Positions 1-52,895 of a DNA stretch of 52,895 nt are shown here, piece after piece. The notes beneath the pieces were generated by a model that had not been told where the DNA came from, searched no databases, and saw only the letters and a program-made list of their open reading frames with translations. A program made the translations under genes and the position numbers. Origin of the DNA: Escherichia phage LF82-10; sequence record PV660453; one strand, written 5' to 3'. Numbering within the stretch: position 1 is the first letter of the stretch; each line of letters starts with the position of its first letter.

Positions 1-555
1 ATGTCACATGAAGAAGATAACGAATGGAAAAGCACGAGCGGCGCAGCCAATGAAGCGATCAAGAAAGGGAACTTTAAAGCACTGTATAACAAGAAGTATG
101 GCGACTTGTTTACGGTTTCAAAAAACCATGCTTTCACGCCTGAGCAGCTTTTTGATATGGCTGTTAAATACTTCACCTGGGCGGAAGAGAACGCGCTTAA
201 AGCAGCGGAAACGGCAAGCTTTCAGGGCATTGTGACTGAGAACCTCGTGCATAAGGTGCGCGTATTCACCCTTAACGGACTGTGCCTATTTTGCGGAATC
301 ACAGCCAACGCGATCCACAACTGGCGCAAGCAACCCGGATTTGGTGACGTGGTGGAGTTTATCGACAACGTGATCTATGAGCAGAAATTCCAGCTTGCGG
401 CTAACGGCATCATCAACGCCAGCTTTATTGGCAAGGAGATCGGCATTGATAAAGCGCCGGAAATTAACGTTGCAGCGACGGCGGCGGCTTCTGTTTCAGC
501 GCCAACCACTGAGGAAGTTAAAGACGCGGTGCGTGATATCCTGGGGGAATTATGA
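1..555 (+). CDS. putative terminase small subunit
   Basis: ATG at 1 with SD AAGGAGGG at window end; 184 aa; stop overlaps next start (ATGA 552-555); assigned by position upstream of terminase large subunit only. Confidence 0.4.
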   Translation: MSHEEDNEWKSTSGAANEAIKKGNFKALYNKKYGDLFTVSKNHAFTPEQLFDMAVKYFTWAEENALKAAETASFQGIVTENLVHKVRVFTLNGLCLFCGITANAIHNWRKQPGFGDVVEFIDNVIYEQKFQLAANGIINASFIGKEIGIDKAPEINVAATAAASVSAPTTEEVKDAVRDILGEL

Positions 556-2141
556 TCCAGTGGGAAGACTTGACGGCGGCGCATAAAGCCGCCATTAAAG
601 CGATGAGTGAAACATCGTTCGAGAAGATGCTGCGGATCTGGTTCCAGTTATGCCAGGCGCAGAAGTTCCAAAGCAACTGGCACTTTACCTATCTGTGCTG
701 GAAGGTTGAGCAGATCATCAAGGGTGAGGCTCAAAACGTGATATTCAACATCACGCCAGGATCGGGCAAAACTGAAATCTTCTCTATCCACATGCCTGTT
801 TACGGAATGCTGAAGAGTCCGAAGGTTAGAAACCTAAACCTTTCGTTTTCCGATAGCCTCGTGAAAGATAACGGCATTCGCACGCGTGAGATCATCGGCT
901 CTGACGAATTCCAGGAGCTATGGCCTTGCAAGATGGCGAAAGCCAGCGGTGGAGATATCACGGCGCTAAACGACAACCAGAAAGCGTGGCTTACGCTAAC
1001 CTCCCGCGCCATTGGTGGGCAGGTAACGGGTAAGCGTGGCGGTTACATGGATGATCCTAACAAGCCGTGGGAGTTTACCGGGATGTTGACGCTTGACGAC
1101 CCGGATAAGCCAAAGGATATGTTTTCCGCGATCAAGCGCAAGGCCGCGCACACCTTGCTGAAGAACACCGTGCGATCGCGGCGAATGACAGACCGCACGC
1201 CATGTGTTGTGGTTCAGCAGCGCCTACACGTCAACGATTCAACATGGTTCTTGATGAATGGCGGTATGGGCGGTATGAAGTTTGAGCAGGTTATTATTCC
1301 GGCTCTCGTAACTGAGGAATATAGAGACACGCTTCCTGACTGGTTGAAAGAAGAGTTTGACAATGACGTTTTATCGTCCGATCCGGTCTATATTGACGGC
1401 GTGGCGCATTACTCGTTTTGGCCTGCAAAGGAAAGCGCTGAAAGCCTGTTAGCTTTGCGCGAAGCTGATCTCTACACGTTTGAATCTCAGTACCAGCAGA
1501 AGCCGATCGCGCTTGGTGGTAACGCGTTTAAAGCGGAATGGTTCAAGTATTACGGAGAAAGCGAGAAAGCTGATTTTCCAGTGCCTGACCGCTTCGAATA
1601 CCTGTTTACAACGGCTGATACCGCTCAGAAGGCCGAAGAGATTCACGACTTTTCAGTTTTCGTGTTGTGGGGTAAATATCGCGATCGAATCTATTTCGTC
1701 GATGGGATTCGCGGGAAGTGGGAGGCACCTGATCTGGAAAAGGCCGCGCTGGGCTTCTACAACGAGTCATTCCTGAAGGCTAAGAAGATGAAGGTTGCGA
1801 TCAGAAAGGTTTACATCGAAGACAAGGCGAGCGGAACGGGATTGATTCAGTCGATTAACAAGAAATTGCCGATCGACATTACGCCAGTTCAGCGAAACAC
1901 GGATAAGGTAACGCGAGCTATGGATGCAGCGCCGATACTCAAGTCCGGGCGAGTTGTATTCCCTGATGATCACCCAATGCTTACAGAAATGGAGGCGGAG
2001 TTGGTGGGGTTCACCTTCGACGATAGTCACCCTCACGACGATATAGTTGATAACGTGGTTGACGCGGCAAACTTCGAAATGAACTTGCTTGATGATCCGG
2101 TAGAGCGCATGAAACGCTTAGCAGGAATGAAGAAACAGTGA
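552..2141 (+). CDS. terminase large subunit
   Basis: 529 aa; Walker A-like motif ITPGSGKTE; size and position before portal gene. Confidence 0.8.
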   Translation: MIQWEDLTAAHKAAIKAMSETSFEKMLRIWFQLCQAQKFQSNWHFTYLCWKVEQIIKGEAQNVIFNITPGSGKTEIFSIHMPVYGMLKSPKVRNLNLSFSDSLVKDNGIRTREIIGSDEFQELWPCKMAKASGGDITALNDNQKAWLTLTSRAIGGQVTGKRGGYMDDPNKPWEFTGMLTLDDPDKPKDMFSAIKRKAAHTLLKNTVRSRRMTDRTPCVVVQQRLHVNDSTWFLMNGGMGGMKFEQVIIPALVTEEYRDTLPDWLKEEFDNDVLSSDPVYIDGVAHYSFWPAKESAESLLALREADLYTFESQYQQKPIALGGNAFKAEWFKYYGESEKADFPVPDRFEYLFTTADTAQKAEEIHDFSVFVLWGKYRDRIYFVDGIRGKWEAPDLEKAALGFYNESFLKAKKMKVAIRKVYIEDKASGTGLIQSINKKLPIDITPVQRNTDKVTRAMDAAPILKSGRVVFPDDHPMLTEMEAELVGFTFDDSHPHDDIVDNVVDAANFEMNLLDDPVERMKRLAGMKKQ

Positions 2142-2148
2142 TATAATC

Positions 2149-2176
2149 AGCCGGGCTAATAACCCGGCTTTTTTAT
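2149..2176 (+). terminator. intrinsic terminator-like hairpin between terminase and portal genes
   Basis: GCCGGG-CTAATAA-CCCGGC followed by TTTTTTATT. Confidence 0.5.
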
Positions 2177-2189
2177 TGAGGAAATCGCT

Positions 2190-3506
2190 ATGACTAAGCA
2201 GAAAAAGCCCGTCAAAATGGACTCGTACAACGAGACATTCAAGGGCGCAGGTACAGACCGCGCGCACAGCGGCCTAAACTATTATTACAACGTCACGCAG
2301 TTCTACATTGACAACCCGCTAGCCCGTAAGATTATCGACGTTATACCGGAGGAAATGGTTTTTCCTGGGTTCGGTATCGACGGCGAAACGGATGAGAAGG
2401 AATTTAAATCCCGATGGGATGCGCTGAAGATGAACGAGCAGATTGTTGAAGCGTTTGCGTGGGAACGCCTTTACGGTGGCTCAGCAATCGTGGCTGTGAT
2501 CAATGACCGCCGCGCGCTCACTTCGCCAGCCAAAGAGGGTGCCCCGCTTGAGTCTATCCGAGTGTACGAAAAGGAGCAGGTCAAGATCCAGACGCGAGAA
2601 ACCAACCCGCGTAATGTTCGCTACGGTATGCCGAAGACGTACACCATCAACCCTGGTGGCTCTATGCCTGAGTACGAGATCCACTATTCGCGAATCTACA
2701 TCAACGATGGTGATCGCGTGCCCGGTTCGGTTCGCCGTCAAAATGAGGGGTGGGGTGCTTCCGTTCTTTCTCGCGGAATGATTGATGCCATCACGGACTA
2801 TGACTACTGCGAAGAGCTTGCAACTCAGCTTTTACGCCGTAAGCAGCAAGCGGTGTGGAAGGCTCGCGGCCTGGCTGATTTATGCGATGATGATGAAGGG
2901 CGCTACGCGGCACGAATCAGGCTTGCTCAGGTTGACGATAACAGCGGCGTTGGGCGTGCGGTTGGTATTGATGCCACGGATGAAGAGTACGAAATCTTGA
3001 ACTCCGATATCAACGGCGTTGACGCTTTTCTTGATAAGAAAATGGATCGCATCGTGAACTATTCCGGCATCCATGAAATCATCCTGAAGAATAAGAACGT
3101 GGGCGGCGTTTCAGCGAGCCAAAACACGGCGCTTGAGACATTCTACAAGATGATTGACCGCCGCCGTAACGAGCGATACAGGCCGCTTCTGGAGTGGTTG
3201 TTGCCGTTCATGATTCAAGAGCAAGAATGGTCTATCCGGTTCGACCCTCTCTCTATGCCGTCAGAGAAAGAACAGGCTGAGACATTCGAGCGTTACACCA
3301 ATGCGGTTGACAAGCTGATCACGAATCAGGCTATTGACACCGAAGAGGCGCGCGATACACTTGAATCTGTTTCTGATGTGCTCAAGCTGAAATCCGGCTT
3401 GCCGAAGTTGCCGCCGCGCGATAAGACTGGCAAAGATCAGCAGGGTAAAGAGAAAGTAACCACACTGCCAAAAGGGGCTACAGATGAAGGTTCAGGGGAT
3501 AGCTAA
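2190..3506 (+). CDS. portal protein
   Basis: 438 aa directly after terminase; preceded by terminator hairpin 2149-2176. Confidence 0.7.
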   Translation: MTKQKKPVKMDSYNETFKGAGTDRAHSGLNYYYNVTQFYIDNPLARKIIDVIPEEMVFPGFGIDGETDEKEFKSRWDALKMNEQIVEAFAWERLYGGSAIVAVINDRRALTSPAKEGAPLESIRVYEKEQVKIQTRETNPRNVRYGMPKTYTINPGGSMPEYEIHYSRIYINDGDRVPGSVRRQNEGWGASVLSRGMIDAITDYDYCEELATQLLRRKQQAVWKARGLADLCDDDEGRYAARIRLAQVDDNSGVGRAVGIDATDEEYEILNSDINGVDAFLDKKMDRIVNYSGIHEIILKNKNVGGVSASQNTALETFYKMIDRRRNERYRPLLEWLLPFMIQEQEWSIRFDPLSMPSEKEQAETFERYTNAVDKLITNQAIDTEEARDTLESVSDVLKLKSGLPKLPPRDKTGKDQQGKEKVTTLPKGATDEGSGDS

Positions 3507-4248
3507 ACAGTGGCGCTATCCAGAAGCAAGCGAGCGGGAATTATCCCGCTCTCTGGCAACGTTCGCGGGTGAGCTTATCGTGTTTGCTCGCGATCAACTG
3601 GATAAGATGAAGTTTGACGCTAGCGCCGATGAGATAGATCAGGCAGAAAGCGAGCTTGAAGATTACGCCGCGTATCTGATCGCAGGTCTGATGGCCTTGC
3701 TTCCATCGCTGGCGCTGAAGATTTACCGCTTCAACTCGCAGCAGTTTATTGATGTTGCCAAATCTGCTGGCGGGAAAAAGAATCCGGTTGTGGTTCTGCT
3801 TATCGCTCTGGGATATAACGCTAACGAGCCGTGGTATCGTGAGAAAGAAGATAACTGGCTATCTCTCACAGAGGCAAGTTATCGTAAGCTGGCGAATGAT
3901 ATCATTGCTGACTGGTCTAACACCGTAAGGATGGAAAACGCCAAAGGCAAGAGCCGTGAGTATATCGACGATGTGATTGAGCAGCGTTACAAGGTGTATA
4001 CTGGCTGGACGGTAAACAGATCTCGTGGAATCGTTGCGACTTGGAATAGTTTACTGATGCGCGCGCGCCTGGAAGATTCAGGAGTGACGCATTATTTTTG
4101 GCATGGTAAACTTGACGAACGCGAGCGCCTTAAGCACTTGTTATGGGAGAACAAACGAATCGCCATAAACAGCGATCACGTATTCCCAGGTGAAGAATAC
4201 GGTTGCCGATGCTGGGCAACTCCTGACTTTTACAATATCGAGGAATGA
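3484..4248 (+). CDS. minor head protein (Mu F / SPP1 gp7-like head morphogenesis)
   Basis: 254 aa after portal; C-terminal FPGEEYGCRCWATPDF-type motif typical of Mu F-like proteins; overlaps portal stop. Confidence 0.5.
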   Translation: MKVQGIAKQWRYPEASERELSRSLATFAGELIVFARDQLDKMKFDASADEIDQAESELEDYAAYLIAGLMALLPSLALKIYRFNSQQFIDVAKSAGGKKNPVVVLLIALGYNANEPWYREKEDNWLSLTEASYRKLANDIIADWSNTVRMENAKGKSREYIDDVIEQRYKVYTGWTVNRSRGIVATWNSLLMRARLEDSGVTHYFWHGKLDERERLKHLLWENKRIAINSDHVFPGEEYGCRCWATPDFYNIEE

Positions 4249-5375
4249 AAATGACCACTAAACAACGCTATGATAGCGCACCAATCAAGGCACGATTCGA
4301 TTCAAACGGATATCTTCATGATGAGCCAATCATCGCGCGAATCGGCATTCAATCGTACATGAAACCAGATGGAACCATGCAGCGTGAATTTCGCCCGGCT
4401 AGCGAGGTATTCAGCGAGAAGTCAATGAAGTCTTTTCAAGGGATGCCGATTGTTGAAGGTCACAAGGAGATCACCGTTAAGAACGCGCGAGGTGAGGTTG
4501 TTGGCGCGGTGAGCGGAGCGGCGCGCCGTGACGGAATCGGCTTGCTGTGCCCGATCGTAATTCACGATGGTGAATCAATCGAAAGCGCCAAACGAGGCGA
4601 TGCTGCTGAATTATCCGTAGGCTACAAAACAAACGATATTCATCGCGCCGGGTGGGGCAACGTGGTTACTGGTGAGTACGTATTCAAAGACGATGCGGAA
4701 ATGATGGAGAAGATTTTCCCCAGCGGAACCACGATGAGTGACGAATGGGAAGAGTTCGACGTGCTTCAAACAAACATCGTGCCCAACCACATCGCGAAGG
4801 TTCACAAAGGCCGCGCCGGAATCGCTCGTTTAAACCTTGACGGCTCCGAGGAAATCAAGTACGATTCAAGCGTTGACAATCAACCATCAAAGGAAAATGT
4901 TATGACCGTTAAAATTAAGATCGACTCCGCAGAAGTGGAAGTAACACAGGATGTGGCAAACCACATCGAAGCGCTGAAGGCAACCGCAACGGCAGCCAAA
5001 ACAAAGGCTGATACTCTGGAAGCAGAGCGCGACTCACTGAAAGTTAAGGTTGACGGCCTCCCGGCACTGATTGAAGCCGCGATCGCCGAAGCGAAAACAA
5101 AAGCCGATGCAGAAAACGAAATCAAAACTTTCGCCACTGAAATTGGCGTTAAGTGTGACGGCCTGGATAACAAAGCGATTAAAGTTGCAGTTATCAAAGA
5201 GGTGTTAGGTATCGACGCAGCAGAGAAAAGCGATGCTTATATTGATCAGTCATTTGAAATCGCGCGCGATTCTGATAAGATGGCGGCTAATCGCGTTAAA
5301 ATCTCCGGCTCTAACGGCAAGGAAGACGGCGCTGATACTGGCATCCCTGATGCTCAGGCTCGTTTCCGCAAGTAA
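4245..5375 (+). CDS. capsid scaffolding protein (possibly protease-scaffold)
   Basis: 376 aa; C-terminal Ala/Lys/Glu-rich coiled-coil-like region (EALKATATAAKTKADTLEAERDSLKVKV); position between portal/MuF and capsid genes. Confidence 0.5.
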   Translation: MKMTTKQRYDSAPIKARFDSNGYLHDEPIIARIGIQSYMKPDGTMQREFRPASEVFSEKSMKSFQGMPIVEGHKEITVKNARGEVVGAVSGAARRDGIGLLCPIVIHDGESIESAKRGDAAELSVGYKTNDIHRAGWGNVVTGEYVFKDDAEMMEKIFPSGTTMSDEWEEFDVLQTNIVPNHIAKVHKGRAGIARLNLDGSEEIKYDSSVDNQPSKENVMTVKIKIDSAEVEVTQDVANHIEALKATATAAKTKADTLEAERDSLKVKVDGLPALIEAAIAEAKTKADAENEIKTFATEIGVKCDGLDNKAIKVAVIKEVLGIDAAEKSDAYIDQSFEIARDSDKMAANRVKISGSNGKEDGADTGIPDAQARFRK

Positions 5376-5433
5376 TAAAACAAGCGGCTGAAATATGCCG
5401 CTTCACTCTCTCTGAAGAAAAGGAAAAATAATC

Positions 5434-5967
5434 ATGGCACTTATTCAAGCAAGCTACACCGTTCACCGTTCAAAGGCATACGCTGGTATGCACGCCGACA
5501 CCTCAGCTTACAACATCGACGGCACTTGCTGCGCTGGTGTTGACAAACTCCCGGTTGGCGTATTCGTCGCACTCGATCCGGCTGGCGGCGTTGTTGACGG
5601 TCACAAGGTAGTAACCAACGTTATCGACACTGCGGCAAGCAACCCTAATCTGGTTGGCGCAACTCTGATGAGCCACGCTTATTCACCTGAAGGTGTTTAC
5701 GATGAAGGTTCAGCAGTGAACGTAATGACCGCCGGGCGCATTTGGGTGCTGTGTGCTAAGTCTTTGGCTGATGCAAACAAGGCATTCAACGTTCAGGTTA
5801 ACATTAACGCAAAAGGTGAAGTTGTTAACCCTGGCTCCGGCGCAATCGGCACTGTTTACACCACCACTGGCGAATGGCTGAAGACTGACGATCCGAATTA
5901 CGACCTGATCAAGGTTCAGCTTACACAGGCTCAGTTCCAGCTTCCGGCATCCGGTGGCGGCGCGTAA
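5434..5967 (+). CDS. hypothetical capsid accessory/decoration protein
   Basis: 177 aa between scaffold and major capsid gene (lambda D-like position); followed by strong terminator; function by synteny only. Confidence 0.3.
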   Translation: MALIQASYTVHRSKAYAGMHADTSAYNIDGTCCAGVDKLPVGVFVALDPAGGVVDGHKVVTNVIDTAASNPNLVGATLMSHAYSPEGVYDEGSAVNVMTAGRIWVLCAKSLADANKAFNVQVNINAKGEVVNPGSGAIGTVYTTTGEWLKTDDPNYDLIKVQLTQAQFQLPASGGGA

Positions 5968-5974
5968 TTAAACA

Positions 5975-5998
5975 GGGAGCTTCGGCTCCCTTTTTATT
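5975..5998 (+). terminator. intrinsic terminator
   Basis: GGGAGC-TTCG-GCTCCC then TTTTTATTT. Confidence 0.6.
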
Positions 5999-6019
5999 TA
6001 TGTCTACCACAAAAAGATA

Positions 6020-6047
6020 TTGACCGTTTAGCAAAAAGTGCTATTAT
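6020..6047 (+). promoter_or_regulatory. sigma70-like promoter of major capsid gene (TTGACC-16-TATTAT) with TAGCA-box in spacer
   Basis: hexamers at 6020-6025 and 6042-6047; box TAGCAAAAAGTGCTA at 6029-6043. Confidence 0.5.
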
Positions 6048-6090
6048 TGACGCGTGACCTAATCACGCATTCAATCAAAAGGAAAATGTT

Positions 6091-7044
6091 ATGACCATGA
6101 AACTTGATTCATTCGAGCAGAACGAAATTACGGTAGGCCTTCGCAAGATGGGTGTTGCGGCAAGCAAAGCGGATCGCCTGGGTATCTGGACTGTAGAGCA
6201 GATGAAGCAGACGCTTAAGCGTCAGTATGAAGCGGCTTATCCCGAAACATCAGCGCTGGCGCTCTTCCCGGTTACAACCGAAATTGCACCAACAACCCGC
6301 ATCTTCGAATACATGAAGATTGACGGCGTGACCATGGCGAAAATCATCGCGGATTATACTGACGATCTGCCTCTGGTTGATGCGACCCATAGCCTGGAAA
6401 CAGGCCGCGTACACCGCCTGGGTAACGCGTGGATGATTTCCATTGACGAAATCAAAACTGGTGCGGCGCTGGGTTCTTCCCTGTCTGACCGCAAGGCAAC
6501 ACTGGCGCGCGAAGCGCACGAAACGCTGGTGAATACTCTGGTGTTCCAGGGTTCCAAGCCTCACAAAATTCTGTCTGTGTTCGACAACCCGAACATCACC
6601 CGCGTAACTTCAGCGGCTGGCGCGTGGGCTGACCCTGAAAAGGCAAGCGACGAACTGACGGATCTGATTGAGAAAATGGAAACCCTGACCAAAGGCAAGC
6701 ACAAGATCACCGATATTGTGATCCCGCCTTCTCAGCGTAAGATCCTGGCTAAGCGCATGCCGGAAACCACGATGAGTTACTTGCAGTGGTTTGAGTCTCA
6801 GAACGGCGGTATCACAATTAGCTCAATCTCTGAGCTTGAAGATATCGACGGCATCGGTACCAAAGGCATTCTTGCCTACGAGAAAGACCCGATGAACATG
6901 AGCATCGAGATCCCGGAAGCATTCAACATGCTCCCAATGCAGCCTAAAGACCTGCATTTCAAAGTGCCTTGTACGTCCAAGACTACTGGCCTGATCGTTT
7001 ATCGTCCTCTGACGATTATCTTGCTGGTTGGCGTAGGTAAGTAA
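6091..7044 (+). CDS. major capsid protein
   Basis: 317 aa; own promoter (TTGACC-16-TATTAT, 6020-6047) and flanking terminators imply high expression; size and position. Confidence 0.65.
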   Translation: MTMKLDSFEQNEITVGLRKMGVAASKADRLGIWTVEQMKQTLKRQYEAAYPETSALALFPVTTEIAPTTRIFEYMKIDGVTMAKIIADYTDDLPLVDATHSLETGRVHRLGNAWMISIDEIKTGAALGSSLSDRKATLAREAHETLVNTLVFQGSKPHKILSVFDNPNITRVTSAAGAWADPEKASDELTDLIEKMETLTKGKHKITDIVIPPSQRKILAKRMPETTMSYLQWFESQNGGITISSISELEDIDGIGTKGILAYEKDPMNMSIEIPEAFNMLPMQPKDLHFKVPCTSKTTGLIVYRPLTIILLVGVGK

Positions 7045-7049
7045 GACGA

Positions 7050-7079
7050 AGCCCCTGATTAATTTCAGGGGCTTTTTTG
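7050..7079 (+). terminator. intrinsic terminator after major capsid gene
   Basis: AGCCCCTGA-TTAATT-TCAGGGGCT then TTTTTTG. Confidence 0.6.
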
Positions 7080-7147
7080 TTGACACGCTGCCGGAAAGTT
7101 TTGTATATTGACGGCTCACAAACAAGTAAACCAAAAGGTGAATTATC

Positions 7148-7414
7148 ATGGCTGCAAAGAAAAACGTAATGAAGAACATTGGCGCTTGCCTGGTGCGTAT
7201 CGGCATGGTGGATGTTAAGCCGAACGAAACGATTGAGCTGACAGACGAACAGCTAAATTCACAGGGTGTTAAATCCCTGCTACACCGTGAGGTTTTGGAG
7301 TTCGAAGATGATCCGAAGCGCACGCGTGAACTTCTCGAAGTGATTCGCAAGAAGGCGAAACCAAAAGAAGAGAAGACCATTGAACAGCGTGAGAAAGCGC
7401 CGGATATCGAATAA
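7148..7414 (+). CDS. hypothetical head protein
   Basis: 88 aa, ATG with SD AAGGTG, flanked by terminators. Confidence 0.35.
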   Translation: MAAKKNVMKNIGACLVRIGMVDVKPNETIELTDEQLNSQGVKSLLHREVLEFEDDPKRTRELLEVIRKKAKPKEEKTIEQREKAPDIE

Positions 7415-7417
7415 CCG

Positions 7418-7446
7418 AAAGGGGGCGTAATGCTCCCTTTTTTTAT
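7418..7446 (+). terminator. intrinsic terminator
   Basis: AAGGGGGCG-TAA-TGCTCCCTT then TTTTTTT. Confidence 0.6.
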
Positions 7447-7460
7447 ACCTGGAGGAAACC

Positions 7461-7868
7461 ATGAACGAAGATGAAATGAAGATCGCAGAGATTATGCGAA
7501 AGCTTGCGCCAGCGCTAAAGAACGTGCCAGATCAGACGATTGTTGTTTGGATTAACCTTGCGGAAATGTTCGTGTGTGCCAATAAGTTTGGCGACAAGTA
7601 TCACCAGGCCGTCGCACTCTATACGATGCACCTGATGTTCCTTGATGGCGCGATGAAGGGCGAGAAAGAAACTCTTGAGAGTTATTCACGTCGTGTAACG
7701 TCATTCACTCTGAGCGGTGAATTTTCCACGAGCTACGGGGCAGTGACCGCCAATAATACCGGGCGATCAATCCATGATACGCCATGGGGCAAAATGTACG
7801 ATATTCTCAACAAGAAAAAAGGCGGCGGGTTCGGCCTGATTTCAGGAATCAGAGGTTGTGGGCGATGA
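7461..7868 (+). CDS. head-tail connector protein (putative)
   Basis: 135 aa; SD GGAGGAAACC before ATG; synteny. Confidence 0.4.
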   Translation: MNEDEMKIAEIMRKLAPALKNVPDQTIVVWINLAEMFVCANKFGDKYHQAVALYTMHLMFLDGAMKGEKETLESYSRRVTSFTLSGEFSTSYGAVTANNTGRSIHDTPWGKMYDILNKKKGGGFGLISGIRGCGR

Positions 7869-8245
7869 TAAATTATGCAGAGATTCAGAATCTGACCGAT
7901 CAGGGGATCAACGCTTTTGCTGGTGATGGCGGAGAGTTCGACGTGATCTTAACTGGTGGCGGCGTGCGGGTTGGCGACGATGGAAAGGAAATTGTCGTGC
8001 CGCCTCGGATGGGCAAAGTGCATGGCGCGGTTCGTGCGATCTCCTATCGCTACATCGACGGCGAAAACATACGGTTCGGTGACAAGCGCGCATTCTTCTC
8101 GAACGTCACGCCGCTTGAGAATGGAATGATCGTAATCATCGACGGCGAGCACTGGCGCATAGTTGACACGCGCCCGGTTAACCCTACACAAACGCACGTT
8201 ATCGCATATCGTCCTATACTGCGAAAGGTTGCGGCTCATGTCTAA
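7865..8245 (+). CDS. head-tail adaptor / head closure (putative)
   Basis: ATG at 7865 overlaps upstream stop (ATGA); 126 aa; synteny. Confidence 0.4.
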   Translation: MINYAEIQNLTDQGINAFAGDGGEFDVILTGGGVRVGDDGKEIVVPPRMGKVHGAVRAISYRYIDGENIRFGDKRAFFSNVTPLENGMIVIIDGEHWRIVDTRPVNPTQTHVIAYRPILRKVAAHV

Positions 8246-8681
8246 TTACCAGGTGCGCAAGTTTCACGGTGATATTTCTCGTTGGATTCTGCGCACTCAG
8301 AAGGGGCTAGAGGACGTGGTTAGAGAGTTCGTTAAATCGGTTCACGCGGAGCTTGTAAAGACCTCACCAGTAGATACAGGGCGATTCCGAGCTAACTGGC
8401 AGATAACCTATAACCACGTACCGCTATACGCTCTCAATGAGTACGACAAAACCGGAGAGAAAACGATCGCGTCAGGGGTTCGAATTGCAAACGCGTTGCC
8501 GTTGGGCAGAGGTGGCGCGGTTACTTCAATCTACTTTTCGAACATGTTAATCTATGCCAACGCGCTCGAATACGGGCATTCACGGCAAGCGCCAGCGGGT
8601 GTGCTGGGGTTGGTGGCGATACGCTTACGATCTCACATGGCGGCGGCGATTAAACAATCAAGGATTAAAAATGGTTTATGA
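8238..8681 (+). CDS. tail completion / neck protein (putative)
   Basis: in-frame ATG (MSNYQV...) at 8238 within ORF-track 8163..8681; synteny. Confidence 0.4.
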   Translation: MSNYQVRKFHGDISRWILRTQKGLEDVVREFVKSVHAELVKTSPVDTGRFRANWQITYNHVPLYALNEYDKTGEKTIASGVRIANALPLGRGGAVTSIYFSNMLIYANALEYGHSRQAPAGVLGLVAIRLRSHMAAAIKQSRIKNGL

Positions 8682-9081
8682 TGATCTGGATATGTCAGAG
8701 GCGGCGCGCTCCGCTCTCTTCGCTGAGTTCAGGCCGCGATTCGCCATCATGGCTGAAAACGTGGATTTCACAGAGCCTAGCCAGGGTCAGACCTGGCTAA
8801 AGTTCGACTACATCCCGGCTGATAAGATCTACCGCACTATTGACCGCAAGTGCATTTCTTTGCTTGCCATGGTTCAGATCGGCATAGTGTTTGCGCCGGG
8901 CAAGGGCATGACTGAGGCGCGCACCATTGCGAAAGAGATTGCAAACTTTTTCAGTGATGGTAAAATTCTCAACGTGGGTTATGTTTATGAGGGCGCAAGT
9001 TCTAAACCCGTACAGAAATCAGAGCGCGGCTGGATGTTACCAGTACGCTTCACAATGCGATACGATGAAAAGGAGCAGTAA
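8671..9081 (+). CDS. tail terminator-like protein (putative)
   Basis: in-frame ATG (MVYDDLD...) at 8671 preceded by SD-like AGGATT; 136 aa; synteny. Confidence 0.4.
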   Translation: MVYDDLDMSEAARSALFAEFRPRFAIMAENVDFTEPSQGQTWLKFDYIPADKIYRTIDRKCISLLAMVQIGIVFAPGKGMTEARTIAKEIANFFSDGKILNVGYVYEGASSKPVQKSERGWMLPVRFTMRYDEKEQ

Positions 9082-9083
9082 TT

Positions 9084-9764
9084 ATGGCACTTCCTAACGG
9101 TTCACAGGTCTTCATTGAGCAGACACGATCCATAACCGAAGTTGAAGCAACGAGCATCACCAACTCGAAAGAGCCAGTTGCGACGGTTGCCGATATTGGC
9201 GATCTGGTAAATGGTGATTACGTGCTGGTTCTCGAATCAGTATGGGCAGGTCTGAAAAACCGCGTCCTTCGCGTCAAGTCTATTGATGCGCTGAAGGTAA
9301 CTCTTGAGGGTGACGGCAGCACGGACACGAGCAACATCAACAAGTTCCCGGCTGGCGGCGCATCAACGCTGGTGAAGATCACAAGCTGGATTGAAATCCC
9401 ATGTATCAGCGACATCGCCAAAACTGGTGGCGAACAGCAGTTTTACACCAAGCAGTGTTTAGCTGATGAGCGAGAGAAGCAAACGCCAACCTTCAAGTCT
9501 GCAACGTCGATCGGCTACACGTTCGATTTCGACTACGCAAACCCGATTACTCAACTCCTGATCGGTTACGACGAAGACGGCAAAACCCGCGCGATGCGTA
9601 TGTTCGTTCCAAAGGCGAGCTACCCGATCCGCACCTTCTCTGGCGTGCCATCGTTCGACGATGTGCCAAACACGGTGATGAACGAAGACGAAACAACCGT
9701 CCTCAACATTTCCCTTGATGGCAAGTATACGCACATGAAGGAATATGTTGCACCGACACCATAA
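9084..9764 (+). CDS. major tail protein
   Basis: 226 aa immediately upstream of the chaperone-tape measure block; followed by terminator 9768-9797. Confidence 0.6.
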   Translation: MALPNGSQVFIEQTRSITEVEATSITNSKEPVATVADIGDLVNGDYVLVLESVWAGLKNRVLRVKSIDALKVTLEGDGSTDTSNINKFPAGGASTLVKITSWIEIPCISDIAKTGGEQQFYTKQCLADEREKQTPTFKSATSIGYTFDFDYANPITQLLIGYDEDGKTRAMRMFVPKASYPIRTFSGVPSFDDVPNTVMNEDETTVLNISLDGKYTHMKEYVAPTP

Positions 9765-9767
9765 TCC

Positions 9768-9797
9768 GAAGGGGGGCTATTGCTCCCCTTTTTCTTT
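9768..9797 (+). terminator. intrinsic terminator after major tail gene
   Basis: GGGGGGC-TAT-TGCTCCCC then TTTTTCTTTT. Confidence 0.6.
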
Positions 9798-9840
9798 TGT
9801 GATTTAATACGCGAAACACAACCAATCAGAGGATTTAATT

Positions 9841-10158
9841 ATGTCATTCAAAGTTAAACTGTCCGAGCGCCTCCCTGACTTCCCGCTTGATGTGAAATTC
9901 AACCTTCCGAACGGCACCGAGGCCGAAATTAAATTCACCGTCAAATCACTGAAGGCAAGCGAAGTTCAGGAGCTTTACACCAAGGCTGGCGAGGGCACTG
10001 GCGCTGAGTTCATTACCGCGCTGGCTACCGGGTGGAACCTGGAGGATGAATTTAACGAAGCCAACCAGAACGAGCTGGTAGACAGCTACCCGGCTGTAGT
10101 TCTTGCGCTGGTTTCCGCATACATGGAAGCGCTAGCGGGGTATCGAGCAAAAAACTAA
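9841..10158 (+). CDS. tail assembly chaperone (lambda gpG-like)
   Basis: 105 aa, acidic; ends in slippery heptamer A_AAA_AAC (10149-10155) just before TAA; directly upstream of tape measure. Confidence 0.65.
   Translation: MSFKVKLSERLPDFPLDVKFNLPNGTEAEIKFTVKSLKASEVQELYTKAGEGTGAEFITALATGWNLEDEFNEANQNELVDSYPAVVLALVSAYMEALAGYRAKN
10149..10155 (+). other. -1 programmed ribosomal frameshift slippery heptamer A_AAA_AAC
   Basis: X_XXY_YYZ heptamer in frame of 9841..10158, 1 nt before its TAA; -1 frame is open into 10176..10469. Confidence 0.6.
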
Positions 10159-10175
10159 AAAGGGCAGTCGAGCTA

Positions 10176-10469
10176 ATGTATCGACGAGTGCCCACAGAAG
10201 CAGAGCTTGCCGATTACGGCCTGACAATGGAAGATTACCTAAATGAAGACCCTGAGATCTTAGAGTTTGATTCAGAGCTTTATGCGTCATGGGAAATGTT
10301 TTGCGCGATGCAAACACAGTGGCGATCTTCCGGCGTTGGCGCAATTGGCCTTGATTATAACGTGTTGCCTATGTTGTTCCGAATCTATAAAATAGAAGAC
10401 GAAGAACTAGCCTTAAACGACGTGCGAATCATGGAAGCGGAAGCGCTGAAACGTATGCACAAAAAATAA
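10176..10469 (+). CDS. tail assembly chaperone T-like segment (likely made as G-T fusion by -1 frameshift)
   Basis: ORF in -1 frame relative to 9841..10158; frame is open from slippery site 10152 through 10176. Confidence 0.55.
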   Translation: MYRRVPTEAELADYGLTMEDYLNEDPEILEFDSELYASWEMFCAMQTQWRSSGVGAIGLDYNVLPMLFRIYKIEDEELALNDVRIMEAEALKRMHKK

Positions 10470-10490
10470 GCGCCTTCGGGCGCTTTTCTT
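10468..10490 (+). terminator. terminator/attenuator hairpin before tape measure gene
   Basis: AAGCGCC-TTCG-GGCGCTT then TTCTT. Confidence 0.5.
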
Positions 10491-10503
10491 ATATGGGGGT
10501 TTT

Positions 10504-13203
10504 ATGACCGAACAGTATGCAGGTTTGAGCCTTGAAGTTGACGTGTCGCAGGTTGACAAAGCTGCGGTTTCGCTTGAGAACTTCGCGAAGGCGAATGACA
10601 CGGCTGCGAAGGGTGTTGATAAGTTTATCAACCAGGAGCAGGTTGCACGCCAGAAACAAAAGGAATACGTAGAGGAGATCAAGAAGGGTAACGCCGAGTT
10701 TGCCAGGATCGAGAAGGTCATTGACCCGGCAGTGTCAAAGATCAAGCAATTGCAAACCGCTGGCGCAGATCTCGAAAAGCTATGGCAGAAAGGGCTTGTG
10801 CCTGATGAGCGCTTTTTCCAGTTGGGTGACGTTATCGACACTCAGATCGGGGCGCTGAAGAAGTCACAGCAAGCACTGACTGAGGAAGGCCGCGCAGCAC
10901 TGGAAAACGCGAAGGCGAAAGCACAGGCGCAACGTGACGGCGATCGCTTCATCAAGCAGTTGCAGGAGCAAGCCAACGCCGCAACCATGACCAAGACCGA
11001 GATCTTAGAAATGAAGGCCGCGCAGTTGGGCGTTACGGCACAGGCCGCGCCACTGATCGCAGCCATGAACAAGCAGACTAGCGCCATCAATCTTGCTGGC
11101 ATTTCGGCTGGGCAGTACAACCAGGCAATGCGAATGCTTCCGGCGCAGATCACGGACGTTGTGACTTCATTAGCATCAGGGATGCCTGTTTGGCTTGTTG
11201 CCATCCAGCAGGGCGGCCAGATCAAGGACAGCTTCGGCGGAATCGGTAACACGTTCAAAGTGTTGTTGTCTTACCTCAATCCGCTTAATGTTGGCATTGG
11301 CCTGACGGTTGGCGCGCTGGGCGCTCTCATCTTCCAGGTTGTGAAGGCTCGCGGAGAGATTACGGCAGCGCAGAAAGCCGTTGCAGAGTCATTGGGCATG
11401 ACTGGTGATTACGCCGATAAGCTGGCGTTAAACCTTCGCAACATTGCTGACGCTTCAAAGCAGACAGCAGAGGAGGCGGCTAAGGCTTTCATTTCCACGA
11501 AAGATAAAGCGGCAGAGGCACAGGCCAAACTGATTGATGTTGGTTTCAGCTACGACGAAGCGCGCCAGATGGTTGAGAAGTACAAAGGATCGTCTGATTT
11601 CACTTTCCTTAACACGGAGATTGAGCGCCATCGCCTTGAGGTGCTGGGCATTAAAGATGCGTGGAGTGATGCGGCTGAGGAAGTCAAGAACTACTACACC
11701 GGGGCGAAGGAAGGCAAGCAAAGCGTAGCGCTGGGCGGCGCGATTGACCCTATCATCAAGATCATCGAGCGTGCCAAAAATCTCCAGGTTGAGACTAACA
11801 AGGCGCGAATCGAAGGTAACAAGATCGTAAATGATACCGTCAACCTCGTTGAAAAAGAGTACCTTGCAAGCAACCGCGTTGCTGCGGCTAAGAAGGCTCT
11901 TACTGAGGCCGAGAAGTACGCGAAAACAATCGCGGCATCCGGCAACGCTGAGGCGATCAAGCAGTCGAAAGAGCTGATTGAGATTCGCAAGAAGGAGATC
12001 AAGCAAGCTGAGGAGGCTGAAGCGAAGAAGAACAAGCCTAAGAAAGTTTCACAGGGCGCAATTGTTCGATCGCCTGAAGAGCAGCTTGACAAAGAGCTTT
12101 ACACGCTCAAAGCTCAGTTGAAGGTGTTGCAGGAGCATCAAAACATCGGTGAGCGCATTTCAAGCCAGCGTAAATCATTGTGGAGCGTTGAGGCTCAGAT
12201 CTCAATCCTTCAGGAAGCGCAGAGTAAGCGCCGATTGTCGAATGAGGAAAAGGCGTTGCTGACGAGCCAGCAAAAGGTGCTGGCGATGGCTCAGGAGAAA
12301 GCGGAGTTAGGCGATCAGATTTTGGCTCAAGAGAAGTTAAACGCTCTTAATGACAAATCGCTTGCCTTTGTGATCCAAATGAACCAGTCAGCACAAGCCC
12401 TCAACGAAACACGCGCCATGGGCAACCGTGAGGCAGAGCGTGCGGCGGCGAAGGCTAAGATCACCTCTGATTACATGGCGCAGGGTGGCGGCAAGGATGA
12501 TGCAGCGTTGCAGAAGATGATCAAAGCACAGGACGACTACTACGCGGCTGAAGATGCGAAGCGTGCAGACTGGTTAGCCGGGGCGAAAAACGCCTTTGCC
12601 AACTACGGTGACGCGGCAACGGATATGTACTCCAACGTTGGGCAGATTGCCAGCAGCGCGCTTAACGGAATGTCAGATATGATGGCGGAGTTTCTCATGA
12701 CGGGCAAAGCCAACTTTGAGGACTTCGCGAAGAGCATCATCAGCCAGATCATTAAGATGATCACACAGATGGTAATCTTTAACAGCATTTCCGGCATGAT
12801 GGGCGGCGGCGGTTGGTCATTCGCTGGTGCTGGTTTCTCTGGTGGTGGCTACACTGGCGACGGCGGGAAGTATCAGCCAGCCGGAACGGTTCACCGTGGC
12901 GAGTTTGTCATGACCAAGGAAGCAACAAAGAGGATTGGCGTTGACAACCTGTATCGACTGATGCGAGGCTATGCTAACGGCGGTTATGTTGGCGGCTCAT
13001 CTTCCGGCACTGGTGCTGGCGGTAGCTTCGGCGGCGGATTCTCTCTGACGATTGGCAGCATCCCGGTTGACGTGAACAACGGAGGCGATCCGAAAGGCAT
13101 GGAGCAGGGAATTAAGGCAATCTTCCAGCAGATGATTCAGGAGTCATGCGCGCAGGGAGGAGAGGTTTACAACTTCATTCAACAGAAAACAGGAGCGGGT
13201 TAA
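10504..13203 (+). CDS. tail tape measure protein
   Basis: 899 aa, Ala/Gln/Lys-rich coiled-coil-like N-terminal two-thirds, Gly-rich C-terminal part; position. Confidence 0.85.
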   Translation: MTEQYAGLSLEVDVSQVDKAAVSLENFAKANDTAAKGVDKFINQEQVARQKQKEYVEEIKKGNAEFARIEKVIDPAVSKIKQLQTAGADLEKLWQKGLVPDERFFQLGDVIDTQIGALKKSQQALTEEGRAALENAKAKAQAQRDGDRFIKQLQEQANAATMTKTEILEMKAAQLGVTAQAAPLIAAMNKQTSAINLAGISAGQYNQAMRMLPAQITDVVTSLASGMPVWLVAIQQGGQIKDSFGGIGNTFKVLLSYLNPLNVGIGLTVGALGALIFQVVKARGEITAAQKAVAESLGMTGDYADKLALNLRNIADASKQTAEEAAKAFISTKDKAAEAQAKLIDVGFSYDEARQMVEKYKGSSDFTFLNTEIERHRLEVLGIKDAWSDAAEEVKNYYTGAKEGKQSVALGGAIDPIIKIIERAKNLQVETNKARIEGNKIVNDTVNLVEKEYLASNRVAAAKKALTEAEKYAKTIAASGNAEAIKQSKELIEIRKKEIKQAEEAEAKKNKPKKVSQGAIVRSPEEQLDKELYTLKAQLKVLQEHQNIGERISSQRKSLWSVEAQISILQEAQSKRRLSNEEKALLTSQQKVLAMAQEKAELGDQILAQEKLNALNDKSLAFVIQMNQSAQALNETRAMGNREAERAAAKAKITSDYMAQGGGKDDAALQKMIKAQDDYYAAEDAKRADWLAGAKNAFANYGDAATDMYSNVGQIASSALNGMSDMMAEFLMTGKANFEDFAKSIISQIIKMITQMVIFNSISGMMGGGGWSFAGAGFSGGGYTGDGGKYQPAGTVHRGEFVMTKEATKRIGVDNLYRLMRGYANGGYVGGSSSGTGAGGSFGGGFSLTIGSIPVDVNNGGDPKGMEQGIKAIFQQMIQESCAQGGEVYNFIQQKTGAG

Positions 13204-13550
13204 TGGCACTTGATATTTTTAAATGGTGCGTGCAGTTGCAGAATGGCGGTGGCGTGATGAGCGTCACCAACAATGACAGGCAAGTGCAGTTTGGCAACGG
13301 TTTCCGGCAGGTAGGATCTGCTGGGTTCAACACGGAGCGGCGAGAGTATGCGATCGTCTATTTCGGTGAGGACTGGCGCGAGGTTCGGCAATTCCTGCGA
13401 GATCACCGATTGAAACCTTTCGCATTCACGCCACCAGAGGACACGATCGGAATATTCTTGCTGAAGCCTGACACTCTGGCAACCGCACCAAAGGGTAAAG
13501 GTTTGCTTGAGGTAACTTGCACACTTGTAGAACAATTCACAGCAGCGTAA
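13203..13550 (+). CDS. minor tail protein (lambda gpM-like)
   Basis: ATG 13203 overlaps tape measure stop (TAATG); 115 aa; synteny with L/K/I/J. Confidence 0.6.
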   Translation: MALDIFKWCVQLQNGGGVMSVTNNDRQVQFGNGFRQVGSAGFNTERREYAIVYFGEDWREVRQFLRDHRLKPFAFTPPEDTIGIFLLKPDTLATAPKGKGLLEVTCTLVEQFTAA

Positions 13551-13555
13551 AATAA

Positions 13556-13580
13556 AGCCTCCTAACGGGGGCTTTTTTAT
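13556..13580 (+). terminator. intrinsic terminator
   Basis: AGCCTCC-TAAC-GGGGGCT then TTTTTTATT. Confidence 0.55.
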
Positions 13581-13590
13581 TGGGGGTAAT

Positions 13591-14337
13591 ATGTCACCAG
13601 CATTTGAGAACGCACTAGCCAGTTTATACCCTGGCGAAATCATCACATTGATAGAGGTTGACGGCACCAAGTTTGGCGCGCAGGTCTACCGCTTCCACGG
13701 CGAAAACATCGCCTTTACTCCTGAAGAGATTCTTGCGGCTACTCAGCCGGGCGGAAGTCTTCAGCCGAAAACAATCACGTTCCAGGGTAACGAATACGGC
13801 GCGCGCCCGTTCGGGATTTCTGGCGTTAACTTCAACGGCAACGGCAAGGCAGGAAAGGTCACGCTCACGCTGTCAAACATTGATAGCCAGGTATCGGCGC
13901 TTATCCGCTCGTATAACGGGATGATGCAAGCGAAGGTCACTATCTGGATAACTCAGAAAGATTTGCTTGCCGACGATGGCACCGTTTCGCCAGGTGACTT
14001 CAGAAAGCTTGTGTACTTCATCGAGCGACCAAATTTTGTGGATCAGAACGTGGCGCGGTTCGAGCTTACCAGCCCATACGATATGGATGGCATCATGATC
14101 CCGGCGCGAATCACTCAGAGCGTTTGCTATTGGGCGCAGCGCGGTTGGTATCGCTCAGGTAAGGGTTGCAGCTACAACGGCAACCGATATTTCGATAAAG
14201 ACAACAATCCGACAGACGACCCAAGCCAGGACGTTTGCGCAGGAACAGCAACGGCGTGCAAGCTTCGCTTCGGCTCAGATCAGGAACTTGATTTCGGCGG
14301 TTGCGCAGTGGCTTCACTTGACAGAAGGAATCAATGA
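13591..14337 (+). CDS. minor tail protein (lambda gpL-like)
   Basis: 248 aa; C-terminal four-Cys cluster (C..C..C..C) as in gpL-type proteins; synteny. Confidence 0.7.
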   Translation: MSPAFENALASLYPGEIITLIEVDGTKFGAQVYRFHGENIAFTPEEILAATQPGGSLQPKTITFQGNEYGARPFGISGVNFNGNGKAGKVTLTLSNIDSQVSALIRSYNGMMQAKVTIWITQKDLLADDGTVSPGDFRKLVYFIERPNFVDQNVARFELTSPYDMDGIMIPARITQSVCYWAQRGWYRSGKGCSYNGNRYFDKDNNPTDDPSQDVCAGTATACKLRFGSDQELDFGGCAVASLDRRNQ

Positions 14338-15062
14338 TGTTACAGCCAAAAATTAAGATGGCAATCTTCGAACATGCGAAAGAGGTTTACCCGCACGAGT
14401 GTTGCGGCGTGGTGACTCAAAAGGGGCGAGTGCAGAAATATTGGCGAGTGGATAACGTACACTCTGATCCTGAAAATCATTTCCAGATGCATCCTGTGCA
14501 ATACGCCGAAATCGAAGACGACGCGGAGCTAACCACGATCGCCATCGTTCACAGTCACACAGGAGACGGTGCAACAACGCTACCGAGCGCGCACGACAAG
14601 TGCATAATGAATGAAATGCAAGTGCCATGGGTTATCGTTAGCTTGCCGGAGGGTGATTTGAGGGTTGTTAATCCAGAGTCAATCCCTCTGATTGGTAGAC
14701 CCTGGGCGCTTGGATCGTATGATTGCTGGGGGCTGGTGATGGCGTGGCACCGTGAGCAGGGCGTGATCTTGAATGACTTCAGAAAGCCCTACGAGTGGTG
14801 GAAGCCGGAGCATGGAGAAAACCTCTATCAAGAAAACTATCTTGCGGAGGGGTTCGTTGAAACAGGTAAAGATCCAGAGCCAGGGGATATGGTAATATTC
14901 CAGCTACAGGCTAACGTATGGAACCATGCGGGAATCTACGTGGGCAACAACCAAATCCTTCATCACGCATTCGGAAAGCTGTCAAGGCACGATATTTATT
15001 CTGGATGGTATCAGGATCACGCGGTAATGATTTGCAGACATAAGGACTTAAAACCATGCTGA
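14334..15062 (+). CDS. tail assembly protein (lambda gpK-like; JAB/MPN + NlpC/P60)
   Basis: 242 aa; JAMM-like HSHTGDGATTLPSAHD motif and C-terminal Cys/His region (YDCWGLV...NHAGIYVG...LHH) typical of NlpC/P60. Confidence 0.8.
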   Translation: MMLQPKIKMAIFEHAKEVYPHECCGVVTQKGRVQKYWRVDNVHSDPENHFQMHPVQYAEIEDDAELTTIAIVHSHTGDGATTLPSAHDKCIMNEMQVPWVIVSLPEGDLRVVNPESIPLIGRPWALGSYDCWGLVMAWHREQGVILNDFRKPYEWWKPEHGENLYQENYLAEGFVETGKDPEPGDMVIFQLQANVWNHAGIYVGNNQILHHAFGKLSRHDIYSGWYQDHAVMICRHKDLKPC

Positions 15063-15649
15063 AGACGATTAAACTTTCAGGCTCGTTGGGCAAACGCTTT
15101 GGCGTATTCCACAAATTTTGCGTAGACAGCTACCCGGAGGCAATTCGGGCGCTTTCATCCCAGGTTGAAGGATTTAAGGAATACATGCAAAGCGAGGTTG
15201 GATCGCGAATGAGCTACGCAATTTTTGTGGACGGCAAGAACATTGGCGCTACGGATGAGCACGCCTTCGCCATCGCGAAAGAGATTCGCATCATCCCGGT
15301 TCCGACTGGCTCAAAATCTGGCGGACTGTTTCAGATTGTGGTTGGCGCTGTGATCATGGTTGCGGCATTCTATACTGGCGGAGCGTCGCTGGCGCTAATG
15401 GGAACGTTCGCAACGTCAGCTTTCATGATGGGCGGTGCAATGGTGCTGGGCGGCGTGATGCAGATGATCTCACCGCAGCAGGGCGGAATGAAGATGGAAA
15501 TGCAGAGCAGCAAGAACAAGCCATCATACGCATTCGGCGGAGCAGTAAATACCACGGCGGCTGGCTATCCTTTGCCGCTACCATACGGACGACGAACGAA
15601 CGGCGGCGCGGTGTATTCAGCCGCGAGTGTTGCCGAAGATATGAGCTAA
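15056..15649 (+). CDS. tail assembly protein (lambda gpI-like)
   Basis: 197 aa with Gly/Ala/Met-rich hydrophobic C-terminal half; between K-like and J-like genes. Confidence 0.65.
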   Translation: MLKTIKLSGSLGKRFGVFHKFCVDSYPEAIRALSSQVEGFKEYMQSEVGSRMSYAIFVDGKNIGATDEHAFAIAKEIRIIPVPTGSKSGGLFQIVVGAVIMVAAFYTGGASLALMGTFATSAFMMGGAMVLGGVMQMISPQQGGMKMEMQSSKNKPSYAFGGAVNTTAAGYPLPLPYGRRTNGGAVYSAASVAEDMS

Positions 15650-15652
15650 CAG

Positions 15653-15678
15653 AAGCCCGCCTTGCGCGGGTTTTTTTT
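15653..15678 (+). terminator. intrinsic terminator before J-like gene
   Basis: AAGCCCGC-CTTG-CGCGGGTT then TTTTTTTT; followed by -10 TGTATAAT (15683-15690). Confidence 0.6.
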
Positions 15679-15726
15679 CGCCTGTATAATGGGTTCTTCT
15701 ATAAACCGCACGAAAAGGTAAACACA

Positions 15727-18700
15727 ATGAATAAAAAAGTGTTAGTGCATGGCTCAAAGGGTGGTTCACCAAAGCCGCACACGCCACAGGAAATGGAAGA
15801 CAACTTAATTTCAATCAACAAAATTAAGGTGCTTCTGGCTATTTCTGACGGTGAGATTGATCCTGATTTCAGCCTTAAAGATCTGTATCTCAATGACGTT
15901 CCTGTGCAGTCGAAAGAAGGAACGATGAACTACGATGGCGTGATTGCCGAGTTTAGACCGGGAACGCAAACGCAATCTTACATTCAGGGTTTTACTGACA
16001 CGGCAAGCGAGGTGACTGTAAACCGAGCGCTGAAGCAAGATAACCCTTTCATCTTCCCGGTAACGAACAAAAGCATTTCAGCGGTACGCGTTAAGATCTT
16101 CATGCCTCGCGGCGTAAAGACAGAATCAAATGGAGATATGGTTGGCGTTAGGGTTGAATACGCGATTGATTTCGCGGTTGATGGTGGATCATACCAGGAG
16201 GTTCTTAAGGACGTAATCGACGGTAAGACGATGAGCGGCTACGACAGAACCAAACGGATTAACCTTCCTGAATTCAACGATCAGGTATTGGTGCGCGTGC
16301 GTCGTGTAACGATGGATTCAACAGACGCAAGATTGATTGATGAGATCAGCGTGCAATCATATGCTCAAGTTGTCGATGCTAAATTCCGTTACCCCCTGAC
16401 CGGGCTGTTATACGTTGAGCTGAACAGCGCAATGTTCCCACAAATGCCAAATATCAGCGTCAAGAAAAAATGGAAGCTGGTGAAGGTTCCGAGCAACTAC
16501 GATCCAGTAGCGCGCGAGTATCACGGCACATGGGATGGCAGTTTTAAACAGGCATGGAGCAATAACCCTGCATGGGTGCTTTACGACTTGATCACCAATC
16601 AGAGATACGGACTCGACCAGCGCGAATTAGGGATTGATGTTGATAAGTGGAGCTTGTACGAAGCCGGGCAGTATTGCGATCAGCTCGTGCCGGACGGCAA
16701 AGGCGGAACAGAACCGCGCTACCTGTGCGACGTTGTGATTCAGTCTCAGATTGAAGCGTACACGCTAGTGCGTGATATTTGCTCTATCTTCCGTGGGATG
16801 AGCTTTTGGAACGGTGAAAGCCTATCTATCGTGATTGACAGGCCGCGTGATGCGTCTTACATCTTCACGAATGATAACGTGGTGGGCGGTTCATTCTCCT
16901 ACACGTTCGCCAGTGAAAAGAGCATGTACACAACATGCAACGTGACGTTTGACGATGAGCTGAACATGTACCAGCAGGACGTTGAAGCTGTGTTTGATCT
17001 GGATGCGTCTATTCGATTCGGGCACAACCCGACAAGCATAACGGCGATCGGATGCACGCGACGGAGTGAGGCAAACCGCCGAGGGCGCTGGATTCTGAAA
17101 ACGAACTTGCGCAGCACGACAGTTAGCTTTGCTACCGGGCTTGAAGGTATGATCCCAATGGTGGGCGATGTGATTGCGGTTGCGGATAACTTCTGGCAAA
17201 GCAATCTGACGCTTTCCCTTTCCGGGCGATTGATGGAGGTTTCAGGCATTCAGTGCTTCACTCACTTCCGAGTTGATGCGCGGCCAGGTGATTTCATTAT
17301 CGTTAACAAGCCTGATGGTAAGCCAGTGCGCCGCACGATTGCTAACGTATCAGCAGACGGAAAGACCATTGAACTAAATATCGGCTTCGGCTTTGCGGTT
17401 CAGCCAAACGCGGTATTCGCGATTGACCGTCAAGATCTGGCGCTTCAGCAGTATGTTGTTACCGGAATCAGCAAGGGTGATGGAGACGAGGAGTTTACTT
17501 ACTCGATCACGGCGGTTGAGTACGACCCGAACAAGTATGACGAGATTGATTACGGCGTTAACATCGACGACAGGCCGACGAGCATCATCGACCCTGACAA
17601 CATGCAGCCGCCAGAAAATATCAGCGTTTCGTCATATTCCAGGATCGTGCAGGGCATGAGCGTTGAGACGATGGTTATCGGGTGGGATAAGGCGCAGTAC
17701 GCGAGCACATACGATGTTCAATGGCGCAAGGATAATGGTAACTGGATTAACACTCCACGCACCGCAAACACAGAGGTTGAGGTTGAAGGCATCTATGCTG
17801 GCGTTTACCACGTCCGAGTAAGATCGACTTCAGCGGCTGGTAACTCTTCGCCATGGTCAAGCGTAGTGACGGTGAGCTTAACTGGCAAGGTTGGAAAGCC
17901 AGGAGCGCCGACGAGCATCACGGCGAGCACGGATGAGGTGTTTGGTATTCGCGTTAAGTGGGGTATGCCAGCAGGATCAGAGGACACGGCCTACATCGAG
18001 CTTCACCAGTCGAAAGACGGAACGCCGGACAATGCAAGCCTGTTAACGATGATTCCTTATCCTCAGTTTGAATACTGGCACGCGGTGCTCCCGGCTGGTT
18101 ATGTGAACTGGTATCGGGCGCGAGCAGTTGACCGAATCGGCAACGTCTCTGATTGGTCTGACTTCGCACGCGGCATGGCTTCGGATGATGTGGATCAGAT
18201 TTTGGACGTTATCAAGATTGACATTGAGGACAGCGAGATTTTCAAAGAGCTTGCCGAAAATGCAGTTGATACCGCCAACAAGATCAAAGACCAGGCGCAG
18301 ACGGATATTCAGAACGCATTAGCGAATGACTACAACCTGCAATGGACTCGCAAGCAGAACGGCGCACGTAAGGCCGAATACGGTCAAGCGGTGATTCTCA
18401 TTGCCAATGAGACAGAAGCTCGTGTAGCGGCGATTGAGGAGCTTAGAGCGTCAATCAATGACGATATCATTGCTCAAATCAAAACGATTCGAGAAGCGGT
18501 AGCAAATGAGGAGGAGGCACGAGTTAAGGCGGTTCAGGAGCTTGACGCTAAGTTTGCCGGGCAGATTGGAGACTTGCAGACAGCAACAGAGGCGAGCGTA
18601 TCGCGTCTGGATGAGGCGATCGCAAATGAGTCAGAGGCAAGAACTCAGGCAATTTCACAACTCGATGCGAAGTTCCAGGGCGTCATTGATGGAGTTAAGG

Positions 18701-19278
18701 CCGACACTGAAGCCAGCATTACGCGAGTTGATAAAGCCATTGCTAGCGAGACTCAAGCCAGGGTTGAGGCAGATACAGCGCTTGGTGTTCGGGTTGGTAA
18801 CACTGAATCCGCCATCACGCAAAAGCTTGATTCATGGATTCAGAACGGGCAGCCGGGAGCGTCGTATAACGTCAAGTTGGGTATCAAGTACAACGGGCAG
18901 GAGTATAGCGCAGGGATGGGGATGCAGTTGGTTAGCGATCAGTATGGCGTTAGATCGCAAATCCTGTTTGACGCTGACCGATTCGCAGTTGGCAAGATTG
19001 AGAATGGCTCTATTCGTCAGTTGCCGTTTGTGATTGAGGGTAATCAGGTATTCATTCGTGATGCGCTGATTAAAAACGGCTCCATCACTAACGCAATGAT
19101 CGGAAACGTCATTCAGTCAAACAACTATGTTGCTGGTTGGGCTGGTTGGAGAATGGACAAGAACGGAAACCTTGAGATTAACGGCAGCGCCGGAAACGGA
19201 AGGCTGACCATTAACAACAACATCATTGCCGTATATGATGGTAACGGTGTGTTAAGAGTTCGAATGGGATTGTTCTAA
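15727..19278 (+). CDS. tail tip host specificity protein (lambda gpJ-like)
   Basis: 1183 aa; largest tail gene after K/I; C-terminal ~22-aa tandem repeats (EARxxAxxxLDAKFxG); own extended -10 promoter after terminator. Confidence 0.85.
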   Translation: MNKKVLVHGSKGGSPKPHTPQEMEDNLISINKIKVLLAISDGEIDPDFSLKDLYLNDVPVQSKEGTMNYDGVIAEFRPGTQTQSYIQGFTDTASEVTVNRALKQDNPFIFPVTNKSISAVRVKIFMPRGVKTESNGDMVGVRVEYAIDFAVDGGSYQEVLKDVIDGKTMSGYDRTKRINLPEFNDQVLVRVRRVTMDSTDARLIDEISVQSYAQVVDAKFRYPLTGLLYVELNSAMFPQMPNISVKKKWKLVKVPSNYDPVAREYHGTWDGSFKQAWSNNPAWVLYDLITNQRYGLDQRELGIDVDKWSLYEAGQYCDQLVPDGKGGTEPRYLCDVVIQSQIEAYTLVRDICSIFRGMSFWNGESLSIVIDRPRDASYIFTNDNVVGGSFSYTFASEKSMYTTCNVTFDDELNMYQQDVEAVFDLDASIRFGHNPTSITAIGCTRRSEANRRGRWILKTNLRSTTVSFATGLEGMIPMVGDVIAVADNFWQSNLTLSLSGRLMEVSGIQCFTHFRVDARPGDFIIVNKPDGKPVRRTIANVSADGKTIELNIGFGFAVQPNAVFAIDRQDLALQQYVVTGISKGDGDEEFTYSITAVEYDPNKYDEIDYGVNIDDRPTSIIDPDNMQPPENISVSSYSRIVQGMSVETMVIGWDKAQYASTYDVQWRKDNGNWINTPRTANTEVEVEGIYAGVYHVRVRSTSAAGNSSPWSSVVTVSLTGKVGKPGAPTSITASTDEVFGIRVKWGMPAGSEDTAYIELHQSKDGTPDNASLLTMIPYPQFEYWHAVLPAGYVNWYRARAVDRIGNVSDWSDFARGMASDDVDQILDVIKIDIEDSEIFKELAENAVDTANKIKDQAQTDIQNALANDYNLQWTRKQNGARKAEYGQAVILIANETEARVAAIEELRASINDDIIAQIKTIREAVANEEEARVKAVQELDAKFAGQIGDLQTATEASVSRLDEAIANESEARTQAISQLDAKFQGVIDGVKADTEASITRVDKAIASETQARVEADTALGVRVGNTESAITQKLDSWIQNGQPGASYNVKLGIKYNGQEYSAGMGMQLVSDQYGVRSQILFDADRFAVGKIENGSIRQLPFVIEGNQVFIRDALIKNGSITNAMIGNVIQSNNYVAGWAGWRMDKNGNLEINGSAGNGRLTINNNIIAVYDGNGVLRVRMGLF

Positions 19279-19282
19279 TAGA

Positions 19283-19312
19283 AAAGGGAGCCTTGCGGCT
19301 CCCTCTTTTTTT
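19283..19312. terminator. bidirectional terminator between J-like gene and Cor-like gene
   Basis: GGGAGCC-TTGC-GGCTCCC flanked by A-run upstream and T-run downstream. Confidence 0.6.
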
Positions 19313-19643
19313 ACATCACTTTATTGTAGATAACCGGGCTTCGGCTGGTTTGCTGGGTAATCATGTCAAGCTTGTATTCAGCGCCGCGATTCCACTCGAA
19401 GCGTAGCGTATAAGTGTTTACGTCGCCGTAGCACATTACGTGTTTGAACTTGCGCAGGTGCTTATCAAATATCACGTTTGTGCTTTCTTCAATATTCACC
19501 GTCCGATCCTGGCAGTTTACAACCGCCACGGTTGAGCCAGTAAGAGACATTCTGGAAGCGTCAACCGGATATCCGATATTAACGTTCAAAGCCATAGCGT
19601 TTAAAGGAGCTAAGAGAGCCATAGCGAGCATGATTTTTTCCAT
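19311..19643 (-). CDS. secreted protein, possible Cor-like superinfection exclusion factor
   Basis: ATG at 19643 (SD GAGGAA); signal-peptide-like N-terminus MEKIMLAMALLAPLNAMA; sits right after the J-like gene on the opposite strand; function speculative. Confidence 0.3.
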   Translation of the reverse strand: MEKIMLAMALLAPLNAMALNVNIGYPVDASRMSLTGSTVAVVNCQDRTVNIEESTNVIFDKHLRKFKHVMCYGDVNTYTLRFEWNRGAEYKLDMITQQTSRSPVIYNKVM

Positions 19644-19702
19644 TGGTGTTTCCTCGATTCGTTTATTTAAATTGATTATATCCACCAATCAGGGCGCGTG
19701 CT

Positions 19703-19717
19703 TAGCAATTCGTGCTA
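19703..19717 (-). promoter_or_regulatory. TAGCA-box (TAGCACGAATTGCTA) upstream of Cor-like gene
   Basis: -10 TATAAT at 19675-19680 (minus), 37 bp from box start; adjacent to stop of 19718..20368. Confidence 0.55.
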
Positions 19718-20368
19718 TTAGTTCCACCCAAGGAATCGAGCCATTGGAATCTTTAGGTTTCCGCGACCGTTGAAAATATCATTAAACCCTCGCTGATTTC
19801 GTCTGATCCATGTAGTCTGCAACTCCGAGCCAGTCCAGCGCATGAGGTTGCCAGAGTAACCAGAGGCAACGCCATCCGTTGACATTTCACCCATGCAGGA
19901 CTCCCACAGAAAGAATGGGTTGTAACCAGGTGATACGCTGGCAACGTTACCCTCAAGAGGCCAATTCCCGGCAACCTCAAGGAAGCCAGTTACACGAGGC
20001 ATTGAGGCAGCGCCCAAAGCAGACCAGATCAGTTGCCCGGAACCGTCGAACACGTCAAGCACGCCAGATGGAAAGTTTGCGTTTCTGGTTGTCCTGATCA
20101 CGCGGATTGAGTTTGGTAGGAACATATCAGATCCCGGAAACCCCCACGCGCCGTTAGAAAGAAATTGCACCCAATGCAAATATCCGTCTTGCTTCCTCGT
20201 GTTTTGGTTTAGGTAAGCCAGTGAGCTTATGTTGCCAAAAGGTGTGTTTAGGTTGTAGTCACCAGTATTTAAATATGACGGGTTGAAAGATGAGTGGTAG
20301 ATCGTGTGTTTCTGATCTGAGTTAATCATCATCGCCCCGGCGTTATTGTATACCTCAAAACCAGGCAT
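19718..20368 (-). CDS. hypothetical protein (MPG-paralog A)
   Basis: 216 aa, Asn/Gly/Ser/aromatic-rich; SD GAGGGGG; N-terminus paralogous to the next gene. Confidence 0.45.
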   Translation of the reverse strand: MPGFEVYNNAGAMMINSDQKHTIYHSSFNPSYLNTGDYNLNTPFGNISSLAYLNQNTRKQDGYLHWVQFLSNGAWGFPGSDMFLPNSIRVIRTTRNANFPSGVLDVFDGSGQLIWSALGAASMPRVTGFLEVAGNWPLEGNVASVSPGYNPFFLWESCMGEMSTDGVASGYSGNLMRWTGSELQTTWIRRNQRGFNDIFNGRGNLKIPMARFLGWN

Positions 20369-20377
20369 ATTGCCCCC

Positions 20378-20677
20378 TCAGTTAAATTTGTAAATTTCGA
20401 TATCCATCGTCACATCGTTAAACGGGTTGCTTGTTGGTAGGTAGATAACATCAACAGCATTCTCACGCGTTACGCAAGCGTAAGCACTCCCTATGTAGAT
20501 GTTTGCGTATTTGATGCAAGCAAACGAGTTGTAACCGTTTATTCCGACAACAGCAAAAGACACGATCGAAGTCGAGCGCGGGAACACGATTTGCTGACGA
20601 TGCACAAAGCGAGTGCTGAAATCTCCGAGATCCACAATCAGATTTCCCGACCCATCCCATGCTTGTAAACCAGGCAT
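20378..20677 (-). CDS. hypothetical protein (MPG-paralog B)
   Basis: 99 aa; SD GAGGTGG; N-terminus MPGLQAWDGSGNLIVD aligns with MPGFEVYNNAGAMMIN of the downstream gene. Confidence 0.45.
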   Translation of the reverse strand: MPGLQAWDGSGNLIVDLGDFSTRFVHRQQIVFPRSTSIVSFAVVGINGYNSFACIKYANIYIGSAYACVTRENAVDVIYLPTSNPFNDVTMDIEIYKFN

Positions 20678-20795
20678 AATGCCACCTCGTGAGTTTGTTT
20701 GATTGAGTGCAAATAATACACCAGCGAGCAGACAAAATCAAAGTCAACATGTCGTTCCTGTAGTTAGCTGTTAAGAAAATCACTTTCCGGCGATT

Positions 20796-20814
20796 TCGAT
20801 ACACGCAACTACAG
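20796..20814 (+). repeat. direct repeat TCGATACACGCAACTACAG, copy 1
   Basis: identical 19-mer recurs at 21013-21031; related copy AATACGCACTACAAC at 42082-42096. Confidence 0.7.
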
Positions 20815-20838
20815 AAAACTACAGCGTTATACATTGCG

Positions 20839-20880
20839 TAAGTATATATATAATAAGGGTTTATCTAATATTATTATTAT
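20839..20880 (+). repeat. AT-rich element (TAAGTATATATA...GGTTT...ATCTAAT), copy A
   Basis: homologous to 41900-41950. Confidence 0.6.
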
Positions 20881-21012
20881 TACTATATTCATGTTGTAGT
20901 TAGTGTAACGGTATCGTTTGGTGATTCCCGGATATCTTTTCGAATAGTTGAGTTAATTGTGTGGTTATTAGGATGCCGATACCTGGCTACCCCTCCGCAA
21001 TCCGCGTTAAAA

Positions 21013-21031
21013 TCGATACACGCAACTACAG
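21013..21031 (+). repeat. direct repeat TCGATACACGCAACTACAG, copy 2
   Basis: identical to 20796-20814; preceded by CCCCTCCGCAATCCGC which recurs as CCCCTCCGAAATCCGC at 42056-42071. Confidence 0.7.
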
Positions 21032-21115
21032 TCAGCATTCATGCGGGTTTGAAGGGTGTTTTTTGTAACGAATGCCATTATCGACAAAAAATAACACTAA
21101 CGACACGTTATATAT

Positions 21116-21143
21116 TTGACAAAGCGAATGAACCGCGTATACT
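21116..21143 (+). promoter_or_regulatory. sigma70-like promoter TTGACA-16-TATACT for recombination operon
   Basis: near-consensus hexamers 30 bp upstream of 21174 start. Confidence 0.55.
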
Positions 21144-21173
21144 CAGCCACATCAACCACAACTGAGGAATAAA

Positions 21174-22232
21174 GTGATGAATCCAACAAGACCTGAATCA
21201 GATTTTTTCTGGTTCACCAGCGATGAAATGCCGAACGATTTTTACCACGACAAAGAGGCATGGACTTTTGATTTCGTATCAGGCTCCAGCCTTTGCGACA
21301 TTCACCAATCGTCACCCGCTTCATGGTTCTTCGCCAAAAACGAGATCACAAAGGCGCTTGAGTTTGGTACTCAGTCACACACCAACTTTGAATCGAAGTC
21401 GCTGTTTGATGCAACGTATCGACGCGCACCAGCCCCGGAAGACTTCGAAAACTTGATTACGTCTCAGGCAGCGCTGGCTACGAAGTTGAAATCATTCGGC
21501 CTGACTGGTACAAGCGGGAAGCAATATCCAGAGCTGATCAAAATGATGGTTGATTGCGGTGAAGATCTTAACGTGTTGTGGCTTATTGATATGATCGCAC
21601 AGTGCCAGGCTTGGGCTGATGGCGTTGAGTTGGTCAAGGCTGAGGATTACGACAAGTGCAAGATGATGCGCGCCGTTCTGGAATCAGTGCCGGAATACGC
21701 AATGATGATGGAAAGCCCAACGGCAATGCACGAGCTTTCATTGTTCGGAAAGATCAGCGGCGTTGACGTAAAAGTCAGACTTGACTACGTTGACACGGTT
21801 ACTGATCCAAACCTCATTCGTCATTTTGGGTACGATCCAGAGCTACACCCTGAAATCATTGTGATTATGGACTACAAAACGACGAGCAGCGCCAACCCGG
21901 CAGATTTTGACCGAAAGGCATTCGATCTTGGGTATTATCTGAAGATGGCATTGCAGCGTGATTTATTCGTCAAAGTGTACGATGAGAAGCGCCCCGTTTG
22001 CTTGGTTCTGCTTACACAGGAAAAGAAAGAGCCATTCTTGCCACTTGGAAGGCCAATGACGCGCGAGCAGCTTCTTTTAGGCCGCAAGCAGTATATGGGT
22101 GTCATTCACACTTACTCGATCTGCAAGGAATCAAACGTTTGGCCTGGCTATGCAAACGGCGCTCCTTTCGTTAGCCTTGAAACGCCTGACTACATCAAGC
22201 GCCAGCATAAGGATATTTTCGGCGGAGAGTAA
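21174..22232 (+). CDS. recombination exonuclease (PD-(D/E)XK, RecE/YqaJ-like)
   Basis: 352 aa; PD-(D/E)XK-like segment IVIMDYKTT; precedes Erf-like and SSB genes. Confidence 0.5.
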   Translation: MMNPTRPESDFFWFTSDEMPNDFYHDKEAWTFDFVSGSSLCDIHQSSPASWFFAKNEITKALEFGTQSHTNFESKSLFDATYRRAPAPEDFENLITSQAALATKLKSFGLTGTSGKQYPELIKMMVDCGEDLNVLWLIDMIAQCQAWADGVELVKAEDYDKCKMMRAVLESVPEYAMMMESPTAMHELSLFGKISGVDVKVRLDYVDTVTDPNLIRHFGYDPELHPEIIVIMDYKTTSSANPADFDRKAFDLGYYLKMALQRDLFVKVYDEKRPVCLVLLTQEKKEPFLPLGRPMTREQLLLGRKQYMGVIHTYSICKESNVWPGYANGAPFVSLETPDYIKRQHKDIFGGE

Positions 22233-22247
22233 TAGCACTAAAAGCTA
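22233..22247 (+). promoter_or_regulatory. TAGCA-box (TAGCACTAAAAGCTA) upstream of Erf-like gene
   Basis: starts 1 nt after exonuclease stop; -10 TATAAT at 22269-22274 within inverted repeat. Confidence 0.55.
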
Positions 22248-22311
22248 AACAAAAGCGGTGATGTTTGGTATAATCACCGCTCAATCAAACGAACGAAAAG
22301 AGGCATAAGCA

Positions 22312-22971
22312 ATGCGAACTTCAGAAAGTATTATCAATGTTTCAAAGGCTCTCATCGAGGCGAAAAAGAAATTTGCCATCGCCAAAAAATCCGGTTTTAA
22401 CAAACACCTCAACTCCCATTATTCAAACCTGACGGATGTATTGGAGGCGATCGAGCCAGCGCTGAAAGAGCTTGATTTGATGGTTATTCAGTCAAACCTT
22501 GAAAGCACGACAGATAAGGTTATGCACATCGAAACGCTGATCCTTCATACATCCGGCGAATGGCTTGCATTCCAGTACAACATGCCTATAGAGAAAATCC
22601 AGGCTCAGGCATACGGCTCAACAACATCATACGGGCGACGTTATGCACTTTGTGCCGCGCTCAGCATCACTCAGAGCGACGACGACGCAGAGATCGCGAA
22701 ACGCACCGCGTCGGATTACAAAAAGCTGGTAGCAGATTGCAACGATATCGAGGCGCTTGGAACCATTTACCAAAGTGCCAAGCAATCACTCGGAGCGGCA
22801 GAGTGGAAAATTGCAGAGGAGCATTTGCGCAAACGCAAAGCAGAATTGCAAGCCGGAACGGCGCGAGGATTTAACCCACCTCAAAAGCAGGAAGCGCCAA
22901 AGAAACAAAATCAGGTTGAAGAGAAGCCACAACATCCGGTAGACTCTCAAAACATCGAAGACTTTAACTAA
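22312..22971 (+). CDS. single-strand annealing protein (Erf-like)
   Basis: 219 aa; N-terminal region resembles Erf family; between exonuclease and SSB. Confidence 0.55.
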   Translation: MRTSESIINVSKALIEAKKKFAIAKKSGFNKHLNSHYSNLTDVLEAIEPALKELDLMVIQSNLESTTDKVMHIETLILHTSGEWLAFQYNMPIEKIQAQAYGSTTSYGRRYALCAALSITQSDDDAEIAKRTASDYKKLVADCNDIEALGTIYQSAKQSLGAAEWKIAEEHLRKRKAELQAGTARGFNPPQKQEAPKKQNQVEEKPQHPVDSQNIEDFN

Positions 22972-23012
22972 ACCAAAGGGGGCGAAAGCCCCCTCACTAA
23001 CAGGAAATCAAA

Positions 23013-23498
23013 ATGCCGCACATCATCACAGGTGAGATCAAAAAAGCCCCGTACACCAAAGACGGAAGCAACAATAACGGGCGATGGAAAATGTACATTG
23101 TCGATCTGAGTGAGCGCATGAAAGTGCGCAACCCTGACACACAGGCCGATGAAGTTGTTTACACAAACTACAAGGCAACCTTCTTTGCAAAAGAAAACGT
23201 CATGCAGTGGTACGATGAAGCGTTCCAGGTTGGCAAGGTAATCAGCGTAACGTGTGACACGCTGCAAATCACCAGCCGAGATCACAACGGCAATACGTAT
23301 CTTACGGCTGAAATGATCCGGCCTCAACTGACCTTCAGCCAGCGAGAGGCTCAGCAGCAGGGATGGGGGCAACCACAGCAGCCGCAAGGCAATCAGCAAC
23401 AAAGCCAGCACAGACCACCACAGCAGCGACCACAGCAGCGACCACAGCAGCAACAGCCACAGCAGGGAAATCAGTTTGACGATGACATTCCATTCTGA
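23013..23498 (+). CDS. ssb: single-stranded DNA-binding protein
   Basis: 161 aa ending in the canonical acidic SSB tail DDDIPF, preceded by Gln/Pro-rich linker. Confidence 0.8.
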   Translation: MPHIITGEIKKAPYTKDGSNNNGRWKMYIVDLSERMKVRNPDTQADEVVYTNYKATFFAKENVMQWYDEAFQVGKVISVTCDTLQITSRDHNGNTYLTAEMIRPQLTFSQREAQQQGWGQPQQPQGNQQQSQHRPPQQRPQQRPQQQQPQQGNQFDDDIPF

Positions 23499-23503
23499 CG
23501 GGT

Positions 23504-23536
23504 AAAAATAAAGGAGCCTTTCGGCTCCTTTTTTAT
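23504..23536. terminator. bidirectional terminator between ssb and tail fibre gene
   Basis: AAAAATAAA-GGAGCC-TTTC-GGCTCC-TTTTTTATTT. Confidence 0.6.
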
Positions 23537-25899
23537 TTCAGCAATAACGACTCAAGTTTAGCAAGGCGCTCTTCCATTTCCTCCATTCTGTTACCCATGT
23601 AAACCATAGCACAGGCCATATCAGTAAGCATGACGTTTGAATCAAGAGCTAGCGTATCGTCCTTAAATCCAGTCTCGATCTGCCTGGCAACGTACTCCTC
23701 ACCATTCTCGTTGACTCCGATAACATCTTCAAAGATCGGAGCGCCAGGGACTACTTTCACATACTGACTATCAACTTTATTCAAGTCCTGAGCAATCAGA
23801 CCGAATCTCTGTGTGTCAGATCCCTTATACTTGAACATGGTTGGGAGCCACTGCATTACGCGATCATAGCTCTCCTTTCCTTCGGTGTATTTGATATCCC
23901 ACTTAAGATCCCGGTCAGACGTTGGCGCTTTCTGGAATGTATACCCCCCATCCCATCCTCCACCCTGACCCCATGAGATAATATCTGATGATGGTGCATG
24001 GAATTCAAATCCGCGATGGTACGCACCATCACCAAGCATCTTAATTACTGCGCGAGGCCATCCGTTGTTCCCGCTAGAAATCATACCAAGAGAGGTATTC
24101 ATTCGATACCCGCCAGTTGATGTGGTTGCCCCTGAGATCAATGAAGCATATCCGGCATCATTACCCGTTACATCACCAGCAAAGAACGTACTCCCCATGT
24201 AATCATTTGGCTGCGCCCAACCTCCTTGAGTTAACTTACCAAGAAACCCCCTTGGAGAAGATATGTGACCGCCGTATGAGTTTATGAATTTAAACTCCTT
24301 CCAGTCACTTCCTTGGTTGTTCACTCCGATCTTGAAGTGATCAATATCAGTGCCACTACCGCGAACCCCCCCAATCTGCCAGTAACCAGAGTACCAGTTA
24401 CCTTGAACCAGGTTAACCCAACTATTAACAGAGCCATCACCAGCAGCGTTTTGAATCAGGATGTTTTTGTTTCCGCCACTCTGAGTTGAAACAACGATCG
24501 ATTTACCCTGCTTTGCCTCTACGTTTCCGTTTGTTGCAACCAGAGCGCCGCCGCTAATCGTTCCGACGGCTGTCAGCGATGCAACTCCGGTAATGTTCCC
24601 CGCCTCATCAAACTGATAGTAGTTCCCCTTTCCTCCAGCCGTGTTTGCCGTGTGAATCGTTGTCTTTACAACGCCGCCTTGTAGTTCATTGTAAAATCTT
24701 GAGTTTGATTGCAGCGTTGCGCCGTCAGCAGAAAGCCTTTTACTCTCAATCAGCCCCCCACTAGTTGCTGAGCCAAGTGTTGTAGCCTCCACGCCTCCAA
24801 ATCTCACCGCTTGACCCGAGCCGATACCAAGATTGTTTCTTGCTCCGTCAGCAGTTGTTGATCCAGTGCCACCAGATCCGATAGGGATCGGGATTACATT
24901 TCCGTTACTATCCTGCCACTGGAAAATCCCATCATCGCCAATCGTCAGCCTTTTTGTTCTATCTGGCGTGCTAATGTAGTTACGCGTTCCAATGTGGCGC
25001 AGCCAGTCAAGATCAAGGTTCGTCCTCGCGGCTTGTACGTCAGTAAGATCAGATAGGTTATTTGCCTTCTTTAGCTGTTCGTCAGGGTTAGCCGTTGCTG
25101 CGCGGTCTGCTTCAGCCTTGGCTCGTGCTGCATCGTCACGAGCGGCGGCGGCAGATTGCCCGGCGCTGGTTTCGCTGTTTGCTGCATTCGTCTCGCTTAC
25201 CCTGGCGGCATCCTTGCTGGCTCCGGCTTGGGTTGCGGCAACTTCGGCGGCTTGACGATGCGCGGCAGCTTCGCCGTTAGATTGAGCGGCTGAGCTTGCG
25301 CTATTACCCGCATTTGTCTCGCTAGTCTTCGCATTGAATGCAGAATCGGCGGCAGCGTTCTTTGCGCTTGTTGCGGTTGCAGCGTCAGCGGCGGAGCTAG
25401 ATGCAGATGCGGCAGCGGCGTTTTTATCTTGCTGTGCAGACTGAGCAGATCCGGCGGCGGCGTTCTTGCTTGCCTCAGCTTCGTTTGCGTTAACTTCAGT
25501 ACGATCAGCATCAACGCGAACGGCAGACTGAAGATCTTTCAGCTCTTGCAGGTTAAAGTTCTTGAAGAAATCCATAGCCTCCTCGATCACAGTTTCCTTG
25601 CTTTGGTAGTAGCGCAGAGTTTCAGCCACATCTTGAGCAAGGCCATCAACAGTGATTGAGTCATGCAGCAGGATTACATAGTTCGTACCATCCGGCACAA
25701 CTGCATCATCCGTTTGGATCGCTCGCATTTCCGTGTCACTCACGATCGCGGAAATAGTAACCAGCGTTAGTGGTTGAGTTAAAAACACCATCGTTGCCCC
25801 AACGCGAATCAGAGACAGCTTGTCTTGCCATTTCGTATCAACGCCAGTTACAACGCCGTTAGCGGCCAATCCCGCCGTTCCTCTACGATAAATCGCCAT
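23533..25899 (-). CDS. tail fibre with C-terminal intramolecular chaperone (S74-like) domain
   Basis: ATG at 25899 (SD AGGTG); Ala/Ser/Asn-rich low-complexity segment; C-terminal region (DRDLKWDIKY...LIAQDLNKV...LAKLESLL) resembles auto-cleaving fibre chaperone domains. Confidence 0.75.
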   Translation of the reverse strand: MAIYRRGTAGLAANGVVTGVDTKWQDKLSLIRVGATMVFLTQPLTLVTISAIVSDTEMRAIQTDDAVVPDGTNYVILLHDSITVDGLAQDVAETLRYYQSKETVIEEAMDFFKNFNLQELKDLQSAVRVDADRTEVNANEAEASKNAAAGSAQSAQQDKNAAAASASSSAADAATATSAKNAAADSAFNAKTSETNAGNSASSAAQSNGEAAAHRQAAEVAATQAGASKDAARVSETNAANSETSAGQSAAAARDDAARAKAEADRAATANPDEQLKKANNLSDLTDVQAARTNLDLDWLRHIGTRNYISTPDRTKRLTIGDDGIFQWQDSNGNVIPIPIGSGGTGSTTADGARNNLGIGSGQAVRFGGVEATTLGSATSGGLIESKRLSADGATLQSNSRFYNELQGGVVKTTIHTANTAGGKGNYYQFDEAGNITGVASLTAVGTISGGALVATNGNVEAKQGKSIVVSTQSGGNKNILIQNAAGDGSVNSWVNLVQGNWYSGYWQIGGVRGSGTDIDHFKIGVNNQGSDWKEFKFINSYGGHISSPRGFLGKLTQGGWAQPNDYMGSTFFAGDVTGNDAGYASLISGATTSTGGYRMNTSLGMISSGNNGWPRAVIKMLGDGAYHRGFEFHAPSSDIISWGQGGGWDGGYTFQKAPTSDRDLKWDIKYTEGKESYDRVMQWLPTMFKYKGSDTQRFGLIAQDLNKVDSQYVKVVPGAPIFEDVIGVNENGEEYVARQIETGFKDDTLALDSNVMLTDMACAMVYMGNRMEEMEERLAKLESLLLK

Positions 25900-25922
25900 T
25901 GTCAACACCTCTTGTTAGTAAA

Positions 25923-25937
25923 TAGCACGAATTGCTA
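25923..25937 (+). promoter_or_regulatory. TAGCA-box (TAGCACGAATTGCTA) over predicted start site of tail fibre transcript
   Basis: minus-strand -10 TATAAT at 25944-25949 lies upstream of box; operator-like position. Confidence 0.45.
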
Positions 25938-25965
25938 AAACGCATTATATCAGGCATTCAGGCAA

Positions 25966-25990
25966 TAAAAAACCCTCCGAAGAGGGTTGT
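25966..25990 (-). terminator. terminator for primase transcript (minus strand)
   Basis: minus-strand reading CAACCCTCTTCGGAGGGTTTTTT. Confidence 0.5.
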
Positions 25991-25998
25991 TGTTCGAT

Positions 25999-26934
25999 TT
26001 ACTCCAGTCTGTCAATAAGAGATTGCGGATCGTATAGCCTACGCTGCATCCCCTGGCGGAAATTGTCATTGTTCGGCAAGATTACCCTCAGATCCCGATC
26101 GTCAGCCATGCACAGGGTTTGGTAATCGGTAGACAGGCAAGCAACGCGAAGCTCACGATCTCCTTTGTATCGCCAAGCCACAATTTCAAGGTTCTCGGGC
26201 GTGAAAGTGACCCATACTTCCTGATTGGTTGCCGTCGCTACGCGATGCCCTTCGATTATGTCGCACACCAGATAAATAGAGCCAGTGCCAGCACCAAGCT
26301 TAACAACTGAACCGCGAGAATGATCGCGAGCCATAAAAGAATATTCCCCACTTTCATTAACAAACAGGATATTACACATTTCATCATCCAATCCTTCCGG
26401 TTGAGCGAGATAGCACGGATATGCATGAATAAGCGATTCTCCGCCATTCTCGCGAGGTTTTACGCCTACAATGAATGATTCATCCAATAGGCACTCATAA
26501 ACGCTTAGAGGCGTGCTGGCTCGCAATTCAGTGCGCTCCATAACAGCCATACAGGCATCGTGATCAACTTGCTTGCCAATATTGGCATCGGTTGTTCTCG
26601 CTATGCGCTTGTAAGCCTTCACGCGGTACTCTTGCGGAACCTTGCCCAAGAAGCGCCCCAGGATGTTAACCGCCTCGCTGTATGGCTCACCAGTCAGCTT
26701 CATGACCCAGCCAATGCCTTTATCGTTACCGCATGCGTTACAGATCGCCCCGCCGTCACCCTTCGACTCAAGGTTATCAGTCCAGCGGAAGCGGTCATTG
26801 CCGCCACAGTTTGGGCATGGCTGGTGTTTGCCATTGAATACGGTTGAGGGAAGAGCGCATATTGACTGCAACGCCTCGCGCCATAATCCTTTCATGTATG
26901 GCAAAACTTCCTCTTTCTGGTACATCATCGACAT
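25999..26934 (-). CDS. putative DNA primase
   Basis: 311 aa; N-terminal zinc ribbon CPNCGG-(x19)-CNACG like primase zinc-binding domains; adjacent to helicase module. Confidence 0.5.
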   Translation of the reverse strand: MSMMYQKEEVLPYMKGLWREALQSICALPSTVFNGKHQPCPNCGGNDRFRWTDNLESKGDGGAICNACGNDKGIGWVMKLTGEPYSEAVNILGRFLGKVPQEYRVKAYKRIARTTDANIGKQVDHDACMAVMERTELRASTPLSVYECLLDESFIVGVKPRENGGESLIHAYPCYLAQPEGLDDEMCNILFVNESGEYSFMARDHSRGSVVKLGAGTGSIYLVCDIIEGHRVATATNQEVWVTFTPENLEIVAWRYKGDRELRVACLSTDYQTLCMADDRDLRVILPNNDNFRQGMQRRLYDPQSLIDRLE

Positions 26935-26989
26935 CGCAAAAACTCCAGTATAAAAAAGGGTTGCACCGATTATGGCACAACCCGCGAGA

Positions 26990-27448
26990 TCATTGATTAG
27001 CTTTTCGTGCTTTCAGTGTTTTCCAGGATGGTTGCTCCGGCTTGGTTTCTAACTCTTCCTTTCTCACCACGCGCAGCATGTGACGCTTTTTGCATCGGAC
27101 TGTTAGCGGCTTGCCGTTGCCGTCGAATGACAGATCAGGGCGGCACCACGACGCGCGGAAACCTCCGCCATTTCGTTTATATGCGTTGTGCGCCAGTTGC
27201 GCGCCTCGCGCTGAAATCATGCCGCGTTGCCGCCACTCATAAACAACCTGAAGCGAAACGCGCAATTCTTTCGCCAGCTTTGCAGGTGAGCCGTAGAATT
27301 CAAGGATGGTATCTAATCTAGCCTTAAGCCCGGCCTTTACTTCGTCTCGTAAAACATAGTAACCTACTGGACGTTTTCGGCGCTTAGCGTCACTTCCGCG
27401 CTTCGTTCCATTGTTCCCATTAAGCGTGCGTTTATCTACGGTTTCCAT
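26990..27448 (-). CDS. Cro/CI-type HTH DNA-binding protein (candidate regulator)
   Basis: 152 aa, basic; HTH-like segment LAKELRVSLQVVYEWRQRGMIS; its leader contains a TAGCA-box. Confidence 0.55.
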   Translation of the reverse strand: METVDKRTLNGNNGTKRGSDAKRRKRPVGYYVLRDEVKAGLKARLDTILEFYGSPAKLAKELRVSLQVVYEWRQRGMISARGAQLAHNAYKRNGGGFRASWCRPDLSFDGNGKPLTVRCKKRHMLRVVRKEELETKPEQPSWKTLKARKANQ

Positions 27449-27461
27449 AATTATTCCTCAA

Positions 27462-27476
27462 TAGCATTTTTTGTTA
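27462..27476 (+). promoter_or_regulatory. TAGCA-box variant (TAGCATTTTTTGTTA) in divergent HTH-helicase control region
   Basis: -10 TGTATTAT 27496-27503 for helicase at +36; same box lies between minus-strand -10 (27499-27504) and the HTH gene SD. Confidence 0.55.
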
Positions 27477-27540
27477 AAACTGGATTGTTGAGGCGTGTAT
27501 TATATCAATCAAACGAACGAACATCAAAGGCATTAACACG

Positions 27541-29610
27541 ATGAAAATCAAGAGCATCAAGAAGCAGATTGAGGAGTTAGGCGAGGATAAGATCGCAGAG
27601 CTTCAAAAGAAATTCACTTTTGGTGACATTGTTCCTTATGCGTATCAGTGCGTCATGTACGACGAGATCGCAAAGCGCATTTCCGCATACAAACACCCAT
27701 TCTTTGTTAAGGCTTCCGTGTCGGCTGGCAAAACAGTTGGGTTTGCCATGGTGGCGGCGCGGTGCAGGGAAATGACTAGCGCAAAGTTTCCAAAGGGTTT
27801 ATCAATGGCAATCCTCGCTCGCCAGGGTGAGATCGTATCTCAGGATAGCCAGGAGCTAACAAACTTCGGCGTGCCGAATAGCGTTTACTGCGCCGGGCTT
27901 GGTACTAAATCTGCATACTTCCCGATCGTCGTTGGCTCTGAGGGTTCAGTTGCAAACGGGCTTTTCAAGGCTCTCGGAGACTTCGCGCCAATGGTTGTCG
28001 GCATCGACGAATGTCACCAGGTGGATTGGGAAGACCTTGCAGACTCGATCGAGAAGAACGAAAGCTATGAGGAAATGAGCAGACCAAAGGATGAGGCTTA
28101 CATGATCAATGGCGAAGTAGTCGATCGCGGGTTGAAGATATCAAGCCTCATGGAAACCCTGGGAACAGTTGCACCAGGTGCCGGGCGCTCTCAGTACACG
28201 ATAATCATTCGTGAGTTGCAGCGTCGATGCCTGGAAGTTCACGGAAAGGAACTACGCATATTCGGCATGACTGGTTCAGAGTTTCGCGGCACAACTCCGA
28301 TCCTTGTTGAGAATATGAAACTCAAAGGCTTCTGGCGCGAGCAGGTAACGAACATTGATACGAACTACCTCATTGAGTTTGGCTCGGTTGTTCCAACCGT
28401 CTTCGGCTCAACTGGCGGGTTAGGCTACGATCTGGAAGAGTTCAAAGCGTCAAGCGAAGATGGAACAAAAGACTTTGACGCGAAAGTAATGAAGAAGATG
28501 GAGGAGAAGATCCACAAGGATGCTTCCATGACGGCAAGAATTATGGCGGCGGTTGTGGAGGAAGCGAAGAAGCGAAACGGCGTTCTAATTACTTGCTCAG
28601 GGCAACGACACTGTAAAGAGGCGGCTAGTTACCTGCCTGAAGGCTCAACGTATGCGATCATTACTGAGAAGACCGGAACGAAACAGCGCCAGCAAATCCT
28701 TGATGATGCAAACCAGGGAAAGATAAAGTACATCTTCCAGGTTGTGGCATTGACGACTGGCGTTAACGTGCCGTTTTGGGATTTCTCCGTGATACTCCGT
28801 AAGATTGGCTCTCTCACATTGCTGATACAGTTGCTTGGGCGCGGAATGCGACTTTTAAAGGCGTGGCAAATCGCAATGGGGATGGTGAAGACAGATCACC
28901 TTGTTTGGGATTTTGCCGGAACTATGGACGAATTAGGCCAACTTTACTTTGACCCGATTCTTGAGGAAGCTCAGTATCAACGCCGTTTCGACTCGAAGAA
29001 GGAGCCTAAAAAATGCCCTATTTGCGGTCATGAAAACAGTTTCTTTGCTCGTCGCTGTATCAGTCGGGATTTGAACGGAAACAGATGTGAGTATTTCTGG
29101 AAGTCGAGAACGTGCGAGGATCAGGTTGACGATCGAACCGGGAAAGTTATTGTGAAGGGTTGCGGTGTTCAAAATGATGTTGTAGCTCGAATCTGTAGGG
29201 GTTGTGATGCTAGCCTAACAGATCCCAACGCCAACTTAACCGGGAAGGCGTACACAAAAAACGACTGGTGCCAGGTTCTCAGCTTTGAGGTTGGGCTTAC
29301 CAAAAACCAGACCGGGATCATTTATAAATATCGCTTGCGTGATATGCTCGGAGAGGAGTTTAACGCATACGAGAAGTTTTTCCCTGAGTCTCAGGCTCAG
29401 GTATGCCACACGATATGGAAAACAAAAGGCGTGCTTCCACACGTTCACGATTCGAAAGTGGCAAAGCTTATGGCAGCATACAGGAGCGCGCGCCTGATCT
29501 TACAAAACGCGCACCACATCGCGCACCCGGTACGGGTTACGCATCGCAAAAACGCAAAGGGCGAAGATATCATTTCGCGCAAGGACTTCGGTCTTAATGA
29601 GGGCTTATGA
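27541..29610 (+). CDS. ATP-dependent DNA helicase (SF2, DExH)
   Basis: 689 aa; Walker A SVSAGKTVG, DECH box (GIDECHQV); C-terminal Cys-rich zinc-finger-like cluster. Confidence 0.8.
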   Translation: MKIKSIKKQIEELGEDKIAELQKKFTFGDIVPYAYQCVMYDEIAKRISAYKHPFFVKASVSAGKTVGFAMVAARCREMTSAKFPKGLSMAILARQGEIVSQDSQELTNFGVPNSVYCAGLGTKSAYFPIVVGSEGSVANGLFKALGDFAPMVVGIDECHQVDWEDLADSIEKNESYEEMSRPKDEAYMINGEVVDRGLKISSLMETLGTVAPGAGRSQYTIIIRELQRRCLEVHGKELRIFGMTGSEFRGTTPILVENMKLKGFWREQVTNIDTNYLIEFGSVVPTVFGSTGGLGYDLEEFKASSEDGTKDFDAKVMKKMEEKIHKDASMTARIMAAVVEEAKKRNGVLITCSGQRHCKEAASYLPEGSTYAIITEKTGTKQRQQILDDANQGKIKYIFQVVALTTGVNVPFWDFSVILRKIGSLTLLIQLLGRGMRLLKAWQIAMGMVKTDHLVWDFAGTMDELGQLYFDPILEEAQYQRRFDSKKEPKKCPICGHENSFFARRCISRDLNGNRCEYFWKSRTCEDQVDDRTGKVIVKGCGVQNDVVARICRGCDASLTDPNANLTGKAYTKNDWCQVLSFEVGLTKNQTGIIYKYRLRDMLGEEFNAYEKFFPESQAQVCHTIWKTKGVLPHVHDSKVAKLMAAYRSARLILQNAHHIAHPVRVTHRKNAKGEDIISRKDFGLNEGL

Positions 29611-30026
29611 TTACTGACAAGGGCGATTATCTTGAATATTACACCCCTGATAAGGGGTGTACCCTGAAGGAAGAGACTCACCAGGTTAACGGCGTTTCGT
29701 GGCTAAAGTACCACTACCCAAACCTGATGTTTTGGCACACGGTCAACGAGGGGCAGAAGCACATAAACACAGCCCTAAAAGATGAGCAAGCCGGGCTTAA
29801 GAAAGGTGTCAGCGACTTCGTATTTCTGATTGGTCATTTCGATCGGAAATATTGCTTTGGGGCTATTGAGCTGAAGCGCACCAACAAGAGCGGAAAGTAC
29901 AAGGCATCACCAGTCAGTAAGGAGCAGAAAGCTTTCCTTCTCGGTGTGCGTGAACGTGGGGGGTTCGCGGCTGTGGCTTACGGATTCGAGGAGTTGAAGA
30001 AAGCCGTTGAGGACATGATGAAATAG
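29607..30026 (+). CDS. VRR-NUC domain nuclease
   Basis: 139 aa; PD-(D/E)XK-like core (DFVFLIG...GAIELK) consistent with VRR-NUC; overlaps helicase stop. Confidence 0.55.
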   Translation: MITDKGDYLEYYTPDKGCTLKEETHQVNGVSWLKYHYPNLMFWHTVNEGQKHINTALKDEQAGLKKGVSDFVFLIGHFDRKYCFGAIELKRTNKSGKYKASPVSKEQKAFLLGVRERGGFAAVAYGFEELKKAVEDMMK

Positions 30027-30038
30027 CACTATTTGCTA
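30024..30038 (+). promoter_or_regulatory. TAGCA-box (TAGCACTATTTGCTA) upstream of dam
   Basis: TAG is stop of VRR-NUC gene; -10 CATAAT 30061-30066 after hairpin TGCCGG/CCGGCA. Confidence 0.55.
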
Positions 30039-30096
30039 AACCTGTGCCGGAACAATCCGGCATAATGCAACTACACAAACAAACAGGAATGAGATC

Positions 30097-30810
30097 ATGA
30101 TTGACGAGAACGATAAAGACACAATGACGTTTGAAGAAATGGAGCACGGCTTGTATTCAACTCGCGCACTGGTTGCCGGGTGCCACTACCAGCCAGTGAA
30201 GCCGGAAACGTACTATCGCGTTTCAGGGCATCGTTACGTTGGCAGCAAAACGCCTGACGTTGTGCGTGACTTGTGGGCAACCGATCGCGAATTGATTTCG
30301 TGGATGGAAGAGCGTTACGGAAAGTATGATATCGACGCAGCGGCAAGCGCGAATAATGCCGTGTGCGAAAAGTTCTACGACGAGCAACGTAACTGCCTGA
30401 AAATCTGGTGGGGAAAGAATAAGCACATCTGGCTTAACCCTCCGTACTCACATCCTGATCCATTCGTGAAGAAGGCCATTGAGCAGATGGAGCATGACAA
30501 CCAGATTGATATGCTTCTTCCTGGCGACAACTCAACGGCATGGTTTGCAGAGGCGCGCAAAAACGCTGCTGAGATCATCTGGATTGAGGCTGAGATCACA
30601 GAGATTGACCAGCAGGAATATTGCCGAACCGGGCGACTCGCTTTTATTTCCGGCCTAACCGGAAAGCCAGTTGACGGCAACAACAAAGGGAGTGTGATTT
30701 TCATCATGCGCAAACTGAAAGAGGGTGAGACGCAACAAACACACTATGTGAGCGTTTCTGAGATCTGCCCAGGCGTAAGCCGCAAGAAACCACGTAAACG
30801 GAGCGTTTAA
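30097..30810 (+). CDS. dam: DNA N6-adenine methyltransferase (phage Dam-type)
   Basis: 237 aa; catalytic NPPY motif (WLNPPYSHP). Confidence 0.8.
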   Translation: MIDENDKDTMTFEEMEHGLYSTRALVAGCHYQPVKPETYYRVSGHRYVGSKTPDVVRDLWATDRELISWMEERYGKYDIDAAASANNAVCEKFYDEQRNCLKIWWGKNKHIWLNPPYSHPDPFVKKAIEQMEHDNQIDMLLPGDNSTAWFAEARKNAAEIIWIEAEITEIDQQEYCRTGRLAFISGLTGKPVDGNNKGSVIFIMRKLKEGETQQTHYVSVSEICPGVSRKKPRKRSV

Positions 30811-30812
30811 AA

Positions 30813-31025
30813 ATGGCTACTGCATTCGGACTGTATAAGGCAAAAGTTATTCGCGCTCTGATGGCGGCTGGATTCAAGCACAACGCGGAGGAATTCGCTG
30901 ATTGCCTTGATATGAGCTTTGACGAGATCAAGCATCTTCACCACACGCAATGGGGAGAATCAATCAAGCGCGATCTCGAAGAGTACCGGAAAGAGAATCC
31001 GCACGAATTCGCAACACAGCACTAA
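30813..31025 (+). CDS. hypothetical protein
   Basis: 70 aa ORF, ATG immediately after dam. Confidence 0.4.
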   Translation: MATAFGLYKAKVIRALMAAGFKHNAEEFADCLDMSFDEIKHLHHTQWGESIKRDLEEYRKENPHEFATQH

Positions 31026-31031
31026 TTGCTA
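31017..31031 (+). promoter_or_regulatory. TAGCA-box variant (CAGCACTAATTGCTA)
   Basis: -10 TATTAT 31054-31059 after hairpin ACCCGG/CCGGGT. Confidence 0.5.
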
Positions 31032-31087
31032 AACGTACCCGGCGAAAGTCGGGTATTATTATTTTACACCAACAAGAGGAATCACCC

Positions 31088-31336
31088 ATGAAAACCAAAC
31101 TCACCATCAAAGACACCATGAGCACTTACAACTTTACTGAGTCTCGCGGTAAAGTGCTGATGCCTCACATGCTGAAGCTTGCACAGCAGACCGCGCGCGA
31201 GTCCATTGAGCTTGGATCTGATGGCGGCCTTCATGAGGTGATTTCAGTTGTATACCTCCGCGCAGCGTATGGTCACTTGGAGGTTTCCACCCTTGAGCAA
31301 ATGGCGGAGGCGTTCGATCTGTATGGTAATAGTTGA
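31088..31336 (+). CDS. hypothetical protein
   Basis: 82 aa; SD AGAGGAA; downstream of box/-10 at 31017-31059. Confidence 0.45.
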   Translation: MKTKLTIKDTMSTYNFTESRGKVLMPHMLKLAQQTARESIELGSDGGLHEVISVVYLRAAYGHLEVSTLEQMAEAFDLYGNS

Positions 31337-31556
31337 AGAGGGTAAACGCGCCGTTTGGGAGCACTGCAAAGAGGCTGGCATTGACGGCGACATAGCGCTA
31401 ATCGCAAAGTATTTCGATATCAAGGATATTTGCCTGATCTACAATGGCAAAATGACCTACATCGAAGATAGGCCGCGAAAGATGGTTAGGATCGCGGTAG
31501 CCACCAAGCCGGATAAAGACGTAGCGGCGTACATCAAGGAAACAAAGAAAAAATGA
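31323..31556 (+). CDS. hypothetical protein
   Basis: in-frame ATG (MVIVEEGK...) within ORF-track 31248..31556; 77 aa. Confidence 0.35.
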   Translation: MVIVEEGKRAVWEHCKEAGIDGDIALIAKYFDIKDICLIYNGKMTYIEDRPRKMVRIAVATKPDKDVAAYIKETKKK

Positions 31557-31810
31557 ACCTCCCGCACCTGGATTTCAACCCGCATGATTACGATGAATAC
31601 TCAGGGCAGGTAACAGACGGCGATTACCGAATGATTCCGTTCGCTGACTGGTTGCCTCCTGACTTTGAAGACGTTCTATGCAGTCGAGGCGGCGCGTTCA
31701 AACTGATGTACTTTAGCCCGGCTACTGGTATGATGGTTCCCAGCGAAACAGAATGCGCAAGCGAAGCGCTTGAACCTTCACAGCTCACTATATGGTTGAA
31801 AAAGATTTGA
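31553..31810 (+). CDS. hypothetical acidic protein
   Basis: 85 aa, Asp/Glu-rich; ATG overlaps upstream stop. Confidence 0.4.
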   Translation: MNLPHLDFNPHDYDEYSGQVTDGDYRMIPFADWLPPDFEDVLCSRGGAFKLMYFSPATGMMVPSETECASEALEPSQLTIWLKKI

Positions 31811-31893
31811 TGCGCTGTTTAATTCCTGTATTATTACCGCCGATTATCGGTTTTATTATTATCTATCAACTAATTATGAGTTAAGGATTTGTT

Positions 31894-33030
31894 ATGTCAC
31901 TGAAGAAAATCACCGACGAGCAGTTAAACGCCGAGCGAGAGTCGGGTAAAACTTACCGCCAGATCGCGGAAGAGTACGGAATGAACATACGCACCGTCGA
32001 GGCTCGCGGCGCACGCCTGGCTAAGAAAGGTTTCGGTCACGGTAACGGCGATGCATCGCGATTTGTTCCAGAAGGCTTCATGGTTAAGGGCACATCAACC
32101 ATGCACCGCGCGAACGGAGAGGTTATCGTTAGCTGGACGAAAACCAATCAGGATCATGAGAAGTTAGCCGCCATGCTTGAGCACGCGATCGAGGCGTTTT
32201 GCGTTGAGCTTCCACGCGCAGCCGCTACACCTTCCAACGTTGGTGAGGTGATGGAGAACCAGCTCGCGCTTTATCCTGTATTCGATCTGCATATCGGTGC
32301 AATGGCTCATAAGCATGAGTGCGGCGAGAACTACTCAACCGATATTGCCGAGAAGGTTTTGGGCGATTTCTTCAAGTACGCTGTGAACGTTGCGCCGAAG
32401 GCGAAGAAGGCGGTTGTGCTGGTTGGCGGTGACTACCTCCACTCTGACGGCCTGGACGCTGTAACACCCGCAAGCGGTCACGTTCTGGATCAGGACTCAC
32501 GTTACGCTAAGCTGGTTCACGTTGCCATTCGCTCACTCCGTCGCGGCGTTGCGCTTCTGCTTGATAAGCATGAAGAGATTGAGATCCAGATTATCGAAGG
32601 CAACCACGATCAGGCGGGTATGATTTGGCTACGCGCTGCAATGGCGGCATACTTCGAAGATGAGCCGCGCGTCACGGTTGACACATCGCCTATGATCCTT
32701 CACCGTACCAAGTGGGGCAAAACGCTGTTAGGCTACACTCACGGTCACACGATGAAGAAAGCAGAAACCCGCCTCCAGGCGCTGGCTACTGACTTCCGTT
32801 CTGAGTTCGGCACGAGTGAATTCGTTTATACTCACTCAGGGCATTGGCATCACCAGACGCTTACAGAGCACACCTTAGGCATTGACGAGGTTCACGGTCA
32901 GTTAGGTGCCAAAGATGCGTATGCGGCTCGCGGTGGATGGCGCTCATATCGCCAGGCGGCGGTAATTGTCTATGATAAAGAATTTGGCGAGGTAGGCCGA
33001 TTCGTTTATCGTCCTCAGATGAGCAAATAG
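31894..33030 (+). CDS. HTH domain fused to calcineurin-like metallophosphoesterase
   Basis: 378 aa; N-terminal HTH-like KTYRQIAEEYGMNIRTVEARGARL; phosphoesterase motifs DLH, GGDYLHSD, GNHD, HGH, GHWH in canonical order. Confidence 0.7.
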   Translation: MSLKKITDEQLNAERESGKTYRQIAEEYGMNIRTVEARGARLAKKGFGHGNGDASRFVPEGFMVKGTSTMHRANGEVIVSWTKTNQDHEKLAAMLEHAIEAFCVELPRAAATPSNVGEVMENQLALYPVFDLHIGAMAHKHECGENYSTDIAEKVLGDFFKYAVNVAPKAKKAVVLVGGDYLHSDGLDAVTPASGHVLDQDSRYAKLVHVAIRSLRRGVALLLDKHEEIEIQIIEGNHDQAGMIWLRAAMAAYFEDEPRVTVDTSPMILHRTKWGKTLLGYTHGHTMKKAETRLQALATDFRSEFGTSEFVYTHSGHWHHQTLTEHTLGIDEVHGQLGAKDAYAARGGWRSYRQAAVIVYDKEFGEVGRFVYRPQMSK

Positions 33031-33042
33031 CACTTTTTGTTA
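33028..33042 (+). promoter_or_regulatory. TAGCA-box (TAGCACTTTTTGTTA)
   Basis: TAG is stop of 31894..33030; -10 TATACT 33065-33070 after hairpin AGCCGA/TCGGCT. Confidence 0.55.
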
Positions 33043-33099
33043 AAAGCCGATCGCGTTGGTCGGCTATACTCATTTCATCAACTCAGAGGAGTAACGGAA

Positions 33100-33204
33100 A
33101 TGAAATCTATCTTAATCAACGTGGTCTGTTTTGCATTGGGCGCTGGCGTAGTTGCTTCCAGCCTTTGGGTTATCAATCTCGCTTCAGTATTCAAGGGCTT
33201 CTAA
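33100..33204 (+). CDS. small hydrophobic peptide (34 aa)
   Basis: ATG with SD GAGGAG; single predicted TM segment; below ORF-track size cut-off. Confidence 0.3.
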   Translation: MKSILINVVCFALGAGVVASSLWVINLASVFKGF

Positions 33205-33378
33205 ATGAAAGTTAAATGTATTCGCAATGACTCTAAATCGCTCCCGTTCCATGTGAACCAGTTTTACTCTATCGGGTTCGATCACGGCGGCGGGAACTTC
33301 GAAATTTATGACGGTTGCGGCTCCTGTATTATTGCCCCGCTAAATGGGCATTATCTGGAATTCGTTATCGTCAAATAA
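33205..33378 (+). CDS. hypothetical small protein (MKxKC-family)
   Basis: 57 aa; TAAATG coupling to upstream peptide; N-terminus MKVKCIRN shared with 45397..45762. Confidence 0.4.
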   Translation: MKVKCIRNDSKSLPFHVNQFYSIGFDHGGGNFEIYDGCGSCIIAPLNGHYLEFVIVK

Positions 33379-33404
33379 AGCAACACATTCATCACCTTAC
33401 CTAT

Positions 33405-33445
33405 CGGGAGCCTTTTACGGCTCCCTTTTTTGCTTCTTTTTTATT
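33405..33445 (+). terminator. intrinsic terminator before lysis cassette
   Basis: CGGGAGCC-TTTTAC-GGCTCCC then TTTTTTGCTTCTTTTTT. Confidence 0.6.
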
Positions 33446-33510
33446 CCGAGCCGGGTTACAATCCTTTTACTAACTAAATATTGACATTCAAAGAGTTTAA
33501 GGATCTGATC

Positions 33511-33729
33511 ATGAGGGAAGTAATCAATGCAGTAACCAGCGCCACAGGCGGCGCGTCACTAACCGGAGCGGCTACAGGTCAGTTAGTTATTGCTGGCGCA
33601 ACGTTCGTGCTATTCGTTGGCTTCGGTGTTTGGGGTGCTTACTGGAAATACCAGGACAGCAAAGCAATTCGTGAAGCCCTCAAATCCGGCAATCTGGAAG
33701 AGGCGATCAAACTAAACGGGAAAAAGTAA
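33511..33729 (+). CDS. holin (pinholin-like)
   Basis: 72 aa from ATG 33511; Gly/Ala-rich TM1 and hydrophobic TM2; immediately upstream of SAR endolysin. Confidence 0.6.
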
Positions 33730-33730
33730 C

Positions 33731-34216
33731 ATGAAGAGATTAGTAGCCGGGGCTGCATTCGGTGCAGCTCTCGCCTTAACGCCTCCCCTGGTGGAGCAGG
33801 TTGAAGGCATTCATTACGATCCATACAAAGACATTGCCGGGATCTGGACGGTGTGCGCTGGCATTACCGGGAGCGATGTAGTGCTAGGGAAGCGATATAC
33901 TCAGCGCGAGTGCGATGCGTTGCTTTTCAAGCATATCGAGATCGCAAGGAAGGAAGTTGACAAGCGCGTAAACTATCCGATCCCGGACACGATGCGCGCA
34001 GCAATGTACAGCTTCACGTTTAACGCTGGCACTGGCGCTTTTCGTGGCTCTACAATGCTGAAGCTTATCAATCAGGGCAAGTTGCCTGAGGCATGTAATC
34101 AGCTTTGGAGCTGGACTTACTACACCAACCCGAAGACCGGGAAAAAAGAGAAGTCGAAGGGGTTGAAGAACCGCCGCGCCTTTGAATACAACTACTGCAT
34201 GAAGGAATTAAAATGA
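33731..34216 (+). CDS. SAR endolysin (GH24 lysozyme, phage P21 R-like)
   Basis: 161 aa; N-terminal Gly/Ala-rich signal-anchor-release segment; E-D-T catalytic region [23 protein letters not shown] and [13 protein letters not shown] resemble P21 lysozyme from memory. Confidence 0.85.
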
Positions 34217-34644
34217 AACGCGTAAGCAACTCAATGCTGATCTTCGTAACCATCCTCGTGTTCGTTGCAGTGACTTCGCTATCTGGTTGCTCAACGGCTG
34301 GCGCTCTGACTGGTTTGATCGGCAGCAAGCCGGAAATCTCAGCACAGGCCGGAGCGGAAAACACGAAACAGACGGTTGGCCTAAACAACAAAGTGGATCA
34401 GTCAAGCGAGGTGGAAACCACGATTCGTGATTCAAAGGTTGGAAAGGTTGACAGCTCTAACGGAAAGAAGACCAGCGCATCAAGCATCACGGCTGAAACC
34501 ATCAAGGCCGACAAGATCGAGATTCGCAATAGTGATGGAGAGGCGTTTGGTATTGCGGCTGGTTTCTTCGTCGCTGGTCTGATTGCAGGTTCAAGCGCCG
34601 TTGCATACTTAGCAACGAGACGCAGAAACAACAAAGGAGCCTAA
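34213..34644 (+). CDS. unimolecular spanin (u-spanin)
   Basis: 143 aa; N-terminal lipoprotein signal with lipobox LSGC and C-terminal TM segment ([21 protein letters not shown]) followed by RRRNNKGA; architecture as in T1 gp11. Confidence 0.7.
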
Positions 34645-34660
34645 CGGCTCCTTTTTTATT
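34634..34660. terminator. bidirectional terminator between spanin gene and leftward accessory operon
   Basis: AAAGGAGCC-TAAC-GGCTCC-TTTTTTATT; overlaps both stop codons. Confidence 0.6.
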
Positions 34661-34850
34661 TGTAACGCTTTGCCAGTATCAGAAGTTCACCAGCATCATT
34701 GCACAACGTGTGCTCATCCTTCTTCCCGGCTCGCATCGAACTATTCAGCAGTGACAGCAGGGCGTAATTTAACTCGTCCTCCGTCACCCCTTGAGAGGCG
34801 CAAGCCTCAATAATCGCGTTGATTAGGTTTTGAGCAACCAAAAAGTTCAT
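34656..34850 (-). CDS. hypothetical protein
   Basis: in-frame ATG (MNFLVAQ...) at 34850; 64 aa; last gene of leftward accessory operon. Confidence 0.35.
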   Translation of the reverse strand: MNFLVAQNLINAIIEACASQGVTEDELNYALLSLLNSSMRAGKKDEHTLCNDAGELLILAKRYK

Positions 34851-35169
34851 CGTCGCTGAGCTTGTCAATATTCATCATCTCCCATGTGTAACGATCCTCT
34901 TCACCGCCGTAACAGTTGAAATCAAATTCAAAGGGGCGCTTCTGCGCCCCCTTGCTCCAGTACCAGAGGTTTACGCCGTCAAGGTAGCCCAACCCCATCA
35001 TCCTTGCAACAAACTCCTTAGAAGCGCTTGAGGCGAAGTAACGAGGGGTTACGTTAGCGGCCTTTGCAAGCCGCTCGCACTCGTGATGCTTGAAAATGAA
35101 TTGCGCCAAGTGTTGGCGGTTGAATTTCGTGTAACTCTCACAGAACTTATACAGATCCAGAAGGAACAT
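34807..35169 (-). CDS. hypothetical protein
   Basis: 120 aa; ATG 2 nt after upstream stop. Confidence 0.4.
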   Translation of the reverse strand: MFLLDLYKFCESYTKFNRQHLAQFIFKHHECERLAKAANVTPRYFASSASKEFVARMMGLGYLDGVNLWYWSKGAQKRPFEFDFNCYGGEEDRYTWEMMNIDKLSDDELFGCSKPNQRDY

Positions 35170-35171
35170 GA

Positions 35172-36758
35172 TTACCCCAGCAAGCGTGGATTAACGTAAA
35201 TCTTATCACCGATCAGGCAAGTGTAATTCTTCTCGTCAAGCATCGGCAGCAAGTGATCTTTGATTCGTGTCATTGTTCCGGCCTGGCCTTCGAATGGTCG
35301 AACCTTGCGCGCGGCCTCGTAAAGCGCCCGAAGACCAACAACGCCCTTCCCCTGCTTTCCGCTCTTGATCAGCAAGTCAATAAGCTTGTTCATTTCTGCT
35401 GAATCGCCAGCGTGCCCGGCAGACGACGCGGAAGAAAGATAGGTCTTGCTCAGCTCGTTAAACATGATCACGGCCTCCTGCATTGTGTCAAGCTCAATCT
35501 CTCGACTCTTCGGCGCATTGCTTCCGTTTGGTGAGAACCAGTTACGGATCACATGCAGAACCGACGCGATACGAATCGCCTGTTTATCGAACTTGCCCAG
35601 CGCACCGCGTAACATGGTGTGCGAGTATTTCCCGCCGTCTGCCAAGTGTGGCTCCATCGCCTGGCGTGCGTTGTTAAGGTACTTCATCGCGCTCTTGCTC
35701 ACCGTGAGCTTAACGTCAACCTCACTCATGATGGCGTGTATCAGCTTGAAGTAATCAGCTTTCAGGCCGCCGTCAATAGGCTCGTAAGTTGACTCGCCAT
35801 TGTCATTCACGAAAACACGCTCACCAAGGAATGACTTCTCACGAACCAGCAAGAAACGCTCAGAAACACCGATACCGCGCGCACCTGCATTCATGATCGC
35901 GTTGATTGTCTCGTCCTGCGCGATAACCGAAATACAACCCATAGCCACGAATGACATGTTGTTATCAGCGTTCGCACGAGCGATAGACACGTTCCCTGCA
36001 TCCCATGCTTTCAGCACAAGCTCGCTGTTTGTCTTCTTCGAACCGTCACCATACGTCATGCCCAACAGGCTGTTAACGGATGTCGCTTCGTCCGAGATCA
36101 CAGCGAAGTTGCCTTGACGGTTGTTAATGCGTGCCAAGCCTTCAGGCGTGGTATCTGAAACAGGGAAAACGATATCGCAAAGGCGCTCAAGCTTCTCTTC
36201 AAGATCCTCTTTCTCCTCAAACAGCGAGGCCATTTCAGATGGCGCTTTCTCCTGTTTCATTTCCTTCGCCAGCGCAGACAGTTTGGCGAGAATCTTTTTA
36301 CGCTCACGCTTACGAGCCTCGTTGAGTCGCTCAGTCTCCGCGATCATTGGCGCGATGGATAGCGAGTTGATTGCGGATTTCCCCGTTGATGGTGGCTGAC
36401 TGGTTACAACGTAGAGCGCAGTTGGTTGTTGCGTTCCGTGATAGTCAACCGTGAACCTACCCAGCATGGCGGCAGACACGCAACCTACAAAGTGCATATA
36501 GGCTGAAGACTCAGGGAATTGAACCGATCTCGCGGCGTTGCGTGAGAGCTTGCCGACCACATCACTATCGTTGCCCAGGGAAATAACAGGATATTTATCA
36601 TTACCTGAATCAATCTCTACCGGAGCCTTCCAGAAGGATTGGGATTGACGATATCCATTCGCATTTATGGCAACGCGGAGCGGCGGCAACCCTTCGGCCT
36701 TTGCAACCTCGATCACTTGTTCCGGCGAAAGTTTATCATCATTGAAAATATCGAACAT
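35172..36758 (-). CDS. large P-loop-like protein of unknown function
   Basis: 528 aa; strong SD AAGGAG; deviant Walker A-like TSQPPSTGKS; own box/-10 promoter (36815-36829 / 36786-36791). Confidence 0.5.
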   Translation of the reverse strand: MFDIFNDDKLSPEQVIEVAKAEGLPPLRVAINANGYRQSQSFWKAPVEIDSGNDKYPVISLGNDSDVVGKLSRNAARSVQFPESSAYMHFVGCVSAAMLGRFTVDYHGTQQPTALYVVTSQPPSTGKSAINSLSIAPMIAETERLNEARKRERKKILAKLSALAKEMKQEKAPSEMASLFEEKEDLEEKLERLCDIVFPVSDTTPEGLARINNRQGNFAVISDEATSVNSLLGMTYGDGSKKTNSELVLKAWDAGNVSIARANADNNMSFVAMGCISVIAQDETINAIMNAGARGIGVSERFLLVREKSFLGERVFVNDNGESTYEPIDGGLKADYFKLIHAIMSEVDVKLTVSKSAMKYLNNARQAMEPHLADGGKYSHTMLRGALGKFDKQAIRIASVLHVIRNWFSPNGSNAPKSREIELDTMQEAVIMFNELSKTYLSSASSAGHAGDSAEMNKLIDLLIKSGKQGKGVVGLRALYEAARKVRPFEGQAGTMTRIKDHLLPMLDEKNYTCLIGDKIYVNPRLLG

Positions 36759-36814
36759 GTTAAAAACTCCTTGTTTGGTTGCTCAATGATAGAGCAACCA
36801 ATGATAGTGCGTTT

Positions 36815-36829
36815 TGGCAAAAAGTGCTA
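36815..36829 (-). promoter_or_regulatory. TAGCA-box (TAGCACTTTTTGCCA) upstream of 528-aa gene
   Basis: -10 TATCAT at 36786-36791 (minus). Confidence 0.5.
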
Positions 36830-36833
36830 TTGG

Positions 36834-37250
36834 TTATAAATATTTTGCTTCAAATGTTGTGCCGTCTGCGATCGAAAATCCAACCTCCTCGCGGTAAAGG
36901 TTCCACGGTGAGCCGTCCTCGTCAAAGATAAGCCCGGCAACCCCACCAAGCGCCCTGCCTGAATCCACCTGGTAGCGCTTGCCAACCTTAAAGGATTTCT
37001 TCATTGGGTTCTTGTGATCCAGCGTCATGCACTTCAGGGTTTTAGTTTTCATCTCAACGAATGTTGCAGCAACGACGCCATCCGATGAAACGAAAATATC
37101 ACCGCTTACGCCAACCGAAAGCACGATCTTAGCCTTGCCCTTGCCGATTGAAATGTTGCCTTCATCGTCAACTTTCGCCTTATACATGTGGTTAGCGTTG
37201 AAGGTTTTAGTTAATGACATGGTGCATTTGATCTTGATTGACTTTGACAT
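36834..37250 (-). CDS. hypothetical protein (IKIKCT N-terminus, MKxKC-family)
   Basis: in-frame ATG at 37250 (MSKSIKIKCT...), SD AGGA; 138 aa. Confidence 0.45.
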   Translation of the reverse strand: MSKSIKIKCTMSLTKTFNANHMYKAKVDDEGNISIGKGKAKIVLSVGVSGDIFVSSDGVVAATFVEMKTKTLKCMTLDHKNPMKKSFKVGKRYQVDSGRALGGVAGLIFDEDGSPWNLYREEVGFSIADGTTFEAKYL

Positions 37251-37307
37251 TTTTAGTTCCTCGTTGTTGGTGTGAATGAATAATAACAAAACCCGCCGAA
37301 GCGGGTT

Positions 37308-37322
37308 TAACAAAAAGTGCTA
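37308..37322 (-). promoter_or_regulatory. TAGCA-box (TAGCACTTTTTGTTA)
   Basis: TAG is stop of 37320..38012; followed by hairpin CCCGCTTCGGCGGG and -10 TATTAT 37280-37285 (minus). Confidence 0.55.
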
Positions 37323-38012
37323 TTTGTAACGGTTGTACTGGAAGACGGCGCGAGCGAATCCGCGCGGAGTTAGGGAGCGGAGTTGCTTAGTCTTCGCAGA
37401 CTTTCCGCCGAGGAACTTCCAGCCCCAAAAGAAATGCAAGCCTTCCTCTTTTGGTAATGGTGCCTTCTCTGGCTCGCGGAAACCGTTGCCATGCCAGATG
37501 CAAGTTTTTTTCGTGTAGCCGTCTCGCAGTGGCATTTTGGGGTGCCAGGAGCCTTCACGCGCATCGACGTATTGCCCGAAGTCACGAGGATGGAAATAGA
37601 ATTTAGGCTTGCCCAGGTTTTCCGGCTTTGACATTGCCCCTACCGGGTTTTCAATCATCCACGGGATCTGGTAGCGTTCGCCAATCTCAATGACAACCTT
37701 TGCACACTCAAGCGCATATTTCATTTCGGCGTCGTCTCTCTCGTGCTGCGCGCCAGATTGGGCAAACAGAGTGCAATCCGGGAAGCCAAAAACGATATCA
37801 GGCTTGGGCAACCCCAGGATCTCAGCCTTTGTGATGAAATCCTTATCAATCCACGTATTCACATATCGGATATTTGGGTGATTCATCTTCACGGCGTACT
37901 CGCCATGATTGCCGGAGTCAGCGTTGAAGCATATCACCTGACAACCAACCTCAGCCCAAGGCAATCCCATAATGCCGGAGCCGTCAAACAGCGACCATAC
38001 AACACGCTTCAT
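37320..38012 (-). CDS. short C5-cytosine methyltransferase-like SAM-dependent protein
   Basis: 230 aa; motif I-like LFDGSGIMG, motif IV-like GFPDC (Pro-Cys region), motif VI-like ENPVG; no room for a normal target-recognition domain; stop TAG embedded in box 37308-37322. Confidence 0.5.
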   Translation of the reverse strand: MKRVVWSLFDGSGIMGLPWAEVGCQVICFNADSGNHGEYAVKMNHPNIRYVNTWIDKDFITKAEILGLPKPDIVFGFPDCTLFAQSGAQHERDDAEMKYALECAKVVIEIGERYQIPWMIENPVGAMSKPENLGKPKFYFHPRDFGQYVDAREGSWHPKMPLRDGYTKKTCIWHGNGFREPEKAPLPKEEGLHFFWGWKFLGGKSAKTKQLRSLTPRGFARAVFQYNRYK

Positions 38013-38230
38013 TCTGCCACCTCTTCAAATTTAGCCACGCCCAGGATTACCCATCCTTTATGGTGCATAGTAACCGCTTGCCACTCGAATGAGCCGTTGC
38101 GGCGCTTCTCATCGCCAGTGATCACAGCATCACCGCCAACCTTCACGGCATCGTAGATTTTACCTTTCGTGAAGTGTGGCTTTTGCTTCTTATCGGTTGG
38201 CGAAACAGCGCCAGTACATTTCAGTTTCAT
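38009..38230 (-). CDS. hypothetical small protein (MKLKCT, MKxKC-family)
   Basis: 73 aa; SD AAGGA; stop overlaps next start (ATGA). Confidence 0.45.
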   Translation of the reverse strand: MKLKCTGAVSPTDKKQKPHFTKGKIYDAVKVGGDAVITGDEKRRNGSFEWQAVTMHHKGWVILGVAKFEEVAE

Positions 38231-38239
38231 TGCAGATCC

Positions 38240-38479
38240 TTAAAATGGAATTTCATCTTTGCAAGCTTGACATACTTTCTCAGGCGTGCATGAGCAGTTA
38301 TAAGCGCAAACAGAAACCGGATTATTGCCGATAACCTTGCTTTCTGATTGGTGATCCATTCCACCAAGAGCATCATCAAGCTCTATGCACCCATAGGCAA
38401 CCATCATTGCCCACTCGTCGTTAAGCCCGGCATCCTTAGCCGCGCGGTGGCGGCTCCAGAAGTTATTGACGTTCTTCAT
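38240..38479 (-). CDS. hypothetical Cys-containing small protein
   Basis: in-frame ATG (MKNVNNFW...) with SD GGGAG inside ORF-track 38240..38770; 79 aa. Confidence 0.35.
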   Translation of the reverse strand: MKNVNNFWSRHRAAKDAGLNDEWAMMVAYGCIELDDALGGMDHQSESKVIGNNPVSVCAYNCSCTPEKVCQACKDEIPF

Positions 38480-38705
38480 TCTCGCGCTCCCGATCCTGAT
38501 AGCCGATTTCAACGAGCGCGGAGCCAGCAGCCTCGACGAATTCCATGTTGCAGCACATAAAGAAAAGTTCCTTGTATTGCTGAGGAACATCAAGCGCATC
38601 GATAATCTCTCTTGCGCGATCTTCATCGATATCGTTGCGATATAGCCCGATCTGGCGCGAATGCATACGGAACGTCGCGCCAGCTTCAATCTTGTTGATA
38701 GCCAT
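38463..38705 (-). CDS. hypothetical protein
   Basis: 80 aa; ATG directly after upstream stop codons, SD GGAG. Confidence 0.4.
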   Translation of the reverse strand: MAINKIEAGATFRMHSRQIGLYRNDIDEDRAREIIDALDVPQQYKELFFMCCNMEFVEAAGSALVEIGYQDRERENEERQ

Positions 38706-38708
38706 TTA

Positions 38709-38933
38709 TTAGCTCCAGGAGTTGATAAACATTGCGTTACCTTCAAGAACCTGAATAACTTCAAACTCACTGTATTTCGTCAGGCCGGAACCTGGGGTTT
38801 TGCCAACCACAAAGGAGCCATCACGGCGAGCGGTAATGCAAATCTGAGTCAGGCCGGATGCGCGATCCAATTTCACGCGAACGGAGCCAGTTTTATCCAG
38901 GTGTGCCATGATATTTGCGGTTTTAACTTTCAT
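38709..38933 (-). CDS. hypothetical protein
   Basis: start placed at in-frame ATG (MKVKTANIM...) with SD AAGGAA; downstream of box 38992-39006. Confidence 0.4.
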   Translation of the reverse strand: MKVKTANIMAHLDKTGSVRVKLDRASGLTQICITARRDGSFVVGKTPGSGLTKYSEFEVIQVLEGNAMFINSWS

Positions 38934-38991
38934 CTTCATTTCCTTGTTTGTTGGTGTAACTGCATTATTGCAGATCACGCCGATTTAGTTT

Positions 38992-39006
38992 TAACAAAAA
39001 GTGCTA
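38992..39006 (-). promoter_or_regulatory. TAGCA-box (TAGCACTTTTTGTTA)
   Basis: TAG is stop of 39004..39351; weak -10 AATAAT at 38964-38969 (minus). Confidence 0.5.
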
Positions 39007-39351
39007 TTTGATGCCGTCAAAGGTTGTGTATTTCAGGTTCACACTGACCTTGCCATCATCGAAATGGAAAGCGGGAGCCTCAAAGCGGATGATGTTATTC
39101 ATCGTTCCGGCCTCTACGTAGCGTCGTGCGCCATTTCTCATGGGGATAACGCTGACTCTCTTTGCCGCATCGAATGGATTTGAAACGCCAAAGTATCGAC
39201 ATACAGCGCCGCGCAACGCCTCATCTTCATGCTTATGCATATCACGGATGAGGCGATTTTTAGCGTCCATCATCACATCATAGCTTGCACAGCTAGAGCC
39301 GATGTTGCTATATTCGCGCATTCCGCCAACCTTGAATTGATTGTTGTTCAT
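39004..39351 (-). CDS. hypothetical protein
   Basis: 115 aa; stop TAG embedded in box 38992-39006. Confidence 0.4.
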   Translation of the reverse strand: MNNNQFKVGGMREYSNIGSSCASYDVMMDAKNRLIRDMHKHEDEALRGAVCRYFGVSNPFDAAKRVSVIPMRNGARRYVEAGTMNNIIRFEAPAFHFDDGKVSVNLKYTTFDGIK

Positions 39352-39596
39352 GGTAACTTTACCTCGTTGTATTCACAGAATTCGATTACATATTCACAGC
39401 TATCGGTTGACTCAGTGCCGCGCAGAACATCACAGCCGCCATCACTACCCAAGAAGGCCGGGCATGAAGCGCACAGCGCGCCGCCGCAATTCGATTCGAC
39501 GATTGACATTCCGTTACACCTTCCGCCGCCGAATCGGTGCGGAAAGTCATAGGCGCGGCAGTCGCACGTAACCTGGTGTCGCTTACGCTTTTGCAT
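39348..39596 (-). CDS. cysteine-rich small protein
   Basis: 82 aa with ~10 Cys in CxC / CxxC-like spacing. Confidence 0.4.
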   Translation of the reverse strand: MQKRKRHQVTCDCRAYDFPHRFGGGRCNGMSIVESNCGGALCASCPAFLGSDGGCDVLRGTESTDSCEYVIEFCEYNEVKLP

Positions 39597-39807
39597 CTGC
39601 CAGCCACTTAGCGTATTTTGCGCGCTGATTCATTGAGCAGGTGATCCCCTCTTCCTTCATGTTGCTCGCGCGGTAGATCTCAACCTGTGATTCCGTGTTT
39701 AACTTGCCATCACGAACGTAAACGGAGCCACGGAAGGTGTGGAAAACTACATCTTTCATGGTTGCAGCCAGCGCCAGGAATTCAGACTTTTTCATCATAT
39801 GTGCCAT
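39583..39807 (-). CDS. hypothetical protein
   Basis: 74 aa; downstream of box 39867-39881 and -10 CATAAT. Confidence 0.4.
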   Translation of the reverse strand: MAHMMKKSEFLALAATMKDVVFHTFRGSVYVRDGKLNTESQVEIYRASNMKEEGITCSMNQRAKYAKWLADAKA

Positions 39808-39866
39808 TTGCTTATCTCCGTTTCGTTTTAGTGGTTACATTATGCCGGGTTTCCGCCCGGCACGTT

Positions 39867-39881
39867 TAGCAATTAGTGCTA
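39867..39881 (-). promoter_or_regulatory. TAGCA-box (TAGCACTAATTGCTA)
   Basis: abuts stop of 39882..40088; -10 CATAAT 39839-39844 (minus) after hairpin. Confidence 0.55.
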
Positions 39882-40088
39882 TCAGATTGATTCGATTACC
39901 GCGTGGAAATCTTTGCGGGTTTTGCAGTCTGCCAGGCGTGCATAACATGCTTTAGCGTAGTCAGTATCGGCCTGAGTTTCGAAGATGCCACACTCTTTGG
40001 CGATAGCTTTTAATGTACGCTTTCCGCTTTCGATATCAGCCTTGATGCCGTTGATGGTGTTGATGTCGATGATGTTAAGAGTTGTCAT
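39882..40088 (-). CDS. hypothetical protein
   Basis: 68 aa; downstream of box 40155-40169. Confidence 0.4.
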   Translation of the reverse strand: MTTLNIIDINTINGIKADIESGKRTLKAIAKECGIFETQADTDYAKACYARLADCKTRKDFHAVIESI

Positions 40089-40154
40089 TTTGCTATCCTT
40101 TTGTGTGCTTCGTTTCGATGGAGTAATAATAGCAAAAGCCAGATCGGGAGTTTT

Positions 40155-40169
40155 AGCAAAAAGTGCTAT
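40155..40169 (-). promoter_or_regulatory. TAGCA-box (TAGCACTTTTTGCTA)
   Basis: -10 TATTAT 40126-40131 (minus). Confidence 0.5.
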
Positions 40170-40230
40170 TTTCCCGATCCGGCGCGCGGAACATCTGCCC
40201 CATGGTTTGGGGTGTTAACCAGTCAGAGCG

Positions 40231-40659
40231 TCATGCGTAATAAAGCCCTGATGTTAGTTTCTCAACGTCAACCTTCGCCTTGTACGGCTTATCACACCCA
40301 AGGCACCAGGCTATATAATCAGCGCCATGATCACAAGACGAAATCCAGACGCGCCATTGCTTTGACCCGGCGTGCCAGCGATACAGAACCTTGTAATCCT
40401 CACTATGGAAGTAAACGCCATCATCATCATCGCGGATGATATGCCCACGCTCAAACAGCTTGAAGCGCTTCACGGTTTCGATGATGTAGCGCGCCTGAGG
40501 GTTAGCGCTCCCGGTTTTGTACACGCGCCCGGCTGACATTTTGCCTTCACTATCACTGATGCGAACCATCGTCATTCCACCATCGACGTGCTGACGGGTA
40601 ACAGTGGCACCACGGCTTTTGGCGAACTCCAGCGCCTTGATCAGATGTTTGTTTTTCAC
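40231..40659 (-). CDS. hypothetical protein
   Basis: 142 aa ORF. Confidence 0.4.
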   Translation of the reverse strand: MKNKHLIKALEFAKSRGATVTRQHVDGGMTMVRISDSEGKMSAGRVYKTGSANPQARYIIETVKRFKLFERGHIIRDDDDGVYFHSEDYKVLYRWHAGSKQWRVWISSCDHGADYIAWCLGCDKPYKAKVDVEKLTSGLYYA

Positions 40660-40871
40660 GCTTTATTCCTCGTTAATTTGAAAGTCAATTCAACCTCGCC
40701 CACAACCTCCGCCATCCCATGATTTACCATGTAACGAAACTCTTCATAGGTAAATGCGGTTTGCGCTGGCAGGCCATCCATGATGCGCATACAAGGCAAC
40801 TCACTGTAGCGCGTCATTGGGATCGCGTACTCGCGCCCGGTTGTCTTAATGCGGATAAGTTTCATTTTCAT
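40656..40871 (-). CDS. hypothetical protein
   Basis: 71 aa; stop overlaps downstream start. Confidence 0.4.
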   Translation of the reverse strand: MKMKLIRIKTTGREYAIPMTRYSELPCMRIMDGLPAQTAFTYEEFRYMVNHGMAEVVGEVELTFKLTRNKA

Positions 40872-41026
40872 TGCGCCTCCATCTCCTCAACTGAACCACA
40901 GTACCCTTTCTCATTGTTGATCTCATCCTCACGAGCAACCGCATCACTCTCTTTAAGCCATACGCTATCAACCTCTGAGTCTCCGCCACTAAAGAACTCG
41001 TGACGCATCACAACGTATACGATCAT
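40868..41026 (-). CDS. hypothetical small protein
   Basis: start placed at in-frame ATG (MIVYVV...) adjacent to upstream stop; acidic C-terminus; weak. Confidence 0.25.
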   Translation of the reverse strand: MIVYVVMRHEFFSGGDSEVDSVWLKESDAVAREDEINNEKGYCGSVEEMEAQ

Positions 41027-41271
41027 AACCACTCCATTGCTTTGATGATGCACTCTGCCTGTGAGCCGATAAACGAGTTGTCTTTGGTATCAGCTCTCCA
41101 CTGACGCGATCCTTTTGCCACCTGGGTGCACGTAATCATAACGCCACCACGATAACCAACCTTGAACGCGTTTGATGTCTTGCCATTACTGCGCTTACGG
41201 AAATGGTCAGTAACGATTACTCCGTTGTCAGTTGCAGCGTCGATTGCTTGCTGAATGGTTAACTTGCTCAT
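41023..41271 (-). CDS. hypothetical basic protein
   Basis: 82 aa, 3 nt after upstream stop. Confidence 0.4.
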   Translation of the reverse strand: MSKLTIQQAIDAATDNGVIVTDHFRKRSNGKTSNAFKVGYRGGVMITCTQVAKGSRQWRADTKDNSFIGSQAECIIKAMEWL

Positions 41272-41274
41272 AAA

Positions 41275-41514
41275 TTACCCCTTGATAGTCAGGCCGAAAG
41301 CCTCAACCAGAATGTCACTTGCAGCGTGCATTTCGCAACGAGCAACCTCACGGTCATCAAAATTCTCTACAGCGTACATCACAACACCACGAGCCTGATC
41401 AGCTTCTACAAACTGGTTGCAACGGTCATTCAGTTCTTTCGCTAACTCAGCGTCAAAATCAGCCGTTACGCCTTCGATAAACTCCGCCTCGGTGATGATG
41501 TTCATGTAGCGCAT
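41275..41514 (-). CDS. hypothetical acidic protein (first gene of leftward accessory operon)
   Basis: 79 aa; downstream of box 41575-41589 and -10 TATAGT. Confidence 0.4.
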   Translation of the reverse strand: MRYMNIITEAEFIEGVTADFDAELAKELNDRCNQFVEADQARGVVMYAVENFDDREVARCEMHAASDILVEAFGLTIKG

Positions 41515-41574
41515 TGCTGTTTCCTCAGTTCGTTTCGTTGAGATAACTATAGCCGAAACATCCTGAGTGGTTTT

Positions 41575-41589
41575 AGCAAAAAGTGCTAT
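41575..41589 (-). promoter_or_regulatory. TAGCA-box (TAGCACTTTTTGCTA), first of leftward accessory operon
   Basis: -10 TATAGT 41546-41551 (minus). Confidence 0.55.
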
Positions 41590-41602
41590 TGATTCGATTT
41601 AT

Positions 41603-41664
41603 CCAATTATTCCATTATTCCAACTATTCTGGAATATTCCTGAATAACCGAATATCTGGAATAG
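41603..41664. repeat. cluster of GGAATA/TATTCC motifs including perfect palindrome GGAATATTCC (41631-41640)
   Basis: ATTATTCCA x2, GGAATATTCC, CTGGAATAG in 62 bp; GGAATAATTGGAATAG recurs at 42931-42946. Confidence 0.6.
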
Positions 41665-41709
41665 TCAAAATGACTATGGCTCTCCGTTCGTTTTAGCGAA
41701 CAAACGTTC

Positions 41710-41730
41710 GATGTGATGTGATGTGATGTG
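41710..41730 (+). repeat. (GATGT)4 microsatellite
   Basis: GATGTGATGTGATGTGATGTG. Confidence 0.8.
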
Positions 41731-41899
41731 AATGAGGGTGAGGAGGCGATCAGATCTGATCCCGAAACTTTTTCCCTCACCGCACGATTTGCTAATGAAT
41801 TGTCGTGCCTGTAGTTGTATGTTGTGTTTTACGTTTTCCGTGGAAATCGGTACGCGCTACTACGCGGAATAACAATGTTATGCTTTATATATAGATATA

Positions 41900-41950
41900 T
41901 AAGTATATATAAAATAAAGGTTTTTTATTATATATATTATCTAATTTCAT
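41900..41950 (+). repeat. AT-rich element (TAAGTATATATA...GGTTTTTT...ATCTAAT), copy B
   Basis: homologous to 20839-20880. Confidence 0.6.
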
Positions 41951-42162
41951 AACACTTTATAACGTGTTGTGTTTGTTCCGCCGGACGCGGAGTGATTGAT
42001 ATGTTTCGCGGCCTATTTATGCCTATATTGTGAAATATGGGTAGGGGGATATATACCCCTCCGAAATCCGCAACAAACGCTTAATACGCACTACAACCCA
42101 GCAGGAATGCACCATGTAGAGGAGATTTTGTTGATAATGGCAATAATCGACACAAATTAATC

Positions 42163-42191
42163 TTGACTACAATTAAGCTTTTCCGCATTAT
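42163..42191 (+). promoter_or_regulatory. sigma70-like promoter TTGACT-17-CATTAT for rightward accessory operon
   Basis: hexamers at 42163-42168 and 42186-42191, 33 bp upstream of 42224. Confidence 0.55.
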
Positions 42192-42223
42192 GGCGGCTCA
42201 ACCAATCAGATGAGGTATCACCC

Positions 42224-42721
42224 ATGACACTTGCAGAAGTATTGCGCTATATGGCAACCGAAGCCATGAAATCCCCTGAGAAGGAGATCACCGTGCCAGT
42301 GTGGCAAATCCTGGTTCAGGCACACAATCTGGACGCTGACGAGCGCCGCGCATTACAGGCAGACTTTGACAAGCGCGTTGAGCTGGTAGCAAGTGAGAAG
42401 CGCCTGACCAACTCGTACATCACCAACACCTGCAACCGCATGAAGGAAATGATCGCGGCTGACCTATCCATCACCACAAAGCGTGGCGAGGACGACGGCG
42501 GGAATCGGACGCTCACCCTGGGCGTTAAGCCCGGCGCAATGAAGCTGGGCAGTCGGAGCAAGTCGGAGAACATCGCGGCGAAGAATGCAGTGCAGGATTT
42601 TGCCCGGCGCATCATGGAGATTGCCCCAGCACTAGATAGCCTGAGCGATGATCGCGTTGCTGGTGCCGTCGATGGCGTGCGCATGATGAAAGAGCTGATT
42701 GCCAGGGAGGCCGGACTATGA
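42224..42721 (+). CDS. hypothetical protein (first gene of rightward accessory operon)
   Basis: 165 aa; SD GAGGT; downstream of sigma70-like promoter TTGACT-17-CATTAT (42163-42191). Confidence 0.45.
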   Translation: MTLAEVLRYMATEAMKSPEKEITVPVWQILVQAHNLDADERRALQADFDKRVELVASEKRLTNSYITNTCNRMKEMIAADLSITTKRGEDDGGNRTLTLGVKPGAMKLGSRSKSENIAAKNAVQDFARRIMEIAPALDSLSDDRVAGAVDGVRMMKELIAREAGL

Positions 42722-42930
42722 AGCTTCGAATAGCTATCGTTTCCGTTGTGCTGCCATTCAGCGGCGAGCGCAAAAACACATACGCCGTTCAAAAGCGGAT
42801 CGGCTTCTTCTGGTGGCAGACGCTTACCCTGTGTGACAGCTTGCCCCAGGCGCGCCACTATGTACGCCACACCCTGGAAGATCGCAGTGGTGAAAAGCTG
42901 GTCAAGGTTCTGAATCGTTATTCCTCTTGA
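42718..42930 (+). CDS. hypothetical protein
   Basis: 70 aa; ATGA coupling. Confidence 0.35.
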   Translation: MKLRIAIVSVVLPFSGERKNTYAVQKRIGFFWWQTLTLCDSLPQARHYVRHTLEDRSGEKLVKVLNRYSS

Positions 42931-42945
42931 ATGGAATAATTGGAA

Positions 42946-42960
42946 TAGCACGAACTGCTA
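42946..42960 (+). promoter_or_regulatory. TAGCA-box (TAGCACGAACTGCTA)
   Basis: preceded by GGAATA repeats; -10 CATAAT 42983-42988 inside palindrome GGGGCTATGCCATAATAGCCCC. Confidence 0.55.
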
Positions 42961-43019
42961 AAACACCAGATCGGGGCTATGCCATAATAGCCCTACACCA
43001 ACAAAACGAGGTTAGCACA

Positions 43020-43235
43020 ATGGAAACTGTAACAATCGGCGCTAAGCCGCCATCATTTGACAACTTCCCGTCGCAATTCGTTGAGGATGAATACGGTGAC
43101 GAAACAGAGGTGTCTTTAATTCACTCGTCAGGCAACAAGTCTGTACTCATGGAAAGCGGCAACATGATTTTCACGCCAGATCAGGCGCGCGAACTGGCTG
43201 CGGCTCTCATCAAGGCGGCTGAGGTGTGCGAATGA
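43020..43235 (+). CDS. hypothetical acidic protein
   Basis: in-frame ATG (METVTIG...) after box 42946-42960; 71 aa, Asp/Glu-rich. Confidence 0.4.
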   Translation: METVTIGAKPPSFDNFPSQFVEDEYGDETEVSLIHSSGNKSVLMESGNMIFTPDQARELAAALIKAAEVCE

Positions 43236-43441
43236 AGTTCAAAACTACATACGTATCACCGCGCGCTCGCGTTGCATTCAACCTGCGCAAGGGTATGACA
43301 TACGACGCTGAGAAGATTGGCAATCAGATTTCGGTGCGCGTGCCTATCGGTAGGCTCATCATCAAGCTCCAGGGAGAGAGGTTCATGAGTCGCTCAATGA
43401 CGGGCGAATTACTCGCGGCATGGGAGGAAGTGAAAAAATGA
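43232..43441 (+). CDS. hypothetical protein
   Basis: ATG 43232 overlaps upstream stop (ATGA); 69 aa. Confidence 0.4.
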   Translation: MKFKTTYVSPRARVAFNLRKGMTYDAEKIGNQISVRVPIGRLIIKLQGERFMSRSMTGELLAAWEEVKK

Positions 43442-43746
43442 TGATTTTGAATGACCGAGAGGAGCTACAGGAAGCCGTGAGACTGGCGCTAAAATCAGAC
43501 GTGCCATTTATCGAAGTTGTGCTTTGCGTGGCTGCCAGCCTCGATGTACGGCCCCGTGTGGCTGCTTTCATGGTTCACTCTAACACCTTCGATATGGCTG
43601 GCACATTCCAGGGTGATAAATTCCTTGAATTCTTGATGCAGCTAACCGATAAGTTCGAAGCCATGCATCCTGACCGGATAAGCGCCAGTGGGCAGATCCT
43701 GATCGAGGAGTTCACCAACTTTGTGATTCGCGGTACATGGCGATAG
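43438..43746 (+). CDS. hypothetical protein
   Basis: ATG 43438 overlaps upstream stop; 102 aa; stop TAG embedded in box 43744-43758. Confidence 0.4.
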   Translation: MMILNDREELQEAVRLALKSDVPFIEVVLCVAASLDVRPRVAAFMVHSNTFDMAGTFQGDKFLEFLMQLTDKFEAMHPDRISASGQILIEEFTNFVIRGTWR

Positions 43747-43758
43747 CACTTTTTGTTA
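43744..43758 (+). promoter_or_regulatory. TAGCA-box (TAGCACTTTTTGTTA)
   Basis: TAG is stop of upstream gene; -10 CATACT 43781-43786 after hairpin TGCCGG/CCGGCA. Confidence 0.55.
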
Positions 43759-43816
43759 AACGTGTGCCGGGCTAATCCGGCATACTGTCACCACACCAAC
43801 CAATCAAGAAGTCAAC

Positions 43817-44095
43817 ATGAAGACGTTAAAAGAGATTTTGGCAGAAATTGACGAGGCTGCGCTCAAGGATAATGACGACGAGGCCACAACAAGCAAGAAG
43901 ATCCTGACTTGCGGAGCCACTCACATTGCGCAAGATGCAGACGGCGCAGTATTCGCATTCAGGGGTAAGCCAACCGCCACGAAAATTGAGGATATGACGG
44001 AGTGGTTTAGCGGCGAAAAAGGTGAAGTGCTGTTATTCTGCGCAGACCTGGAAAAGCCAGAAGATTGGACGCAGTGCATTTGGGAGCTGCCATAA
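43817..44095 (+). CDS. hypothetical protein
   Basis: 92 aa. Confidence 0.4.
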   Translation: MKTLKEILAEIDEAALKDNDDEATTSKKILTCGATHIAQDADGAVFAFRGKPTATKIEDMTEWFSGEKGEVLLFCADLEKPEDWTQCIWELP

Positions 44096-44415
44096 TGAAA
44101 AAGTTTGTCGGATCGTGTTTGCTGGTTTCTGTCCTGGCGCTGGCGTTCATCGCTCTCGCAGGGTGTGACGACTCAACCCGCGTGCCTCGTGAGCAGCGTA
44201 GCAAGGTGCGGGTCACAACGGCTGAATCCGGGCGCGTGCAGGTGCGCAAGATCAGCGAATTCCGTGACGACCTGGCTTATGACAGCTATCGAGGCGTGTA
44301 CATCATCACGGACACTGAAACCGGGCAGGAGTTCATAGGCGTTAGCGGTGTTGGTATCAGTGCTATCGGGCAACACAATTGCGGCAAAAACTGCTGGAAG
44401 AAAGATGAGAGATAG
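44095..44415 (+). CDS. putative lipoprotein
   Basis: ATG overlaps upstream stop (TAATG); signal peptide with lipobox LAGC. Confidence 0.5.
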   Translation: MKKFVGSCLLVSVLALAFIALAGCDDSTRVPREQRSKVRVTTAESGRVQVRKISEFRDDLAYDSYRGVYIITDTETGQEFIGVSGVGISAIGQHNCGKNCWKKDER

Positions 44416-44427
44416 CACTTTTTGTTA
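44413..44427 (+). promoter_or_regulatory. TAGCA-box (TAGCACTTTTTGTTA)
   Basis: TAG is stop of lipoprotein gene; -10 CATAAT 44450-44455. Confidence 0.55.
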
Positions 44428-44484
44428 AAACTGCCCGGAGCGATTCGGGCATAATGATTTCACACCAAACGAGAGGAAGTGAAA

Positions 44485-45099
44485 ATGTTTAAATTAGTTC
44501 GCGGCGTAACAACTCCAAATGACATTCTTATCCATGTTGCATCCGGCGCACGCTATGACGTTCCTGACAACACCAAACAGGTTGCAGTAGATCAGGATGG
44601 AGAAATATACGCCTATGAATCCGGCATGGCTAAAGTAGAGCACGGGCACACCGGATGGAGTGATAACGGATATGATGGTTTTGTCAAGTGCATCGGTAAG
44701 ATTCCGAGCGATCAGGAAAACATGCCGAAAGGTGTATTCCCTGGATGGCTGGACTCATTGACAAGCATCGACGCGCTTAAGCTTTCGCCGGAATACGCCC
44801 CGCTAGGCAGTAAGAAAAAGATTGAGATCGCAACACCCGTTCGCATTGGCGGCTCACAACTCCGCGCTCGTGTCACGGAATATCTTGACCGCAAGATGAA
44901 GGATAACGTTGTCGGATCTGTTCGGGCGCGCCACTTCCTTTCTGACATTCGAAGCGAGGGCTTCACGTTCGAGAACTACCGCACAGCCGATCTCGTCCTG
45001 GCTCTGGTTACTATCGGGTGCGATCTCAAGCTGGCTCGTGACTATGCAGCATTCCGCGCCATTGATGATGCGGTTCACTTTGTGCGAGGTGAGGCATGA
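44485..45099 (+). CDS. hypothetical protein
   Basis: 204 aa from ATG 44485, SD GAGGAAG. Confidence 0.45.
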   Translation: MFKLVRGVTTPNDILIHVASGARYDVPDNTKQVAVDQDGEIYAYESGMAKVEHGHTGWSDNGYDGFVKCIGKIPSDQENMPKGVFPGWLDSLTSIDALKLSPEYAPLGSKKKIEIATPVRIGGSQLRARVTEYLDRKMKDNVVGSVRARHFLSDIRSEGFTFENYRTADLVLALVTIGCDLKLARDYAAFRAIDDAVHFVRGEA

Positions 45100-45227
45100 A
45101 CCTAACAACTCTTGAGGCGATCATTGTCGCTACCGCTGGCTTACTCGTTGCTGGCATCATCATTGAGCAAATTGCCTATACCTGGTTGCAGATTGTTAAG
45201 CGCCGGAAGGAGAAAGGTGATGATTAA
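45096..45227 (+). CDS. small hydrophobic peptide (43 aa)
   Basis: ATGA coupling to upstream gene; one TM segment followed by KRRKEK. Confidence 0.3.
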   Translation: MNLTTLEAIIVATAGLLVAGIIIEQIAYTWLQIVKRRKEKGDD

Positions 45228-45324
45228 TGCAATCGGCGCGGCATGTCTTCTTGCTTCCGTCACTGTGGTTGCGGTTGGCGCTGTTTGGCTAATGGCAAAA
45301 ATATTGCGTGAGATTGACGAATAG
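45220..45324 (+). CDS. small hydrophobic peptide (34 aa)
   Basis: ATG overlapping upstream stop; one TM segment; stop TAG embedded in box 45322-45336; alternative is a 70-aa TTG-initiated ORF 45112..45324. Confidence 0.25.
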   Translation: MINAIGAACLLASVTVVAVGAVWLMAKILREIDE

Positions 45325-45336
45325 CACGAATTGCTA
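45322..45336 (+). promoter_or_regulatory. TAGCA-box (TAGCACGAATTGCTA)
   Basis: -10 TATCAT 45359-45364 inside inverted repeat CGGCATG/CATGCCG. Confidence 0.55.
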
Positions 45337-45396
45337 AAACGGCATGGCTCCTGAGTGGTATCATGCCGTTACACCAAACAAACAGGAGTCACCCAA

Positions 45397-45762
45397 ATGA
45401 AAGTTAAATGCATTAGTTCAGACGTTTTGCTTGATGGTTACTACACCCCAGGTAGAGTCTACCGATTAAGGCGAGAAAGGGGCAAAAGCTATAGAACCGT
45501 TAAATCAAACAGAGGCGTTGATCTTGGTGTTATCCACGACCCATTAAAAAGAGGTCGGTTTTTCGTTGCTGGATTTGAACGTTGTGTGTTTGATTCGGCT
45601 CCGCACCGATTCGTGAAGCGCAACCAAAGCGCCGCGCTGGGGCAGATTGAGATCGACTATACGCGATGCAAGCGCAGCATTCGCAATCAGGCTCGCAACA
45701 TCGCAAAAGAGCACTTCTCGTGCGGCAAGCTTGAGAAGATTGCGCGAGGCTATAAGCGATAG
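45397..45762 (+). CDS. hypothetical basic protein (MKVKCI, MKxKC-family)
   Basis: 121 aa from ATG 45397, SD CAGGAG. Confidence 0.45.
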   Translation: MKVKCISSDVLLDGYYTPGRVYRLRRERGKSYRTVKSNRGVDLGVIHDPLKRGRFFVAGFERCVFDSAPHRFVKRNQSAALGQIEIDYTRCKRSIRNQARNIAKEHFSCGKLEKIARGYKR

Positions 45763-45774
45763 CACTTTTTGCTA
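45760..45774 (+). promoter_or_regulatory. TAGCA-box (TAGCACTTTTTGCTA)
   Basis: -10 TATAGT 45797-45802 inside inverted repeat AAGGGCA/TGCCCTT. Confidence 0.55.
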
Positions 45775-45842
45775 AAACTTCCGCAAGGGCATTTGATATA
45801 GTGCCCTTATTGAAGCAGAGCAAACCAATCAGAGGATTCAAC

Positions 45843-46052
45843 ATGGCAATACCAACATTTACCCGTAAGCAGTTTACCGAGTTCTTCCGCCTGGTTAACA
45901 TGAGCGGCAGCCCGCACCAGATGGATCGCATCACTAGCCGCCTTGAAATGCCCAAGTTCGTTGAGGCAGTCGGGCGCAAGAATTGCAATAGCATGTGGGC
46001 GCTGATTAATGGCGGCGTTACACCATCAACCTTAGACCCGGAGATCAAATAA
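45843..46052 (+). CDS. hypothetical protein
   Basis: 69 aa, SD AGAGGA. Confidence 0.4.
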   Translation: MAIPTFTRKQFTEFFRLVNMSGSPHQMDRITSRLEMPKFVEAVGRKNCNSMWALINGGVTPSTLDPEIK

Positions 46053-46417
46053 TGCGCATTCGTTTATTAAACCCGTCAATCTATACCGGAATGGAGCTGA
46101 GCAAATACAACTCAGATCCTATGCACGACGAAAGCAACTACCCGGTTATTGTTGAAGCGTCAGAGAAGGATCACAACGGCTTTGAATTCACAGGCCGGGC
46201 GCATGTAAGCTACAAGGAGCTTGATCGCGTATTCCCATACGGATTCGAGCGCGACAAGTGCGAACCTGGGAAGGGCATTGGCTGGTGGAATAACCCGGTA
46301 AAACGAGACGCTAAAACGCCTCAAATCTCATGGGAGCCAGTATCACCGTTTGACTACTGGAACAAGCTGAAATCATCCCGCCCGGTTGGTGACGTGGTTC
46401 CGGCGGGGTACTTATGA
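46052..46417 (+). CDS. hypothetical protein
   Basis: 121 aa; TAATG coupling. Confidence 0.4.
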   Translation: MRIRLLNPSIYTGMELSKYNSDPMHDESNYPVIVEASEKDHNGFEFTGRAHVSYKELDRVFPYGFERDKCEPGKGIGWWNNPVKRDAKTPQISWEPVSPFDYWNKLKSSRPVGDVVPAGYL

Positions 46418-46665
46418 GAAAATTAACCCGCGATGAGGAGCGTTTTAAATCGTGCCTCAAGAAGTCAAAGCAGAAGGCTATCATCATGGATCGCAACTCA
46501 TCCGGTCAAGCCTTCTGGCATTTCCCGGACGTTGAGCAAACGGGATGGCACCCGGACACTATACGAGATCTCATGCGTGATGATCTTGTTGAGTTCGGGT
46601 TAATGGATAGTGGGCACCCTAACGGACAGCCGCGATACAGTAACGCAAAGTGGATAGGGGGTTGA
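46414..46665 (+). CDS. hypothetical protein
   Basis: 83 aa; ATGA coupling. Confidence 0.4.
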   Translation: MRKLTRDEERFKSCLKKSKQKAIIMDRNSSGQAFWHFPDVEQTGWHPDTIRDLMRDDLVEFGLMDSGHPNGQPRYSNAKWIGG

Positions 46666-46666
46666 T

Positions 46667-46855
46667 ATGCAGATCTACAAATCGCCAGGCGGAGCAAGAT
46701 ATGTCGTTGTTGATGGCGTTGTTTACTGCAAGCCAGCAGATGGAAGCATGGTTTACAGGCCGCGCATGACGGTTGAGCGATATCTTGAGCTTATCGCTGG
46801 CGGTCTTCTGACATTCCATTGCGTTATTCGCCCGGTAATGTTCAAAAAGCACTAA
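46667..46855 (+). CDS. hypothetical protein
   Basis: 62 aa. Confidence 0.35.
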   Translation: MQIYKSPGGARYVVVDGVVYCKPADGSMVYRPRMTVERYLELIAGGLLTFHCVIRPVMFKKH

Positions 46856-46861
46856 TTGCTA
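46847..46861 (+). promoter_or_regulatory. TAGCA-box variant (AAGCACTAATTGCTA)
   Basis: -10 TATAGT 46884-46889 inside inverted repeat AAGAGGCA/TGCCTCTT. Confidence 0.5.
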
Positions 46862-46927
46862 AAACTTGCTAAGAGGCATTTGTTATAGTGCCTCTTGTCG
46901 AGTTAACACAAATACAGAGGATTTGAA

Positions 46928-47632
46928 ATGAGCATTCAACGCTACTACCCTGAAGTGAAGTACACAGTGCGGGAAACTCGCGTTAATATGGCTCCACACG
47001 AGCGCGGAAGCTATGTGACCTATGAATCACACATCGAAGAATTGCGCCGCGTACAGGCCGAATTAGACGCCTTAAAAGCGATGCAAAAAAGCGATTTTTT
47101 CTATCACCTAAAGCCAGTCTTCGAAAAGGCGCTTGAAGAGGCGATTGCTATCGTCGTGAAGCAAGCCAGCCAATCAGTTTTCAAGGTTGACGCTGAGGCG
47201 CTAATTGCTGCTGACGTTGGCCGTTGGATGGAGAAGCACATGAACGAGCGCGCCGGATTTGCAACTGGCAGCCTGTTTGTGGGTGATGTAGAGGTTGATT
47301 TCGACAACAACAAAGTCAAGATCACCGATGCGCTAATCAAGAGCGGCGTTGTGACTGAAAGCGAATTATTCTCTTTCCCTAAGGCACGAAAGAACATTGT
47401 CGTTTGCACAAGCGCCGATGAAGGTAGCGGTTTCACTATTGGAAAGAAATACGCATTCGATCGCAATGAAGGGAACATTATCCGAATCTGCCAGGATGAT
47501 TTTGTTTCAGATCTCGCAGAGGATGATTGCTGGATTGCAAGCCGCCGCCGAAACCTGGTAAGCGGTGAATTCAGATACTTCTTACAGGGGCATACAGAAG
47601 GCAAGCGCGCATCTTTCGAGATCGTTGAATAG
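46928..47632 (+). CDS. hypothetical protein
   Basis: 234 aa; contains internal CT...GKKY motif of the MKxKC family; stop TAG embedded in box. Confidence 0.45.
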   Translation: MSIQRYYPEVKYTVRETRVNMAPHERGSYVTYESHIEELRRVQAELDALKAMQKSDFFYHLKPVFEKALEEAIAIVVKQASQSVFKVDAEALIAADVGRWMEKHMNERAGFATGSLFVGDVEVDFDNNKVKITDALIKSGVVTESELFSFPKARKNIVVCTSADEGSGFTIGKKYAFDRNEGNIIRICQDDFVSDLAEDDCWIASRRRNLVSGEFRYFLQGHTEGKRASFEIVE

Positions 47633-47644
47633 CACGAATTGTTA
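47630..47644 (+). promoter_or_regulatory. TAGCA-box (TAGCACGAATTGTTA)
   Basis: -10 TATCAT 47667-47672 inside inverted repeat GGCATGTG/CATGTGCC. Confidence 0.55.
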
Positions 47645-47702
47645 AACGGGCATGTGTTCCGACTGGTATCATGTGCCAACACAAACAAGCAAGGGGCTTT
47701 AA

Positions 47703-47870
47703 ATGTTCGAAGAAAAGAAACACAGGCCGGAACAAGCTTACTCAAGGGTATCACGCACCGTTAAAGAGCGTAGGCGCTGGGTTAAGTATTTCATGAATCA
47801 AGGCCACACCAGATCGGTTGCGATTGGCCTGGCTAAGTGGGCAACAAACAACTACAACGGGAAAAACTGA
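47703..47870 (+). CDS. hypothetical basic small protein
   Basis: 55 aa; stop overlaps next start; below ORF-track cut-off. Confidence 0.3.
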   Translation: MFEEKKHRPEQAYSRVSRTVKERRRWVKYFMNQGHTRSVAIGLAKWATNNYNGKN

Positions 47871-48502
47871 TGAACTTTCAAATGTACACTATGATCAAGC
47901 ATCACTTACTTACTCATCCAGATCAGCCAGTCTACATCTTCGACTATGACGGCACGCTTTCGGATGGCTCTCACCGACTGGACAAGTTGCCAACAAAAGA
48001 TTTGCACCTCACCGAAAGCTGGGAAGAGTTCAATCGCCTTGCTTCATTCGATGAGCCGATCGAAACAACCATTCAGGTGATGAATTCACTTTATAAGGCT
48101 GGCGCTTTCGTTATCGTGTTAACCGGGCGCGCCGATAGCGTTGTTGAAGAGTCAACACAATGGCTGCATGATGCTGGGGCGAAATATACAGTGATGGTGA
48201 TGCGTGGGCGTGACGACAATCGCAAGGACACGATCATCAAGGAGGAATTCTTGCGCTACATCGGACTTGAGCGAATTACAGCGGCGTGGGATGATAGCCC
48301 AAAAGTGATCGAGCATTTCCGATCGCTGGGCATCACAACCTACCAGGTTTGTGATTATGGCGATAAGACTCACGCGCATCTACAGTCACACGGCGTGAAA
48401 GATGCTGGCGGAGAGTGTGAGCATATTTGGGAGCGTCACAGTATTGGTGACGATTATTATGAATGCTGTGTTTCATGCGGCAGATCAAGAGGCATTAAGT
48501 AA
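47870..48502 (+). CDS. HAD-family phosphatase (T4 Pnk 3'-phosphatase-domain-like)
   Basis: 210 aa; HAD motif I FDYDGTL; later segments (VLTGRAD, RGRDDNRKDTIIKEEF, AWDDSPKVIEHFRSLGITTYQV) resemble the T4 polynucleotide kinase phosphatase domain from memory. Confidence 0.6.
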   Translation: MNFQMYTMIKHHLLTHPDQPVYIFDYDGTLSDGSHRLDKLPTKDLHLTESWEEFNRLASFDEPIETTIQVMNSLYKAGAFVIVLTGRADSVVEESTQWLHDAGAKYTVMVMRGRDDNRKDTIIKEEFLRYIGLERITAAWDDSPKVIEHFRSLGITTYQVCDYGDKTHAHLQSHGVKDAGGECEHIWERHSIGDDYYECCVSCGRSRGIK

Positions 48503-49110
48503 TGGCAACTATCATCATTCTGAATGCGCCGCCGCGCGCCGGGAAAGACACGATCGCGAAAATCATCGACGAGCAATACGGCTTGCCAGTTGTGAGCTTC
48601 AAAACTCCGATGTTCAACATTGCTCGCGGCATCTTGGGCGAAGCGGATTTTAAAGAGTTCATGGCGGTTTACGAAACAGACCGCAAGGACACACAGCCGT
48701 TAAGTATTCTGCATGGCAGCACTTGCCGCGAGTTTATGATCTGGATTAGCGAATCCGTGATTAAGCCTCATTTCGGCAAGAAGCATTTCGGCTGGCTTAT
48801 GGCTGATTTGCTCAGCGAAATGGAGGATGATGTTGATCTCACAATTTGCAGCGATGGCGGGTTCCCGGATGAGGTAGAGGCGTTGATTGACTTCGGGCAC
48901 CGTGTCAAGCTGGTTCGTATGCACCGTGAAGGCTTCGACTTCTCGAAAGATAGCCGTGACTACATCTACCTTTCCGAAGAGTACAAGAGCAAGCCTGGTG
49001 TTGTTGAGTTCGATCTGACATTGCAGGACGGTTGCCCTAATCTGGCTGCTGAGACTATCGCGTCATTGTTCATTGCCCATCATAAACCAGATAACGAGAT
49101 CCCTTGGTAA
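48502..49110 (+). CDS. P-loop kinase (T4 gp1 dNMP-kinase-like)
   Basis: 202 aa; Walker A LNAPPRAGKDT and later ICSDGGFPDEVEA resemble T4 dNMP kinase; start overlaps phosphatase stop (TAATG). Confidence 0.55.
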   Translation: MATIIILNAPPRAGKDTIAKIIDEQYGLPVVSFKTPMFNIARGILGEADFKEFMAVYETDRKDTQPLSILHGSTCREFMIWISESVIKPHFGKKHFGWLMADLLSEMEDDVDLTICSDGGFPDEVEALIDFGHRVKLVRMHREGFDFSKDSRDYIYLSEEYKSKPGVVEFDLTLQDGCPNLAAETIASLFIAHHKPDNEIPW

Positions 49111-49111
49111 A

Positions 49112-49126
49112 TAGCACTTTTTGTTA
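49112..49126 (+). promoter_or_regulatory. TAGCA-box (TAGCACTTTTTGTTA) fused to terminator-like hairpin
   Basis: 41 bp identical (inverted) to 37282-37322; hairpin CCCGCTTCGGCGGG 49129-49142 then TTTTGTTATTC. Confidence 0.5.
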
Positions 49127-49183
49127 AACCCGCTTCGGCGGGTTTTGTTATTCTTGCTTTAACGAAACGAAATGGAGTGAAGA

Positions 49184-49414
49184 ATGAAAACTTTATCAGA
49201 GCTGAAGTCGATCGCGGCTGACTTGCAGGAGCGAATGAAGCCACTAAACCACAAGCTGGAAAACTCGCGCATTACTATAGCCTCAAGAATGTCTATCGAG
49301 TGCTCACTGCGCGAACTTAAAATCATGTGGCATGATGCCATGTGCGACGTTCACGCTCACCCTGAGTACGAAGGTGAGTTTAAATTCCAGAAAGAAAACA
49401 ACCCATACCGATAA
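49184..49414 (+). CDS. hypothetical protein
   Basis: 76 aa. Confidence 0.4.
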   Translation: MKTLSELKSIAADLQERMKPLNHKLENSRITIASRMSIECSLRELKIMWHDAMCDVHAHPEYEGEFKFQKENNPYR

Positions 49415-49424
49415 GGATTCAATA

Positions 49425-49721
49425 ATGAACACTATCAAAAAGTTGACTCCAAACATGGCAACCAAAATCAAGTACGAGATCCCGGAGGATGGCACATTCT
49501 TAGCCGTCTGGACTTATCGCGAGATCCCGTACTCCGGTACTTATCAATGGCGAAACGGCGAGCTTGCCGTGTGGGTTGATGGCGTTGGCTGGGAAATTGC
49601 CGGGCATGGAGCGGCGGAGGACTATTACGATTTCAACTGCCTCGTGTCTATGGCTAGTGGTGAGAATTACGGCGGTGCTTGTCACTTTGTTGCGGTTGTA
49701 GTGGTTGAGGAAACAGCGTGA
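49425..49721 (+). CDS. hypothetical protein
   Basis: 98 aa from in-frame ATG (MNTIKK...). Confidence 0.4.
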   Translation: MNTIKKLTPNMATKIKYEIPEDGTFLAVWTYREIPYSGTYQWRNGELAVWVDGVGWEIAGHGAAEDYYDFNCLVSMASGENYGGACHFVAVVVVEETA

Positions 49722-49891
49722 AGACTTTTATTATTTTCCTAGTTGGCGCTTGCATGGTTAGCGTTTCTGATAACTTCACAGTTTTCGTTGGCGCTGCGAT
49801 GGTGTCGTGGGCTTACTACCGATGCGGAAAGGCTGACGGAATAGCGGAAGGTAAACGCCAGGCGCTGGCATCCGGCACTAAGTTAAAGTAG
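49718..49891 (+). CDS. small membrane protein (GTG start)
   Basis: 57 aa, two hydrophobic segments; GTGA overlap with upstream stop; TAG embedded in box 49889-49903. Confidence 0.25.
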   Translation: MKTFIIFLVGACMVSVSDNFTVFVGAAMVSWAYYRCGKADGIAEGKRQALASGTKLK

Positions 49892-49903
49892 CACGATTTG
49901 TTA
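49889..49903 (+). promoter_or_regulatory. TAGCA-box (TAGCACGATTTGTTA)
   Basis: -10 TGGTATAAT 49923-49931 inside inverted repeat GGGGAT/ATCCCC. Confidence 0.55.
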
Positions 49904-49961
49904 AAAGGGGATTCGTCCTGACTGGTATAATCCCCACATCAACCAAGCAGAGGAAACGATC

Positions 49962-50414
49962 ATGAAATTAGTTTGCACATCATCACGCGTCAAAAGCTTC
50001 ACCGTTGGAAAGAAATATGAAAGCCGCACAGTCGAGCATTACGGAATTGTTACGCACGAGGTGGACGGAGACACCGCTTGCGGCTGGGTGATTAACGATG
50101 GCCTGAGCATTTGCGGAGCTGATCACTCAAACCCAATGGCAACTTTCCGCAAGGATAAGAGCATGATGAAGATGCTTGTTCGCGCATTCGTATTGGTTGC
50201 AAAGGCTCGCGGTTGGGGTGATAGCAAGAGCGGGGCTTACAAATCCTGGAGCGGCACACCTTACAAAAACTCCAGAGATTGGGCGCGAGCTATTGCCTTC
50301 AGCTACGATGTTGGGAGTGTTGCGCGCGAGATAATTGATGAAGATCCTAACGTGAAACTCATCGACCAGGAAGCGGTAAACCTGTTTGCCGAAAACGAGA
50401 TCGACAACTGGTAA
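49962..50414 (+). CDS. hypothetical protein (MKLVCT, MKxKC-family)
   Basis: 150 aa; SD GAGGAA. Confidence 0.45.
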   Translation: MKLVCTSSRVKSFTVGKKYESRTVEHYGIVTHEVDGDTACGWVINDGLSICGADHSNPMATFRKDKSMMKMLVRAFVLVAKARGWGDSKSGAYKSWSGTPYKNSRDWARAIAFSYDVGSVAREIIDEDPNVKLIDQEAVNLFAENEIDNW

Positions 50415-50476
50415 TTTGCGCAAGGCCGTTTATAATAGCGGCCTTACTCAGACAAACCAATCAGAAGGAAATCACC

Positions 50477-50905
50477 ATGAAATTACGTTGCACATTCCTT
50501 GAGCCAGCTTTCGCAAAAGCTCTGGCTGAGTTCTACACCATCGGCAAAACTTACGCCGCATCCATCAAGCCGGGATCAAAGGTTGGCGCTGTGCTGGTGG
50601 AGTCAAACGAAGGCAATGAAGGCGATCAGCTTGCAGCAGTTCCGAGCCGCTCAGGGTTCGAGGTTCAAATTAAGAACCAAATTCCGATCGCAAAGTTCGA
50701 GGTTGTTGGCAAGCGTGCGGTGAAGCTTGTTAAGACTGAGAAGCGCGTAACGCTGAAACTTGATGGCGTGGGGAAATCAGATAAGCGCCGATTCCGCCGT
50801 GTTTGCCGCCAGTATCGAAAGTTGAAATTCATCAACCCTGGATTCTATTATGATCTGGAATCCGATCGCCACATGGCTAAACTTGCGCGACATCACCGCC
50901 GATAG
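50477..50905 (+). CDS. hypothetical basic protein (MKLRCT, MKxKC-family)
   Basis: 142 aa; SD AGAAGGAA. Confidence 0.45.
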   Translation: MKLRCTFLEPAFAKALAEFYTIGKTYAASIKPGSKVGAVLVESNEGNEGDQLAAVPSRSGFEVQIKNQIPIAKFEVVGKRAVKLVKTEKRVTLKLDGVGKSDKRRFRRVCRQYRKLKFINPGFYYDLESDRHMAKLARHHRR

Positions 50906-50917
50906 CACTTTTTGCTA
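50903..50917 (+). promoter_or_regulatory. TAGCA-box (TAGCACTTTTTGCTA)
   Basis: -10 TATAGT 50940-50945 inside inverted repeat CGGGGTT/AACCCCATCG. Confidence 0.55.
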
Positions 50918-50978
50918 AAACTCGAAATCGGGGTTGCGATATAGTAACCCCATCGAAACGCAACGGAGCAAACGAAAA

Positions 50979-51209
50979 ATGAAAAAGTACCCAACTGCGA
51001 TGATTATCCGCACCACTAACCGCGTAGAAGCCGATGCACTCACCCTGGCCGAATGTGGTTTCAAGGTTGGTGATATCATCGAGCTTGACGGATGCTACTG
51101 CGACGGCACAGCAAGTGCAAAAGCGATTCGCGAAGGGCTTGGGATTCGCGTAGGCGATAACGTCAGCCTTGAGGCTTGCGAATATGTTGTTGTGGAGGGT
51201 TCTATATGA
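50979..51209 (+). CDS. hypothetical protein
   Basis: 76 aa from in-frame ATG (MKKYPT...). Confidence 0.4.
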   Translation: MKKYPTAMIIRTTNRVEADALTLAECGFKVGDIIELDGCYCDGTASAKAIREGLGIRVGDNVSLEACEYVVVEGSI

Positions 51210-51511
51210 TTTGGGTTCACACTTACGGCGTGGGCAAGTTCGGCAAGCGCATTATAAAAACCATCCACGAGAGCGCCGAAAGCGCTGAGGACTCACAAAA
51301 AGTCCTTGGTGGAACGGTTGAGCAGTTCATGAGCACAGAAGAGGTTGCGATCGAGAAATACCATATCGCCAACGCTGCGCGCCAGGAAGTTAGCGATATC
51401 ATTGACGACTTCAGCAAGCACGATCCGGCATCCTACGGTTCGCCGGGATGGGATGCGAAAAAGCTGAAGGCGTGCAACATGATCAACCAGATTATCGAAG
51501 GGGATTTTTGA
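51206..51511 (+). CDS. hypothetical protein
   Basis: 101 aa; ATGA coupling. Confidence 0.4.
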   Translation: MIWVHTYGVGKFGKRIIKTIHESAESAEDSQKVLGGTVEQFMSTEEVAIEKYHIANAARQEVSDIIDDFSKHDPASYGSPGWDAKKLKACNMINQIIEGDF

Positions 51512-51745
51512 ATGTTCGGACTGAGTGAGCCGCACTGGAACATAGTTAAGAGCCAGGCGCGAAAGCTGAATGAAGCGGTTAAAGCAATGCCGGAGAAAGA
51601 TCGCAAAAATGACCGCCTGATGATTCAGGTTATCGACAAGCATCACCAGCCGATCGCCACCATCATTGAGCGCTTGAAATTCACTTGGACGGCTGGATAT
51701 TTAGCCGGGCGCGTGGGAAATAAAACTAACGGAGATTATGAGTAA
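51512..51745 (+). CDS. hypothetical protein
   Basis: 77 aa. Confidence 0.4.
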   Translation: MFGLSEPHWNIVKSQARKLNEAVKAMPEKDRKNDRLMIQVIDKHHQPIATIIERLKFTWTAGYLAGRVGNKTNGDYE

Positions 51746-51927
51746 TGGCAGGATTTGACAGCACGAAAAAAGACGCTACGCAAGAAGAGTGGAAGGAACA
51801 GCTTGATTGCATCGTCGAACTAAACGGCTACAACCCTGATTTCATCCCTGATTCATGGCTTGATGCATATGATGGCGGCGCTGAAGTGGCTGATTTCTTT
51901 TACGATAACTATGACTCGGAGGAATAA
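51745..51927 (+). CDS. highly acidic small protein
   Basis: 60 aa, ~30% Asp/Glu with aromatic residues; TAATG coupling. Confidence 0.4.
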   Translation: MAGFDSTKKDATQEEWKEQLDCIVELNGYNPDFIPDSWLDAYDGGAEVADFFYDNYDSEE

Positions 51928-52133
51928 TGTTTAAGCATCTGCCAAAGAAAGGCGAAATCATTCGCTGTGATTCAGTAGTTGGAGCCGCGCCGTTTATGGT
52001 TGGCGTTGAGTACACCGTTGAACATGTTGATCGCAAAGTTGGTCACATCTACGTTTACGGTGACGAAGGCAACCTCGAGGCGATCGACTACCCGCAAGAC
52101 GCTGTACACGGAAAGTTTTCAAAAGTTGATTGA
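51927..52133 (+). CDS. hypothetical protein
   Basis: 68 aa; TAATG coupling. Confidence 0.4.
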   Translation: MFKHLPKKGEIIRCDSVVGAAPFMVGVEYTVEHVDRKVGHIYVYGDEGNLEAIDYPQDAVHGKFSKVD

Positions 52134-52297
52134 CGACACCTTCGCTGAGTGGTAAATTAAAAAGCGTAGACAGAAGAGGCGCTTAGAGCGCAACGGGCAT
52201 CACGTTTGATGCAACTTAGTTTACAGCGTCATTGATGGCGCTTTCATTCGGTGCATAGTGGTAAGCACGCCGTAGACCCGTAAGCGGCACAAATTCA

Positions 52298-52385
52298 GGA
52301 AGGTTGGCAGAGTGGACGATCGCGCACGGTTGCTAACCGTCAAGCCGGAAACGGCTCAAGGGTTCGAATCCCTTACCTTCCACCA
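52298..52385 (+). tRNA. type II tRNA, probably tRNA-Ser (anticodon GCU)
   Basis: perfect 7-bp acceptor stem GGAAGGT/ACCTTCC, discriminator A and encoded CCA; T-arm AAGGG-TTCGAAT-CCCTT; long variable arm GCCG-GAAA-CGGC; anticodon loop TTGCTAA; one C-C mismatch at base of anticodon stem. Confidence 0.7.
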
Positions 52386-52400
52386 ATCAAAGAGGTTTGC

Positions 52401-52580
52401 ATGTTTGATGTTAAACTCACTATCTTGTTAATGGGGCGCTCATGCGCATCATGCAAGCAACACTTCGAGTGCACCGTTGAGGCGGAAACATCCGAAGATG
52501 CCGTGTCAAAGGCAAAGGCAATGGCGGGAGCCGATCCCACTACTCACAAGTTTTTAGTTAACTACGTAAGGAAAAAGTAA
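52401..52580 (+). CDS. hypothetical Cys-containing small protein
   Basis: 59 aa; SD AGAGG; below ORF-track cut-off. Confidence 0.3.
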   Translation: MFDVKLTILLMGRSCASCKQHFECTVEAETSEDAVSKAKAMAGADPTTHKFLVNYVRKK

Positions 52581-52581
52581 A

Positions 52582-52815
52582 ATGCTGAATTCAATTTTGT
52601 TTATCGTCCTGGGTGTGATTATTGGCGTTATCGTCGTTGTTGCGTGGGCTGGCCTGTGGTCGCGAAAGCTACTGGCAAAGAACCAATTCGCCTCAGCGCG
52701 CTTCGATACGAAATCAAAAGAATGGCGCATTTGCGGCAAGTACGCAAAGATCGCACAGGAGTTGGTAGACATTCGCGAAGGACGAAAGCCTGGCGCGATT
52801 AAGTACATCGACTGA
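52582..52815 (+). CDS. small membrane protein
   Basis: 77 aa; N-terminal TM segment LFIVLGVIIGVIVVVAWAGLW; followed by terminator 52820-52843. Confidence 0.45.
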   Translation: MLNSILFIVLGVIIGVIVVVAWAGLWSRKLLAKNQFASARFDTKSKEWRICGKYAKIAQELVDIREGRKPGAIKYID

Positions 52816-52819
52816 TAAA

Positions 52820-52843
52820 CAACCCGCTTCGGCGGGTTTTTTT
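52820..52843 (+). terminator. intrinsic terminator at end of rightward accessory operon
   Basis: AACCCGCTTCGGCGGG then TTTTTTT. Confidence 0.6.
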
Positions 52844-52855
52844 GCGTCTGCAATC

Positions 52856-52864
52856 TGGTATAAT
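52856..52864 (+). promoter_or_regulatory. extended -10 promoter (TGGTATAAT) for terminase operon
   Basis: follows terminator 52820-52843; precedes SD and the ATG at position 1. Confidence 0.5.
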
Positions 52865-52895
52865 CGAACCTCATCAACAAAGGAGGGAAGGAACA

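Follow-up and report, generated by a model that had tools for sequence, protein, structure and literature searches.

The species 1 and 2 (band C/D) RNAs of phage T4 and the 3′ETS-leuZ RNA of E. coli are small stable RNAs that are co-transcribed with tRNAs. RybB and OmrA/B are enterobacterial small RNAs that act in trans and carry a seed at their 5′ end. The nut and put antitermination RNAs need to be tethered to RNA polymerase, and the translational operator of E. coli thrS is a mimic of the anticodon arm of tRNA-Thr. Here, we compare with these systems a locus of Escherichia phage LF82-10 (sequence record PV660453; the whole 52,895-nt stretch analysed is called the window below) in which a lone tRNA-Ser gene stands behind a non-coding leader. 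The tRNA is a genuine, ordinary and already known phage tRNA and adds nothing new. The leader, as judged by comparing sequences, represents a well-supported family of structured RNA, of which our literature searches found no description.

ARAGORN found one tRNA in the whole 52.9-kb window, at 52298–52385 on the + strand, with the anticodon GCU (gct at position 35). The Rfam tRNA model (RF00005) scored the same stretch at 44.9 bits, above its gathering score of 29, so the single type II tRNA-Ser(GCU) that a sequence-only reading of this DNA had proposed is confirmed. Direct reading bears out the acceptor stem without mismatch (GGAAGGU/ACCUUCC), the canonical T-arm (GGGUUCGAAUCCC) and the encoded CCA of that proposal, and its long variable arm appears in the alignment to the Rfam model as a 14-nt insertion (AGCCGGAAACGGCU). 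The C-C mismatch reported for the anticodon stem is also present (C27.C43, at the top of the stem), but a second non-standard pair had been overlooked: A12.C23 in the D stem, marked in the NC line of the Rfam alignment. In the tRNA-Ser of phage NBD2, which scores 50.6 bits, both of these pairs are standard, as are all the others, indicating that only the LF82 isolates carry the two mismatches. The discriminator is A73 (3′ end ...ACCUUCC-A-CCA), an unusual departure from the G73 that is usual in bacterial tRNA-Ser, and it is the same in NBD2, KLB19 and HazelMika. These three phages, of the genus Vilniusvirus (Drexlerviridae, T1-like), are the nearest relatives, with about 82% identity, and have the same tRNA annotated; in GenBank, tRNA-Ser is also already annotated in LF82-11, LF82-12, LF82-19 and LF82-40, which are 100% identical to the window, and in record PV660454 and its relatives. 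Pair 7-66 is U-A in the window and A-U in NBD2, a compensatory change, and pair 5-68 is G-C in the window and G.U in NBD2. Compensatory changes among the Vilniusvirus relatives argue that the tRNA is a functional gene under selection. A recent copy of a host gene was ruled out, since blastn found no close match to the tRNA in any of the complete E. coli genomes (5,426).

Compensation of codon usage had been put forward as one role for such a lone tRNA. In E. coli K-12, AGC and AGU together make up about 25 per 1000 codons and about 43% of Ser codons. In the phage, counted over a greedy set of ORFs that takes in 91% of the window, AGC stands at 17.7 and AGU at 5.2 per 1000 codons (22.9 in sum), and AGY codons account for 34.6% of Ser codons. 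Since these values are not above those of E. coli K-12, codon compensation is not supported, and the benefit of the tRNA-Ser is not explained by AGY codon demand.

The 160 nt upstream of the tRNA had been read as encoding nothing recognisable. They hold instead a near-consensus sigma-70 promoter (52130–52158) and a conserved structured RNA of about 133 nt (52165–52297), made up of a single-stranded 5′ motif, the hairpins P1, P2, P2b, P3 and P4, and a tail (Table 1); no plausible ORF was found in 52134–52297. The promoter combines a -35 hexamer TTGACG (52130–52135), within which the TGA stop codon of the upstream ORF68 falls, a 17-nt spacer, a TG at 52150–52151 and a -10 hexamer TAAATT (52153–52158). 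TTGAC and a -10 hexamer recur in every lineage, 5–6 nt ahead of the CGU motif. The 5′ motif, which lies at or no more than 1–2 nt from the predicted transcription start, occurs once in the window and follows the family consensus CGU-NN-AC, then 3–4 nt, then (A)GAG(G).

Table 1 Features of the transcription unit in the window, in order of position
Feature	Coordinates	Strand	Basis or remark
Sigma-70 promoter	52130..52158	+	promoter scan: 9/12 matches, with TG
Single-stranded 5′ motif CGUAGAC-AGAA-GAGG	52165..52179	+	invariant columns in alignments
Hairpin P1, GCGC, loop UUAGA, GCGC	52179..52191	+	stem variants across the family
Conserved joint AACGG (AACG in most lineages)	52192..52196	+	alignments
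Hairpin P2, GCAUCA, loop CGUU, UGAUGC	52197..52212	+	6/6 pairs changed on both sides
Lineage-specific hairpin P2b, AGCGUCA, loop UUGA, UGGCGCU, one U.G pair	52225..52242	+	Vilniusvirus group
Hairpin P3, GUGC, loop AUAGUGGUAA, GCAC	52251..52268	+	compensatory changes
Hairpin P4, GCCGU, loop AGACCCGUAA, GCGGC, 5-bp stem	52269..52288	+	loop ends CGUAA
Conserved tail ACAAAUUCA (family: CAAC-N-AUUCA)	52289..52297	+	alignments
tRNA-Ser(GCU), type II, CCA encoded, A73, mismatches A12.C23 and C27.C43	52298..52385	+	ARAGORN, Rfam
Shine-Dalgarno AAGAGG (52390-52395) and ORF59	52390..52580	+	small CxxC protein, phrog_2919
ORF77	52582..52815	+	hydrophobic N-terminal stretch; Pfam DUF7299
Intrinsic terminator AACCCGCUUCGGCGGGUU and U run	52821..52845	+	real end of the transcription unit

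The hairpins differ in how far they reach across the family. P1 is closed by GCGC/GCGC, GCUC/GAGC, GCCC/GGGU, GCCAC/GUGGU, GUGU/ACAC, CAGC/GCUG or CCAUC/GAUGG, and P2 by stems such as GCAGCA/UGCUGC in NBD2, GUGAGA/UCUCAC in T1 and GCGGUU/AGCCGC in 50EP. P2b is cleanly missing in phage IME347, and other inserts take its place elsewhere. P3 shows the compensatory stems GUGC/GCAC, GGGC/GCCC, GUUGC/GCAAC and AGGC/GCCU; its loop is D-loop-like in the window's clade, and the loop sequence is not conserved family-wide. In that clade, P4 comes directly after the D-arm-like P3. CGUAA is the invariant 3′ end of the P4 loop in all long forms of the leader. The window has a single copy of the octamer CCGUAGAC, in P4, and its 7-nt core CGUAGAC is the 5′ motif at 52165–52171; NBD2 has the octamer both in P4 and in the 5′ motif. 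The tail adjoins the 5′ end of the tRNA in the window and the Shine-Dalgarno sequence of the next ORF in phages without a tRNA. The leader of the window has no terminator hairpin and U tract at its 3′ end, P4 being followed by ACAAAUUCA and then by the tRNA.

The tRNA had been placed at the end of the operon, but ORF59, ORF77 and the terminator at 52821–52845 come after it. ORF59, the CxxC ORF (coding span 52401–52580), is the ORF that constantly accompanies the leader on its downstream side (792 phage records). The T1 counterpart of ORF77 is orf55, annotated with a single transmembrane domain, and T1 also has a terminator annotated at the matching position. The proteins beside the leader belong only to PHROG and Pfam families of unknown function. 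Against PDB sequences, ORF59 gave a weak match to a copper-ATPase metal-binding domain (E = 0.043), and its single-sequence AlphaFold model, of mediocre quality (pLDDT 69), had no significant fold match. By eye, terS has an extended -10 promoter of its own downstream of the terminator.

We followed the leader into other phages by several routes. A sensitive BLAST search matched it to an unannotated intergenic region of IME347 (Badaguanvirus), where there is no tRNA, and tracing the upstream ORF68 family into other genera led to T1, JMPW2, Shfl1, SA30RD, 50EP and Ec_L1, in which a 160–185 nt gap at the corresponding place aligns with the leader. A protein-anchored locus search with ORF68 returned NBD2 only. 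An exact scan of IMG/VR for the long motif returned only NBD2 and IME347, and looser patterns were required: two degenerate-motif scans gave 28 and 78 matching stretches, and a promoter-plus-motif pattern extracted 76 distinct sequences, eight of them judged to be chance matches. A covariance model of the leader, built from six sequences, matched in all long-form lineages (E = 1e-44 to 1e-8). The leader was thus found in Tunavirus (T1), Badaguanvirus, SRT8, Vilniusvirus, Nouzillyvirus, Eclunavirus, Citrobacter phage HCF1, Klebsiella RCIP0096-type phages, Henu7/Samwise-type phages, Tlsvirus, Hanrivervirus and Veterinaerplatzvirus, and in shortened form in Webervirus (339 records). It is present in every Drexlerviridae genus sampled, and most of its carriers have no tRNA. 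The position of the module is constant, a few small ORFs upstream of terS. Neither the records inspected, none of which annotates the leader, nor Rfam 15, searched at E up to 10 with the leaders of the window, T1, 50EP, Ec_L1 and IME347, gave a match to a described element. Among 185,579 bacterial species genomes, a single-pattern scan for the long form gave 58 matches, and the covariance model confirmed none of them, so all look like chance.

In the Vilniusvirus alignment, the window and NBD2 are 85–95% identical over the leader and 92% over the tRNA, compared with 59–84% over the flanking ORFs, and the few leader differences between the window and the Vilniusvirus phages fall as compensatory pairs in the hairpins. 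At the other extreme, Webervirus keeps nothing of the leader but its promoter and 5′ motif, P1 and one GC-rich hairpin and lacks P3, P4 and the CGUAA loop, suggesting that the two halves of the leader may have different jobs. Its GC-rich hairpin was flagged as terminator-like, with UUUUAUU following in nine of 21 distinct variants. In Hanrivervirus and the Henu7-type, P4 has a long GC stem, then five or six U, with CCGUAAGA still in the loop; these were judged by eye, as the terminator scanner takes loops of at most 8 nt.

The evidence for folding is comparative; taken as a single sequence, the leader has an unremarkable MFE z-score of only -1.12. When the 5′ module was simply aligned with MAFFT, misaligned rows included, 80.9% of the cells of P1 and P2 were paired, versus 65.6% in shuffles (0 of 500 as high), and the covariation score was 0.435, versus 0.198 when shuffled and at most 0.146 in slid controls. 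Aligning 22 long-form sequences to the covariance model gave 96% paired cells, a percentage inflated by the fitting to the model, with both partners varying in 16 of 20 pairs. The covariation score of this alignment was 0.514, versus 0.168 when shuffled (0 of 500) and at most 0.05 in slid controls, and five of five measures were better than in all 500 shuffles. MAFFT lost the register of P4 across lineages, so that P4 was tabulated by a CGUAA-anchored script and in the covariance-model alignment instead. By the script, at least 11 different 5-bp stems keep pairing; in the alignment, 100% of the P4 cells are paired and three of the five pairs have changed on both sides. RNAalifold independently predicted P1, P2 and P4. 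The P1 and P2 pairs in 18 sequences comprise 161 Watson-Crick pairs and nine G.U pairs versus no A.C pair, which argues that the selected species is the + strand RNA, and neither duplex DNA nor the other strand. Three candidate long-range pairings, of the 5′ CGU with AACG, of the tail with AGAGG and, in Webervirus, of AGAC with GUCU, showed on our reading no covariation, and a pairing of AACG with the CGUAA loop and a kiss between the P3 and P4 loops were dropped because they too lacked it. That the leader might be a small RNA, as suggested earlier, is strongly supported so far as sequence can tell, by its own promoter, its family-wide conservation, the covariation and the strand-specific pairing.

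In the sequence-only reading, the leader was assigned to the tRNA. The order is the reverse: the leader is family-wide and mostly without a tRNA, and the tRNA is inserted behind it. A tRNA-Ser stands at the leader junction in the Vilniusvirus group only, and at the corresponding junction an ESCO41-like contig and Veterinaerplatzvirus have a tRNA-Arg(UCU); the insertion point of the tRNAs follows the AUUCA tail and precedes the Shine-Dalgarno sequence of the CxxC ORF. ARAGORN found no tRNA in the remaining leader loci scanned. The two tRNA-Arg(UCU) copies are identical at 73 of 78 positions and unrelated to the tRNA-Ser gene, and the presence of unrelated Ser and Arg tRNAs at one junction implies at least two independent acquisitions. 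Compared with the leader, which is older and much more widely spread, the tRNA is a lineage-specific newcomer. No other stretch of any size in the tightly packed operon is both non-coding and presumably strongly transcribed, and the tRNA may simply exploit this slot as a site that is strongly transcribed and tolerant of insertion. A single tRNA in a T1-like phage is also on record as the tRNA-Arg of the Rtp-like phage MSK (PMC8421802). The leader explains why the lone tRNAs of the T1-like family occupy a single fixed spot.

What the leader does is best accounted for, in our judgement with about an even chance of being right, by a promoter and a conserved RNA that acts on its own and is released by RNase P, with the tRNA inserted behind it. 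Host RNA polymerase would transcribe the unit early, from the leader through the tRNA, ORF59 and ORF77 to the terminator. RNase P would cut at the 5′ end of the tRNA (G52298) and yield a discrete leader RNA of about 133 nt, which would then work as a small RNA, by binding a protein or by pairing through its conserved 5′ end. The transcription start, the release by RNase P and the stability of the leader are points that we infer. Of the two broad roles, an RNA product in its own right is the most likely and a switch for the adjacent ORF is less likely. A stand-alone RNA is favoured by the conservation of the leader despite the tRNA that separates it from the ribosome-binding site, by the terminator-like last hairpin of other lineages, and by the fact that the most conserved part is the single-stranded 5′ end, as in seed-type small RNAs. 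The near-consensus promoter suggests that the leader would be made early and in abundance. Two marks of a seed-type small RNA, a promoter of its own and a conserved single-stranded 5′ end, were found in the leader. Within the phage, a search for targets of the conserved 5′ end returned only the leader itself or chance-level 7-mers.

A serious though rather unlikely alternative is that the leader works in cis, as the 5′ UTR of the CxxC ORF and the membrane ORF that follow it, and sets their expression as a translational operator or an attenuator. A protein or an alternative fold at P4 and the tail, about 9 nt before the Shine-Dalgarno sequence, could occlude that sequence, and in some lineages P4 or P2 could be an attenuating terminator. 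The leader and the CxxC ORF always co-occur, and in all phages without a tRNA the tail is constant in length and sequence and adjoins the Shine-Dalgarno sequence. T1-type leaders have nothing terminator-like after P4, and their tail runs into the Shine-Dalgarno sequence, as in a 5′ UTR regulator. The terminator-like last hairpin of Webervirus, Hanrivervirus and the Henu7-type would suit attenuation as well as a stand-alone RNA, and the RCIP0096-type tail CCUCU is able to pair with the 5′ AGAGG. Control in cis is harder to reconcile with the three genera in which a tRNA of 78–88 nt lies between the leader and the Shine-Dalgarno sequence: RNase P would sever the two there, yet the leader is still 85–95% identical. 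T1, IME347, L025 and the Henu7-type moreover have an orf57-like ORF after the leader instead, and we found no conserved alternative antiterminator pairing and no Rfam riboswitch match.

We consider it improbable that the leader brings about processive antitermination in the manner of HK022 put or lambda nut, its promoter-proximal hairpins modifying RNA polymerase so that transcription passes through the untranslated tRNA and the terminator at 52821 and reaches terS and the late genes. The arrangement would suit such an element: the hairpins come directly after a strong promoter, and a strong terminator and the packaging genes lie just downstream of the module. Yet terS appears to be served by its own promoter behind the terminator, no boxA-like sequence and no Rfam match were found, and RNase P cleavage at the tRNA would be expected to untether the RNA from the polymerase.

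P4 invites comparison with a tRNA. The CGUAA of its loop equals positions 34–38 of E. coli tRNA-Thr(CGU), thrW (loop UUCGUAA), over 5 nt only, and so matches the anticodon CGU together with A37 and A38. By analogy with the thrS operator, P4 might imitate an anticodon arm; its stem has 5 bp, but its loop is 8–10 nt rather than 7 and has mostly C rather than U at position 33. We regard it as improbable, though worth stating, that the leader is a family-wide phage RNA decoy imitating a tRNA anticodon arm. The binding partner of such an early, abundant RNA would be a host protein that recognises anticodon loops, for example threonyl-tRNA synthetase, a modification enzyme or the anticodon nuclease of a defence system. 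Webervirus, which is without P4, speaks against such mimicry. If the decoy were real, the repeated landing of tRNA genes directly behind the leader would be no accident.

It is very improbable that the conserved entity is a DNA-level element (a pac site, replication origin or operator) and not an RNA. In favour of such an element are the single copy of this conserved non-coding region, about 0.7 kb upstream of terS, and the CCGUAGAC octamer in P4 with its CGUAGAC core in the 5′ motif, the full octamer being at both places in NBD2; but four hairpins kept paired by compensatory changes, and nine G.U versus no A.C, are unexpected for a duplex-DNA site, and the leader is anchored 5–6 nt behind the -10 hexamer. 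Least credible is an inert spacer or a set of decaying tRNA remnants before a tRNA retained for codon supplementation, for although the D-loop-like loop of P3 (AUAGUGGUAA) and the 5-bp hairpin after it loosely recall a D arm and an anticodon arm, neither ARAGORN nor the Rfam tRNA model detects anything in the leader (E up to 10, 141 nt), AGY usage is not elevated, most leader carriers are without any tRNA, and family-wide purifying selection with covariation largely refutes it.

The leader spans the T1-like family, that is, hundreds of sequenced genomes, including T1, phages of the BASEL collection and Klebsiella therapy candidates. Should it act in trans or as a decoy, the whole family, a much-used model group, would share an early factor for host takeover or against host defences; should it regulate in cis, its targets would be the two universally conserved genes that lie immediately before those for packaging. 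Under either reading, the leader can be tested directly in T1.

Set against known systems, the two parts of the locus fall out differently. The tRNA joins the tRNA sets of T4 and T5 and the single tRNAs of T1-like phages as a phage-encoded cloverleaf, here of type II with the anticodon GCU, transcribed by the host polymerase in a phage operon, and stands apart in A73, in two mismatched stem pairs and in showing no sign of AGY demand; its slot, moreover, holds a tRNA-Arg(UCU) in other genera. The leader shares with HK022 put, lambda nut and the lambda PR′ 6S leader the place of a structured RNA after a strong promoter and before terminators and packaging or late genes, but it has no model match or boxA, and the insertion of a tRNA speaks against its having to stay tethered. 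With the thrS operator it shares, in P4, a 5-bp stem and the CGUAA loop end just upstream of the Shine-Dalgarno sequence in phages without a tRNA; it departs from it in a P4 loop of 8–10 nt versus 7, in position 33 being usually C versus U, and in a resemblance of 5 nt. Resemblances of the leader to CRISPR repeats (I-E, I-F), to 16S rRNA helix 45 and to a tRNA-Tyr loop are short and lineage-specific.

Closer to the stand-alone RNA that we favour are the species 1 and 2 RNAs of T4 and 3′ETS-leuZ, in which, as here, a structured non-tRNA RNA shares a primary transcript with a tRNA. Like them, the leader would be freed by tRNA-processing nucleases and could act in trans; unlike them, it is independent of the tRNA and has a promoter to itself, and it is unrelated to them in sequence. 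Compared with RybB and OmrA/B, the leader of the window, like that of T1, has no terminator after its last hairpin, and, at about 133 nt and with five hairpins, it exceeds the usual size of small RNAs with a seed. It nevertheless resembles them in having its own sigma-70 promoter and a conserved, single-stranded extreme 5′ end with hairpins after it, and in Webervirus, Hanrivervirus and the Henu7-type the likeness extends to a U run after the last hairpin of the leader.

The position held by tRNA-Ser(GCU) in the window is occupied by an unrelated tRNA in two relatives. Both tRNA-Arg(UCU) copies, 73/78 identical to each other and without relation to tRNA-Ser, are inserted exactly at the tRNA-Ser junction, between the leader tail and the CxxC ORF.

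The leader itself varies among relatives. In a T1-like contig (L055), hairpins P2 and P4 are broken, the covariance model score falls to 123 bits versus ~157 for peers, and changes are scattered through the ORF that follows; this leader is either a decaying copy or the product of sequencing errors. In Hanrivervirus and Henu7-type loci, the last leader hairpin has a loop of 18-20 nt whose 3' end is still CCGUAAGA. Followed by U5-6 and lying directly upstream of the next ORF's Shine-Dalgarno, it looks like an intrinsic terminator. The spacer of the leader promoter carries a motif conserved across all lineages' homologous promoters and kept even where it is non-coding, and this motif may be a regulator binding site.

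Locations of features at the leader locus, its flanks and relatives' loci
Feature	Location	Details
tRNA-Arg(UCU)	L090:1198-1275	ESCO41-like Nouzillyvirus contig
tRNA-Arg(UCU)	L098:808-885	Veterinaerplatzvirus vB_EcoS-2005III
Leader, P2 and P4 broken	L055:4733-4859	50,414-bp contig
Last leader hairpin	L101:835-880; L046 ~13750-13795	8-9-bp GC stem
ORF60	window 51745-51927	
Promoter spacer motif	window 52140-52152	CTGA-NN-GG(T/G)
tRNA-Ser segment with discriminator	window 52370-52385	A73
ORF59	window 52401-52580	phrog_2919, 792 phage records
Strong intrinsic terminator	within window 52821-52864	AACCCGCTTCGGCGGGTT then T run
Perfect extended -10	window 52856-52864	TGGTATAAT; no clear -35

Upstream, ORF60 is an indel in otherwise collinear genomes: it has no counterpart in the Vilniusvirus relatives NBD2, KLB19 and HazelMika, where the ORF68 homologue directly adjoins the ORF77 homologue at that site. 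Downstream, terS, which lies at the window start, appears to have its own promoter, since the extended -10 falls between the terminator and the terS Shine-Dalgarno, just before the latter.

ORF59, the CxxC protein, has a conserved MGRxCxxC motif. Its single-sequence AlphaFold model (pLDDT 69) is beta-beta-alpha-beta and gave no significant match in fold comparison; against PDB sequences, ORF59 weakly matched a metal-binding domain of the copper ATPase ATP7B (E = 0.043).

The tRNA-Ser discriminator base is the same in NBD2, KLB19 and HazelMika as in the window, and the charging identity of this phage tRNA may be worth a test. G73 is the rule for bacterial tRNA-Ser; in E. coli, A73 is the main identity element for both tRNA-Leu and tRNA-Tyr.
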